Source: a virus
Lineage: Duplodnaviria > Heunggongvirae > Uroviricota > Caudoviricetes
Length of the DNA stretch: 13,352 bases
Direction: 5' to 3' (one strand)
Virus record (IMG/VR): IMGVR_UViG_2690316028_000011
Shown here: piece by piece, positions 1 through 13,352 of the stretch
Numbering within the stretch: position 1 is the first letter of the stretch
Layout: every line of letters starts with the position of its first letter
The notes under the pieces: model-generated
Told to the model about the DNA's origin: nothing
Seen by the model: the letters and a program-made list of their open reading frames with translations, nothing else
Databases searched by the model: none
Program-made: the position numbers and the translations under genes

Positions 1-69
1 AAGATATGATGTGATGGCATTTTATAAAGTTATTTTTTGAAGTGTAAGATTATACGATATTTTTAGCTA

Positions 70-100
70 CGCCAGAATAATTGCTGGCGTTTTTCTTTTT
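70..100 (+). terminator. Intrinsic terminator upstream of the holin gene (possibly the tR'-like late terminator, or the terminator of an upstream gene)
   Basis: Perfect 6-bp stem CGCCAG (70-75) / CTGGCG (84-89) with an 8-nt loop, followed by TTTTTCTTTTT (90-100). Not followed by a T-run on the opposite strand. Confidence 0.55.
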
Positions 101-190
101 GAATAGATGTTCGGGCCTTACGCTAATGTAACTTCTTTCCTTCTTCGAACCAAACCGTGTACACCATCCGTTATCTGCGGAGGTGAGGCT

Positions 191-406
191 ATGAAATCCA
201 TGGATAAGTTAACAACGGGCATCGCCTACAGCACCTCTGCAGGCAGTGCTGGCTACTGGTTTTTACAGTTGCTCGATAAAGTCACGCCCTCACAGTGGGC
301 GGCAATAGGTGTATTGGGTAGTCTGGTATTTGGCATGCTGACGTATCTGACAAACCTTTATTTCAAGATTAAAGAAGACAGGCGTAAGGTTGCGAGAAGA
401 GAGTAA
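191..406 (+). CDS. essQ: Phage-21-type class II holin (pinholin) with dual-start motif M-K-S-M
   Basis: 71-aa product [25 protein letters not shown]...[17 protein letters not shown] matches the S21/EssQ pinholin pattern with two predicted TM segments. Strong SD GGAGGTGAGG lies just upstream of the ATG at 191. The six-frame ORF (107..406) extends upstream, but the RBS supports 191. Confidence 0.85.
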
Positions 407-410
407 TCCA

Positions 411-962
411 ATGACTCAAGACTATGAACTGGTTGTGAAAGGAGTTCGCAATTTTGAGAATAAAGTGGCGGTAACTGTAGCCTTACGGGACAAAAAACAC
501 TTTGACGGTGAAATTTTTGACCTGGACATCTCGCTGGACCGTGTTGAAGGTGCCGCGCTGGAGTTTTATGAGGCAGCAGCCAGAAGGAGCATCAGACAGG
601 TCTTCCTGGATGTTGCTGCCGGGTTATGTGAAGGGGATGAGCAGTCGTCGGAAAAGCGCCCCATAATTTTAGAGGCGCAGAATGTGTGGATAACCTACAA
701 AGGAAAGCTACCGGGAAGAATTACTGGTTCTCTGAAGACGCCACCGACGGCATTGCGGTCAGAAAAAGATGATATTGAATCGCCCATTGAAAAACTGGAG
801 GGCAGCGTCGCTGATCTGAATAAAAAATTGTCGGTGCTGATTCCTTCTGAAGATGAAAAAAAACGCCGCGATGAGCAGTTTGCGGCGTTTTACGATTATT
901 GCATTGAAGTTACTCGCAGGAATTTTGTGAAGATTTTTGAGGAGGGTAAATCTCTTCAGTAA
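411..962 (+). CDS. Uncharacterised acidic protein (183 aa) inserted between holin and endolysin
   Basis: ORF 390..962 opens with TTG; the first ATG is at 411, preceded by AGAGAG and immediately after the holin stop. Composition looks like normal coding sequence. No family recognised. Confidence 0.5.
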   Translation: MTQDYELVVKGVRNFENKVAVTVALRDKKHFDGEIFDLDISLDRVEGAALEFYEAAARRSIRQVFLDVAAGLCEGDEQSSEKRPIILEAQNVWITYKGKLPGRITGSLKTPPTALRSEKDDIESPIEKLEGSVADLNKKLSVLIPSEDEKKRRDEQFAAFYDYCIEVTRRNFVKIFEEGKSLQ

Positions 963-1170
963 GCTTATTGGCGGACGCTGCAATTAATTCAGGAAGGTCC
1001 GCAAGGTCATCTGTCAGTGGATATGATGAAAAATCGGCGGCAGTTCTGTTAAGAAGCGCTTTAACTAATTCCTTTTCCTTCTCCGGCAACAAGTTGATTA
1101 GAGCTACGACTGCTTGCCTGAGTGCGATTAAATCAGCAAAAGTTTGTTTTGGTAGATTTGTGTAATCCAT
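910..1170 (-). CDS. Uncharacterised small protein (86 aa), convergent with the preceding ORF
   Basis: ATG at 1170 on the minus strand is preceded by GAGG about 7 nt upstream. Its 3' end overlaps the 411..962 ORF by 53 bp. This position corresponds to where ydfR sits in K-12 Qin, but I cannot confirm identity. Confidence 0.45.
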   Translation of the reverse strand: MDYTNLPKQTFADLIALRQAVVALINLLPEKEKELVKALLNRTAADFSSYPLTDDLADLPELIAASANKLTEEIYPPQKSSQNSCE

Positions 1171-1283
1171 AGTCGCCTCTGTGTTTATCAGATTGACATC
1201 CTCCTCCCGCCAGTGCCCATCACTGGTGAGGTAAGATTTAACATATCCGGGGATTTGAAGCCGATAAATCCTGATAAATATCC

Positions 1284-2311
<1,028 letters not shown>

Positions 2312-2494
2312 ATTAATATTAAATCGGATTATTTTTAGCGCTGAATGTGAAATTTAAATAAAAAGGACTCTTCCATGAGTCAAAATCCTTGAAATCTTAA
2401 GGGTAAGATAAAAGGTCATTAGACAGAATGACACGTTTTATTAATAAATAAAGCTATTGTTTCATTCGTGTGTTTTTCTTTACAAAAGTAATCC

Positions 2495-2523
2495 TTGCTA
2501 TGGTTGGTTAATCATGCGTTAAT
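2495..2523 (+). promoter_or_regulatory. Candidate sigma70 promoter for cspI with long AT-rich 5' UTR
   Basis: TTGCTA (2495-2500), 17-bp spacer, GTTAAT (2518-2523; compare cspA -10 CTTAAT). Would give a 5' UTR of roughly 145 nt, typical of the cspA family. Sequence-pattern inference only. Confidence 0.3.
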
Positions 2524-2674
2524 GGTGTTCTGGTTTGTTACAAAATTATCTGAAGCAGTCATTGTTATAATTTTATTATTTGTACCTCTTGAGATTTCCT
2601 TGTTGGTTTTTCTCTCTGATATTTTTTTTCGGACCATTCTGCCCAAGGGCTAACTTCTTCAAAAGGTAATAATG

Positions 2675-2887
2675 ATGTCTAACAAAATGACTGGTTTAGT
2701 GAAATGGTTTAACCCTGAAAAAGGTTTTGGTTTCATCACGCCGAAAGATGGTAGCAAAGATGTGTTTGTCCATTTCTCAGCTATTCAGAGCAACGATTTC
2801 AAAACGTTAACTGAGAATCAGGAAGTCGAATTTGGTATTGAGAACGGACCTAAAGGCCCCGCGGCTGTTCATGTTGTGGCACTTTGA
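2675..2887 (+). CDS. cspI: Cold-shock protein, CspA family
   Basis: 70-aa product [38 protein letters not shown]... carries the RNP1 (KGFGFI) and RNP2 (VFVHF) motifs. SD AAAGG with cspA-like spacing. The six-frame ORF begins one codon earlier at 2672. Confidence 0.9.
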
Positions 2888-3086
2888 GGTAGAAAATATT
2901 ACAAACCATATTCACTTTAGATGCCCGTGTTGCCATGGTTCTCAGTATAGAACATCATCTTTTGATGTTTCTGACAGGAATCCTTTCGGGGCAAAATGTA
3001 TCTTTTGTAAATCAATGATGATTACATTTGATAATATTTCACAATACTTAAATGTTAGCCGTCTGTCGTTAGATTTAAGAAAGTGA
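2871..3086 (+). CDS. Possible small zinc-ribbon protein (71 aa) immediately downstream of and overlapping the cspI 3' end
   Basis: Product contains C-P-C-C ... (about 20 aa) ... C-I-F-C, a zinc-ribbon-like arrangement. The ORF stop at 3086 is followed 7 nt later by a strong intrinsic terminator. The RBS is weak and the ATG at 2871 is the only ATG start, so this stays low confidence. Confidence 0.25.
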
Positions 3087-3092
3087 AAATGA

Positions 3093-3114
3093 AGGCTCCT
3101 TCGGGAGCTTTTTT
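3093..3114 (+). terminator. Intrinsic terminator
   Basis: Stem GCTCC (3095-3099) / GGAGC (3104-3108) with TTCG tetraloop, followed by TTTTTT (3109-3114). Confidence 0.5.
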
Positions 3115-3158
3115 GCTTAGTGTCTAGTCGATGGATACTCACATATTACGGTAACATT

Positions 3159-3389
3159 ATGAAAAAAATAATAGTTTTTTTTAACTCTGAACCAGCAATG
3201 GTAGTGCCAGTGATGACCGGAGTTAACACCATCATGCGTGAATATCCAAATGGCGAAACAACACACCTCACTGTAATGGCTGCAGGGTTTCCATCTCTGA
3301 CCGGAGATCATAAAGTCATTTATGTAGCAGCGGATCGACATGTAACTTCAGAAGAAATTCTGGAAGCAGCAATGAGACTCTTGAATTGA
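3159..3389 (+). CDS. ynfN: Small prophage protein, YnfN/YmcE-like (partner gene upstream of gnsB)
   Basis: ORF 3120..3389. ATG at 3159 (MKKIIVFFNSEP...) gives 76 aa. An internal ATG at 3234 gives the 51-aa product MREYPNGETTHLTV..., which matches the length I recall for K-12 YnfN. The true start is uncertain and the RBS is weak for both. Confidence 0.5.
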   Translation: MKKIIVFFNSEPAMVVPVMTGVNTIMREYPNGETTHLTVMAAGFPSLTGDHKVIYVAADRHVTSEEILEAAMRLLN

Positions 3390-3561
3390 TTTGATTCTAA
3401 TGCATTGATAATAAATGATAATCATCTTTATCTGTTTGTGTGAAATTTAGACCGTCGTATGTTGATTATTGCGATGTTTCATCTTATCTTTTATACGTTT
3501 GCTCCATATAATTGACACTACTGTGTACCAGGAAAGTCATAACAGACTAAAAGAGGAAATG

Positions 3562-3735
3562 ATGAACATTGAAGAGTTAAAAACAAAAACAGAAGCAGAT
3601 ATTTCTGAATATATAACAAAAAAAATCATTGAGCTTAAGAAAAAGACCGGGAAAGAAGTTACCAGTATCCAGTTTACTGCACGGGAAAAAATGACTGGTC
3701 TTGAAAGCTATGATATCAAGATTGATTTAATCTAG
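3562..3735 (+). CDS. gnsB: GnsA/GnsB family small protein (57 aa)
   Basis: MNIEELKTKTEADISEYITKKIIELKKKTGKEVTSIQFTAREKMTGLESYDIKIDLI, preceded by SD AAGAGGAAA. Matches the GnsA/GnsB family of prophage-encoded proteins. Confidence 0.85.
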   Translation: MNIEELKTKTEADISEYITKKIIELKKKTGKEVTSIQFTAREKMTGLESYDIKIDLI

Positions 3736-3797
3736 TCTGTTTATAGTATTAGCATCAATTTCTCATCAGATGCTATTCAACAATACAAATTACCCAT

Positions 3798-3823
3798 AAA
3801 CCTCGTTTTTACGGGGTTTTGTT
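3798..3823 (+). terminator. Intrinsic terminator after gnsB
   Basis: AAACCTCG (3798-3805) pairs with CGGGGTTT (3812-3819), one G-U wobble, loop TTTTTA, followed by a T-rich tract. Confidence 0.45.
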
Positions 3824-4030
3824 ATATTTAAACATTACCGAATAGGTATAAATCTCGATTGTCGATGGTATTGGTTGTGTGACAATACCTAATCTTTCCG
3901 GTATGCGTGAAGAGAATACAAACGACAGATTATGTAAGGGAAACGCGCTGAATCTTTCACTCTTTCATGCTGAGTGATTTGACGTTATATTTTTAGCCGT
4001 AAGTGAAGAGCAAACGCATGGAGCGACAAA

Positions 4031-4237
4031 ATGCATAAAGATCAATACACTGATGCCCCCTCCCAGGAGCAGGTTCGTGTAAAAACTATGCTTAATAGCA
4101 CCATTTCGATGGGTTACCCGGATGTTGTAATTGCATGTATAGAACATCAAGTGTCTCTGGAAGCATTCAGGGCAATTGAGGCCGCGTTAGTAAAGCACGA
4201 TAAGAATACGAAGGATTATTCCCTGGTGGTTGACTGA
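4031..4237 (+). CDS. Hypothetical small protein (68 aa)
   Basis: ATG preceded by GGAG 7 nt upstream. No recognisable family. Lies in the AT-rich cargo region between gnsB and cos. Confidence 0.4.
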
Positions 4238-4603
4238 TCACCATAACTGCTAACCATTCTGACCATTTCACAAGTGACAGAGTCAATATCGTATTCTGTC
4301 ACTGTCAGGCTAATACAGCAATGCAATTCAACTACAGCAATGCCTCGTATTTAGGTGAATTTACAATATCGTCCAGTTCGGATGCCGGCTGCATTTCTGA
4401 AGATAAGGCATTTCGGTTCTCGTATTTTCCCCTCATGCTCGTCAGTCCTGCGCGTAGTAAGAAACAGGACACTCACACTAATTTGTGTGGGCATGCAGTG
4501 ATGTCCTTCTGAATTATCCCCATGCCATTATGTAAAGCTCTGTTACAGATGCTCGTCACGGTTGTCAGGCTGTCGGGTCCTCCCAGTGAGGGGCCCTGCC
4601 ACG

Positions 4604-4615
4604 GGGCGGGAGCGT
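4604..4615. other. cosN-like cohesive-end site (lambda-type cos)
   Basis: ACGGGGCGGGAGCGTCGCGG (4601-4620) aligns with the lambda cos junction ACGGGGCGGCGACCTCGCGG (differences fall within the 12-nt cohesive end), followed by a cosB-like AT-rich region with a 7-bp perfect inverted repeat CTGTAAT/ATTACAG (4662-4683). The small terminase gene starts about 175 bp downstream, as in lambda. Confidence 0.6.
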
Positions 4616-4789
4616 CGCGGAAAAAGGCTAGTTTTTGAAATTTTATTCGTCATCACCACTACTGTAATTGATTGGTATTACAGTGGTTTTATTTTTATGG
4701 TGTCGATTCTGATTGTTTTTTGTTCATCGCTAACACCGTTTGCCTAAAGTTGTTCGCAAGATGCATGTTTAAAACATTCTGGAGCGGGT

Positions 4790-5284
4790 ATGGATCGAGA
4801 GTTAAAAAATCTGACGCTGAATATCAGTCAACTGGCGGCATTGTCAGGTGTACATCGCCAGACTGCTGCGGCAAGGCTGCAAAATCTACCCGTTGCAGGG
4901 GGGCATGAAAGCAACCTCAAGCTTTATCGGGTGGTTGATATTGTGTCGGCATTTCTGGCATTACCACCGCCGGTTGCAGAAGGCGAAATGGACGCGCATG
5001 AGCGCAAAGCCTGGTATCAGTCTGAACGTGAGCGTCTTAAGTTCGAACAGGAAACGGCACAACTCATTCCGGCCAGTGATGTCAGACGGGAGTTTGCCAT
5101 CTGGGCAAAAGCGGTCGTGCAGGTGCTGGAGACATTACCGGATATTCTTGAACGTGACTGCGGTCTGCAGCCTGCCGCTGTGAGCCGTGTTCAGTCCATT
5201 ATTGATGATCTGCGCGATCAGATAGCCCTGCGGGTGACTGAAGCAGGTGCGGATGATGAGGAGGAATTACAGCAGGAGGAGTAA
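4790..5284 (+). CDS. Terminase small subunit (Nu1-like DNA packaging protein)
   Basis: 164-aa product with an N-terminal HTH-like segment (LNISQLAALSGVHRQTAAARL) and acidic C-terminus. Sits directly downstream of cos; its stop overlaps the start of the large terminase gene (TAATG at 5282-5286). SD GGAG upstream. Confidence 0.7.
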   Translation: MDRELKNLTLNISQLAALSGVHRQTAAARLQNLPVAGGHESNLKLYRVVDIVSAFLALPPPVAEGEMDAHERKAWYQSERERLKFEQETAQLIPASDVRREFAIWAKAVVQVLETLPDILERDCGLQPAAVSRVQSIIDDLRDQIALRVTEAGADDEEELQQEE

Positions 5285-5919
5285 TGCTGAATCAGGAAAC
5301 CGCAAAGGCAGCACGAACCGATTCAGGTTATATCCTTCGCGCACCGAGACGAATGCGGGTTGCTGATGCCGTTGCTCAGTATATGCGGGTGCCCATGGGG
5401 GCAGGGAACTCAGTCCCGTGGGATCCGCTGGTGGCACCGTATGTTATTGAGCCTATGAACTGCCTGGCCTCGCGTGAATACGACGCAGTGATATTTGTTG
5501 GCCCGGCACGAACCGGCAAGACTATCGGCCTGATTGACGGCTGGGTGATTTACAACGTGATTTGCGATCCTGCGGATATGCTGATCATTCAGATGACAGA
5601 GGAAAAAGCCCGCGAACACTCCAAAAAACGACTCGCCAGAACGTTTCGCGTCAGCCCGGAAGTGGTCAGTCGCCTGAGTCCGAACAAAAATGACAACAAC
5701 GTTTATGACAGAACATTCCTTGCTGGCAACTACCTGAAAATCGGCTGGCCGTCAGTCAATATCATGTCCTCATCAGATTATAAATGCGTCGCGCTGACGG
5801 ATTATGACCGTTTTCCGGAAGATATTGATGGCGAGGGGGATGCCTTCTCTCTTGCCTCAAAACGTACCACCACATTTATGTCCAGCGGTATGACGCTGGT
5901 GGAGAGTTCCCCCGCTGGC
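5284..5919 (+). pseudogene. Terminase large subunit (gpA-like), N-terminal fragment truncated by deletion
   Basis: Walker-A-like VIFVGPARTGKT and gpA-family ATPase-domain pattern. Homology ends about codon 205-210; the ORF then reads out of frame into gpI-derived sequence and stops at 5988. A full gpA is about 640 aa. Confidence 0.75.
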
Positions 5920-6433
5920 CATGCAGATCCCGGCGTTTCGTCAGAAACTGAGCGACGGCTGGTACCAGGTACGCATTGCCGGGCGTGATGCAGGTGAAAC
6001 CGAATTGTCTGCCCGTCTTAATGAGCCGCTGGCAAATGGTGCCGTGATCCACATCGTGCCGCGTCTGGCGGGAGCTAAAAGTGGCGGTGTGTTTCAGGTG
6101 GTGCTGGGGGCGGCGCTGATTGCGGTGGCATGGTGGAACCCTGTGGGCTGGCTGGGTGCCGCGGCTGTATCGGGCATGTATGCGGCAGGGGCCAGTATGA
6201 TCCTGGGCGGAGTGGCGCAGATGCTGGCACCGAAAGCCAGGACGCCCACGGCAGCAAGTACAGATAACGGCAAACAGAACACCTATTTCTCCTCACTGGA
6301 TAACATGGTTGCCCAGGGCAATGTTCTGCCTGTTCTGTACGGGGAAATGCGCGTGGGGTCACGCGTGGTTTCTCAGGAGATCAGCACGGCAGACGAAGGG
6401 GACGGTGGTCAGGTTGTGGTGATTGGTCGCTGA
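5912..6433 (+). pseudogene. Lambda gpI-like tail assembly protein, C-terminal fragment (fusion partner of the terminase remnant)
   Basis: From LAMQIPAFRQKLSDGWYQVRIAGRD... to ...VVSQEISTADEGDGGQVVVIGR aligns with the C-terminal roughly 175 residues of lambda gpI. The N-terminal ~45 codons are missing and a stop lies in frame just upstream at 5891. Confidence 0.8.
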
Positions 6434-6452
6434 TGCAAAATGTTTTATGTGA

Positions 6453-6473
6453 AACCGCCTGCGGGCGGTTTTG
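6453..6473 (+). terminator. Stem-loop with T-tract between the gpI remnant and the J-like gene (terminator-like; function uncertain)
   Basis: AAACCGCC (6453-6460) / GGCGGTTT with loop TGCG, followed by TTTTG. The equivalent hairpin exists in lambda between I and J. Confidence 0.35.
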
Positions 6474-6493
6474 TCGTTTATGGAGCGTGAGGA

Positions 6494-9469
6494 ATGGGTA
6501 AAGGCAGCAGTAAGGGGCATACCCCGCGCGAAGCGAAGGACAACCTGAAATCCACGCAGCTGCTGAGTGTGATTGATGCCATCAGCGAAGGGCCGGTTGA
6601 AGGTCCGGTGGATGGATTAAAAAGCGTGCTGCTGAACAGTACGCCGGTGCTGGACAGTGAGGGGAATACCAATATATCCGGCGTCACGGTGGTGTTCCGG
6701 GCAGGTGAGCAGGAGCAGACTCCGCCGGAGGGGTTTGAATCCTCCGGCTCCGAGACGGTGCTGGGTACGGAAGTGAAATATGACACGCCGATCACCCGCA
6801 CCATTACGTCGGCAAACATCGACCGTCTGCGCTTTACCTTCGGTGTACAGGCACTGGTGGAAACCACCTCAAAGGGTGACAGGAATCCGTCGGAAGTCCG
6901 CCTGCTGGTTCAGATACAGCGTAATGGTGGCTGGGTGACGGAAAAAGACATCACCATTAAGGGCAAAACCACCTCGCAGTATCTGGCCTCGGTGGTGGTG
7001 GATAACCTGCCACCGCGCCCGTTTAATATCCGGATGCGCAGAATGACGCCGGACAGCACCACAGACCAGCTGCAGAACAAAACGCTCTGGTCGTCATACA
7101 CCGAAATCATCGATGTGAAACAGAGCTACCCGAACACGGCACTGGTCGGCGTGCAGGTGGATTCGGAGCAGTTCGGCAGCCAGCAGGTGAGCCGTAATTA
7201 TCATCTTCGCGGGCGTATTCTGCAGGTGCCGTCGAATTATAACCCGCAGACGCGGCAATACAGCGGTATCTGGGACGGAACGTTTAAACCGGCATACAGC
7301 AACAACATGGCCTGGTGTCTGTGGGATATGCTGACCCATCCACGCTACGGCATGGGGAAACGTCTTGGTGCGGCGGATGTGGACAAATGGGCGCTGTATG
7401 TCATCGGCCAGTACTGCGATCAGTCAGTACCGGACGGCTTTGGCGGCACGGAGCCGCGCATCACCTGTAATGCATACCTGACCACACAGCGCAAGGCGTG
7501 GGATGTGCTCAGTGATTTCTGCTCGGCGATGCGCTGTATGCCGGTATGGAACGGGCAGACGCTGACGTTCGTGCAGGACCGACCGTCGGATAAGGTGTGG
7601 ACCTATAACCGCAGTAATGTGGTGATGCCGGATGATGGCGCGCCGTTCCGCTACAGTTTCAGCGCCCTGAAAGACCGCCATAATGCCGTTGAGGTGAACT
7701 GGATTGACCCGGATAACGGCTGGGAGACGGCGACAGAGCTTGTTGAAGATACGCAGGCCATTGCCCGTTACGGTCGTAACGTCACGAAGATGGATGCCTT
7801 TGGCTGTACCAGCCGGGGGCAGGCGCACCGCGCCGGGCTGTGGCTGATTAAAACGGAACTGCTGGAAACGCAGACCGTGGACTTCAGCGTGGGTGCGGAA
7901 GGGCTTCGCCATGTACCGGGGGATGTCATTGAAATCTGCGATGATGACTATGCGGGTATCAGCACCGGCGGGCGCGTGCTGGCGGTGAACAGCCAGACCC
8001 GGACGCTGACGCTCGACCGTGAAATCACGCTGCCATCCTCCGGTACCACGCTGATAAGCCTGGTTGACGGTCAGGGTAATCCGGTCAGCGTGGAGGTCCA
8101 GTCCGTCACCGACGGCGTGAAGGTGAAAGTGAGCCGTGTTCCTGACGGCGTTGCAGAATACAGCGTGTGGGGGCTGAAGCTGCCGACGCTGCGCCAGCGC
8201 CTGTTCCGCTGCGTGAGTATCCGTGAGAACGATGACGGCACGTATGCCATCACCGCCGTGCAGCATGTACCTTCTGCCCGTAAGGTGAATGGTAAGGCGC
8301 TTTCAGCGGATATAACACTGACGCCGAAAGATATTGGTACGCTTAACTCAACAACAATGTCATTCAGCGGTGGTGCTGGTTGGTTCAAATTAGCAACGGT
8401 AACCATGCCACAGGCGAGTTCTGTTGTTTCAATTACGTTGATTGGTGGCGCGGGATTTAACGTGGGGTCACCTCAACAGGCAGGTATATCTGAACTTGTT
8501 TTGCGTGCAGGTAATGGTAATCCGAAGGGGATTACTGGTGCTTTATGGCAGCGCACATCGACAGGGTTTACAAATTTTGCCTGGGTCAATACATCTGGTG
8601 ATACTTACGATATTTACGTTGCAATCGGAAATTATGCGACTGGTGTAAATATTCAATGGGATTATACCAGTAATGCCAGCGTGACGATTCATACGTCACC
8701 AGCATATTCTGCTAATAAGCCGGAAGGGTTAACGGACGGTACAGTTTATTCACTCTATACGCCATCAGAGCAGTTTTATCCGCCTGGCGCACCAATCCCG
8801 TGGCCATCAGATACCGTTCCGTCTGGCTATGCCCTGATGCAGGGGCAGACTTTTGACAAATCTGCATACCCGAAACTTGCAGCCGCTTATCCGTCAGCCG
8901 TGATCCCTGATATGCGTGGCTGGACGATTAAGGGCAAACCCGCCAGTGGTCGTGCCGTATTGTCTCAGGAACAGGACGGCATTAAATCGCACACCCACAG
9001 CGCCAGCGCATCCAGTACGGATTTGGGGACGAAAAACACATCGTCGTTTGATTACGGAACCAAATCCACGAATAACACCGGGGCGCATACCCATAGTATT
9101 AGCGGGACTGCAAATAGTGCCGGTGCGCACCAACACAAGAGTTCCGGTGCATTTGGTGGCACGAACACGAGCATTTTCCCTAATGGTTATACCGCGATTT
9201 TAAATCTAAGCGCGGGGATTATGAGCACAACAAGCGGTAGTGGCCAGACTCGTAATGCAGGGAAGACATCATCAGATGGTGCTCATACCCACTCGCTGTC
9301 CGGCACTGCTGCAAGCGCAGGCGCACATGCACATACTGTCGGTATTGGTGCTCATACGCACTCCGTTGCGATTGGTTCACATGGACACACCATCACCGTT
9401 AACGCTGCTGGTAACGCGGAAAACACCGTCAAAAACATCGCATTTAACTATATTGTGAGGCTTGCATAA
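6494..9469 (+). CDS. Chimeric tail tip / tail fibre protein: lambda J-like N-terminal ~593 aa fused to a side-tail-fibre-like C-terminal domain with His-rich repeats
   Basis: N-terminus [24 protein letters not shown]... through ...[10 protein letters not shown] is near-identical to lambda host-specificity protein J. After nt ~8272 the sequence diverges, GC content drops, and the C-terminus carries repeated G-A-H-T-H-S / AHAHT / SHGHT motifs like those of Stf/T4 gp37-type fibres. Strong SD GGAG/GAGG upstream. Confidence 0.9.
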
Positions 9470-10044
9470 TGGCATTCAGAATGAGTGAACAACCACAGAC
9501 CATAAAAATTTATAATCTGCTGGCCGGAACTAATGAATTTATTGGTGAAGGTGACGCATATATTCCGCCTCATACAGGTCTGCCAGCAAACAGTACCGAT
9601 ATTGCACCGCCAGATATTCCGGCAGGCTTCGTGGCTGTTTTCAACAGTGATGAGGCATCGTGGCATCTCGTTGAAGATCATCGGGGAAAAACCGTCTATG
9701 ACGTGGCTTCCGGCGACGCGTTATTTATTTCTGAACTCGGTCCGTTACCGGAAAATGTTACCTGGTTATCGCCGGAAGGGGAGTTTCAGAAGTGGAACGG
9801 CACAGCCTGGGTGAAGGATACGGAAGCAGAAAAACTGTTCCGGATCCGGGAGGCGGAAGAAACAAAAAACAACCTGATGCAGGTAGCCAGTGAGCATATT
9901 GCGCCGCTTCAGGATGCTGCAGATCTGGAAATTGCAACGGAGGAAGAAATCTCGTTGCTGGAAGCATGGAAAAAGTATCGGGTATTGCTGAACCGTGTTG
10001 ATACGTCAACTGCACAGGATATTGAATGGCCAGCACTGCCGTAG
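9469..10044 (+). CDS. tfaQ: Tail fibre assembly protein (Tfa)
   Basis: 191-aa product [39 protein letters not shown]... matches the TfaQ/TfaR family. Start overlaps the stop of the upstream fibre gene (TAATG), indicating translational coupling. Confidence 0.9.
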
Positions 10045-10141
10045 GGTAAAACATATAAATTCTATAATTAGATGTATCTTTCCATTTACGGCAAGGAAGG
10101 GGGCTTGGAACACGTAAAGCATCTCACACCGAGATTATTTT

Positions 10142-10732
10142 TTATATGTCAGGTGTCTGAAGTTTTGCTTTGGCTCTTAAAATGGTTTGCCGCGAGGTTT
10201 TGAATTCCCGGGCAATGGCACTTATACTTACACCTGACTTAATTCGTTCGAATACCACCTGTTTCTGTTCTTCATTTAACACAGGTGGTCGACCAAAACG
10301 TTTCCCTGCGCCGCGGGCTCTTACTATCCCGGAATGAGTGCGTTCAAGTAAAAGGTCTCGTTCAAATTCAGCGACTGCTGAAATTACTTGCATCATCATT
10401 TTTCCTGTTGGACTGGTCAGGTCAATGCCACCCAATGCTAAGCAATGCACTCTGATACCTGTTTCGGTCAGTTGTTCCACTGTTTTCCTGATATCCATTG
10501 CATTACAACCAAGGCGATCCAGTTTTGTCACAATCAATTGATCACCACATTTCAGGCGAGCAAGCAACCGGTTAAAACCAGGACGCTCACTGGTTGCTGC
10601 TGAGCCGCTAATGTGTTCTTCGATTATTTGCTGAGGTTTGATTTTAAAACCTGCACTTTCGATTTCCCGGCGTTGATTTTCGGTGGTCTGATCCAGCGTT
10701 GATATCCGACAGTAAGCAAAAATTCGAGACAT
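10142..10732 (-). CDS. pinQ: Serine recombinase, DNA-invertase (Pin) family
   Basis: 196-aa product [20 protein letters not shown]... with the catalytic-serine motif (R-I-S-T-x-D-Q) and a C-terminal HTH ([18 protein letters not shown]). Matches PinQ/PinR. Convergent with tfa. Confidence 0.9.
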
Positions 10733-11049
10733 AGTGAGACTCTATTCGAAATTGGTGTTCATATCATAATGCATCTCAGAAAATAATTATGATTATTTTT
10801 GTGCATATTTGTATGTACACGTTCGAAAATAAACGAATGCGTATGCAACCCCGTAATTTTTGGTGAGACCCAAAATCGATTTTGTGAAAAATGGCTTTAA
10901 CTCGGTTTGTTTTTCGAGTTCCGGGCGGACTCAAGGAAGAAGAATAGTGTTGCGTGTTATTTTAACCAGATTTCAAGTTGTTTGGACGTGGAAAAGTGGA
11001 GCAAAATGTTGTTAAAGTGGAAAAATGATAAAAAAGTAAGTTTATTATA

Positions 11050-11283
11050 TTACATTTTACCATTTAAATTTTGGTTGTCTTTAAGAACTGATATCGCTGT
11101 TTGTAATAATTCTTTGTTATCCAGCCATGATTTTTTCTTTATGTTTCCTTCAATGTAATCAAGCAATGTTCTGGTATTAATAGGTCTTCCCTGTTTTGCT
11201 ACTTCCACTACAGCATCCCCTAGGATAATTCTTACTTCAGGAAGCTGCGCAGGGAACCACTTTAGGGTGTCTTTTGATTTCAT
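11050..11283 (-). CDS. ydfK: Small prophage protein YdfK/YnaE family (cold-shock-induced in K-12)
   Basis: 77-aa product MKSKDTLKWFPAQLPEVRIILGDAVVEVAKQGRPINTRTLLDYIEGNIKKK... The six-frame ORF extends to 11316 but the internal ATG at 11283 matches the known family start. Confidence 0.85.
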   Translation of the reverse strand: MKSKDTLKWFPAQLPEVRIILGDAVVEVAKQGRPINTRTLLDYIEGNIKKKSWLDNKELLQTAISVLKDNQNLNGKM

Positions 11284-12068
11284 GAAGATATTCCTTAAAA
11301 TATTATTGATTTTCATTGCGATATTGTATGTCTGATTCAGGATATGTTGACTTATACATCGGTTTTGTCTGGGTTATTGGATATGCCAATCCCTAATTTT
11401 ATTAGGGCATGACTAAAAATGCTGAATATGATAAGGAGAGAAGTGATTATCAGTATGCTGTTCATATAGCCTCGAATTAGTAATGTGTTATATATGATAT
11501 AGTTGACAATTTTTATCTTGGGTGTTTTTAAAGTTCGTAGATAAACATTGTCGTTTCAGGTATACAGGAATGCTAGCAGGTGGCAGCAAAAATCAGGCGG
11601 TTTATGGCGCAAGCTGAAGCGGCAACTGCAAACTATCTTATGCAGAGACTCTACACGGATTGGGTTTAAAAGTATACATAGATAACAGTTTTTATCTGAA
11701 AAAGAAAAATATCAAGGTGATATAGCCTATATGCCTTTGATGCGGAGGAATGACTGTGATGGGAGTGATGTATCTGAATAGTTGAAAAACCGCAGACACG
11801 CCTTATGCAAGAACGTGCTGCGGTTGGCTGGTAAATTTTTCGATAGTGTGAGTATTGAATGATTTCCAGCCGTTCTTGATTTTACGCATAAATCCATGAA
11901 AAAACTACTTATCTGTTGGGGAGTTTTTTTGGGGCATATATGGGACAGAAATAGGCCCCAGATAGACACTGAGATCGAACTTAGGATGCTTTTTAAAAAA
12001 TGCAACTATCTGAAAAAACCTAGAAAACGCCAAGGAAACCACAGGATGGGAAAAAACACCTGTGAATT

Positions 12069-13352
12069 ATGGATTTCCAGTTATATTCGCTCGGCGCAGC
12101 GTTAGTGTTTCATGAAATATTTTTTCCTGAATCATCAACGGCAATGGCGTTAATTCTGGCAATGGGAACCTATGGTGCAGGTTATGTGGCGCGTATTGTC
12201 GGAGCATTTATTTTCGGCAAAATGGGCGACAGAATAGGGCGTAAAAAAGTGCTCTTTATTACCATCACCATGATGGGGATCTGTACCACCTTAATTGGAG
12301 TGTTACCGACCTATGCACAGATTGGTGTTTTTGCCCCCATCTTGCTGGTGACGCTGCGTATTATTCAGGGATTGGGTGCAGGTGCGGAAATTTCCGGTGC
12401 CGGTACGATGCTGGCGGAATATGCGCCAAAAGGTAAGCGCGGAATTATCTCCTCATTTGTGGCTATGGGAACTAACTGCGGAACCTTAAGCGCAACGGCA
12501 ATCTGGGCCTTTATGTTCTTCATTCTCAGTAAAGAGGAACTGCTGGCGTGGGGATGGCGTATACCGTTCCTGGCGAGCGTTGTCGTGATGGTCTTTGCTA
12601 TCTGGTTACGTATGAATCTGAAAGAAAGCCCGGTCTTTGAGAAGGTTAACGACAGCAACCAACCGACAGCAAAACCTGCACCTGCTGGTAGCATGTTCCA
12701 GAGCAAATCCTTCTGGCTGGCAACAGGGCTGCGTTTTGGTCAGGCGGGTAACTCCGGTTTAATTCAGACTTTCCTTGCAGGCTATTTAGTACAGACGTTA
12801 TTGTTTAACAAAGCAATTCCAACAGATGCATTGATGATCAGTTCGATTCTCGGCTTTATGACCATTCCGTTCCTTGGTTGGTTATCCGATAAAATTGGTC
12901 GCCGGATCCCGTATATTATTATGAATACCTCTGCGATTGTGCTGGCGTGGCCAATGCTTTCTATCATCGTAGATAAAAGCTATGCCCCGAGCACCATTAT
13001 GGTTGCACTGATTGTGATTCATAACTGTGCGGTGCTGGGATTATTTGCTCTGGAAAACATTACCATGGCAGAAATGTTCGGCTGTAAAAACCGCTTTACC
13101 CGGATGGCTATTTCAAAAGAAATTGGTGGTCTTATCGCTTCCGGTTTTGGTCCTATCCTGGCGGGTATTTTCTGCACCATGACGGAATCCTGGTATCCGA
13201 TCGCCATTATGATCATGGCATATTCAGTAATTGGTTTAATCTCTGCGCTGAAAATGCCAGAGGTGAAAGACCGTGATTTAAGTGCGCTGGAAGACGCTGC
13301 GGAAGATCAACCGCGTGTTGTAAGAGCTGCGCAACCTTCCAGAAGTCTGTAA
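12069..13352 (+). CDS. ydfJ: MFS transporter (metabolite:H+ symporter family), N-terminally truncated at the prophage junction; likely non-functional
   Basis: 427-aa ORF with MFS signatures (GKMGDRIGRKK, multiple TM helices, WGWRIPF, LSDKIGRR). Compared with ProP-like homologues the first ~35-40 residues (first half of TM1) are absent. No convincing SD before the ATG. Stop codon coincides with the window end. Confidence 0.85.
   Translation: MDFQLYSLGAALVFHEIFFPESSTAMALILAMGTYGAGYVARIVGAFIFGKMGDRIGRKKVLFITITMMGICTTLIGVLPTYAQIGVFAPILLVTLRIIQGLGAGAEISGAGTMLAEYAPKGKRGIISSFVAMGTNCGTLSATAIWAFMFFILSKEELLAWGWRIPFLASVVVMVFAIWLRMNLKESPVFEKVNDSNQPTAKPAPAGSMFQSKSFWLATGLRFGQAGNSGLIQTFLAGYLVQTLLFNKAIPTDALMISSILGFMTIPFLGWLSDKIGRRIPYIIMNTSAIVLAWPMLSIIVDKSYAPSTIMVALIVIHNCAVLGLFALENITMAEMFGCKNRFTRMAISKEIGGLIASGFGPILAGIFCTMTESWYPIAIMIMAYSVIGLISALKMPEVKDRDLSALEDAAEDQPRVVRAAQPSRSL

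Follow-up and report, generated by a model that had tools for sequence, protein, structure and literature searches.

Architecture of the lysis cassette

The window analysed here is the whole 13,352-nucleotide stretch of IMG/VR record IMGVR_UViG_2690316028_000011, which derives from a degraded Qin-like E. coli prophage that has lost its head and tail genes. Its lysis cassette places two convergent ORFs between an S21-type pinholin and a SAR lysozyme. This layout was described in an earlier, sequence-only reading of the locus, and all of its coordinates are borne out by the ORF list. The genes of the cassette are as follows.

191..406, plus strand: S21-type class II holin (pinholin), 71 aa, with the MKSM dual-start motif (Pfam PF04971, 3.3e-34)
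411..962, plus strand: long-form YdfR/DUF1327 ORF, 183 aa, from ATG 411 to a stop at 962
910..1170, minus strand: reverse gene, 86 aa, from ATG 1170 to a TAA stop at 912..910
910..962, both strands: antisense overlap of the two 3′ ends, 53 nt
1284..1817, plus strand: SAR-type phage lysozyme R (rrrQ-like by annotation), 177 aa, from ATG 1284 (Pfam PF00959, 2.6e-24)
1814..2311, plus strand: Rz-like spanin (DUF2514; Pfam PF10721, 1.9e-38; phrog_312), corresponding to K-12 rzpQ/rzoQ
~2007-2261, plus strand: Rz1-like lipoprotein frame embedded in the Rz-like spanin gene, from the ORF list

The pinholin gene is annotated essQ in a 99.9% identical genome. The earlier reading took S and R to be contiguous as a rule and the ORFs between them to be inserted cargo. 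Contiguity is not the rule in these phages: 101 phage records have DUF1327/ydfR between S and R (H-19B, BP-4795, Stx1a/Stx2c phages, mEp460, and others), and the order holin-ydfR-lysozyme recurs in K-12 Qin, mEp460, an Stx1a phage, PhiR63_1, and Chlobot. The presence of ydfR at the equivalent position of K-12 Qin, already pointed out in that reading, is confirmed; there, as in the window, the gene directly follows a class II holin and precedes the lysozyme. Because ydfR is common between S and R and is matched in 4349 of 5426 complete E. coli genomes (80%), the 183-aa ORF is a resident late gene belonging to the widespread DUF1327/ydfR family, and the notion that it is inserted cargo is rejected. 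ydfR is among the most widespread E. coli prophage genes and is also found in Stx-converting phages.

A long-form YdfR with an exchangeable C terminus

The 183-aa protein scores 143.4 bits with Pfam DUF1327 (PF07041), for which the gathering cut-off is 25 (E = 2.6e-42), residues 1-112 aligning to model positions 1-92 of 93, and it matches phrog_2091 over its full length (E = 6.8e-111). Its start codon lies 4 nt past the holin stop and is preceded at 7 nt by a weak Shine-Dalgarno-like GAGAG. The AF2 model is of low confidence (mean pLDDT 52), and three parts can be distinguished in the protein.

aa 1-75: YdfR N-domain, the DUF1327 core, three strands and a helix (AF2)
aa 76-120: conserved linker of the Stx-phage type
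aa 123-182: helical tail (AF2 secondary structure)

At 183 aa the window protein contrasts with YdfR proteins of 103-116 aa. The linker and helical tail are absent from the K-12 protein, which is itself a truncated copy of another long form, of 243 aa. These comparisons show ydfR to be modular: its core, which in K-12 binds RNase E, is followed by a linker and by C-terminal parts that are exchangeable. Residues 1-72 of K-12 YdfR bind the catalytic half of RNase E and co-purify RNA (PMC13232886). This experiment connects to the window protein only through aa 1-74, which are 84% identical to K-12 YdfR (b1555) and may likewise bind RNase E. Literature searches on DUF1327, ydfR, and the CFT073 locus tags turned up the RNase E interaction paper and incidental mentions, and no phage life-cycle role demonstrated for any DUF1327 member.

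PGAP marks the plus ORF as a truncated pseudogene, "missing C-terminus," which raises the possibility that it is a decayed copy of a 296-aa YdfR, with a tail read through accidentally and a cassette that no longer has a function. The loss of head and tail genes from the prophage is compatible with such decay, as are the K-12 ydfR gene, likewise a truncation remnant, the relaxed dN/dS among close variants, and the loss of the reverse-gene start codon in 7 of 80 sampled loci. However, the viable phages PhiR63_1 and 2H10 carry the same 183-aa form, and the protein has its own full-length family in phrog_2091. Tail variants are set apart by in-frame indels (7 and 28 codons) and share one stop, 68 of 71 sampled loci have an intact tail ORF, and a separately initiated 73-aa tail ORF occurs in Salmonella phages. 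Decay is most improbable, and the plus ORF should not be labelled a pseudogene in annotation.

The reverse gene encodes a conserved acidic protein

Translation of the reverse gene would start from ATG 1170, 5 nt downstream of AGAGG on the minus strand (1180..1176). Plausible Shine-Dalgarno sequences had been ascribed to both ORFs; that of the 86-aa gene stands, and the GAGAG of the plus ORF is weaker. The acidic product (pI 4.6) matches the orphan family phrog_2572 over its full length (4.4e-53), and homologues in E. coli, Salmonella, and other contigs share 40-55% protein identity. Among diverged homologues the 86-aa frame contains no stops and has a dN/dS of 0.24-0.34, the lowest of the six frames, compared with 0.37-0.55 for its antisense shadow frame; among close variants dN/dS is about 0.6-0.7, without third-position excess. 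The small ORF is full length in 75 of the 80 IMG/VR loci sampled. Its start codon is ACG in seven of these 80, all with a 176-aa partner, and the gene is therefore dispensable. Both ORFs had been taken as real, and the full-length phage families, the DUF1327 match, the dN/dS of the 86-aa frame, and the intactness of the ORFs across loci uphold this; the reverse ORF merits annotation as a real, conserved gene. A plus-strand shadow ORF (968..1165, 65 aa) was rejected as a gene on its higher dN/dS, the stops in its homologues, and its unconserved ends.

The AF2 model of the 86-aa protein (pLDDT 70) consists of three helices, at residues 8-26, 30-48, and 56-74. Hydropathy analysis (Kyte-Doolittle) gives no clear membrane segment in either protein, the 19-residue maximum being 1.62 for the 86-aa protein and 0.81 for the 183-aa protein; the 1.62 stretch contains the conserved residues D13, R18, and Q19 and is modelled within a soluble three-helix bundle. 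Beyond DUF1327, Pfam, NCBIfam, and PADLOC return no matches for the tail or the 86-aa protein, and in PADLOC-DB 2.0 no family is found at E ≤0.1 for either protein or the homologues tested. Foldseek comparison of the 86-aa model gives nothing usable in the PDB (best E 3.4) and the same outcome was obtained with BFVD (best E 0.94), and the family profile matches no PDB sequence. None of these searches gives a match that explains the 86-aa protein or the tail.

Eight successive TPR_10-type units of one CHAT-TPR protein can be aligned to residues 12-65 of the 86-aa protein at 31-39% identity, and the predicted helix-turn-helix geometry fits that of the TPR_10-type repeats (PF13374) of CHAT-TPR proteins. 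The 86-aa protein would span at most one and a half repeat units, however, and no Pfam TPR model matches it; the resemblance is a lead and not an assignment to the family. Other proposed affiliations fall away. The "DUF1823" label in PhiR12 phage records is sub-threshold (E = 0.13, 12.9 bits versus a cut-off of 25), the reverse cargo proteins of 92 aa in Chlobot and 106 aa in STEC1587 have hhalign probabilities below 1% as distant homologues of the 86-aa family, and homology to the C-terminal domains that replace the 86-aa protein in 243-297 aa YdfR forms was rejected by comparison.

One mosaic unit in several late-operon positions

The reverse gene and the end of ydfR fall together in a segment whose breakpoints were placed by alignment A1 against Stx1_EH1995 and PhiR12_1.

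~757..1232 (~480 bp), not strand-specific: variable module containing the YdfR tail codons, the 86-aa gene, and its 5′ leader

In alignment A1 this segment is absent from the Stx1a phage and mEp460 and gives way to other cargo in Chlobot, and phages with a short ydfR (104-116 aa) lack the module. It is present at ≥80% coverage in 294 of the 5426 E. coli genomes, against the 4349 that have ydfR itself, and its GC content is 0.41-0.43 versus 0.49-0.52 in the flanks. Carriers of the module include CFT073 and E. coli B ATCC 11303. The suggestion of a moron-type insertion is retained for the 86-aa gene and withdrawn for the plus ORF, in which just the last ~70 codons are variable.

Comparison of lysis cassettes across E. 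coli and Salmonella phages shows that the pair travels together with its 3′ overlap conserved, as the earlier reading had raised. The pair occupies three late-operon positions and is convergent in every context found, the partner always ending in a homologous helical tail; the overlap measures 53 nt where the locus is of the E. coli type and 59 nt in every other context of the family. What precedes the tail differs. DUF1327 partners in E. coli are 169, 176, 183, or 211 aa long; of the 71 IMG/VR loci (from the sample of 80) whose partner could be scored, 68 have one of 183 or 176 aa. Loci L099 and L100 have 243-aa DUF1327 forms. Partners without DUF1327 are of 144 and 153 aa in L098 and of 116 aa, as called, in L103. 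In L091, L095, and L102 the partner consists of a 73-aa ORF standing alone, its start overlapping the stop of Rz; this stand-alone tail occurs in Salmonella phages, in which Rz and the terminase genes flank the module, and has a dN/dS of 0.34. The reverse protein is 93 aa long in L095 and L099. Conversely, YdfR forms of 263-297 aa have the tail without the reverse gene. Tail and reverse gene are one mosaic unit that has moved among late-operon positions in E. coli and Salmonella phages, and the 86-aa gene with the tail offers a compact unit testable in the viable phages PhiR63_1, 2H10, and the PhiR12 series.

Such constancy could reflect a functional protein pair, with the three-helix 86-aa protein bound by the YdfR tail or by the 73-aa tail protein. 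In that case the late product would neutralise the one expressed in the lysogen, recruit it, or come under its control, possibly with a link to RNase E, which the YdfR N-domain binds. That the reverse gene strictly accompanies a tail ORF, across three genomic positions and three diverged types, is consistent with this reading, as is the independent 73-aa tail under constraint (dN/dS 0.34), translationally coupled to Rz. Both proteins are predicted to be helical, and the 86-aa protein resembles one TPR_10-type unit, a protein-binding motif. Co-occurrence is expected regardless, however, because the 3′ end of the reverse gene and its hairpin lie within the tail codons. The 263-297 aa forms, moreover, have the tail and no reverse gene, both proteins are acidic, and the TPR resemblance of the 86-aa protein itself lies below every Pfam threshold. 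We consider a protein pair unlikely, if worth keeping in view.

Candidate transcription signals

Three features on the minus strand flank the reverse gene.

852..891, minus strand: hairpin followed by U8, a likely intrinsic terminator, inside the YdfR tail codons (KKRRDEQFAAFY)
1210..1226, minus strand: palindrome CCAGTG-N5-CACTGG, in the presumed 5′ leader
1240..1281, minus strand: promoter-like block P_left (ATATTTATCAGGATTTATCGG ... TATGTT), adjoining the R start codon

The hairpin begins 21 nt past the stop of the 86-aa gene. Its GC-rich arms (882-891 and 860-869) form 10 bp around a 12-nt loop and are followed by U8 at 859-852, with a folding energy of -17 kcal/mol (z -2.2). All 8 contexts have the hairpin, and it shows a single compensatory change (CGCCGC/GCGGCG to CGCCACC/GGTGGCG); it is more conserved than the adjacent non-coding DNA. 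Only E. coli-type loci have a strong U-tract; in those of the Salmonella type it is partial, and L098/L099/L103-type loci lack it. As computed from the hairpin and U8, the 86-aa gene likely has its own terminator.

P_left comprises a -35-like TTTATC (1268-1263), a 17-nt spacer, and a -10-like TATGTT (1245-1240). It is conserved in all family contexts, including Salmonella loci without an adjacent R, with 67-89% identity to diverged loci versus 44-48% in the leader; the spacer sequence has diverged while its 17-nt length is kept. By eye only about 7 of 12 consensus positions are matched, and a sigma-70 consensus scan of 1171..1283 called no promoter. Phages that lack a reverse gene altogether also have this block, and in others unrelated reverse cargo genes diverge immediately past GGATATGT. 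The DNA just upstream of R is shown by these comparisons to be a hotspot, with at least four unrelated reverse-strand genes following one conserved promoter-like block. P_left could instead serve the translation or expression of R. The modular ydfR and this hotspot give a concrete experimental handle on the accessory genes of lysis cassettes. In the leader, PhiR12_1 retains the palindrome with an altered loop; Salmonella-type loci do not conserve it. On the opposite strand, TTGACA (1192-1197) was discarded as a promoter, having no usable -10 hexamer.

The same signals allow that the leftward transcript is mainly an antisense RNA controlling the expression of ydfR and R or the timing of lysis, in the manner of lambda oop/cII or of type I toxin-antitoxin loci with a shared bidirectional terminator, with the 86-codon ORF secondary. 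The units are convergent with complementary 3′ ends, the hairpin is flanked by an A-run and a U-run, and P_left, kept even without a reverse ORF, would read antisense into ydfR. Yet the 86-aa ORF is under protein-level purifying selection across genera, and its start and Shine-Dalgarno sequence are conserved. Neither product is a small hydrophobic toxin (maximum hydropathy 1.62 in the 86-aa protein), and an Rfam scan of 1..2400 gave no known RNA. A primarily regulatory RNA is very improbable.

Comparison with known systems

The features of the reverse gene are most readily compared with those of morons, a concept introduced by Juhala and Hendrix in 2000 and summarised in PMC2629481. Like members of this class in lambdoid late operons, such as lambda bor and lom, the window gene is present or absent between otherwise collinear phages, deviates in GC content, is oriented against late transcription, and has promoter-like and terminator-like signals of its own. 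It differs from them in its predicted product, a cytoplasmic, acidic, helical protein as opposed to a lipoprotein or outer-membrane protein of the bor/lom type, and in its intimacy with its neighbour: an ever-present forward coding sequence houses the candidate terminator and overlaps the 3′ end of the gene. Lambda bor is reverse-oriented and follows Rz; on the lambda map it occupies the position, between Rz and the terminase genes, that the module has in Salmonella phages.

Convergent antisense pairs are exemplified by lambda oop/cII and by the type I toxin-antitoxin systems par (Fst/RNAII) of pAD1, TxpA/RatA, and BsrG/SR4. The window shares with these pairs its convergent units, tens of complementary 3′ nucleotides, and a hairpin usable both ways. 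In contrast to type I systems, both partners encode conserved soluble proteins and a short hydrophobic membrane toxin is not present (maximum hydropathy 0.81 and 1.62). Type II systems are co-directional, while the genes here are convergent, and no toxin or antitoxin domain was detected in Pfam, NCBIfam, or PADLOC. Toxin/antitoxin and anti-defence roles, offered earlier as possibilities, find no support in these searches, both partners being conserved soluble acidic proteins.

A proposed scheme for expression

We regard it as moderately probable that the reverse gene is a moron-type, independently transcribed gene tied to long-form ydfR. The comparisons above show the anatomy, the constraint on the coding frame, the joint inheritance, and the conservation of P_left and the hairpin. 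A literature search found no transcript data for the locus, and the following account of promoter activity, of when the gene is expressed, of interference by antisense, and of any role in physiology is inferred. The small gene would have its own leftward transcript, made most likely in a lysogen or a cryptic prophage and ending at the hairpin inside the ydfR tail codons. Q-antiterminated late transcription would then cross the cassette in the opposite direction, and head-on transcription together with the complementary 3′ ends would shut the small gene down; these ends amount to the 53-nt ORF overlap, or to ~110 nt if counted up to the hairpin. The product is predicted to be a soluble, acidic, three-helix protein, probably a protein-binding adaptor.

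An extension of this moron-type scheme, which we consider distinctly doubtful, would make the tail and the 86-aa protein a conserved two-state switch with both late silencing and neutralisation. The small protein, made in the lysogen from a promoter of its own, would act as a TPR-like adaptor on a host target, possibly in the RNase E pathway; late transcription would silence its gene, head-on and by antisense, and at the same time supply the tail, which would bind and neutralise leftover protein. If such a switch operates, host RNA metabolism or the timing of lysis would be tied to the lysogenic or lytic state of the phage.

The lysis cassette and long-form YdfR

The window opens within the lysis genes of a lambdoid E. 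coli prophage resembling Qin; strain H8 and many others are 99.9% identical to it over 2.4 kb. ORF calls, Pfam matches and inspection of the sequence bear out the sequence-only reading of two convergent ORFs, their coordinates and their overlap.

Features of the cassette
191..406 (+): pinholin S (PF04971, 3.3e-34), with an MKSM dual start
411..962 (+): plus ORF, 183 aa, starting 4 nt past the holin stop
910..1170 (-): minus ORF, 86 aa, with the Shine-Dalgarno AGAGG 5 nt before its ATG
860-869/882-891 (-): 10-bp hairpin starting 21 nt past the minus-ORF stop, then eight U
1284..1817 (+): SAR-type lysozyme R (PF00959)
1814..2311: DUF2514 Rz-like spanin with an embedded Rz1-like frame

The ORFs share exactly 53 nt at their 3' ends, and the GAGAG ahead of the plus ORF is a weaker Shine-Dalgarno than the AGAGG of its neighbor. 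Some 100 nt ahead of the holin start, at 69-90 (+), is a terminator-like hairpin with a T-run, possibly a late-operon terminator subject to read-through by Q-modified polymerase.

Judged by sequence, the plus ORF belongs to the catalogued YdfR/DUF1327 family: residues 1-112 match Pfam DUF1327 at 2.6e-42, and the whole protein matches phrog_2091 end to end. A DUF1327 gene lies between S and R in 101 phage records, including H-19B, BP-4795, Stx2 phage 86, and many Stx1a and Stx2c phages, and DNA matches to this gene occur at 8615 places in 4349 of 5426 complete E. coli genomes. This placement is the rule in the group. S and R are therefore not normally contiguous here, contrary to the starting premise, and the plus ORF belongs to the resident late genes. 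The proposed parallel with K-12 Qin holds, with ydfR at the equivalent position and its stop overlapping the rrrQ start.

In two-hybrid and co-purification assays, K-12 YdfR binds RNase E through the enzyme's catalytic N-terminal half; residues 1-72 of YdfR are enough for this, RNA comes along in the purification, and the transcriptome hardly responds to overproduction (PMC13232886). The searched literature yielded no experimental data on YdfR beyond that study. The window protein is 84% identical to K-12 YdfR over residues 1-74 and unrelated beyond. Its AlphaFold2 model, with a mean pLDDT of only 52, has three strands and a helix at residues 5-73, a low-confidence stretch at 74-120, and long helices at 123-143 and 147-182. 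Over 99 residues, K-12 YdfR (103 aa; 5555-5866 (-) in the Qin locus L101) shares 83% identity with the N-terminal part of a DUF1327 protein of 243 aa (443-1174 (-) in locus L099), itself paired with a homologue of the 86-aa gene. By this comparison the K-12 protein looks like a truncated copy of the 243-aa form, a deletion remnant fused onto the rrrQ start.

In the RefSeq/PGAP annotation the plus ORF (411-746 of the window; 12411-12746 of locus L001) is a pseudogene, incomplete through a "missing C-terminus." No stop interrupts its 183 codons, and viable phages carry the same form; the label is probably an artefact of comparison with longer, 296-aa relatives. The helical C-terminal tail looks translated, because the indels that set its variants apart (7 and 28 codons) keep the frame and the common stop, dN/dS is 0.34 between two Salmonella-type 73-aa ORFs, and the plus/tail ORF is intact in 68 of 71 scorable IMG/VR loci.

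A variable module between S and R

Alignment of the S-R interval across six phages shows that window positions ~757..1232 are absent from phages with a short ydfR (104-116 aa) and that PhiR12_1, whose DUF1327 N-domain is quite different, rejoins the window sequence in frame at ~757. The variable unit therefore runs from the final ~70 plus-ORF codons through the entire 86-aa gene to its 62-nt leader. At ≥80% coverage it is present in 294 of the 5426 genomes, with a GC content of 0.41-0.43 versus 0.49-0.52 in the flanks. The suggested cargo insertion thus survives for this present/absent unit and not for the 183-aa ORF as a whole. The interval is a hotspot of mosaicism: in other genomes it contains YdfR forms of 263 and 297 aa with different C-terminal domains, a 223-aa protein beginning with the tail segment, and unrelated reverse-strand ORFs of 92, 106 and 233 aa. 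For the 92-aa and 106-aa products, homology to the 86-aa protein was undetectable.

The 86-aa reverse gene

The minus ORF is a catalogued orphan, hitherto unstudied, that matches phrog_2572 over its full length and is labeled a hypothetical protein in RefSeq. Its family is small (18 clusters in an indexed search; 12 hits in an exhaustive search of 1.84 billion representatives) and reaches Salmonella enterica and unassigned contigs at 40-55% identity. Among diverged members, the frame is free of stop codons and has a dN/dS of 0.24-0.34, the lowest of the six frames; conservation and coding signal, which the sequence-only reading had left to be checked, are found for both ORFs. The antisense shadow frame was rejected as the gene (dN/dS 0.37-0.55, stops present, ends unconserved). 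Near-identical E. coli copies show weak constraint (dN/dS ~0.6-0.7, no third-position excess), and in 7 of 80 IMG/VR loci (L069-L075), all with a 176-aa YdfR partner bearing a 7-codon in-frame tail deletion, the start codon is ACG instead of ATG. Taken together, these comparisons indicate a gene that is real but can be lost. That the arrangement is decay debris, as the ACG starts and the pseudogene label might hint, is very improbable alongside the intact tails and the occurrence of the 183-aa form in viable phages. In some annotations of the ACG loci the reverse ORF is started further upstream and is 127 aa long (protein P0003). The protein is acidic (pI 4.6), and AlphaFold2 predicts three helices, 8-26, 30-48 and 56-74 (pLDDT 70).

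Signals flanking the reverse gene

The hairpin downstream of the small gene sits within tail codons KKRRDEQFAAFY and was found in all eight contexts examined. One type carries a compensatory change, CGCCGC/GCGGCG to CGCCACC/GGTGGCG, and differs there in the encoded peptide; a strong U-tract is confined to the E. coli type. Compared with diverged loci, the hairpin region is 58-75% identical, versus only 24-39% for the spacer between stop and hairpin. In L088, a locus with the 297-aa YdfR and without the reverse gene, the left arm is missing, corresponding to five KRRDE codons absent in the tail alignment (A4).

Upstream of the gene lies a block, ATATTTATCAGGnTTTATC(G/T)G, then 17 nt, then TAT(GT/TG)T, that is kept in every context, including Salmonella loci without R nearby, and is 67-89% identical in diverged loci versus only 44-48% for the leader. 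In E. coli it abuts the R start codon, and in phages with an unrelated reverse cargo gene, similarity to the window is lost directly after GGATATGT. We read the block as a putative leftward promoter serving the cargo site. Its fit to the sigma-70 consensus is poor, and a promoter scan gave no call on it. It is also retained in phages without reverse cargo, and may have a role in R expression. A leftward RNA acting mainly as an antisense regulator would suit this retention and the overlapping 3' ends; set beside the protein-level constraint on the 86-aa frame, it is improbable.

The DNA just upstream of the lysozyme start (1240-1281 (-); compared in L005, L087, L089 and L006) is a cargo hotspot: across phages and prophages, at least four different ORFs on the reverse strand (86, 92, 106 and 233 aa) come after the block; in some Stx1a phages nothing follows it, and it would read antisense into ydfR. 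At 1233-1283 (+), R lacks a recognisable Shine-Dalgarno, and GATAAATCCTGATAAATATCC, which is the block in reverse complement, stands ahead of its start; in K-12, R translation is coupled to ydfR.

Co-inheritance and possible function

The pair does travel together, a point that had been raised for checking: the small gene adjoins a DUF1327-plus-tail ORF in 80 of 80 IMG/VR loci, and each diverged homologue of the 86-aa gene faces a convergent ORF with a 59-nt 3' overlap. The last 60-70 residues of these partners are homologous to the window tail (A4).

Convergent partners of the diverged homologues
L091, L095, L102: stand-alone 73-aa ORF, its start overlapping the Rz stop, between Rz and terminase genes in Salmonella-type phages
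L099, L100: 243-aa DUF1327 proteins
L098: 144/153 aa, without DUF1327, downstream of Q-region cargo
L103: 116 aa as called, without DUF1327

Such constancy would be expected if the YdfR tail and the 86-aa protein were a binding pair. Residues 12-65 of the latter align to eight successive TPR_10-type repeat units of one CHAT-TPR protein at 31-39% identity, which would fit a small protein-binding adaptor, and the protein itself falls below every TPR threshold. Co-inheritance alone cannot separate this proposal from that of a self-contained reverse gene, because the 3' end of the small gene and its hairpin lie inside tail codons. A binding pair is a possible but doubtful account.

Neither the suggested profile searches (Pfam, NCBIfam, PADLOC) nor comparison with PDB sequences and three fold libraries accounts for the 86-aa protein or the tail. 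The toxin-antitoxin suggestion is not borne out, the genes being convergent and both products conserved, soluble and acidic; a single stretch is hydrophobic, at a borderline 1.62, and conserved charged residues lie within it.

The account we lean toward, with somewhat better than even confidence, is of a moron-type reverse gene that would carry its own start and stop signals, be physically interlocked with long-form ydfR, and plausibly be switched off by convergent late transcription. The earlier moron proposal is thus retained for the 86-aa gene and dropped for the 183-aa ORF. By analogy, the arrangement would work like a moron. Lambda bor, a reverse-oriented gene in the late region, is the closest analogue in position and orientation on the lambda map. 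Unlike bor, the small gene is invariably accompanied by a forward coding sequence, in which its predicted terminator is buried and which its 3' end overlaps. No description of the module was found in the searched literature; its presence in viable phages makes it a good subject for simple experiments.

Prophage setting

Downstream of the cassette, a full-length cspA thermoregulator match (2517-2933 (+); Rfam RF01766, 109.8 bits) spans the leader and gene of the prophage cold-shock protein CspI (ORF 2672-2887). A GnsA/GnsB-family gene follows (3469-3735 (+); PF08178, 7.9e-33), the same order as in K-12 Qin. At 4790-10044 the prophage is heavily deleted, with head and most tail genes absent: a DUF1441 protein and a 234-aa terminase gpA fragment (ATPase domain only) abut a tail protein I fragment, followed by a 991-aa J-like/tail-fibre fusion and a tail-fibre assembly gene. 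A Pin/Hin-type serine invertase gene (10142-10732 (-)) adjoins the fibre genes, suggesting that the fibre segment is invertible, and the MFS transporter gene after it (12069-13352 (+)) probably marks host DNA at the prophage edge.

What the first reader, a model, noticed from the sequence alone, without database searches (positions are those of the whole stretch)
2871..3114. Possible unannotated zinc-ribbon small protein co-transcribed with cspI
A 71-aa reading frame starting at ATG 2871, overlapping the last codons of cspI, contains C-P-C-C and C-I-F-C spaced about 20 residues apart, as in a zinc ribbon. It ends 7 nt before a clean intrinsic terminator (3093-3114). A terminator placed about 200 nt after cspI rather than directly after it suggests the transcript carries something in between. 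It could be a small regulatory protein, or the region could instead be a structured 3' UTR.
Basis: seen in the sequence. Interest (0 to 1): 0.45.

Follow-up and report, generated by a model that had tools for sequence, protein, structure and literature searches.

The report
Known cold-shock small protein gene ynfQ
The reading frame after cspI is a real, conserved four-cysteine small-protein gene, but it is the already described and annotated E. coli gene ynfQ (a paralogue of ymcF), and it starts at an ATT codon at 2898, not at the ATG at 2871.

Summary
The gene is not unannotated. It is ynfQ (b4724 in K-12 Qin), annotated in RefSeq as "protein YnfQ / cold shock small protein YmcF", at window 2898-3086 (62 aa, ATT start).

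- **Family:** it scores 112.6 bits against Pfam PF23641 (YmcF-like), and the profile begins exactly at the ATT.
- **Selection:** the 44-residue core is under strong purifying selection (pN/pS 0.13). The ligands are C9, C12, C34 and C37.
it has no Shine-Dalgarno sequence. K-12 and close relatives have a TAG directly after it, and it is usable in only 10 of 40 distinct csp-adjacent loci.
- **Real start:** it lies 10 nt after the cspI stop, and that stop overlaps the GAGG ribosome-binding site. In 48 of 48 loci with this layout the start is ATT or ATC. All 20 ATG starts lack an adjacent csp. This points to translational coupling to cspI.
- **Transcript:** a cspA-type thermoregulator leader (2517 onward) and a hairpin plus U6 terminator (3092-3114) bound a cspI-ynfQ bicistron.

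Fold searches give only weak zinc-ribbon matches. The biochemical function remains unknown. Novelty: already known.

The parts
2517..2674 (+). cspI 5' leader of the cspA-thermoregulator type; approximate start of the cspI-ynfQ mRNA
   Evidence: Rfam RF01766 matches 2517-2933 with 109.8 bits against a gathering score of 78, full model 1-428. The transcription start is inferred from model position 1 and was not measured.
2675..2887 (+). cspI coding sequence (70 aa); stop codon TGA at 2885-2887
   Evidence: RefSeq CDS in a 100% identical genome (L001 3076-3288 = window 2675-2887); ORF list.
2871..2897 (+).
   Evidence: No Shine-Dalgarno sequence within a useful distance (read). K-12 Qin and L004-L008 read ATG-TAG here. 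A usable ATG at this position occurs in only 10 of 40 distinct csp-adjacent loci. The Pfam profile starts at residue 10 of the 71-aa ORF.
2886..2889 (+). Shine-Dalgarno GAGG, overlapping the cspI stop codon and 8 nt upstream of the ATT start
   Evidence: Read directly from the sequence. A csp stop (TAA or TGA) followed by GG lies 9-10 nt before the start in 48 loci.
2898..3086 (+). ynfQ coding sequence: 62 aa, ATT start, TGA stop. A YmcF-like Cys4 small protein. Ligand codons: C9 2922-2924, C12 2931-2933, C34 2997-2999, C37 3006-3008
   Evidence: RefSeq CDS (L001 3299-3487). K-12 b4724. Pfam PF23641 at 112.6 bits. Invariant columns. pN/pS 0.13 in the core. Distant homologues keep C9, C12, C34 and C37 only.
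3092..3114 (+). Intrinsic terminator: 8-bp stem, UUCG loop, U6 tract. It ends the cspI-ynfQ bicistron
   Evidence: RNA fold -14.8 kcal/mol, z = -2.6. A hairpin plus T-run lies within about 12 nt of the stop in 41 of 70 distinct homologous loci, with different stem sequences. The ymcF paralogue has the same element with changed stem bases.
3089..3127 (+). Truncated ynfR: 12 codons here against 21 aa in K-12. The ORF reads through the terminator hairpin
   Evidence: RefSeq pseudo-CDS labelled 'too short'. K-12 ynfR is b4749. TAT in K-12 is TAG in the window. SPA-tagged YnfR rises after cold shock in K-12 (PMC6001520).

Best explanation
Window 2898-3086 (+) is ynfQ, the prophage (Qin/lambdoid) paralogue of chromosomal ymcF. 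It encodes a 62-aa protein. The first 44 residues form a compact domain with four conserved Cys ligands: C9-P-x-C12 and C34-I-F-C37. The last 18 residues are a variable tail.

**Shown here**
- The gene is the second cistron of the cspI mRNA. That mRNA has a cspA-type cold-responsive leader starting near 2517 and ends at the hairpin plus U6 at 3092-3114.
- The conserved start is ATT 2898. It lies 8 nt after a GAGG that overlaps the cspI stop codon.

**Inferred**
- Ribosomes that terminate on cspI reinitiate at the weak AUU 10 nt downstream. YnfQ is therefore made only when CspI is made, and in proportion to it. That means after cold shock and in other conditions that induce cspI.
- The domain binds one metal ion (Zn2+, or possibly Fe) in a zinc-ribbon or rubredoxin-like knuckle arrangement.
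- Its role is most likely to bind a nucleic acid, the ribosome or a Csp partner during cold adaptation. No function has been demonstrated. This last step is a guess, at about 0.3.
For: **Identity**
- RefSeq annotation in 100% identical genomes and in K-12.
- Pfam PF23641 at 112.6 bits against a cut-off of 27, with profile position 1 at the ATT.
- 133 homologues, all named YmcF or cold-shock protein.

**Coding**
- pN/pS is 0.13 in the core and 0.51 in the tail, with synonymous sites near saturation.
- 20 invariant columns.

**Start codon and coupling**
- At the conserved start position the codon is ATT in 54 loci, ATC in 4 and ATG in 20.
- A csp stop lies exactly 9-10 nt upstream in 48 loci, and all 48 have ATT or ATC.
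- All 20 ATG starts lack an adjacent intact csp.
- The loci without an adjacent intact csp that have an ATG start fall into four apparently separate settings: Klebsiella/Raoultella with a csp remnant; Enterobacter/Leclercia/Silvania with AGGAG plus ATG; Atlantibacter; and a C. sedlakii csp-ymcF fusion.

**Transcript**
- Rfam cspA thermoregulator hit and terminator.
- cspI, ynfQ and ynfN are co-induced 6.5-, 5.9- and 5.8-fold by AZT, with similar SspA dependence (PMC11228462). cspI, ynfQ, cspG and ymcF are co-repressed by butanol (PMC11728337).

**Fold**
- The AF2 core has pLDDT 87-91.
- PMC13348028 models YnfQ as rubredoxin-like with a metal site.

**From my own knowledge:** D'Lima et al. 2017 reported cold induction of YmcF and YnfQ and their ATT start codons. 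The paper was not readable here. It is cited for AUU starts in PMC10191623.
Against: - No experiment was available here for metal content, for coupling, or for function.
- The link between start codon and csp adjacency rests on perhaps four to five independent evolutionary events, not on 68 independent loci.
- Pseudescherichia keeps ATT without an adjacent csp. It does have an overlapping 8-codon mini-ORF.
- The terminator must leak. ynfR, which reads through it, is translated in K-12, and ynfN is co-induced. The bicistron is therefore not the only transcript.
Confidence: 0.95

Rival explanations
1. In this allele a 71-aa proteoform is made from ATG 2871, overlapping the end of cspI. It could be made instead of the 62-aa form or in addition to it.
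For: The frame is open from ATG 2871 in this window and in some Citrobacter loci. Some database entries-aa versions (P0007, P0009, P0012, P0017).
Against: There is no Shine-Dalgarno sequence at a useful distance: the nearest AAGG is 14 nt upstream (read). A synonymous GTT to GTA change in cspI turns the next codon into TAG in K-12 Qin and in L004-L008. The ATG is usable in only 10 of 40 distinct loci. Its presence follows simply from the Asn/His-Val codons of the csp. Family conservation and the Pfam profile both start at the ATT.
Confidence: 0.05
2. The stretch 2888-3091 is a non-coding structured 3' UTR of cspI, and the ORF is fortuitous.
For: The 266-nt region folds somewhat better than shuffles (z = -2.7). 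The Rfam cspA model extends to 2933. In Salmonella an Rfam sRNA, STnc220, maps to the 3' end of the homologous gene.
Against: pN/pS is 0.13 with saturated synonymous sites. The frame and length (62 codons) are kept in 63 distinct genes. The Cys and Gly/Pro columns are invariant. Pfam E = 1e-32. From my own knowledge, the protein was detected by proteomics (D'Lima 2017). The fold z-score is largely explained by the terminator.
Confidence: 0.02
3. The Cys-rich core binds an iron-sulfur cluster of the Rieske type rather than a single Zn or Fe ion. The suggestion comes from [11 protein letters not shown] resembling Rieske box II, FKCPCHGSQY.
For: The profile search of PDB sequences puts cytochrome b6f Rieske subunits on top, at E = 0.075.
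Against: The match is not significant and needs a one-residue deletion. There is no box I (C-x-H). In distant homologues H13 is replaced by Q, S, L or G, and C11 by K, T, H, R, S, Q, N or A. The same knuckle (CP-x-CHG-x-x-Y) occurs in a UvrA zinc finger.
Confidence: 0.03

Closest known systems
YmcF (b4723), E. coli K-12, downstream of cspG; Pfam PF23641 YmcF-like
   Same: 62 aa and 66% identical. Same Cys4 core, same ATT start 10 nt after the csp stop with the stop overlapping the ribosome-binding site, and same hairpin plus T-run just after the stop.
   Different: ymcF is chromosomal and is followed by ymcE and gnsA. ynfQ is on a lambdoid prophage after the lysis genes and is followed by ynfR, ynfN and gnsB. 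The C-terminal 18 residues differ. YnfN is unrelated to YmcE.
YnfQ (b4724) of the K-12 Qin prophage
   Same: Same gene at the same position between cspI and ynfR/ynfN; about 95% protein identity (L008).
   Different: K-12 has a TAG directly after the upstream ATG, so no 71-aa frame exists there. K-12 ynfR is intact at 21 aa, while it is truncated here.
Zinc-ribbon domains (TFIIE-alpha, TFIIB, NrdR, ribosomal zinc-ribbon proteins) and rubredoxin-like knuckles
   Same: Two CxxC knuckles 21 residues apart on short beta hairpins, and a small size. These are the top fold matches.
NCBIfam NF047912, ECs_2282 family putative zinc-binding protein (prophage small CxxC proteins)
   Same: Similar size and a CxxC...CxxC layout; weak hit at E = 0.0034.
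   Different: The score is 17.2 against a cut-off of 37, so it is not a member.
AUU-initiated genes infC and pcnB (own knowledge)
   Same: Use of the rare AUU start codon.
   Different: In ynfQ/ymcF the AUU sits 10 nt after the stop of an upstream gene. That suggests reinitiation rather than IF3 autoregulation. This is inference.

Membership tests
Pfam PF23641 YmcF-like / 'cold shock small protein YmcF' | Profile HMM score above the gathering threshold over the full length | tested here: met
   112.6 bits against 27, E = 9.9e-33, profile positions 1-61 of 62 on residues 10-70 of the 71-aa ORF.
Pfam PF23641 YmcF-like / 'cold shock small protein YmcF' | Conserved CPxC...CIFC core | tested here: met
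   C9, P10, C12 and C37 are invariant and C34 is at least 90% conserved across 31-41 sequences. All four are kept in the distant representatives read.
Pfam PF23641 YmcF-like / 'cold shock small protein YmcF' | Position immediately downstream of a cspA-family gene, with a non-AUG (ATT) start | tested here: met
   cspI stops at 2887 and the ATT is at 2898. 48 loci share a 9-10 nt gap and an ATT or ATC start.
Pfam PF23641 YmcF-like / 'cold shock small protein YmcF' | Induction of the protein by cold shock | not testable with these tools
   Literature only. D'Lima 2017 was not readable here. PMC11228462 labels ynfQ 'cold shock induced'. The cspA thermoregulator leader is present.
Zinc ribbon / rubredoxin-like metal knuckle fold | Two CxxC knuckles on beta hairpins forming one tetrahedral site | tested here: inconclusive
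Zinc ribbon / rubredoxin-like metal knuckle fold | Stoichiometric bound metal | not testable with these tools
   Needs purified protein and ICP-MS or spectroscopy.
NCBIfam NF047912 ECs_2282 putative zinc-binding protein | Score above the curated cut-off | tested here: not met
   17.2 bits against 37.
Rieske [2Fe-2S] proteins | Box I C-x-H and box II C-x-x-H ligands | tested here: not met
   Only a box II-like string is present, at E = 0.075. H13 and C11 vary among homologues. There is no box I.
Rho-independent terminator | GC-rich hairpin directly followed by a U tract | tested here: met
   Positions 3092-3114, -14.8 kcal/mol. The position is conserved with varied stems in 41 of 70 loci. Termination efficiency was not tested.
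Rfam RF01766 cspA thermoregulator (for the leader of the operon) | Covariance-model score above gathering | tested here: met
   109.8 bits against 78, positions 2517-2933.

The most novel reading that the evidence does not exclude
The rare AUU/AUC start of the YmcF/YnfQ family may be kept by selection only where the gene sits 9-10 nt behind a csp stop codon. That would mean obligatory termination-reinitiation, tying the amount of the Cys4 protein to that of its Csp partner.

Where the csp is lost or decays, the gene acquires ATG and its own ribosome-binding site, apparently in about four separate settings. In those lineages it also loses the cspA-type leader.

Together with the in-frame csp-ymcF fusion in Citrobacter sedlakii, this would point to a functional partnership between cold-shock-domain proteins and this small metal-binding protein. 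I do not know whether the discovery paper, which I could not read, already covers this.
Probability: 0.4. Interest if true: 0.35.

Novelty: already known. Interest (0 to 1): 0.12.

Why it matters
As a discovery it does not matter much. The gene has had a name, a b-number, a Pfam family and a proteomics paper since 2017-2018.

It is still a useful calibration case.

Two practical points remain. First, the biochemical function of YmcF and YnfQ is still unknown; ynfQ is listed among uncharacterised Qin genes in PMC11551758. Second, five of the seven E. coli phage records that carry the gene have no feature annotated at that position. The conserved layout of csp stop, ribosome-binding site and AUU gives a directly testable model for how it is expressed.

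Tried and rejected
- **Primary paper.** I tried to read D'Lima et al. 2017 (PMC5647875 and its DOI), Cao & Slavoff 2020 (PMC7256928) and a further paper under the id PMC7212919, recalled from memory as a review of the E. coli small proteome. None is held. Statements about proteomic detection and mutational proof of the ATT start therefore rest on my memory of the abstract and on papers that cite it.
- **Name check.** VanOrsdel 2018 uses 'ynfQ' for a different 37-aa ORF near ydfJ/ydfK. The current K-12 record gives ynfQ = b4724 next to cspI.
- **Rieske box II resemblance**. Rejected, because H13 and C11 are not conserved in distant homologues.
- **ECs_2282 family**. Below cut-off.
- **PDB sequence search with the family profile.** Nothing significant.
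- **Exhaustive profile search of 1.84 billion representatives.** Only 42 clusters, no link to a larger superfamily, and two spurious repeat proteins, P0146 and P0155.
- **YnfN as a homologue of YmcE.** No similarity.
- **Non-coding 3' UTR.** Rejected by pN/pS.
- **Not done.** I did not count ATG-TTG against ATG-TAG alleles across all 2,149 E. coli records.

Full report
**1. What the sequence shows**

The window holds an open frame from ATG 2871 to TGA 3084-3086, 71 codons long. It overlaps the last 17 nt of cspI. By transfer from a 100% identical RefSeq genome, cspI is 2675-2887.

The frame contains C-P-C-C (codons at 2922-2933) and C-I-F-C (2997-3008). Six nucleotides after the stop there is a hairpin: stem 3092-3099 / 3104-3111, UUCG loop, followed by a T6 run. 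It folds at -14.8 kcal/mol, z = -2.6 against shuffles.

The consensus scanner listed this hairpin only on the minus strand. The probable reason is that extending the plus-strand stem uses up part of the T run. My own scan finds it on the plus strand.

**2. The gene is already annotated**

A megablast of 2600-3450 against complete E. coli genomes finds the region in 2,148 of 5,426 genomes. The annotated features under the match are ynfN, cspI and 'ynfQ/ymcF: cold shock small protein YmcF'.

- In the identical genome the CDS is L001 3299-3487, which is window 2898-3086: 62 aa with an ATT start.
- In K-12 MG1655 the same gene is ynfQ, b4724, inside the cryptic prophage Qin. The order there is cspI, ynfQ, ynfR, ynfN, gnsB.
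- The chromosomal paralogue ymcF (b4723) sits in the same way after cspG, followed by ymcE and gnsA.
- Pfam has a family for these proteins.

On the literature:

- The source paper is D'Lima et al. 2017, J Proteome Res 16:3722. I could not open it.
- From my own knowledge of its abstract, it reports YmcF and YnfQ as cold-shock-induced microproteins that start at ATT.
- Other papers cite it for AUU starts and for four new E. coli proteins.
- Later papers treat ynfQ as a named gene.
- One caution on names: VanOrsdel et al. 2018 used 'ynfQ' for a different 37-aa ORF. The current record is unambiguous.

**3. It is a real coding gene**

A word-indexed search returns 133 homologues, all in Enterobacterales: Escherichia, Citrobacter, Klebsiella, Salmonella, Kosakonia, Raoultella, Enterobacter, Kluyvera, Dickeya and others.

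The alignment shows a strongly conserved core, residues 6-41 ([37 protein letters not shown]). Twenty columns are invariant. The tail is variable.

Across 63 distinct 62-codon genes from 80 GTDB loci:

| Region | pN | pS | Ratio |
|---|---|---|---|
| Core | 0.10 | 0.78 | 0.13 |
| Tail | 0.387 | 0.758 | 0.51 |

They exclude a purely non-coding 3' UTR.

An exhaustive profile search of 1.84 billion representatives finds only 42 clusters, so the family is narrow. In the more distant members read, C11 and H13 vary while C9, C12, C34 and C37 are kept. This identifies the four ligands.

**4. The start is ATT 2898, not ATG 2871**

- GAGG (2886-2889) lies 8 nt before the ATT. Nothing comparable precedes ATG 2871.
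- At the conserved start position the codon is ATT in 54 loci, ATC in 4 and ATG in 20.
- In K-12 Qin, another E. coli, E. ruysiae and Shigella, a synonymous GTT to GTA change in cspI makes the next codon TAG.
- Among 40 distinct csp-adjacent loci, the codon nine positions upstream is a usable ATG in only 10. In the others it is ACG, AAC or GCG (26 loci), or ATG followed by an in-frame stop (4 loci).

**5. How it is expressed (partly inference)**

Rfam places a complete cspA-thermoregulator model at 2517-2933 (109.8 bits against 78). The terminator follows the ynfQ stop. Together they suggest a cold-responsive cspI-ynfQ bicistron of about 600 nt.

A hairpin plus T-run lies within about 12 nt of the stop in 41 of 70 distinct homologous loci. 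The stems differ (GGCTCC, GGCCCC, CAGGTCAG and others), so the structure is conserved rather than the sequence.

The csp stop lies exactly 9-10 nt before the start in 48 loci. It is always TAA or TGA followed by GG, so the stop is part of the ribosome-binding site. All 48 use ATT or ATC. All 20 ATG starts lack an adjacent intact csp.

The loci with an ATG start and no adjacent intact csp fall into four separate settings:

- Klebsiella/Raoultella, where only about 25 nt of the csp 3' end survive.
- Enterobacter/Leclercia/Silvania, at another chromosomal site with AGGAG plus ATG.
- Atlantibacter.
- Citrobacter sedlakii, where a 10-nt deletion fuses a degenerate csp in frame to ymcF.

Of seven sampled loci that lack an adjacent csp, none has a cspA-type leader.

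I read this as translational coupling by termination-reinitiation at a weak AUU. The number of independent events is small. Pseudescherichia is an exception: it keeps ATT without a csp, although an 8-codon mini-ORF overlaps the start.

Transcriptome data agree with co-expression. cspI, ynfQ and ynfN are induced 6.5-, 5.9- and 5.8-fold by AZT with similar SspA dependence. cspG, cspH, cspI, ymcF and ynfQ fall together in butanol.

**6. What the protein is**

AlphaFold2 with a 41-sequence alignment gives mean pLDDT 74. The core reaches 87-91 and the tail is below 50. The model has short strands and a C-terminal helix.

- Foldseek's best matches are TFIIE, zinc-ribbon ribosomal proteins, NrdR and PolC zinc modules, all at E of 0.39 or higher.

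The class is consistent, but no score is significant. A 2026 review models YnfQ as rubredoxin-like with a metal site.

A profile search of PDB sequences shows a local resemblance to Rieske box II (FKCPCHGSQY, E = 0.075) and to a UvrA zinc finger. I reject the Rieske reading because H13 and C11 vary among homologues and there is no box I. NCBIfam ECs_2282 is below its cut-off.

Neither the metal nor the function can be determined here. My best guess, at low confidence, is a nucleic-acid, ribosome or Csp-binding accessory of the cold response.

**7. Phage context**

The same module (lysin, Rz, csp, ynfQ, ynfN, gnsB) is present in lambdoid phages such as 2H10, mEp460, HannyBb, Tritos and PhiR63_1. 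Five of the seven E. coli phage records have no feature annotated under the match.

**8. Verdict**

Novelty: already known. Interest is low. The residual interest lies in the unknown function and in the pattern linking the start codon to csp adjacency.

Noticed in passing
window 3089-3127 (+): ynfR starts 2 nt after the ynfQ stop and is translated straight through the terminator hairpin. K-12 YnfR is MKAPSGAFLLGVYSMDTHILR, and its SPA-tagged form rises after cold shock (PMC6001520). In this window a TAT to TAG change cuts it to 12 codons. The N-terminus of YmcE ('RLPRGAFF') in the paralogous locus is likewise encoded by that locus's terminator hairpin.
   Followed up: partly
window 3159-3389 (+): ynfN is 76 aa here and in phage 2H10, but is annotated as 51 aa in K-12. 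The K-12 protein matches only the C-terminal 50 residues (94% identity). YnfN has no detectable similarity to YmcE, which occupies the equivalent position after ymcF.
   Followed up: partly
L010 2298-2689 (Citrobacter sedlakii NBRC 105722): A single ORF fuses a cold-shock-domain protein in frame to the YmcF homologue, which has ATG at its usual start position. The cold-shock domain has degenerate RNA-binding motifs (VKEFN, VFVPSS). It could be a decaying csp, a natural fusion or an assembly error.
   Followed up: partly
L021 2647-2726 (Salmonella enterica subsp. diarizonae): The Rfam sRNA family STnc220 (102 bits, gathering score 60) maps onto the last 43 nt of the YmcF homologue plus its terminator. 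The 3' end of the csp-ymcF mRNA may accumulate as a stable fragment in Salmonella.
   Followed up: no
L028 2482-2506 (Pseudescherichia sp.): Here the YmcF homologue keeps ATT-ATT at its start without an adjacent csp. An 8-codon mini-ORF (ATG...TAA, MKKGYYYY) overlaps the start and might replace the csp as the upstream coupling partner.
   Followed up: no
phage records H26-H32 (for example NC_049950.1 45050-45235): Five of the seven E. coli lambdoid phage records that encode an identical or near-identical YnfQ have no feature annotated at that position. The gene sits between the phage 'cold shock protein' and a ynfN-like ORF.
   Followed up: yes
window 3095-3108 (-): On the minus strand the same hairpin is followed by CTTCATTTTC. 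The scanner therefore calls it a terminator-like site on that strand too, and it may act in both directions.
   Followed up: no
window 9812-10010 (+): Full-length Rfam hit to IS009 (RF02111, 220.9 bits, gathering score 117), far from the finding.
   Followed up: no

Follow-up and report, generated by a model that had tools for sequence, protein, structure and literature searches.

The genes ynfN and gnsB are probably two independent small protein genes, which make up the downstream half of a four-gene cassette of cold-shock cargo, cspI-ynfQ-ynfN-gnsB (about 2517–3828), and not a toxin with its antidote. The window analyzed here is the whole stretch of 13,352 nucleotides of the Caudoviricetes record IMGVR_UViG_2690316028_000011, and its first letter is position 1. 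A preliminary description of this DNA had proposed that a small ORF and gnsB, lying directly one after the other, constitute a two-gene module resembling the ymcE-gnsA pair, with toxin-like behavior on overexpression reported for GnsA. Both genes are known, annotated genes of an Escherichia coli prophage of the Qin type, and they do not represent a new kind of system.

A cold-shock cassette in a Qin-type prophage

The segment between positions 2600 and 4300 of the window was 99.9% identical to chromosomes of the E. coli B lineage (among them REL606, ATCC 8739, and AS19), and the window as a whole is the late region of a defective lambdoid prophage of the Qin type (Table 1). The gene order annotated by RefSeq in these 99.9%-identical genomes is cspI, ynfQ, a pseudo-ORF marked as “too short”, ynfN, gnsB and a 68-aa hypothetical protein. 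The RefSeq lengths of ynfN (231 nt with the stop codon included, equal to 76 aa) and gnsB (174 nt) match those of the ORFs in the window. The block from cspI to gnsB is situated between Rz and the Nu1-like gene, and the same block was found after the lysis genes in the sequenced phages HannyBb, mEp460, 2H10, Tritos, PhiR63_1, and PhiR42_1, in which YnfN was 93–100% identical. In the lysis region of the window, a DUF1327 protein was also listed after the holin and before the endolysin.

Table 1. Features of the window, with their positions, strand and supporting evidence.
Feature	Position	Strand	Evidence or remarks
Holin	107–406		
Endolysin	1284–1817		
Rz (lysis)	1814–2311		
cspA-type thermoregulator leader and cspI	2517–2933	+	Rfam RF01766, 109.8 bits (gathering score 78), E 1.2e-28; head of the cassette
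cspI coding sequence	2675–2887	+	Pfam CSD, 1.7e-31; RefSeq name cspI
ynfQ, YmcF-like CxxC zinc-ribbon protein, 62 aa	2898–3086	+	Pfam PF23641, 6.7e-33; RefSeq
Intrinsic-terminator-like hairpin, AAGGCUCC-UUCG-GGAGCUUUU and U tract	3091–3114	+	Between ynfQ and ynfN
ynfN	3159–3389	+	ATG 3159, 76 codons, stop TGA 3387–3389
ynfN-gnsB spacer, 172 nt	3390–3561	+	AT-rich
gnsB	3562–3735	+	ATG 3562, TAG 3733–3735, 57 aa, GnsA/GnsB family
Intrinsic terminator after gnsB	3798–3828	+	Terminator scan; hairpin 3798–3819 and T-rich tract; closes the cassette
orf68 (phrog_657)			Downstream of the cspI-gnsB block; 68-aa hypothetical protein in RefSeq
Nu1-like DUF1441 gene (terminase)	4790–5284		
Terminase ATPase fragment joined to gpI fragment			After the Nu1-like gene
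gpJ/tail-fibre gene	6494–9469		Followed by the tail-fibre assembly gene
Pin invertase, ydfK-like gene, ydfJ			Last genes listed in the window

In lambdoid phages, cargo genes known as “morons” occupy the slot between the lysis genes and cos/Nu1, as bor does in lambda. The cspI-gnsB block resembles them in that it occupies the same slot, brings along regulatory signals and a terminator of its own, and is not known to be required for phage growth. Unlike the surface and virulence morons, however, its cargo is a cold-shock and lipid-adaptation set.

The cassette has the organization of the cspA type, that is, a csp gene led by a thermoregulator, with small genes downstream in the same direction up to the next strong terminator. 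No match to Rfam other than the cspA thermoregulator was obtained. YnfQ was 68–69% identical to K-12 YmcF, and the hairpin that follows ynfQ folded at -12.4 kcal/mol (z = -1.9) and was present in every type of cassette. This hairpin is overlapped by a 12-codon remnant of the K-12 gene ynfR, which is the “too short” pseudogene of RefSeq. The terminator that had been noticed after gnsB was recovered by the scan, with its hairpin called at 3798–3819; it folded at -11 kcal/mol (z = -2.5) and is conserved in the Qin prophage of K-12. When one-genome-per-species contigs were surveyed, 25 gns loci were found, and all 25 had a csp gene followed by ymcF or ynfQ upstream.

The product of gnsB matched the Pfam profile PF08178 (GnsAB_toxin) with a value of 2.1e-33 and 114.5 bits (cut-off 27), residues 1–54 covering the entire profile of 54 positions, and this full-length match above the gathering score places it in the GnsA/GnsB family. 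The conserved start of the gene is the second of two adjacent ATGs. GnsB was 65% identical to GnsA, for which structures have been solved (4XO1 and 4XO2; E 7.9e-20). Relatives of Gns were found in Escherichia, Shigella, Citrobacter, Hafnia, Leclercia, and Kosakonia.

The spacer between ynfN and gnsB contains a block at 3460–3480 (TGTTGATTATTGCGATGTTTC) that was conserved across the types of cassette, as seen in a multiple alignment and in a chain of pairwise BLASTN matches. It also contains a perfect TATAAT at 3507–3512 and the Shine-Dalgarno sequence of gnsB, AGAGG, at 3552–3556. A terminator scan of the spacer gave no hit, and a scan for consensus sigma-70 promoters called none on the + strand of it. 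In the conserved block, a TTGxxx resembles a -35 element, and the -10 is poor. Since the scan called no promoter, the case for a promoter of gnsB is one of conservation. A structured RNA in the leaders of gnsB and gnsA was also considered and was rejected, with z values of -0.02, 0.52, -1.37, and 0.74.

Within K-12, the closest counterpart is the Qin segment cspI-ynfQ-ynfR-ynfN-gnsB (b1552, b4724, b4749, b1551, and b1550), in which genes, order and orientation are those of the window. GnsB was 93% identical between the two, YnfN was 93% identical over residues 7–76, and the terminators and the spacer were equal. The differences are a shorter run of T within ynfN (T7 for T8), as a result of which the K-12 gene is annotated with 51 aa, and a ynfR of 21 codons in K-12 where the window holds the 12-codon remnant. 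Downstream, the window continues with orf68, the Nu1-like gene and the tail genes, whereas K-12 Qin continues with ydfO/ynfO/nohA.

Start codon and family of YnfN

The small ORF noted upstream of gnsB in the same orientation was confirmed as a frame of 76 codons from 3159, which is annotated in RefSeq. Its start had been described as ambiguous, and the annotations do differ, since K-12 is given a protein of 51 aa and the B strains one of 76 aa; the 51-codon version begins at an ATG in the same frame at 3234, which is the start used in the K-12 annotation. The question is settled: the start of ynfN is ATG 3159 and its product has 76 aa, with five independent lines in agreement. Distant homologues with 30–74% identity from Enterobacterales and phages (Citrobacter, Enterobacter, Klebsiella, Kosakonia, Leclercia, Pantoea, Pectobacterium, Shimwellia, and phages) were nearly all 75–76 aa long, and all began with M-[KR]-x-V-[IL]-V-F-F-N. 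Met26, with which the short form would begin, is not conserved, the aligned residue being Leu or Glu in several homologues. In the comparison of E. coli with Citrobacter by the Nei-Gojobori method, dN/dS was 0.05–0.15 for codons 1–25 and 0.03–0.18 for codons 26–76. The two other frames across ynfN contained 4–12 stops and gave pN/pS values of 0.7–4.3 between E. coli and Citrobacter.

The form annotated in K-12 was traced to a homopolymer. A run of eight T (T8) is located at 3175–3182 of the window, and K-12 has seven (T7), a difference of 1 bp that closes the upstream frame after 14 codons. This loss explains the annotation of the 51-aa tail alone, and the 51-aa YnfN of K-12 is a truncated allele originating from a 1-bp deletion in the T8 run. 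In IMG/VR, at least 119 contigs carried the 38-nt start region with T8 intact, and 24 carried it with T7.

The opposite reading, in which the K-12 annotation is correct and the functional product is the 51-aa protein from ATG 3234, preceded by 25 codons of a leader or upstream ORF, is extremely unlikely. Codons 1–25 are under purifying selection, the N-terminus is conserved throughout the family and Met26 is not, the N-terminal strands belong to a confidently predicted fold (see below), and the 1-bp deletion accounts for the K-12 form. These observations stand against the annotation of the short form in K-12 and in many other genomes, the occurrence of its exact sequence on at least 1000 contigs, the existence of a PHROG family of 51 positions (phrog_4911), and a GGAG located 11 nt upstream of 3234, all of which speak for the short protein.

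When AlphaFold2 was run on the family alignment, YnfN was predicted with a mean pLDDT of 89.5 and a pTM of 0.77 as five beta-strands and a C-terminal helix. Residues 2–7 and 14–18 form the first two strands, with a pLDDT of about 93, and the 51-aa form would be without these two of the five predicted strands. The preliminary description had called the N-terminus hydrophobic, which is right as a statement on composition (MKKIIVFFNSEPAMVVPVM); the segment is predicted as two strands of a globular sheet. A signal peptide or membrane helix at this N-terminus was also contemplated and was ruled out by the confident beta-strand prediction of AlphaFold2.

YnfN matched phrog_3425 (1.1e-55) over 76 of its 76 positions, a family that PHROGs lists as of unknown function. 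Members of this family have about 75–76 aa and share MKKV(I/L)VFFN, YP(N/D)G, and (A/S)DR-x-(V/L)-x-S-x-E(I/V), and the protein of the window is a typical full-length one, with the MKKxIVFFN start and the YPNGE and ASDRxVTSEEI motifs. It differs from most of the members examined in its surroundings, since those have csp as a neighbor and lack a gns gene close by. No match of YnfN was found in Pfam, NCBIfam or PADLOC, and a sequence profile search of the PDB returned nothing below an E-value of 0.02. With Foldseek, the best hit in the PDB had an E-value of 0.32 and a TM-score below 0.4. The best hit in BFVD had an E-value of 7.7e-3 and a TM-score of 0.47. Neither is a significant fold match, and the BFVD hits were uncharacterised phage proteins, from which no functional inference was drawn. 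The family is spread across many genera of Enterobacterales, much more widely than Gns.

Relation to ymcE-gnsA and to toxin-antitoxin modules

The preliminary description had mentioned the order ymcE then gnsA in another E. coli prophage. This order exists in K-12, where the genes cspG-ymcF-ymcE-gnsA (b0990, b4723, b0991, and b4517) follow one another and ymcE-gnsA lies at 1,051,847–1,052,240; the locus is, however, chromosomal, after cspG-ymcF and outside any annotated prophage. As judged by sequence comparison, the blocks cspG-ymcF-ymcE-gnsA and cspI-ynfQ-ynfN-gnsB are paralogous cassettes of the form csp - ymcF/ynfQ - X - gns. The two pairs do correspond in position, because both loci are paralogous four-gene cassettes. 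CspG was 79% identical to CspI, YmcF 68% to YnfQ, and GnsA 65% to GnsB, and the hairpin behind the second gene, the TTGATTATTGA block (3460–3480 in the window), and the AGAAGAGG ribosome-binding region before gns are common to the two loci. They differ at the third position. The cspG cassette is without ynfN, and its ymcE extends over the last part of ymcF, then over the hairpin and the conserved block, and overlaps the first 11 nt of gnsA, whereas ynfN and gnsB are 172 nt apart.

YnfN and YmcE gave no BLASTP alignment at E ≤ 100. The ymcE ORF aligned instead with the DNA of the ynfN-gns spacer, both in an alignment with Citrobacter intermediates and in pairwise BLASTN. Compared directly, K-12 ymcE and the window gave a weak match (12 of 12 bases, E 0.14), and it is the series of significant matches by way of Citrobacter (E 1e-4 to 3e-7) on which the homology depends. 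A homology between ymcE and ynfN themselves, apparent in a three-way MAFFT alignment, was ruled out by the wider Citrobacter alignment and by pairwise BLASTN.

Moreover, ymcE shows no coding constraint, as far as the compared sequences indicate. In the comparison of E. coli with E. albertii, ymcE had a pN/pS of 0.85, with 5, 8 and 5 substitutions over the three codon positions, and the values for its neighbors in the same two genomes were 0.10 (cspG), 0.14 (ymcF), and 0.02 (gnsA). E. albertii and three further Escherichia lineages lack the ATG of K-12 ymcE, the frame is interrupted by an in-frame stop in one E. coli and by a frameshift in one Escherichia strain, and one Citrobacter locus retains just its last third. 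The approximately 125 nt before gnsA differed by a single substitution between E. coli and E. albertii, while neighboring synonymous sites differed by 24–43%. The constraint before gnsA is at the nucleotide level, as expected of a promoter and leader. No significant RNA fold was detected before gnsA.

The third position of the cassette varied over the 25 gns loci, being occupied by ynfN, by ymcE, or by neither in two Citrobacter loci (L015 and L017), and gns was intact throughout. The gene gns is without ynfN at all loci of the gnsA type and at L015 and L017, and it is intact in the absence of both ynfN and an intact ymcE at L015, L017, L020, and L023. Conversely, ynfN was found without gns in at least five contexts, and most of the YnfN contexts examined showed no gns nearby. 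In phage PHB10, csp genes and ynfN are directly followed by a terminator; in locus L113, csp, a ymcF-like gene, a hairpin, ynfN, and an unrelated gene succeed one another; in locus L111, a csp gene lies between two YnfN paralogues and a terminator comes next; and in Klebsiella and Pectobacterium ynfN follows divergent csp genes. None of these arrangements includes gns. Where both genes occur, the distance between them is 172 nt in the window and about 210–335 nt in Citrobacter. They lie 1.9 kb apart in Kosakonia, and in a Leclercia prophage (L264) they are placed between Rz and Nu1, 440 nt apart, with a terminator between them, no csp, and a YnfN of 47% identity. The recurrence of ynfN and gns near each other was seen in three unrelated arrangements (E. 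coli/Citrobacter, Leclercia, and Kosakonia). Taken from the gene arrangements, the distribution is that of modular cargo genes in a common phage slot, not that of an obligate toxin-antidote pair.

These data bear directly on the proposal that ynfN and gnsB make up a type II-like toxin-antitoxin (addiction) module with GnsB as the toxin and YnfN as the antitoxin, as proposed for YmcE-GnsA. A toxin label for the family does exist: Pfam and NCBI use the names “GnsA/GnsB toxin” and “addiction module toxin”, and ymcE-gnsA is among the E. coli type II pairs listed in the literature (PMC8484670). The label traces to a structure paper (Wei 2015), which is cited as the primary report of toxicity and as treating GnsA-YmcE as a toxin-antitoxin pair, and to review tables (PMC8484670). 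A small gene in the same orientation is located upstream of gnsB in the window with no terminator in between, and the adjacency of ynfN and gns appears again in the Leclercia prophage, where YnfN identity is just 47%. Nevertheless, we consider this proposal very unlikely. The two genes of a type II module are expected close together in one operon, either overlapping or separated by a few nucleotides, and here the spacer of 172 nt leaves neither overlap nor translational coupling. Toxin and antitoxin of that type co-occur strictly, and here each gene is found alone, gns at the four loci named above and ynfN in its gns-free contexts; the YnfN family extends over many Enterobacterales genera and the Gns relatives found over the six named above. 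A terminator separates the two genes in L264, and PADLOC gave no match. The resemblance to ymcE-gnsA as a self-contained module did not hold either, since YnfN has no similarity to YmcE and ymcE matches the spacer and is itself unconstrained.

The reported effects of gnsA and gnsB also argue against a toxin. Cloned gnsA or gnsB alone (pCA-gnsA and pCA-gnsB) is reported to be beneficial from a plasmid, rescuing cold-sensitive growth and restoring the 16:1 and 18:1 fatty acids without killing (preprint, bioRxiv 10.1101/2024.03.27.586906). As summarized in that preprint, Sugai 2001 described, for K-12 gnsB among others, multicopy suppression of fabA6(Ts) and of the cold sensitivity of a secG-null strain, and multicopy Gns family genes are reported to raise the unsaturated fatty acids of the membrane; K-12 GnsB is 93% identical to that of the window (Sugai 2001, via bioRxiv 10.1101/2024.03.27.586906).

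A different link between the two genes was also weighed, in which YnfN and GnsB work together in adapting the cell to cold, not as toxin and antitoxin, and travel together for that reason; both might, for example, influence the homeostasis of membrane lipids or fatty acids, or share a target that depends on Csp. Their co-occurrence in three gene arrangements at deep divergence is consistent with it, as are their place in a cassette that opens with a cold-shock gene and thermoregulator and, in the E. coli and Citrobacter forms, the lack of a terminator from one gene to the other. But each gene is often alone, and both sit where cargo genes in general are found, between Rz and Nu1, so that the slot and not a function may account for their co-occurrence. 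We regard such a partnership as unlikely.

As for YnfN itself, a composite proposal was also formulated, to which we give little weight. According to it, YnfN would represent an uncharacterised, fold-novel family of about 75 aa that strong purifying selection has conserved throughout Enterobacterales, that is tied genetically to csp (and in phages also to gns), and that modulates the cold-shock response, for example as a partner of Csp or through the lipid effect of GnsB; the K-12 allele would be truncated and probably inactive; and the YmcE antitoxin would be an annotation artefact over the promoter and leader of gnsA. If true, an inactive K-12 allele would explain the absence of a reported phenotype, and YmcE as an artefact would remove the basis for naming GnsA/GnsB an addiction-module toxin.

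Proposed expression of the cassette and its significance

The reading preferred here, two independent genes in a cold-shock cargo cassette, suggests the following course of expression. Transcription would begin at the cold-regulated cspI promoter and its thermoregulator leader, and part of the cold-induced transcription would pass the weak hairpin after ynfQ into ynfN and then into gnsB. CspA-family proteins are antiterminators. Read-through from ynfN into gnsB would be expected because no terminator lies between them. Judging from its conservation, the spacer block probably provides gnsB with an additional promoter of its own, and the transcript of the cassette would end at 3798–3828. GnsB would then increase the unsaturation of the membrane. 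YnfN and GnsB would be separate modules that phages and chromosomes have combined in various ways, YnfN being mostly linked to csp.

Published data on K-12 describe the behavior of several of these genes. In a study of AZT and SspA, cspI, ynfQ, and ynfN were induced together, 6.5, 5.9, and 5.8-fold, and their dependence on SspA was 38, 42, and 51-fold, respectively (PMC11228462). YnfR-SPA, the ORF of which spans the hairpin, was strongly induced by cold shock (PMC6001520), and the RNA across ymcF and ymcE rises along with cspG (PMC13058169).

These results have consequences for the annotation of both genes. The gene ynfN is to be read as one of 76 aa, with the reference allele of K-12 as a homopolymer frameshift variant, and since that allele is truncated, negative results obtained with K-12 ynfN reveal little of the family as a whole. 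For gnsB, the label “addiction module toxin” rests on the ymcE-gnsA model. Given that ymcE is unconstrained and that gns is kept without a partner gene, the comparative data fail to support this label, and annotation pipelines and toxin-antitoxin catalogues that include ymcE-gnsA may propagate an error. The unit worth studying is the entire phage-borne cold-shock cassette, with its Csp, zinc-ribbon protein, YnfN, and Gns, which may benefit lysogens at low temperature.

Deletion and retained genes in the prophage

The features described here are collected in the table. A 234-aa piece of the terminase large-subunit ATPase (gpA) passes straight into a fragment of the tail assembly protein I, a junction that marks a large internal deletion of head and tail genes. 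The prophage is therefore defective. Downstream of gnsB, the 68-aa ORF (phrog_657) has been kept at the same position in related prophages and phages. No Pfam match was obtained for this ORF, and its counterpart in phage Tritos is annotated as YbcW-like.

Features and their coordinates (L003, E. coli K-12 cspG-ymcF-ymcE-gnsA locus; L018, Citrobacter murliniae ynfN-gns locus; L111, enterobacterial contig)
Feature	Location	Remark
12-codon ORF, MKAPSGAFLLSV	window 3090-3128	overlaps terminator hairpin 3' of ynfQ
A7 run	window 3162-3168	within first eight ynfN codons
T8 run	window 3175-3182	within first eight ynfN codons; frameshift site of K-12 (T7)
Promoter-like site	window 3415-3444 (-)	TTCACA, 18 nt, TATCAT; 10/12 matches
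Conserved stretch upstream of K-12 gnsA	L003:3950-4067	window equivalent 3460-3480
68-aa ORF	window 4031-4237	downstream of gnsB
gpA and tail assembly protein I fragments	window 5284-6433
ymcE (K-12, b0991)	L003:3848-4078
ynfN of C. murliniae	L018:2441-2668	additional A early in gene, frame broken
Two YnfN paralogues	L111:2037-3228	around a single csp-ymcF pair

Variation in ynfN and its linkage to csp

Since about one-sixth of the IMG/VR copies of ynfN, among the matches listed, carry the T7 allele, the T8/T7 variation suggests recurrent homopolymer slippage, or possibly on/off switching. The C. murliniae locus also carries an insertion of about 120 nt in the ynfN-gns spacer. The additional A in its ynfN is an error of sequencing or, alternatively, the gene has been inactivated independently a second time. 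The linkage between csp and YnfN is reinforced by the arrangement in L111, where the paralogues have diverged (35% identical to each other's window counterpart).

The 12-codon ORF following ynfQ corresponds to K-12 ynfR (21 aa) in truncated form; the ynfR product has been reported as a small protein induced by cold shock (PMC6001520). The homologous hairpin is read through, in the same frame, by the ymcE ORF.

Conserved DNA upstream of gns and the status of ymcE

Between E. coli and E. albertii, a single substitution was found in the approximately 125 nt preceding gnsA, and nearby synonymous sites differed by 24-43%. The block TTGATTATTGA is common to all cassette types. No significant RNA structure was predicted upstream of gnsA, nor was a consensus promoter called at the conserved block. 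The top promoter-like score of the region belonged to the minus-strand site in the ynfN-gnsB spacer, directed into ynfN; the number of promoter-like matches across the region was not above shuffled expectation.

K-12 ymcE was compared with four further gns loci (L019, L020, L023 and the Citrobacter locus L015). Between E. coli and E. albertii, coding constraint was not seen (pN/pS = 0.85), and substitutions over codon positions 1, 2 and 3 numbered 5, 8 and 5. The start codon is absent from four other Escherichia lineages, the ORF is interrupted by an in-frame stop in one E. coli, and it is frameshifted in one Escherichia strain. The annotation of a "YmcE antitoxin" may itself be an artefact.

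Follow-up and report, generated by a model that had tools for sequence, protein, structure and literature searches.

Within the window, by which we mean the whole stretch of 13,352 nucleotides analyzed here, the beginning of a gene for the large terminase subunit runs directly into the remainder of a tail assembly gene, gpI, that is read in another frame. This arrangement raises the question of which event joined the two genes, and whether that event was of the same kind as the one behind a second junction in the same window.

The Qin locus and its gene order

From its boundary and gene order, the window is assigned to the cryptic lambdoid prophage Qin of E. coli, of which it is the late-gene (right) half, ending in a truncated ydfJ. 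The right boundary between prophage and host falls within ydfJ, and contigs of the same sequence run on into ydfI, ydfZ, and rspR. Likewise, the late region has the order found in Qin, essQ-ydfR-rrrQ-rzpQ-cspI-ymcF-ynfN-gnsB ... stf-tfaQ-pinQ-ydfK-ynfT. In the window, ydfR is truncated, gnsB is followed by a small terminase gene (terS) of the DUF1441 family, and between terS and tfaQ lie a fragment of the large terminase gene (terL), a gpI fragment, and a J'::'stf fusion; pinQ is on the minus strand, and the series ends with ydfJ' after ynfT.

The annotated Qin of 027_SK3 is 99.5% identical to the window and collinear with it over 1–5016 and 8267–13352. The Qin of MG1655 matches at 98.8% over 8772–13352 and at 92.8% over 1274–3733, with nothing matching between these. 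The reference junction of K-12, nohA::stfQ, is absent from the window; in K-12, the Nu1-type nohA joins stfQ further inside stf. On this comparison, the window is a decay allele of the Qin locus other than that of K-12.

One stretch of the left part (611–1273) holds the truncated ydfR and an 86-aa open reading frame (ORF) on the minus strand (910–1170). The window shares this stretch with the 027_SK3 type; QDFD216, EC21Z-137, and MG1655 lack it and have a full ydfR.

The features that frame the two junctions are as follows:

4740..4789, plus strand: putative cos region, directly upstream of the small terminase gene
4790..5284, plus strand: small terminase subunit gene, complete, DUF1441 family, 164 aa (Pfam PF07278, E 3e-41)
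9469..10044, plus strand: tail fiber assembly gene tfaQ (comparison with annotated Qin, Pfam)
10142..10732, minus strand: small serine recombinase gene pinQ (comparison with annotated Qin, Pfam)
12069..13352, plus strand: truncated host gene ydfJ (3' part), the right prophage/host boundary of Qin (comparison with Qin records)

The linear genomes of mEp460, mEp460_ev081, and Ayreon have left ends that map to position 4765, which places cos just upstream of the small terminase gene. The matching small terminase in MB53 and QDFD216 is annotated as a DUF1441 protein. The packaging module, for which the original prediction had taken lambda as its reference, is more precisely mEp460-like: it combines a DUF1441 small subunit with a GpA-family large subunit (TerL) of 700 aa, and is not lambda Nu1/A itself. 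The same prediction had cos and the small terminase gene retained on one side of a deletion, and the end of gpI together with J on the other. The first half of this statement stands, as terS is intact; the second needs amending, as J is truncated at codon 592.

The terminase–gpI junction

In megablast searches against phages and 5,426 complete E. coli genomes, homology to terL stops at 5914, and homology to gpI begins at 5913. The terL homology is shared with mEp460-type phages and many E. coli prophages at 99–100% identity. An intact allele at the same chromosomal locus was found in E. coli MB53 (NZ_CP073939.1), between the dicB side of Qin and ydfJ. Window positions 2391–5914 align to this prophage at 99.29% identity, and positions 5913–8271 at 99.70%, resuming 13.2 kb further on; in the numbering of the MB53 segment, the terL side is aligned up to 8895, the I side from 22109, and the J side up to 24467. 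The features at this point, hereafter junction 1, are:

5284..5914, plus strand: terL', the first 210 codons and one base of a GpA-family terminase gene, ATPase domain only (99.3% to MB53)
5895..5902, plus strand: Chi site GCTGGTGG, 11 nt left of junction 1, in the orientation that halts RecBCD arriving from the deleted side
5913..5914, no strand: deletion junction 1, a 2-bp microhomology (CG) common to the terL and gpI parents (three-way alignment with MB53)
5913..6433, plus strand: 'gpI, tail assembly gene I from codon 43 to its stop (99.7% to MB53)
5915..5988, plus strand: 24 out-of-frame codons and a stop that end the terL' ORF, being gpI DNA read in the wrong frame (ORF list, translation)

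In the three-way alignment, with a slash marking the breakpoint, the terL side reads ...GAGAGTTCCCCCG/GCAGGG, the I side ...CATCCGGGCG/CTGGCCATG, and the window ...GAGAGTTCCCCCGCTGGCCATG. The flanks are collinear with MB53, 13,215 bp are absent from between them, and the ends overlap by CG with no filler, which together are the marks of a short-homology illegitimate deletion. No IS element or repeat was found at the junction.

Junction 1 joins TerL codon 210/211 (of 700) to gpI codon 43 (of 215), close to the codons of about 205 and about 45 that had been estimated earlier, and the reading frames differ across it, with an ORF at 5284–5988 in the terL frame and one at 5921–6433 in the I frame. 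A fusion of terminase and gpI in different frames, originally placed at 5890–5925, is thereby confirmed by the homology end points, by Pfam domains, and by identity to MB53. The breakpoint, which had been put within about 15 bp, is now narrowed to the 2-bp overlap at 5913–5914 by the alignment to an intact prophage that had been proposed as a check.

Missing between the two ends are the nuclease half of TerL, a gene for a 70-aa connector protein, the portal gene, a gene for a ClpP-like protease/major capsid fusion, a DUF2190 gene, head-tail and tail-completion genes, the tube gene, G, T, the tape measure gene, M, L, K, and the first 42 codons of I. The list of lost genes in the original prediction thus agrees with the comparison to MB53, while the size of about 15 kb given there comes down to 13.2 kb.

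Both remnants can be recognized for what they are. Residues 1–210 of TerL' are identical (210/210) to the 700-aa TerL of MB53 and are followed by 24 out-of-frame residues. The GpA_ATPase domain (PF05876) covers residues 41–223 of the resulting 234-aa ORF (E 1e-52, profile positions 2–186 of 247) and is cut by junction 1; the C-terminal nuclease half of the protein, about 700 aa at full length, is missing. With only residues 1–210 of 700 left, terL' is a fragment of a gene rather than a working member of the GpA family. On the other side, the first in-frame ATG of 'gpI lies at 5921 and corresponds to Met46 of gpI. The 170-aa ORF that starts here is identical at 170/170 residues to positions 46–215 of the 215-aa gpI of MB53, and its beginning matches only profile positions 38–83 of 83 of Lambda_tail_I (PF06805, E 2e-8), where full-length gpI proteins have about 215–223 aa. 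From this identity, the ORF clearly derives from a gpI that has lost its N-terminus. The domain and identity data together exclude the alternative that both reading frames belong to a single unrelated gene.

A survey of E. coli for intact and deleted alleles, likewise proposed at the outset, returned the intact allele of MB53 and a deleted allele that, beyond the complete RefSeq genomes, is no rarity. Junction 1 was not found in any of the 5,426 complete RefSeq E. coli genomes; matches of at least 77% to window positions 5400–6400 in these genomes were composites of different deletions only. A public assembly collection has the exact 234-aa fusion ORF in 131 blocks, with carriers that include GCA_037022425.1, GCA_000264115.1, and several SRA and ENA assemblies. 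Window positions 2622–13352 are 100% identical to one SRA assembly. Judged by these matches, junction 1 is clonally inherited. In the same clone, two later deletions are nested in the window sequence: one lacks positions 7960–9340, with a 5-bp GGTAT overlap, and the other lacks positions 6663–9650, with a 5-bp TGAGG overlap. The assemblies that carry them are otherwise 99.95–100% identical to the window, several exactly 100%, which indicates that stepwise erosion is ongoing in one clone.

Comparable deletions occur in other strains. At the Qin locus of EC21Z-137 and CT29, terL codon 151 is joined to I codon 61 with an AT filler (6573–6576, segment numbering). In W13-16 and three ETEC strains, terL codon 272 is joined to K codon 151 in a different prophage (7696–7698, segment numbering). 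Strain AJ1 has a junction between a Nu1-type nohD and gpI, with a gpI endpoint that lies about 10 nt upstream of the one in the window (about 1880, segment numbering). The endpoints in EC21Z-137 and AJ1 are not at the same nucleotide as that of the window. The AJ1 deletion is independent of junction 1; the deletion in EC21Z-137 is most simply read as independent too, since the Qin of that strain is about 96% identical to the window, compared with more than 99% for MB53. Among deletions that run from a packaging gene to K or I in other prophages, the right endpoints may cluster in the 5' part of gpI, an impression that is partly due to ascertainment.

For a view of whether either endpoint of junction 1 recurs, IMG/VR was searched for the 23-mers immediately to the right and left of it. 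The right 23-mer had the normal gpI left flank in 120 of 120 other loci, and the left 23-mer continued as terL in all of about 125 other loci. With a single normal flank in every control locus, neither endpoint is recurrent, and the scans of both sides rule out that junction 1 marks a hot spot or the site of a recombinase. The 13.3-kb window contains three Chi sites, all on the plus strand, and the closeness of one of them to junction 1 is roughly a 1-in-100 to 1-in-400 coincidence, noticed post hoc in a single case. Together with the AJ1 endpoint in gpI about 10 nt away, it gives a hint that the endpoints are maybe not wholly random.

Point S in stf

A second junction lies downstream, where the gene for the tail tip protein J has been joined to the side tail fiber gene stf:

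6494..8271, plus strand: J', the first 592 codons of the tail tip protein J (MB53 alignment; NCBIfam lambda_TipJ, positions 1–597 of 1163)
8267..8271, no strand: deletion junction 2, J codon 592 joined to stf, overlap GTACC, with TA at 8268–8269 (MB53 alignment)
8267..9469, plus strand: 'stf, the C-terminal 400 codons of the side tail fiber, in frame with J' (Pfam Collar, residues 765–812)

The J' part contains the Pfam domains FNIII-A_GpJ and Phage-tail_3. Homology to J ends at 8271, which is codon 592 of 1137 in MB53, and homology to stf begins at 8267. The loss amounts to 4,135 bp, comprising the rest of J, lom, and the N-terminal part of stf, and leaves a J'::'Stf ORF of 991 aa (6494–9469). 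Within stf, about 240 bp (8502–8740) are present in the window and 027_SK3 and missing from MB53, where stf is annotated as frameshifted.

The stf nucleotide used at junction 2, hereafter point S, is used elsewhere as well. In 027_SK3 and five other complete genomes, terS codon 76 is joined to stf at this very nucleotide. The 027_SK3-type allele equals the window minus positions 5017–8266; it could go back to the window type, with S used a second time, or to an intact ancestor by an event of its own. More generally, the exact 23-mer at S, CCTTCTGCCCGTAAGGTGAATGG, was present in 126 loci, of which 99 had the normal stf left flank and 27 had one of 21 different left flanks. All 21 are joined to S at the same nucleotide, at ..TA/CCTTCTGCCCGTAAGG. 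The at least 21 partners of S compare with 0 of about 120 loci at each of the two control sites beside junction 1. The partners are spread over the whole intact prophage, with terS, a W-like gene, the portal gene (inverted), the protease-capsid gene, the tape measure gene, K, lom, and two sites each in J and stf; others belong to different types of phage, gpA and a Nu1-type NohA gene among them.

A TA dinucleotide marks the crossover in the partners too. For 19 junction types, an uninterrupted parent was found by BLAST, and in 15–16 of these 19 parents TA lies exactly at the crossover, with one mismatch in the other 3. Chance alone would give TA at about 1 site in 16, for which a hand calculation gives a binomial tail of the order of 1e-15. 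Furthermore, the base before TA (−3) is always that of the partner, and the base after it (+1) is always that of S (C). The exchange is therefore confined to 2 bp, and a 4-bp stagger is excluded; a gyrase-like 4-bp staggered exchange at GTAC was rejected on these grounds.

A complete IMG/VR scan for the normal left flank of S returned one exception among 109 stretches. The right flank of this exception is the exact remainder of the inverted portal partner, and the metagenome in which the exception occurs also contains the portal::S junction. The two contigs thus hold both junctions of a reciprocal inversion (portal nt 1060 with S) in which no base was lost; it is a single example, and the portal::S inversion junction was present in no complete E. 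coli genome. Among species-representative genomes, the S motif occurred once only, in Shigella flexneri.

About 6 of the 21 S junctions are in frame, which is the chance expectation, so that the in-frame J'::'Stf fusion is probably due to chance and not to selection. Selection for in-frame fusions to the C-terminus of Stf was set aside for the same reason.

Taken by their sequences, the S junctions look like the products of conservative site-specific recombination between one primary site and many quasi-sites, as with a serine recombinase. Tentatively, and with somewhat less than even confidence, we suggest that S (G/TA/CCTTCTGCCCGTAAGG) may be a solitary and so far undescribed site on which a conservative recombinase acts, with a TA crossover of 2 bp; such an enzyme would join the C-terminal cassette of the fiber to quasi-random TA sites in lambdoid prophages and so produce inactivating deletions and inversions. 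No description of this hot spot was found in the searchable literature, which speaks only weakly for its novelty.

Candidates for the enzyme are small serine recombinases, for example of the PinQ/PinR class, whose genes in Qin and Rac lie 0.7 kb downstream; pinQ is 0.7 kb beyond tfaQ. PinQ is about 36% identical to invertases of the Cin/Gin type (Cin, Gin, HK225), and about as far from γδ resolvase. It has been reported to invert the P segment of e14 at canonical sites (PMC12529663). The functional phage HannyBb carries an identical PinQ beside different tail fiber genes. Linkage of pinQ in cis to S junctions (7/15 versus 15/54) was not significant.

Several other types of site were considered for S and rejected. 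The crossover site of Din-family invertases is 26 bp long with the pattern ..AAACC NN GGTTT.., and a consensus scan of the window gave no such core near S, which speaks against a Din-type (gix/hix/cix/pix) site. The pix site of e14, CCTTCTCCCAAACCAA, has only CCTTCT-CC in common with S, an alignment that would put the crossover 14 nt off; no pix-like site was found anywhere in the window. There is no dyad symmetry at S beyond GGTACC. No second copy of S, inverted or direct, was found in the window, in MB53, or in about 125 S-bearing loci, which speaks against S as the end of an invertible segment or mobile cassette. No second hot spot was found at the tfa end of the conserved block, and neither cos nor the attR region of the window resembles S. 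As the region around S folds no better than shuffled sequence, a single-strand mechanism of the hairpin or HUH type is unsupported.

Origin of junction 1 and comparison with known systems

The anatomy and distribution of junction 1 make it very probable that it arose by a single short-homology illegitimate deletion inside a Qin-type prophage and was then inherited clonally. An intact ancestor similar to MB53 would have lost 13,215 bp, its ends joining at the 2-bp CG. Replication slippage or copy-choice may have been the molecular route, as may the joining of ends after a break; in the latter case, one possibility is that RecBCD resection stopped at the Chi site at 5895–5902. As a 2-bp identity is barely above chance, the event may also have been independent of homology. 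The deletion would have left the 234-aa TerL' ORF with its frameshifted tail and the 5'-truncated gpI, both of them dead. The prophage can no longer make particles, because the nuclease half of TerL and all head, connector, and tail-shaft genes have been removed.

That junction 1 was made by one event, as originally proposed, is what we infer as the parsimonious reading. It is unprovable, because nested deletions occur in the same clone: those at 7960–9340 and 6663–9650, documented in assemblies that match the window on both sides, lend some support to a scar built up by two or more successive nested deletions. Against such a succession, no intermediate allele was seen in the 5,426 complete genomes or among the eight contigs listed, of 25, that bear the 234-aa fusion ORF, and junction 1 has no filler or leftover piece of any intervening gene; we regard it as improbable. 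Recombination between prophages, or with an infecting phage, would instead have brought terL from one source and I-J from another. Near-identical terL or I-J segments do occur in several prophages per E. coli genome (median 2–3 matching places), and the identities of the two flanks to MB53 differ slightly (99.3% versus 99.7%). However, the best match of both flanks is a single prophage at a single locus, in the expected order and orientation, which makes this origin very unlikely, and the parents share no homology at junction 1 beyond 2 bp.

The least credible alternative is that junction 1 was made by the same site-directed process, a recombinase with a preferred site, as the junctions at S. 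It is brought to mind by junction 2, which lies 2.3 kb off on a strongly recurrent crossover point, and by the independent nohD::I deletion of AJ1, which ends about 10 nt from the gpI endpoint of the window. However, no other partner was found at either side of junction 1 in about 120 loci each, the overlap is CG rather than the TA of S, and the endpoints of AJ1 and EC21Z-137 are at other nucleotides; we give this possibility next to no weight. The preferred reading, a single short-homology deletion, makes junction 1 a case of routine prophage decay, that is, a further deletion allele of a well-known defective prophage.

As such, junction 1 is a clean and datable decay marker, which gives a base-pair view of a Qin-type prophage losing its particle genes and tags a clone in which later steps of erosion can be ordered. 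Beyond this, the window is of value because in it a random microhomology scar lies beside a scar on which at least 21 independent rearrangements converge. If S does reflect a recombinase acting on tail fiber genes, it would point to directed prophage inactivation and reshuffling of fiber cassettes in E. coli.

Among known prophages, the Qin of K-12 MG1655 (b1543–b1579) is like the window in its locus (truncated ydfJ, then ydfI), in its gene order, and in being a defective prophage of the lambdoid type whose morphogenesis genes have been lost. It differs in that nohA is fused to stfQ, elsewhere in stf, and in having no remnants of terL, I, or J, whereas the window keeps the DUF1441 terS, terL', 'I, and J', with two other junctions. 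The MB53 prophage (99.3–99.7%) and the mEp460-type phages (98.9–99.3%) resemble the flanks of the window and have the same packaging module, and MB53 has the same I-J region. Unlike the window, the MB53 prophage and the mEp460 relatives keep the 13.2 kb that separate terL codon 211 from I codon 43, and MB53 also keeps the 4.1 kb from J codon 592 to point S.

Prophage decay by short-homology illegitimate deletion, with 2–5 bp of identity, no filler, removal of structural genes, and vertical inheritance, is well known, and junction 1 shows no difference of substance from such deletions. For S, the closest parallel is found in the Int-promoted deletions of lambda (b2 type), in which the fixed crossover point of att is joined to variable secondary sites. 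S differs from these in not being an att site and in having a core of 2 bp (TA), compared with a 7-bp overlap. What the two have in common is one endpoint that is fixed to the nucleotide, a wide range of partners in cis, and a short core that the partners share.

Follow-up and report, generated by a model that had tools for sequence, protein, structure and literature searches.

A single open reading frame of 991 codons at 6494-9469 of the window (the whole 13,352-nucleotide stretch of DNA analysed here) begins as the lambda tail tip protein J and ends as a lambdoid side tail fibre (Stf). The question is how such a gene was made and whether it still serves a phage or a host. We find that the fused gene is ordinary prophage debris and not a new receptor-binding design; the interesting part is its breakpoint. 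Our joint reading, to which we assign a probability of about 0.8, combines a deletion remnant, a recombination hot spot at a TA dinucleotide in stf and the probable action of a serine recombinase, for which a PinQ/PinR-type enzyme is the candidate and the least certain step. This hot spot, exact to the nucleotide, has shaped lambdoid prophage remnants in most E. coli genomes, the reference strain included.

Architecture of the J-Stf fusion and of its prophage

Homology searches divided the ORF into lambda J residues 1-592 and the last 400 residues of a lambdoid Stf, joined in frame. The first part is 98.3% identical to lambda J, aligns with the solved J chains PDB 8IYK and 9E7M and retains the N-terminal hub domains (Pfam FNIII-A_GpJ and Phage-tail_3, E = 9.5e-42 and 3e-43). 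Homology to J, a protein of about 1130 residues at full length, ends at residue 592, and the distal half with the C-terminal receptor-binding domain is absent. A preliminary description of this DNA had called the downstream part unrelated to J, and the search set beforehand as the refuting test of this point found no J similarity in the 400 residues (best E = 1.9). The AT-richer composition that it had reported past the junction was also evident, with GC content falling from 0.58-0.63 at 7350-8250 to 0.45-0.49 at 8250-8700.

The Stf part is about 99% identical to residues 588-987 of the 987-residue Rac-type Stf of an intact J-lom-stf prophage (L004). In the comparison with lambda's own Stf (orf-314) that had been proposed earlier, it is 69% identical to the C-terminus of that protein (E = 4e-108). 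The T4 gp37 tip (PDB 2XGF) matches residues 157-400 of the Stf part, its last 244 (E = 4.6e-82), with the HxH motifs all conserved; by this alignment the C-terminus is a direct homologue of the gp37 tip, and the earlier remark on gp37-like His-rich repeats points to real homology. The seven HxH motifs are found in homologues and align to 2XGF, and are therefore no local artefact. The proposed layout of a J N-terminus, a His-rich fibre tip and a translationally coupled Tfa likewise held, the next ORF being a Caudo_TAP protein whose start overlaps the stf stop in TAATG (9467-9471). Absent from the fusion are Stf residues 1-587, that is, the 'prophage tail fiber N-terminal domain', the Ala/Ser-rich shaft and the ATPKAVK repeats. 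The N-terminal domain of Stf attaches the fibre to the tail.

Mapping of the junction against L004 placed the end of J homology at 8271 and the start of stf homology at 8267, so that the position first given, about 8272, was correct within 1-5 nt. Window 6468-8271 corresponds to J and 8267-11827 to stf-tfa-pin of this intact prophage; the intervening 4.2 kb, with J residues 593-1132, lom and Stf residues 1-587, is gone. The crossover sequence is GCAGCATG-TA-CCGGAAAA in intact J and AATGGTCGGG-TA-CCTTCTGCC in intact stf, and the fusion joins J codon 592 (GCAGCATG-TA-CCGG) to stf codon 587/588 (AATGGTCGGG-TA-CCTTCT). The flanks of the fusion match the intact phage exactly, which indicates a simple internal deletion. 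The ancestral gene order was J-lom-stf-tfa-pin, and a single recombination event from the TA in J to the TA in stf removed 4.2 kb and kept the frame by accident. These alignments showed that the 991-residue ORF is, at the level of sequence, a deletion fusion of the front of J to the back of the neighbouring stf in a defective prophage. The suggestion that a different receptor module had been swapped in did not survive this comparison: the C-terminus is encoded by the 3' part of the phage's own stf, which is normally found 4.2 kb further downstream.

The prophage in the window, at the E. coli Qin locus, is lambdoid, defective and gutted (Table 1). Upstream of the fusion only remains of virion genes are present, namely a complete Nu1-like gene, A' fused to 'I, and then J'. 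Homology to intact A stops at 5914, 'I is 73% identical to lambda I residues 44-223 (tblastn), and the A'/'I junction is, as judged by three-way comparison, an ordinary illegitimate join of other than TA type. Pfam searches and contig context revealed no head, tail tube, tape measure, K, L or M gene left in the window prophage. The contig context is ydfJ-ydfI-ydfZ-ydfH-ydfG. In a sister Qin allele (L003), nu1 breaks off at 5016, where it meets the same TA of stf.

Table 1. Features of the window and the evidence for them
Feature	Position	Strand	Evidence
Nu1-like terminase small subunit gene (DUF1441), complete	4790..5284	+	Pfam PF07278, E = 2.7e-41
A', N-terminal fragment of terminase large subunit	5284..5914	+	Pfam GpA_ATPase, E = 1.2e-52
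A'/'I deletion junction, CG microhomology	5913..5914		Three-way comparison of window, intact A (L257) and intact I (L054)
'I, C-terminal fragment of tail assembly protein I	5915..6433	+	Pfam Lambda_tail_I; tblastn
J', tail tip protein J codons 1-592	6494..8269	+	tblastn, Pfam, PDB
GTACC common to J and stf	8267..8271		Homology overlap; crossover dinucleotide TA at 8268-8269
'Stf, last 400 codons of side tail fibre, module 'Sv1'	8270..9469	+	Identity, Pfam, PDB
gp37-like tip	8735-9466	+	Homology to PDB 2XGF
Collar domain	8786-8929	+	Pfam Collar, E = 1.5e-11
Seven HxH motifs (SHTHS, AHTHS, AHQHK, AHTHS, AHAHT, AHTHS, SHGHT)	8990..9388	+	Translation, gp37 needle-domain alignment
tfa, tail fibre assembly chaperone	9469..10044	+	Pfam Caudo_TAP, E = 3.6e-43; tfaQ/tfaR by annotation in relatives
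PinQ/PinR-type small serine recombinase, candidate enzyme	10142..10732	-	Pfam Resolvase + HTH_7
ydfJ', host gene	12069..13352	+	Annotation of identical DNA in L003 and K-12; right end of Qin locus

The stf TA dinucleotide as module boundary and hot spot

The stf-side breakpoint of the fusion, the TA at 8268-8269 (native AATGGTCGGG-TA-CCTTCT), was common to 33 different junctions, comprising 20 distinct non-stf left partners on module Sv1, 12 on module Sv2 and the nohA/stfQ join of K-12 MG1655. The left partners lie in nu1, A, B, E, Z, V, H, L, I, J, lom and an stf repeat, and the prophage's normal order is kept throughout. The same TA is a natural boundary at which a common left half (GGTCGGG-TA) meets two unrelated right-hand modules. 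These junctions showed that the stf TA separates conserved stf from variable C-terminal modules and is also a hot spot of many independent deletions and at least one reciprocal inversion. A breakpoint distribution anchored on the stf 3' end was confounded by the mosaic stf modules. Assembly artefact was rejected as a source of the junctions, which also occur in the finished genomes K-12, AJ1, RM10410, 027_SK3 and JX2; the 17-mer match at L336, in an unrelated phage, was taken as chance. The GGTCGGGTA site is absent from K-12 Rac stfR. Our literature search found no earlier description of the hot spot, a Salmonella 'pinR' preprint had no bearing on it, and the supplement of the PinQ paper contains no stf rearrangements (PMC12529663).

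One rightward deletion was found, in locus L339, where the left half of this stf site is retained. Two loci from the same sample (L039 and L318) hold the two reciprocal junctions of one inversion, which abut at a single TA of the portal gene (reference L257) and therefore represent a conservative exchange with no duplication. The partner sites are themselves reused. The J592 site (GCAGCATGTACCGGAAAA) has three different right partners, in the window, in JX2 and in the strain H3 type, and the nu1 site GA-TA-CCGGGG (quasi-site GAACTGATACCGGGGTT) and the J822 site were each used repeatedly. A81 has recombined with the L-end site (L313), and quasi-sites also recombine with one another. The lambda-by-lambda junctions of this data set serve as a control: about 10 of 16 are ordinary non-TA joins, and each of these occurs once.

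Intact partner sites were recovered in 29 cases; 24 have TA at the crossover and the other 5 differ by one base, against a TA background frequency of 2.9% in lambda late genes. Several match the stf site in TA alone, for example TGAA-TA-TCTC. The partners conform to a weak dyad consensus, CSGN-TA-NCSG, in which G stands at distance 2 from the core in 34 of the 58 half-sites (p about 1e-4), while distance 4 is occupied by C in 33 of 58 (p about 5e-6). The native Sv2 site fits this consensus on both sides and the Sv1 site on the left only, its right half being poor. Both the 2-bp core exchange and the conservative, reciprocal exchange of a serine-recombinase crossover site are found at these joins.

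The Qin prophage of K-12 (nohA-stfQ-tfaQ-pinQ, b1548-b1545) lies by ydfJ at the same locus as the window, and its tfa-pin-ydfK-ynfT right arm is as in the window, at 98.8% identity. The 5' boundary of K-12 stfQ, another comparison proposed in the preliminary description, is a crossover at the homologous stf TA (GAGTGAATA-TA-ACCGCGCTGAC), like that of the fusion. The K-12 allele has as its left partner the overlap of nu1 and A in a lambda-type terminase, whereas Nu1, A', 'I and J' remain in the window. The two differ also in the fibre module, Sv2 in K-12 and Sv1 in the window, and the K-12 join is out of frame, unlike that of the window.

Origin of the joins and fate of the fused gene

The junctions lead us to infer that these events were catalysed by a serine recombinase, a conservative site-specific enzyme with a 2-bp crossover, which paired the stf site with quasi-sites. 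Taken alone, the junction in the window with its 5-bp GTACC microhomology would fit an ordinary microhomology-mediated deletion, and many other joins in these prophages are of the ordinary kind. Illegitimate recombination by microhomology deletion or replication slippage, in which no dedicated enzyme acts and the stf position is fragile or often broken, is nevertheless unlikely to explain the whole series. It is at odds with the use of one nucleotide position in 33 junctions, many of which have TA alone in common, with the excess of TA over background and the dyad consensus among partners, with the exact reciprocal inversion and with recombination between quasi-sites. A hairpin or cruciform at the stf site was rejected on DNA folding (z = 0.9). 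A pseudo-cos cut by terminase was likewise discarded: the native site agrees with lambda cosN in 9 of 12 positions, but 13 kb of DNA should by chance contain about 7 matches with up to 3 mismatches, and the cos of the window itself is different. Replicative or one-ended transposition was dismissed on the strength of the reciprocal inversion without duplication and the rightward deletion, and a tyrosine recombinase or gyrase on the 2-bp overlap, as against 6-8 or 4.

The product of the deletion is most likely an inert remnant, because the other virion genes are absent. A functional host-range chimera, in which a Stf/gp37-like tip replaces the LamB-binding end of J and confers a new receptor specificity after TfaQ-aided folding, would account for a reading frame unbroken across 991 residues, for halves that are each 98-99% identical to functional homologues and for the retention of the chaperone gene with its overlapping stop codon. 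The intact frame in a prophage stripped of the rest of the virion, on which the preliminary description had remarked, is real, but an adaptive meaning is not borne out: about 8 of the 33 joins at the stf TA site are in frame, as by chance, so the frame is not evidence of selection, and the strain H3 type, found in 7 complete genomes, uses the same J site in a sister junction that breaks the frame and is annotated as two pseudogenes. Also against a chimera are the loss of the head, tail tube, tape measure, K, L and M genes, the truncation of J at residue 592 of 1132 and of Stf by its N-terminal 587 residues, and flanks exactly as in the intact phage. The exact 991-residue protein (WP_060617316.1) is rare (a singleton cluster, 9 contigs), and the fusion is present in no INPHARED phage, where only normal stf genes occur. 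The host-range reading is largely refuted, and we give it almost no chance. Very unlikely, too, is that the Stf tip, alone or fused to J, has been exapted together with Tfa for a role in the host, such as the masking of phage receptors. Such a role has a precedent in the e14 chimera StfE2, a chimeric Stf made by recombination that is reported to mask receptors and block T2 adsorption (PMC12529663); moreover, of 5426 complete E. coli genomes, 5078 carry the Sv1 tip-tfa block, which every leftward deletion at the hot spot keeps. However, the tip is without an in-frame start at most junctions, no signal peptide or export route was identified in the J fusion, and vertical inheritance of old remnants can explain the wide distribution.

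A candidate recombinase and comparison with known systems

A PinQ/PinR-type recombinase is the most likely catalyst of the TA crossovers, although its assignment is the least certain step of our reading. The candidate gene lies 1.9 kb downstream of the stf TA and is in cis both in the window and at the inversion; its product is about 36-38% identical to Cin and PinE and 100% identical to the 'DNA invertase' of phage HannyBb. Phage mEp460 likewise has the recombinase gene, together with the native Sv2 site. For PinQ, catalytic activity in vivo and action at the e14 pix sites have been reported (PMC12529663). The native stf TA site is unlike both the hix/gix/cix/pix consensus and these e14 sites, and a scan of the window that tolerated 3 mismatches detected no such consensus sequence. 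A CCTTCT match to e14 pix was set aside as non-homologous, since in e14 it is the non-coding strand that bears it. A pin gene lay downstream at 8 of 13 junction loci and at 28 of 78 native loci, which is not a significant difference. If a serine recombinase is responsible, the hot spot would provide a concrete DNA substrate for PinQ/PinR-type 'invertases', an explanation for the wide survival of Stf tip-Tfa-Pin cassettes and a simple assay for enzyme-driven prophage decay and tail-fibre module exchange. Only tentatively do we go further and propose that the stf TA is the natural target of 'orphan' PinQ/PinR enzymes and that exchange with quasi-sites scattered through the late genes is a major unnoticed route by which lambdoid prophages of E. 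coli are truncated; truncations would then nearly always leave an Stf tip-Tfa-Pin cassette, K-12 Qin being one example.

For Cin (P1, cixQ sites) and for Gin, Hin and Pin, a primary fibre-gene site at a constant/variable boundary recombines with degenerate secondary sites. The Cin/Gin family exchanges DNA at a 2-bp core and can resolve an occasional one-base mismatch in either direction, and the recombinase gene adjoins fibre and chaperone genes. The stf TA resembles these sites in its constant/variable boundary, its degenerate secondary sites, its 2-bp core and the adjacent recombinase gene, but it is unrelated to their 26-bp consensus, has a palindromic TA core and yields nearly always deletions, 34 to 1 over inversions, unlike a classical invertase. 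The invertible switches Mu G, P1 C and e14 P have an inverted site pair and alternative cassettes, and the stf locus is without both. No inverted partner site was found in the window and all loci have a single site; nor was flip-flop polymorphism seen, as 114 of the 115 left halves of Sv1 carry the native right side and, for Sv2, about 91 of 93 do. The stf site is therefore not a working invertible switch.

Int-promoted deletions of lambda have a fixed, exact endpoint at att and variable second endpoints at secondary att sites. The stf deletions are similar in having one fixed, exact end and variable ends at degenerate copies of the crossover; they differ in that the fixed point is inside stf and not at att, and in a core of 2 bp as against the 7-bp overlap of tyrosine recombinases. 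As for the protein, T4 gp37 and lambda Stf share with the fusion a homologous HxH tip and a following Tfa-type chaperone gene, whereas in the fusion this tip is carried on a J fragment and not on a fibre shaft.

Origin of the J–Stf fusion ORF

The window represents the Qin prophage locus in a strain of E. coli, with the host gene ydfJ at its right end. The two flanks (1-5016 and 8267-13352) share 99.5% identity with Qin of strain 027_SK3, and the draft genome GCA_001484375.1 carries the same DNA adjoining ydfJ-ydfI-ydfZ-ydfH-ydfG. The late region of this prophage has been gutted, with five blocks of genes or gene fragments remaining there.

Genes of the window and lambda late-gene partner sites
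Feature	Window position	Site sequence	Remark
Nu1-like gene	4790-5284		complete
A' (terminase A fragment)	5284-5914		joined to 'I
'I (tail assembly fragment)	5915-6433		
991-aa ORF	6494-9469		
tfa	9469-10044		
serine recombinase (Pin)	10142-10732		196 aa; minus strand
nu1 site		GA-TA-CCGGGG	
A81 site		CGGT-TA-TTCC	
L-end site		GTGAA-TA-TCTCCGG	
J822 site		AAGA-TA-ACCGAA	

The composition assigned to the 991-aa ORF in the preliminary description was borne out. The protein is J-like up to about 8272, residues 1-592 being lambda J (98.3% identity) and also matching solved J structures. The last 400 residues have no similarity to J, as had been claimed; they are 69% identical to the lambda Stf C-terminus and ~99% identical to that of an intact 987-aa Rac-type Stf. 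The reported GC drop at the join is from ~0.6 to ~0.47, and the His-rich repeats comprise seven HxH motifs (8990-9388). Alignment of the final 244 residues to the T4 gp37 tip (2XGF, E=4.6e-82) establishes the suspected likeness to gp37 as true homology. The coupling to tfa is evident from the overlap of the stf stop and tfa start in TAATG.

The proposed origin of the fusion, a different receptor-binding module swapped into J, did not hold. Compared with L004, an intact J-lom-stf-tfaR-pinR prophage, J homology extends up to 8271 and stf homology begins at 8267; the intact sites read GCAGCATG-TA-CCGGAAAA in J and AATGGTCGGG-TA-CCTTCTGCC in stf. These homology limits and intact sequences show that the ORF arose by a single internal 4.2-kb deletion, not by import of a module, with loss of J residues 593-1132, lom and Stf residues 1-587. 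The frame is indeed open, but this carries no weight, because about 8 of 33 junctions at the stf position preserve the frame, as expected by chance. Seven complete genomes, strain H3 among them, have an out-of-frame join between this J site and a different position in stf, with both halves annotated as pseudogenes. The exact protein, WP_060617316.1, forms a singleton cluster (9 contigs). As a remnant that a deletion left in frame, the ORF is of little interest in itself, and an adaptive swap is not supported.

Recurrent use of a TA site in stf

The breakpoint in the window, at 8268-8269, reveals a TA in lambdoid stf genes at which crossovers recur; the native left half of this site is GGTCGGG-TA. 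When other prophage remnants were aligned to the window junction, the right sequence was identical and the left sequences were unrelated, among them Nu1 (027_SK3), terminase A (RM10410) and the lom signal peptide (AJ1). Scanning IMG/VR with the right-hand 26-mer identified 20 distinct non-stf left partners. A second C-terminal module (Sv2, TA-(A/G)CCGCGCTGAC), unrelated to the one in the window (Sv1), also follows the native left half, with 12 more left partners. In E. coli K-12 MG1655, the nohA/stfQ boundary (within 1634885-1636367; GAGTGAATA-TA-ACCGCGCTGAC), homologous to window 8268, provides the 13th, in which Sv2 is joined to the nu1/A overlap from a terminase of lambda type. The partners come from nu1, A, B, E, Z, V, H, L, I, J, lom and an internal stf repeat; all stand in normal prophage order, indicating that the junctions are deletions.

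K-12 Qin (nohA-stfQ-tfaQ-pinQ) is the closest known object; it arose at this hot spot too, as a sister of the window locus. No description of the hot spot was found in the literature searched, and the site appears to be new. It is directly testable; K-12 Rac is no substrate for this purpose, since its StfR (1429049-1432411), a third fibre type, lacks GGTCGGG-TA.

As an internal control, about 10 of the 16 lambda-by-lambda junctions surveyed are ordinary non-TA joins, each unique. The second deletion of the window is of this ordinary kind: terminase A' is joined to 'I at 5913-5914 at a 2-bp CG microhomology, which cost the prophage every head gene and most of its tail genes.

Crossover signature and partner sites

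Intact partner sequence was recoverable for 29 junctions. The switch-point dinucleotide of the partner is TA in 24 of them and one base off in the other 5, against a TA frequency of 2.9% in lambda late genes; several partners have nothing beyond TA in common with the stf site. Pooled half-sites prefer G at distance 2 from the core (p ~1e-4) and C at distance 4 (p ~5e-6), as computed against all TA sites of lambda, giving the weak dyad consensus CSGN-TA-NCSG.

Only one of 115 left-half matches, contig L318, has a non-native right side. Its junction (72-73) is the exact reciprocal of that in L039 (4167-4168) from the same metagenome (IMG/VR sample 3300029469), the partners being the stf TA site and a portal-gene TA, GACGCTGGGCGCTG-TA-AGTGCCGTT. 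On the reference sequence L257, the two contigs abut exactly at the portal TA (~3552-3554), both inverted. This event is a conservative, reciprocal inversion. In another sequence (L339, ~9173), a rightward deletion has spared the constant part of stf with its left half-site and stops at a TA within tfa, GCTTCGA-TA-CAACAGGAGCC; a deletion can thus leave either half of the hot spot in place.

Partner sites also recur. The site at J codon 592, GCAGCATG-TA-CCGG (window 8260-8275), has three different right partners across genomes: the primary stf site in the window, the stf-repeat site GCTGGC-TA-ACGGGAAAT in strain JX2 (L330, 4165-4175), and the internal Sv1 site GGGAT-TA-CTGGTG (window 8533-8535) in the H3 type (L001, 8770-8780). 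The A81 and L-end sites are recombined with each other in L313, and the nu1 and J822 sites were each used more than once. In lambda (L126), the late-gene TA sites listed in the table (~697-700, 957-959, 14246 and 17967-17969) recur as deletion endpoints, and some of them recombine mutually. A terminase A fragment joined to an alternative-type stf at another TA-CCGG site (L152, ~3187 of the upstream extract; TTCTA-TA-CCGGAGTCGG) suggests that the TA-CCGG motif is in use outside the main hot spot too.

Further mosaic boundaries within stf occur at window ~8772-8786 (L004 6506/6520) and ~9260-9330 (L004 ~7000-7066). Each has a single alternative left sequence and thus resembles a module boundary rather than a deletion join. 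Many fibres share with the window Stf just the collar-to-tip part, or just the last 100-200 nt.

Proposed mechanism and candidate enzyme

The exact 2-bp core, single core mismatches resolved either way, a dyad tendency in the partner flanks, reciprocity and mutually pairing sites are together hallmarks of serine recombinases. Such an enzyme, acting on the primary stf site and on quasi-sites, probably underlies the stf TA events (probability roughly 0.7). Phage invertases such as Cin recombine at quasi-sites, which is the closest known mechanism. The 2-bp core does not fit the 6-8 bp overlap of tyrosine recombinases or the 4 bp of gyrase, and inversion without duplication excludes replicative transposition. 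A hairpin and a pseudo-cos at the site were rejected, as was assembly artefact, the junctions being present in finished genomes.

The serine recombinase could be the PinQ/PinR-type enzyme adjoining tfa, a tentative assignment suggested by gene position. This candidate has Resolvase and HTH_7 domains and ~36-38% identity to Cin and PinE. A recent paper demonstrates in vivo activity for a recombinase of this type, reporting inversions in e14 only (PMC12529663). Against the assignment, the stf TA site is unlike hix or pix, the association of pin in cis with the junctions is not significant, deletions predominate among the outcomes, and searches for an inverted partner site and for flip-flop polymorphism found neither. 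The stf TA system is also unlike the Mu, P1 and e14 switches: its site sequence is different, its core is palindromic, it has no second site or alternative cassette, and its outcome is not the same.

The window Pin itself shares ~36% identity with Cin of P1, and lambdoid phages that form plaques (HannyBb, Tritos, mEp460 group) carry a 'DNA invertase' with 100% identity to it. In those phages, which have no invertible segment, pin lies between tfa and attP/int.

Follow-up and report, generated by a model that had tools for sequence, protein, structure and literature searches.

The prophage gene pinQ as a likely relic of a Tn3-family transposon resolvase gene

Din-family DNA invertases share approximately 60–70% identity with one another and can replace one another functionally; their crossover sites are 26 bp long, of the type TTnTCnnAAACC NN GGTTTnnGAnAA, and lie in inverted orientation on either side of a segment beside the invertase gene. 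A different arrangement is known from Tn3-family transposons, in which the Tn3 or gamma-delta resolvase bound at res represses both tnpA and tnpR. For decades, annotations have presented the Escherichia coli K-12 genes pinQ and pinR as coding for DNA invertases; a Tn3-relic reading of these genes accounts for the fact that they have never been seen next to an invertible segment. Here, we analysed a 13,352-nucleotide stretch of caudoviricete DNA (IMG/VR record IMGVR_UViG_2690316028_000011, hereafter the window) that carries pinQ next to a tail fibre assembly gene, and for which an initial annotation had proposed an 'orphan' Pin invertase, intact in its catalytic serine motif and possibly acting in trans. 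The comparisons below instead favour descent from a transposon resolvase gene, correcting a long-standing annotation of K-12 genes in favour of a transposon resolvase relic kept by phages. A literature search on the terminal repeat sequence and on pinQ or pinR together with Tn3 returned no prior link, within an incomplete coverage that leaves room for earlier notes.

A recombinase gene beside a single tail fibre cassette

A cryptic, Qin-type lambdoid prophage of E. coli (insertion site ydfJ) supplies the window, which corresponds to its right-hand part. Positions 8267–12100 match the Qin region of E. coli 042, and that of many other strains, at 99.9% identity; the gene order in E. coli 042 is gpJ, lom, stf, tfaQ, pinQ (on the opposite strand), ydfK, ynfT and ydfJ'. 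Pfam searches of the upstream open reading frames (ORFs) recovered holin, lysozyme, Rz-like, CspI, GnsB and Nu1-like proteins, along with a terminase-A fragment and a tail-I fragment, and the ORF at 6494–9469 is an in-frame fusion of the N-terminal ~590 amino acids of J with the C-terminal 400 amino acids of Stf. Given these fragment genes and the J/Stf fusion, the prophage must be heavily deleted, with no particle production possible. Downstream of the fusion lies tfaQ (9469–10044, plus strand; Pfam Caudo_TAP, E = 3.6e-43), followed by a 97-bp spacer (10045–10141) and by pinQ (10142–10732, minus strand), an intact ORF for a 196-amino-acid small serine recombinase that Pfam and homology place as derived from a Tn3-family tnpR. 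The convergent arrangement with a single tfa, 97 bp away, is thus as the initial annotation had described it. tfaQ itself is a phage neighbour of the relic and stands outside the recombinase system.

We searched the window for the components that an invertible tail-fibre segment would bring. A second tfa or Stf C-terminus was absent from the window (tblastn with TfaQ and with the C-terminal 400 amino acids of Stf returned the genes themselves only), so there is no alternative fibre/tfa cassette on the other strand, in agreement with what had been read from the ORFs. For crossover sites, we used a position-weight model of the Din-type 26-bp site, based on the K-12 sequences of both e14 pix sites (CTCTCGAAAACC TT GGTTTGGGAGAA and TTCTCCCAAACC AA CGTTTATGAAAA) and on the hix and gix sites. 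The best score in the whole window was 9.5, compared with ~30 for real pix sites and with shuffled windows, whose best scores have a median of 10.5; this bears out the reported lack of a gix/hix-like site, the region flanking the tfa/stf C-termini included. The 16-bp pix core had no match with three or fewer mismatches in either the window or the intact Qin of strain 042, and no inverted repeat bracketed tfa/stf or pinQ in the window. A Hin-like layout, with inverted repeats bracketing pinQ itself, was ruled out as no such pair occurs in the window. A palindrome at about 10866–10886 (CACAAAATCGATTTTGGG) was also considered as a crossover site and rejected, its half-sites facing the wrong way for a Din recombinase and scoring poorly as a resolvase site; it sits outside the ungapped res alignment described below.

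This geometry was the same wherever we inspected it. A single tfa and stf C-terminus, with no invertible segment, were likewise found in E. coli 042, in phages 2H10 and Tritos and at one further locus (L034). The identical PinQ protein is encoded in viable lambdoid phages (2H10, Tritos, mEp460_ev081, HannyBb and others) with the geometry unchanged, including in Tritos, which carries unrelated fibre genes yet keeps pinQ in the same position, and a diverged lineage has the same geometry, the invertible segment being absent there too. This recurrence across phages and prophages indicates that the 'orphan' condition is the normal state of pinQ and no peculiarity of the window. In phages that have no pinQ (lambda, HK629, ev099 and others), shared homology extends only to 10031–10050, the end of tfa.

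These observations bear on the possibility that pinQ is a true orphan, that is, a Din-family invertase whose adjacent fibre segment and crossover sites were deleted. Such an origin would fit the position of pinQ next to stf and tfa, as for the invertase genes of Mu, P1 and e14, and the customary 'DNA invertase' annotation (including assignment to phrog_125). However, no Din-type site was recovered, even in degenerate form, all of the phages and prophages inspected share the segment-free geometry, and the homology of pinQ-less phages ends at the tfa stop codon. The protein comparisons and the transposon remnants described below, namely 39% identity to PinE as against 84% to a transposon resolvase, a Tn3-type repeat past the stop codon and a res-like array upstream, tell against it further, and we give this origin almost no credence.

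Remnants of a Tn3-family transposon around pinQ

PinQ comprises a Resolvase domain (PF00239, E = 2.5e-36) and a C-terminal HTH_7 domain (PF02796, E = 3.8e-11), and carries the motif YCRISTLDQ, in which Ser11 aligns with Ser10 of gamma-delta resolvase. Structural database matches placed it about equally distant from Gin (E = 2.7e-29) and from the gamma-delta and Tn3 resolvases (E = 2.4e-22 to 6e-22), at least as judged from sequence matches in the Protein Data Bank (PDB). Family databases were of limited use, with no NCBIfam family above its cut-off for PinQ and PHROGs giving only the generic phrog_125, 'DNA invertase'. Direct protein comparisons were more discriminating: PinQ shares 84% identity with TnpR from an intact transposon, 77–78% with the TnpR-like proteins found in Shewanella and Erwinia, and only 39% with PinE, so that the label of an orphan Pin invertase gives way to that of a Tn3-family tnpR relic. 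The recognition helix is nearly unchanged between PinQ (TSRQTILR) and the active TnpR (TTRQTILR), and the helix–turn–helix as a whole resembles that of TnpR and not that of PinE. In a scan of one genome per species, relatives at 60–78% identity were found in Shewanella, Photorhabdus, Erwinia, Mycoavidus, an Oxalobacteraceae metagenome-assembled genome and others. Databases have meanwhile spread the label 'DNA invertase from lambdoid prophage Rac' onto transposon resolvases in many genera.

The closest intact relative (~84–85% protein identity), found on E. coli plasmids, is the TnpR of an unnamed 3.8-kb Tn3-family transposon that is laid out as terminal repeat, tnpA (994 amino acids, leftward), res, tnpR (196 amino acids, rightward) and terminal repeat (for example, NZ_AP042706.1 1966165–1969988, with recombinase WP_000086536.1); in the copy at locus L033, the 994-amino-acid gene, divergent from the recombinase gene, is annotated 'Tn3 family transposase'. 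Its intact 38-bp terminal repeat reads GGGGTCCGCTTGGAAAACGGAAAATATCCCACGCTAAG and its crossover subsite I reads TGACCGAAAACGACCGGTTTCGGACA; in L033, res is at 3330–3483. One strain carries copies that are 99.9–100% identical on its chromosome and on four plasmids, and other strains carry the element elsewhere. The copy on the chromosome lies between marR and marA, is bounded by perfect 38-bp repeats and is flanked by a duplicated 5-bp target (TTTTT). The near-identical copies, perfect repeats and target duplication indicate that the element is mobile. A Shewanella homologue (77% identical, locus L014) similarly has a divergent neighbour of 1,033 amino acids with DDE_Tnp_Tn3 (E = 1.4e-148) and DUF4158 domains, and a typical 38-bp GGGG...CTAAG repeat (GGGGTCCGCTTGGAAAACGGAAAATATCCTACGCTAAG) 3' of the transposase gene. 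Upstream of the recombinase genes, these relatives carry arrays of TGTCCGAAA / TTTCGGACA motifs that are laid out like a res site.

Aligned to this E. coli transposon (locus L032, 4943–5639), the window is continuously homologous from 10097 to 10788, with 82.8% identity over 697 alignment columns (blastn), and the homology runs out of the recombinase gene on both sides. Past the pinQ stop codon, an 8-nucleotide linker (10134–10141, minus strand; AAAATAAT here, AAAATAGT in the intact transposon) leads into a decayed tnpR-side terminal inverted repeat at 10099–10133 (minus strand), which reads GGGGGCTTGGAACACGTAAAGCATCTCACACCGAG on the plus strand and differs from the intact repeat by a 3-bp deletion and eight substitutions; its position is the same as in the intact element. 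Linker and repeat together occupy 43 nucleotides past the pinQ stop, compared with 46 past the tnpR stop of L033, and match at 34 of 43 positions with a single 3-nucleotide gap, a score that none of 5,000 shuffles reached and that no other 43-mer in the window equals, whichever strand is read. Towards tfa, the homology extends as far as the outer CCCC of the repeat, which is where three independent transposon insertions diverge from one another; for plasmid-borne copies, the match to the window begins at 10103. The choice of reference mattered here: the Shewanella terminal repeat, compared with the whole window, had its best match at 10103–10118 and was not significant (71 of 200 shuffles), and significance was obtained only when linker and repeat were compared in full with the more closely related transposon of E. 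coli. The weak gix-like match that had been pointed out near 10080–10105 turns out to overlap the outer GGGGG (10099–10103) of this decayed repeat.

On the other side of the gene, the alignment passes into a decaying res site, in which identity falls with distance from pinQ. The remnant of subsite III (10743–10764, minus strand) runs collinearly with its intact counterpart without gaps, corresponds to the TTTCGTACA motifs seen in the relatives and lies beside a probable pinQ −10 element (TATGAT, 10763–10768); successive 10-nucleotide bins retain 8, 8 and 9 of 10 positions, and the stretch 10743–10782, which takes in the −10 element, retains 8–9 of 10 per bin (~85%). Subsite II (10774–10805, minus strand) is more degraded, reading TGCACAAAA...TTTTCTGAGA as compared with TATCCGAAA...CTTTCGGACA in the intact element, with 6–8 of 10 positions retained per bin (6–7 over 10783–10812; ~65%) and its CGAAA/TTTCG cores mutated. 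For subsite I, the crossover site (10820–10845, minus strand), only the pinQ-proximal half (TTTTCGAACGT) is recognisable and the other half is lost; bins across 10813–10852 retain 4–5 of 10 positions (~45%), and identity further out is at background. We scored this region with a site-I position-weight model built from seven intact relatives, which themselves score 29–39. No intact resolvase-type site I was found: the homologous position scored −1.4, and the best score anywhere in the window was 6.3, compared with a shuffle median of 6.1. Unconstrained local alignment of the subsite I region upstream of 10788 was likewise not significant, and since homology there is this weak, the designation of a destroyed subsite I rests on collinearity. 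A promoter and terminator scan gave nothing decisive.

The remainder of the transposon is missing. In tblastn searches of the window with the intact TnpA, nothing was better than E = 5.6; a tnpA remnant suggested by eye at ~10900–10965 was unsupported by tblastn and by local alignment and was discarded. The second terminal repeat is absent at the pinQ locus, where only one end is present. With no trace of tnpA, the locus is a relic and not a transposon. Together, these comparisons show pinQ to be, on sequence grounds, the surviving tnpR of a Tn3-family transposon that has kept one decayed terminal repeat and a decayed res. Its lack of an invertible segment, and hence its 'orphan' look, follows from this Tn3-type resolvase origin, a tail-fibre segment never having been there.

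The catalytic arginine and the reported inversion of the e14 P segment

To what extent PinQ could still recombine DNA depends on its active site. Whereas PinE and all of the intact relatives have the motif KLDRLGRN, PinQ has KLDRLGCN, in which codon 76 (10505–10507, minus strand) is TGT (Cys) as compared with CGT (Arg) in the intact tnpR, a single CGT-to-TGT transition. HMMER alignment to gamma-delta resolvase equates Cys76 with Arg71, the catalytic arginine of the gamma-delta and Tn3 resolvases. Other catalytic residues are present (Y7, R9, S11 and R73), and position 39 is a glutamate (E39), as it is in the intact relatives. In Tn3 resolvase, mutations at Y6, R8, S10, D36, R68 or R71 abolish recombination and lower cleavage ~1,000-fold, and the same mutants still bind site I (Olorunniji and Stark, PMC2794168); at position 71, the substitutions covered were R71A and R71K, in an activated variant, and both abolished recombination (PMC2794168). 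The earlier description of the pin ORF as intact with its catalytic serine therefore holds for the ORF and for Ser11 and is incomplete in that the Arg71 equivalent is a cysteine; with one of the six residues crucial for resolvase catalysis missing, the functional prediction for PinQ has to be corrected. We infer from the sequence that PinQ is recombination-dead or severely crippled, and, if this is right, PinQ is no DNA invertase.

The substitution is confined to the phage and prophage lineage. Arginine occupies this position in 112 of 120 homologue clusters, and cysteine occurs only in the PinQ/PinR clusters, K-12 PinQ included, and in a sister lineage (P0009, 85% identical) whose gene is likewise convergent on a tfa. 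Moreover, the substitution goes together with the state of the crossover site: all 15 phage- or prophage-type sequences examined (14 fetched loci and the window) combine Cys with no site I (scores of at most 10.3), whereas all eight loci with an intact site I and a readable motif have Arg (site I scores of 31.8–38.6). Because this pairing holds in all of the prophage-type loci, both subsite I and the catalytic arginine must have been lost before the prophage lineages diverged.

These losses weigh on the idea that PinQ is a working resolvase, whether resolving phage or prophage dimers via the local res or rearranging the chromosome terminus through recombination between pinR and pinQ copies (in Rac and Qin). 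An intact ORF under purifying selection, genomes with several copies and a still recognisable res-like region are what such a role would lead one to expect; nevertheless, with crossover subsite I unrecognisable (−1.4) and the Arg71 equivalent gone, we consider it highly improbable.

A stronger competitor is the published model in which PinQ is an active invertase in trans, inverting the 1.8-kb P segment of e14 at its pix sites and yielding a chimeric StfE2 that blocks T2 adsorption (Kirigo et al. 2025, PMC12529663). In that peer-reviewed report, overproduction of K-12 PinQ conferred T2 resistance and gave 88% inverted P segment (compared with 26–30% in controls), deletion of stfP, stfE or e14 removed the effect, and pinQ and pinR were induced by T2. 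The core CGAAAAC is also common to one pix half-site (CTCTCGAAAACC) and to TGACCGAAAACG, the half-site of the resolvase family, which would favour recognition of pix by PinQ. However, under the resolvase-family site model the two pix sites score −12 and −5.5, compared with 29–39 for real sites, the PinQ helix–turn–helix resembles that of TnpR, and pinQ is kept irrespective of e14. The K-12 PinQ that was tested also carries Cys at the catalytic Arg71 position (compare PMC2794168).

The reported inversion frequencies themselves can be read differently. Table S4 of the same report lists 30% inversion for the wild type, 22% when pinQ is deleted and 1.5% when pinE is deleted and pinQ and pinR are still present, the last of which indicates that PinE is required and that native PinQ and PinR are insufficient. 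The 88:12 ratio after PinQ overproduction is unexpected for a reversible invertase acting on equivalent sites (PinE gave 49%) and suggests selection or an indirect effect. In its text and supplement we came across no experiment with PinQ overproduced in cells lacking pinE and none with an active-site mutant, and Tn3, resolvase ancestry and the catalytic residues go unmentioned. Direct catalysis of P-segment inversion by PinQ is therefore unproven and, given Cys76 and the poor fit of pix to the resolvase-family model, unlikely, and we rate the trans-invertase model as a whole as a minority prospect. The initial annotation had also raised action in trans on other prophages; this was sound in that there is no local substrate and a trans effect on the e14 P segment has been reported (PMC12529663), and mistaken in its premise about the family to which PinQ belongs.

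An alternative account of the K-12 observations is that PinQ and PinR are catalytically disabled Tn3 resolvase fossils under selection as DNA binders, with e14 inversion carried out by PinE and influenced by PinQ only indirectly, an account for which we find the case evenly balanced. Possible indirect routes would include the biasing or selecting of one orientation by PinQ, or its action as a repressor or decoy for the res sites of related transposons. The question bears on the recent claim of a 'recombinase-activated' anti-phage system.

Retention of PinQ and comparison with known systems

Despite these losses, pinQ remains under constraint. Between two Cys-bearing prophage lineages, dN/dS was 0.35 at a dS of 0.23 (P ~ 1e-4 against neutrality in a rough chi-square calculated by hand from the counts), and this comparison shows the gene to be under purifying selection and not decaying freely. 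Reading frame, helix–turn–helix domain and promoter-nearest subsites are likewise shown by the alignments to be conserved. The relic was present in 2,728 of 5,426 complete E. coli genomes (at least 80% coverage, mostly at least 99% identity), with many genomes holding two or more copies (up to six); phages and about half of E. coli genomes thus have it irrespective of e14. This retained-but-crippled pattern suggests that PinQ does something other than catalysis, for instance repression or the binding of related res sites, and offers a natural case of a serine recombinase under selection after the loss of both its crossover site and its catalytic arginine.

Taken as a whole, the likely explanation, and the one in which we place reasonable though not full confidence, is that PinQ derives from a Tn3-family tnpR and now serves as a recombination-crippled DNA-binding protein. 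An ancestor among the lambdoid phages acquired a Tn3-family transposon immediately downstream of tfa, of which the transposase gene and the other terminal repeat are gone and the resolvase gene, one repeat and a decayed res (~10743–10845) are left. In the phage and prophage lineage, subsite I is destroyed and the Arg71 equivalent is Cys. PinQ may have persisted as a sequence-specific DNA binder. By homology with Tn3-type systems, it would bind subsites II and III and thereby repress its own promoter, in the manner of TnpR in Tn3. Related transposons arriving in the cell might offer further targets in their res sites, given that the recognition helix of their resolvase is nearly the same.

Finally, we compared the pinQ locus with the known systems that it resembles. 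With Din-family invertases (Gin of Mu, Cin of P1, Hin and PinE of e14), PinQ shares the Resolvase and HTH_7 fold, tail-fibre neighbours and a historical name, but pinQ has no flanking 26-bp sites, no invertible segment and no alternative fibre/tfa cassette, and the 39% identity of PinQ to PinE compares with the far higher values within that family. The DNA-binding domain and predicted half-site also differ, being of the TGTCCGAAA type for PinQ as opposed to TTnTCnnAAACC for Din, and pinQ converges on tfa whereas a Din invertase gene abuts a crossover site. The likeness to the TnpR of the 3.8-kb Tn3-family element is more extensive, encompassing the length of 196 amino acids, the linker, the position and sequence of the terminal repeat, collinear res subsites III, II and I, and the recognition helix; the pinQ locus differs from that element in having no tnpA, second repeat, subsite I or Arg71, and in its degraded subsite II. 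Unlike a mobile Tn3-type transposon, pinQ resides in a lambdoid late region, is vertically stable and is present in ~50% of E. coli genomes. As for the Tn3 TnpR repressor at res, the pinQ-nearest subsites overlap the probable promoter, and no other non-coding part of the relic is as well conserved; for PinQ, in distinction to TnpR, such binding and repression would be the sole remaining activity.

Deletions and gene fusion in the Qin-type prophage

In the prophage, an N-terminal remnant of the terminase large subunit (GpA_ATPase, 234 aa) runs directly into, and overlaps, what is left of the C terminus of tail assembly protein I (5284-6433); the prophage has therefore lost all of its head genes and most of its tail genes. 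A 991-aa open reading frame (6494-9469) is a fusion in a single frame: its first part comes from the N terminus of the tail-tip protein J (about 590 aa, with the FNIII-A_GpJ and Phage-tail_3 domains) and its last 400 aa from the C terminus of Stf, the side tail fibre (Collar domain), with lom and the Stf N terminus deleted at the junction (about 8267-8271). A probe for this junction reached at least 80% coverage in only one of the 5426 complete E. coli genomes, there as a two-piece match. This Qin variant has lost less than K-12 Qin, yet is defective.

The pinQ-ydfK block and its upstream palindrome

Across 9933-12080, phage Tritos is 98% identical to the prophage; the common span comprises the last 37 tfa codons, the tnpR relic pinQ, ydfK and the sequence that follows up to the ydfJ junction. 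The tail-fibre genes of Tritos are unrelated to those of the prophage; the pinQ-ydfK block thus moves as one unit, together with the att-proximal end of such phages.

Upstream of the res remnant (the decayed resolvase site of pinQ), a near-perfect palindrome, CCAAAATCGATTTTGTG (in pinQ orientation, CACAAAATCGATTTTGGG), occupies about 10866-10886. It is kept in the prophage lineages (L024, L025 and L034) and is not present in the intact Tn3-family transposon. As a candidate Din-type site or resolvase site I, it was ruled out by score.

Relatives of the relic

Five single-member protein clusters (P0004-P0008) are clean chimeras, in which a C-terminal part of PinQ is joined to the Arg-containing N-terminal part of the plasmid-transposon TnpR; these sequences suggest that the prophage relic and the mobile transposon occasionally undergo homologous recombination, unless they were created by misassembly. 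On the chromosome of E. coli OkiPb01717 (locus L033, NZ_AP042706.1 1965865-1970288), a complete copy of the 3.8-kb transposon, flanked by a TTTTT target duplication, separates marR from marA and so splits the marRAB operon, such that regulation of multiple antibiotic resistance could change.

PinQ-like genes also occur in other genera. Erwinia oleae has an unusual double-resolvase arrangement (L018, 1268-2652), with two head-to-head genes (198 and 194 aa) separated by several TGTACGAAA-type motifs. The Budvicia aquatica gene starts only at residue 8 and is directly preceded by a Tn3-family terminal repeat, GGGGTCCGCTTGGAAAGCGGAAAATATCCTACGCTAAG, and a tnpA 3' end (L023, about 3900-4000); it looks as if one resolvase gene was hit, in its 5' end or res region, by a related transposon.

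Published inversion of the e14 P segment

By qPCR, the inverted e14 P segment was reported at 1.5% with pinE (the e14 invertase gene) deleted, 22% with pinQ deleted and 30% in the wild type (PMC12529663, supplementary Table S4); the main text nonetheless names PinQ as the dominant invertase, despite these values.

Follow-up and report, generated by a model that had tools for sequence, protein, structure and literature searches.

At the right end of the window, by which we mean the whole analysed stretch of 13,352 nucleotides, three prophage genes on the minus strand precede a transporter gene on the plus strand. The prophage genes are pinQ (10142–10732), a serine recombinase of the resolvase/invertase family with Resolvase and HTH_7 domains; ydfK (11050–11283), annotated as a cold shock protein; and ynfT (11352–11465), recognised by its translation and annotation, which encodes a small protein of 37 amino acids and is the prophage gene nearest to the junction. 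Table 1 of PMC6001520 gives ynfT as a protein detected with a tag and places it between ydfJ and ydfK. The transporter ORF occupies positions 12069–13352 of the plus strand and corresponds to codons 29–455, together with the stop codon, of YdfJ, an MFS transporter of the MHS family. The first-pass annotation had taken it to be intact over 427 codons, and both the ORF and its translation bear this out.

Deletion has reduced the window prophage to a remnant without the portal, capsid and tail-shaft genes that are found in strain C5, the best match to the right end of the window (99.8%). At 5284–6433, a 234-amino acid terminase ATPase fragment (GpA_ATPase, 5284–5988) is followed directly by a C-terminal fragment of gpI, the tail assembly protein I (5921–6433). 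An ORF of 991 amino acids (6494–9469, plus strand) combines gpJ-type FNIII-A_GpJ and Phage-tail_3 domains with a tail-fibre Collar domain and may be a J/side-tail-fibre fusion that arose through deletion; in relatives, gpJ, lom and the tail-fibre gene are annotated separately in the equivalent region. A full-length Rfam match to IS009 (RF02111, 220.9 bits; 9812–10010, plus strand) lies within the tfaQ CDS (9469–10044), and a cspA thermoregulator match (RF01766, 109.8 bits; 2517–2933, plus strand) extends over the 5' UTR and the CDS of cspI (2672–2887), a cold-shock gene of the prophage. Around the tail-fibre segment we found only two weak pairs of Pin-type inverted repeats. None of the genomes in the collection was colinear with the whole window, the best coverage being 86%.

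The transporter ORF starts with MDFQLYSLGAALVFHEIFFPES (protein MDFQLYS...). In E. coli free of the prophage, ydfJ encodes 455 amino acids and lies directly after rspA-rspB. Its CDS begins 57 nt past rspB and is followed by ydfI in a derivative of E2348/69 and in 184/2aE, and a 455-residue ydfJ stands behind rspB in seven further genomes as well, although it is marked as frameshifted in the record of Nissle 1917. The translation of the intact gene reads MTIEKHERSTKDLVKAAVSGWLGTALEF-MDFQLYS..., with the first residue of the window ORF at Met29 and the start codon 84 nt upstream of the point that matches the ATG in the window. A comparison with the uninterrupted ydfJ of Qin-free strains, which the first-pass annotation had proposed, identified the window ORF as residues 29–455, from which it differs by a single residue (H/R near the C-terminus). 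The annotation would have been mistaken if homologues from prophage-free strains shared the start of this ORF, and they do not. Its claim of a truncated transporter thus stands, but the size of the loss, put at the first ~35–40 residues, does not: by the intact 455-residue allele, 28 residues are missing.

Every PGAP-annotated lysogen record labels the remnant “incomplete; missing N-terminus”. The curated MG1655 record lists b1543 as an ordinary CDS, a 427-amino acid “putative transporter YdfJ”, and on the strength of this reference protein MDFQLYS could be read as the native start and the 455-residue form as an annotation artefact. We regard this reading as untenable. The 84 nt in question run on from rspB in 2010 genomes, the window DNA upstream of position 12063 is of phage origin and contains an in-frame stop, and the extra 28 residues align to ShiA, ProP and KgtP-type models and to positions 1–6 of TIGR00883. 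Frameshifts were seen in the cluster of two genomes with an uninterrupted attB. In the Nissle 1917 assembly NZ_CP022686.1 (L015 3001–4364), ydfJ is marked as frameshifted and is 4 nt shorter; in strain L73 (L017 4457–5810), ydfI is frameshifted. They may represent decay of the cluster without a prophage or errors of assembly.

The extent of the N-terminal loss was judged by profile coordinates, as the limits of TM1 were not sharp in a Kyte-Doolittle hydropathy plot. The remnant matches the TIGR00883 metabolite/H+ symporter model with 453.5 bits (E=6.5e-136), above the cut-off of 443.45, and Pfam MFS_1 with E=2.6e-37; the intact 455-residue protein scores 462.9 bits against TIGR00883. The remnant enters the ShiA, ProP and KgtP-type profiles only from positions 37–40 (ShiA 37, ProP 40) and TIGR00883 at position 7, whereas the intact protein reaches the former at positions 12–22 (ShiA 12, ProP 22) and the latter from position 1. 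The profile matches of the remnant are thereby ~25 N-terminal positions shorter. Entry at position 40 of the ProP profile agrees with the earlier placement of the ORF start inside TM1 of ProP-family homologues. As the family-model matches of the intact protein reach ~25 positions further, the lost segment is, to judge by these profiles, homologous family sequence that covers the cytoplasmic stretch at the N-terminus and the beginning of TM1. The remnant does not have the complete N-terminus of the MHS family (TIGR00883; TC 2.A.1.6) and is, by the same profiles, a member of it by descent, as an N-terminally truncated copy. A sequence search of the PDB for a structural relative of YdfJ gave none at E≤1e-5.

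The window stops at the stop codon of ydfJ and its own attL lies outside it, and the attachment core was defined with attL from two relatives, K-12 and C5. Alignment of both junctions, which had been suggested as the way to find the core, showed that attL, attB and attR share a sequence of the form CT(G)TGAAT(T)TATGGATTTC that corresponds to 12060/12063–12077 in the window. We place the attR core at 12060–12077 (no strand assigned) on the basis of this alignment, the megablast break points and the Qin boundary in MG1655. In its phage form the core reads CTGTGAA-TTATGGATTTC; in the host form, seen in attB and attL, it reads CT-TGAATTTATGGATTTC. The 11 bases TTATGGATTTC (12067–12077) are identical across attL, attB and attR, and the ATG of the remnant (12069–12071, Met29) sits within the core. 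A short T run is present in all five phage arms, and attL and attB have a long one. Because of this difference, strand exchange must, by sequence comparison, fall within the 11 bases, to the right of the T run.

In the window, the junction runs from phage DNA ending in ...AACACCTGTGAA-TTATGGATTTC to host DNA beginning with CAGTTATATTCGC... At attL of K-12, host DNA next to rspB extends up to ...GCGCTTGAATTTATGGATTTC and is followed by phage DNA (AAGAGTCAT...) and then by the intQ pseudogene. Strain C5 has the same attL; phage DNA takes over 38 nt away from the stop codon of the integrase gene, and the side after rspB carries an excisionase and an intact integrase of 426 amino acids (1281 nt). 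In K-12 and C5 alike, the 5' part of ydfJ is therefore where the first-pass annotation had presumed it to be, at the opposite end of the prophage, beside rspB and the integrase gene. Joined together, attL (host up to ...TGAATTTATGGATTTC) and attR rebuild attB exactly, with the core duplicated and no host sequence lost. The match to uninterrupted genomes starts only at window position ~12063 (megablast position 364 of a junction query that covered 11700–12500), and the curated Qin boundary in MG1655, 1632277, corresponds to window position 12077. The right attachment site had been expected at about 12000–12075; the core does lie in this bracket, except that it ends 2 nt beyond it, at 12077. The legend of S7 Fig in PMC8112680 gives the att of ydfJ prophages as 18 or 19 bp, and in the same paper a PCR amplicon served to sequence the attP of PPydfJ in strain 11368.

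The junction is widespread. Of 5426 complete E. coli genomes, 5424 gave a match to the query of 11700–12500; the matches fall into classes with sharply defined break points, and about one third of a ranked sample aligned only from position 364. A 200-bp query across attB, required to be covered over at least 80% of its length, found an uninterrupted site in 2010 of the 5426 genomes. The site is not uninterrupted in ~63% of the genomes, and nearly all of these break at the same nucleotide (query position 78). These figures bear on the possibility that ydfJ was truncated by a deletion or an IS-mediated rearrangement beside the prophage, with no involvement of integrase-driven insertion. In favour of such an event, the window prophage is itself rearranged, with a terminase fragment joined to tail genes, and IS elements are common in prophages of this kind. 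However, the host sequence is complete, attL and attR add up to attB with a duplicated core, the integrase adjoins attL, and the nucleotide-precise break recurs with unrelated phage arms in thousands of genomes. We consider a deletion or IS-mediated origin to have next to no probability. With attL taken from K-12 and C5, the junction has the features of an integrase-mediated attachment junction, namely a core at both ends, an attB that can be rebuilt, an integrase beside attL and a conserved phage arm.

The phage-side attachment arm, which we take to be the P arm of attP, occupies 11930–12059 on the plus strand, as defined by a five-way alignment with break points at query positions 230/231. 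These ~130 bp upstream of the core, starting from TGGGGCATATATGGG at ~11930, are homologous among five prophages with different cargo, in a comparison that took in K-12 Qin, GPEC1356, the O157 strain 86-24 (with NleG/DinI genes) and the mouse strain A8. The 8-mer TGGGGCAT / TTGGGGCA at 11930–11937 appears twice more in the P' arm beside int, as found by searching for 8-mers shared with the P' arm of C5; by this recurrence it is a candidate arm-type site of the integrase. Further upstream, an imperfect inverted repeat at 11786–11826 (CCGCAGACACG...CGTGCTGCGG) is followed by a T run on the minus strand and looks like a leftward-facing terminator in the phage arm. It has no annotated gene upstream and is absent from the output of the consensus scan. 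Between ynfT and the core, the arm (~600 bp) has no match to an Rfam family. Two ORFs in this region, 11896–12105 (plus strand) and 11727–12005 (minus strand), have no Pfam match and were regarded as spurious.

Taken together, these results make us highly confident that a Qin/PPydfJ-type lambdoid phage integrated into the chromosomal ydfJ gene and that the window contains attR, the remnant being a probable pseudogene, without function or at best poorly expressed. Integration would have occurred by site-specific recombination, catalysed by a tyrosine integrase, into codons ~26–31 of ydfJ, the transporter gene of the rspA-rspB-ydfJ-ydfI sugar-acid cluster. The order in the window is the phage P arm (~11930–12059), the core (12060–12077) and host ydfJ from Met29 onwards. 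Codons 1–28 would have stayed behind at attL with the ribosome-binding site and the rspA-side promoter, outside the window and on the far side of the integrase gene. The claim that a prophage had integrated into ydfJ is thus upheld by the shared core and by an attB rebuilt from attL (K-12 and C5) and attR.

The DNA that now precedes Met29 offers little for its translation. An in-frame TGA at 12063–12065 (plus strand; ...DGKKHL*IMDFQLYS) precedes the ATG by two codons; it arises from the phage form of the core, which has one T fewer, and excludes a longer N-terminus encoded by phage DNA. A well-placed Shine-Dalgarno sequence was not found at the remnant ATG; the nearest AGGA (12043–12046) and GGGA (12048–12051) runs are 17–22 nt upstream, in keeping with the first-pass remark that the ORF has no convincing one. 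A simple scan detected no promoter-like site on the plus strand between 11301 and 12300, which leaves room for weak or non-sigma-70 promoters and for read-through, and in a promoter and terminator scan of 11000–12300 the counts were no higher than in shuffled sequence, with no plus-strand site ahead of the ATG. As possible drivers of the remnant, we also looked in the phage arm for the ydfI and ydfK promoter hexamers, which Shimada et al. assigned to the ydfI/ydfK spacer; a promoter in the arm was rejected on these grounds, as both sets fall inside the ydfJ remnant and none in the arm. Because the N-terminal segment with the start of TM1, a Shine-Dalgarno sequence and a promoter-like site are all absent and upstream starts are blocked by the TGA, we infer that the remnant is a pseudogene, either without function or poorly expressed at best.

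The alternative is that the 427-codon ORF is a working gene, transcribed from a phage-arm promoter or by read-through, started at Met29 and producing a functional, altered or dominant-negative transporter without half of TM1. The 1284-nt ORF is intact in all 12 lysogens sampled, it is a CDS in the MG1655 annotation, and the piN/piS ratio in lysogens is 0.021 vs 0.023 in eight intact genes. Furthermore, ydfJ is among the genes differentially expressed after DicC induction (PMC11430063), hence some ydfJ transcript exists. Against this stand the lost N-terminal positions, which are conserved in the family, the lack of a Shine-Dalgarno sequence within 5–10 nt of the ATG and of a plus-strand promoter-like site in 11301–12300, and the origin of the low piN/piS ratio. 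The K-12 remnant shows 0 differences over 1284 nt from the intact ydfJ of 184/2aE and DLI.6n (L003, L018), which indicates that most ydfJ polymorphism predates integration. The ydfJ alleles of lysogens and non-lysogens are interleaved, and as alleles are common to both groups the low ratio in lysogens says nothing about the function of the remnant. The changes private to single lysogens comprise 4 nonsynonymous (D54G, A421V, M209I and L261P) and 3 synonymous substitutions; they lean towards relaxed constraint, although so few changes are not decisive. The survival of 427 intact codons is best explained by recent or recurrent integration together with precise excision, and selection on the truncated form is not needed. 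A working gene that starts at Met29 is thus very improbable, and we retain the pseudogene reading.

The other part of the split gene is also annotated in K-12. In MG1655, ynfP (b4534; NC_000913.3 1652728–1652838, equivalent to L023:22229–22339 on the minus strand and L004:4835–4945) encodes 36 amino acids, MTIEKHERSTKDLVKAAVSGWLGTALEFMDFKSHAC, which consist of 31 host codons of ydfJ and 5 phage codons at attL. VanOrsdel et al. (PMC6001520, Table 1) include ynfP in their list of small proteins that were seen with an epitope tag; the entry in that table carries no mention of a split transporter gene. Prophages at this site could act as a reversible switch of rspAB-ydfJ-ydfI, a form of “active lysogeny” in which precise excision of integrase-proficient elements would restore the transporter and the integrated state would give YnfP and possibly the Met29 remnant, each with an activity of its own. 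The interleaved ydfJ alleles and the ~63% of genomes without an uninterrupted attB would fit frequent switching without proving it, and we hold such a switch to be highly unlikely.

The insertion separates the ydfJ remnant and, as far as can be deduced, ydfI from rspAB and their promoter. The cluster of rspA, rspB and ydfI has reportedly been assigned to L-gulonate catabolism, by Wichelecki et al. in 2014 in strain CFT073. After the split of the operon, transcription of ydfI may be kept up by a predicted sigma-70 promoter, ATGCCA-17-TTTAAG, which the table of Shimada et al. (PMC3946193) gives for ydfI and whose hexamers we located at 13254–13282 on the plus strand, within the 3'-terminal part of the ydfJ remnant. 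A second pair of hexamers, TTCCCA-16-GATAAT, is assigned in the same source to a promoter directed at ydfK. It maps to 12471–12444 on the minus strand, antisense within the ydfJ remnant, ~400 nt from the junction and outside the region upstream of ydfK.

Three known systems are close to the one described here. K-12 Qin has the same integration site to the nucleotide, the same core and the same 427-codon remnant, and PMC6379469 states that it cuts 28 codons off YdfJ, with loss of the promoter. Its right arm (ynfT, ydfK, pinQ and tfaQ) is that of the window, with 98.8% identity over 11700–12500, but its interior has nohA and a short stfQ where the window has the terminase large-subunit and gpI fragments and the 991-residue hybrid. 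The label “Qin” used in the first-pass annotation therefore fits the right arm and fails for the gene content from the terminase to the tail fibre. Judged by gene content, the window element is a different deletion derivative and is best called Qin-like. The lambda-like PPydfJ prophages of STEC (O157:H7, O26:H11 and others; Nakamura et al. 2021, PMC8112680) use the same attB in ydfJ, with an att of 18–19 bp, and the ~130-bp arm beside the core is common to the window and the prophage of O157 strain 86-24. They differ in carrying NleG/DinI-type cargo at the attR end, where the window has pinQ-ydfK-ynfT, and according to PMC8112680 they often occur in tandem clusters. Rac is likewise a cryptic lambdoid prophage of K-12 inserted into the 5' end of a host gene, ttcA, and its right-end genes ynaE and ynaM are paralogues of ydfK and ynfT (PMC6379469, PMC6001520). 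Unlike the phage at ydfJ, it supplies a variant N-terminus for TtcA that leaves the gene complete (PMC6379469); on the phage side of the window there is an in-frame stop and no replacement.

The event at this junction is real and common, and it has been described before; the finding is correct but ordinary. The PGAP label for a missing N-terminus, the Qin coordinates in MG1655, PMC6379469 and PMC8112680 already have it on record, and beyond correct annotation its importance is little. Annotators should record the remnant as the 3' portion of a split gene, with an apparent start codon that comes from the att core, and YnfP as the 5' portion. The junction explains why YdfJ has 427 residues in K-12-type genomes as opposed to the ancestral 455, and why the rspAB-ydfJ-ydfI cluster is split in about two thirds of sequenced E. 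coli. As the literature already recognises, ydfJ is a heavily used hot spot for the integration of lambdoid phages, which is of relevance to the typing of STEC prophages.
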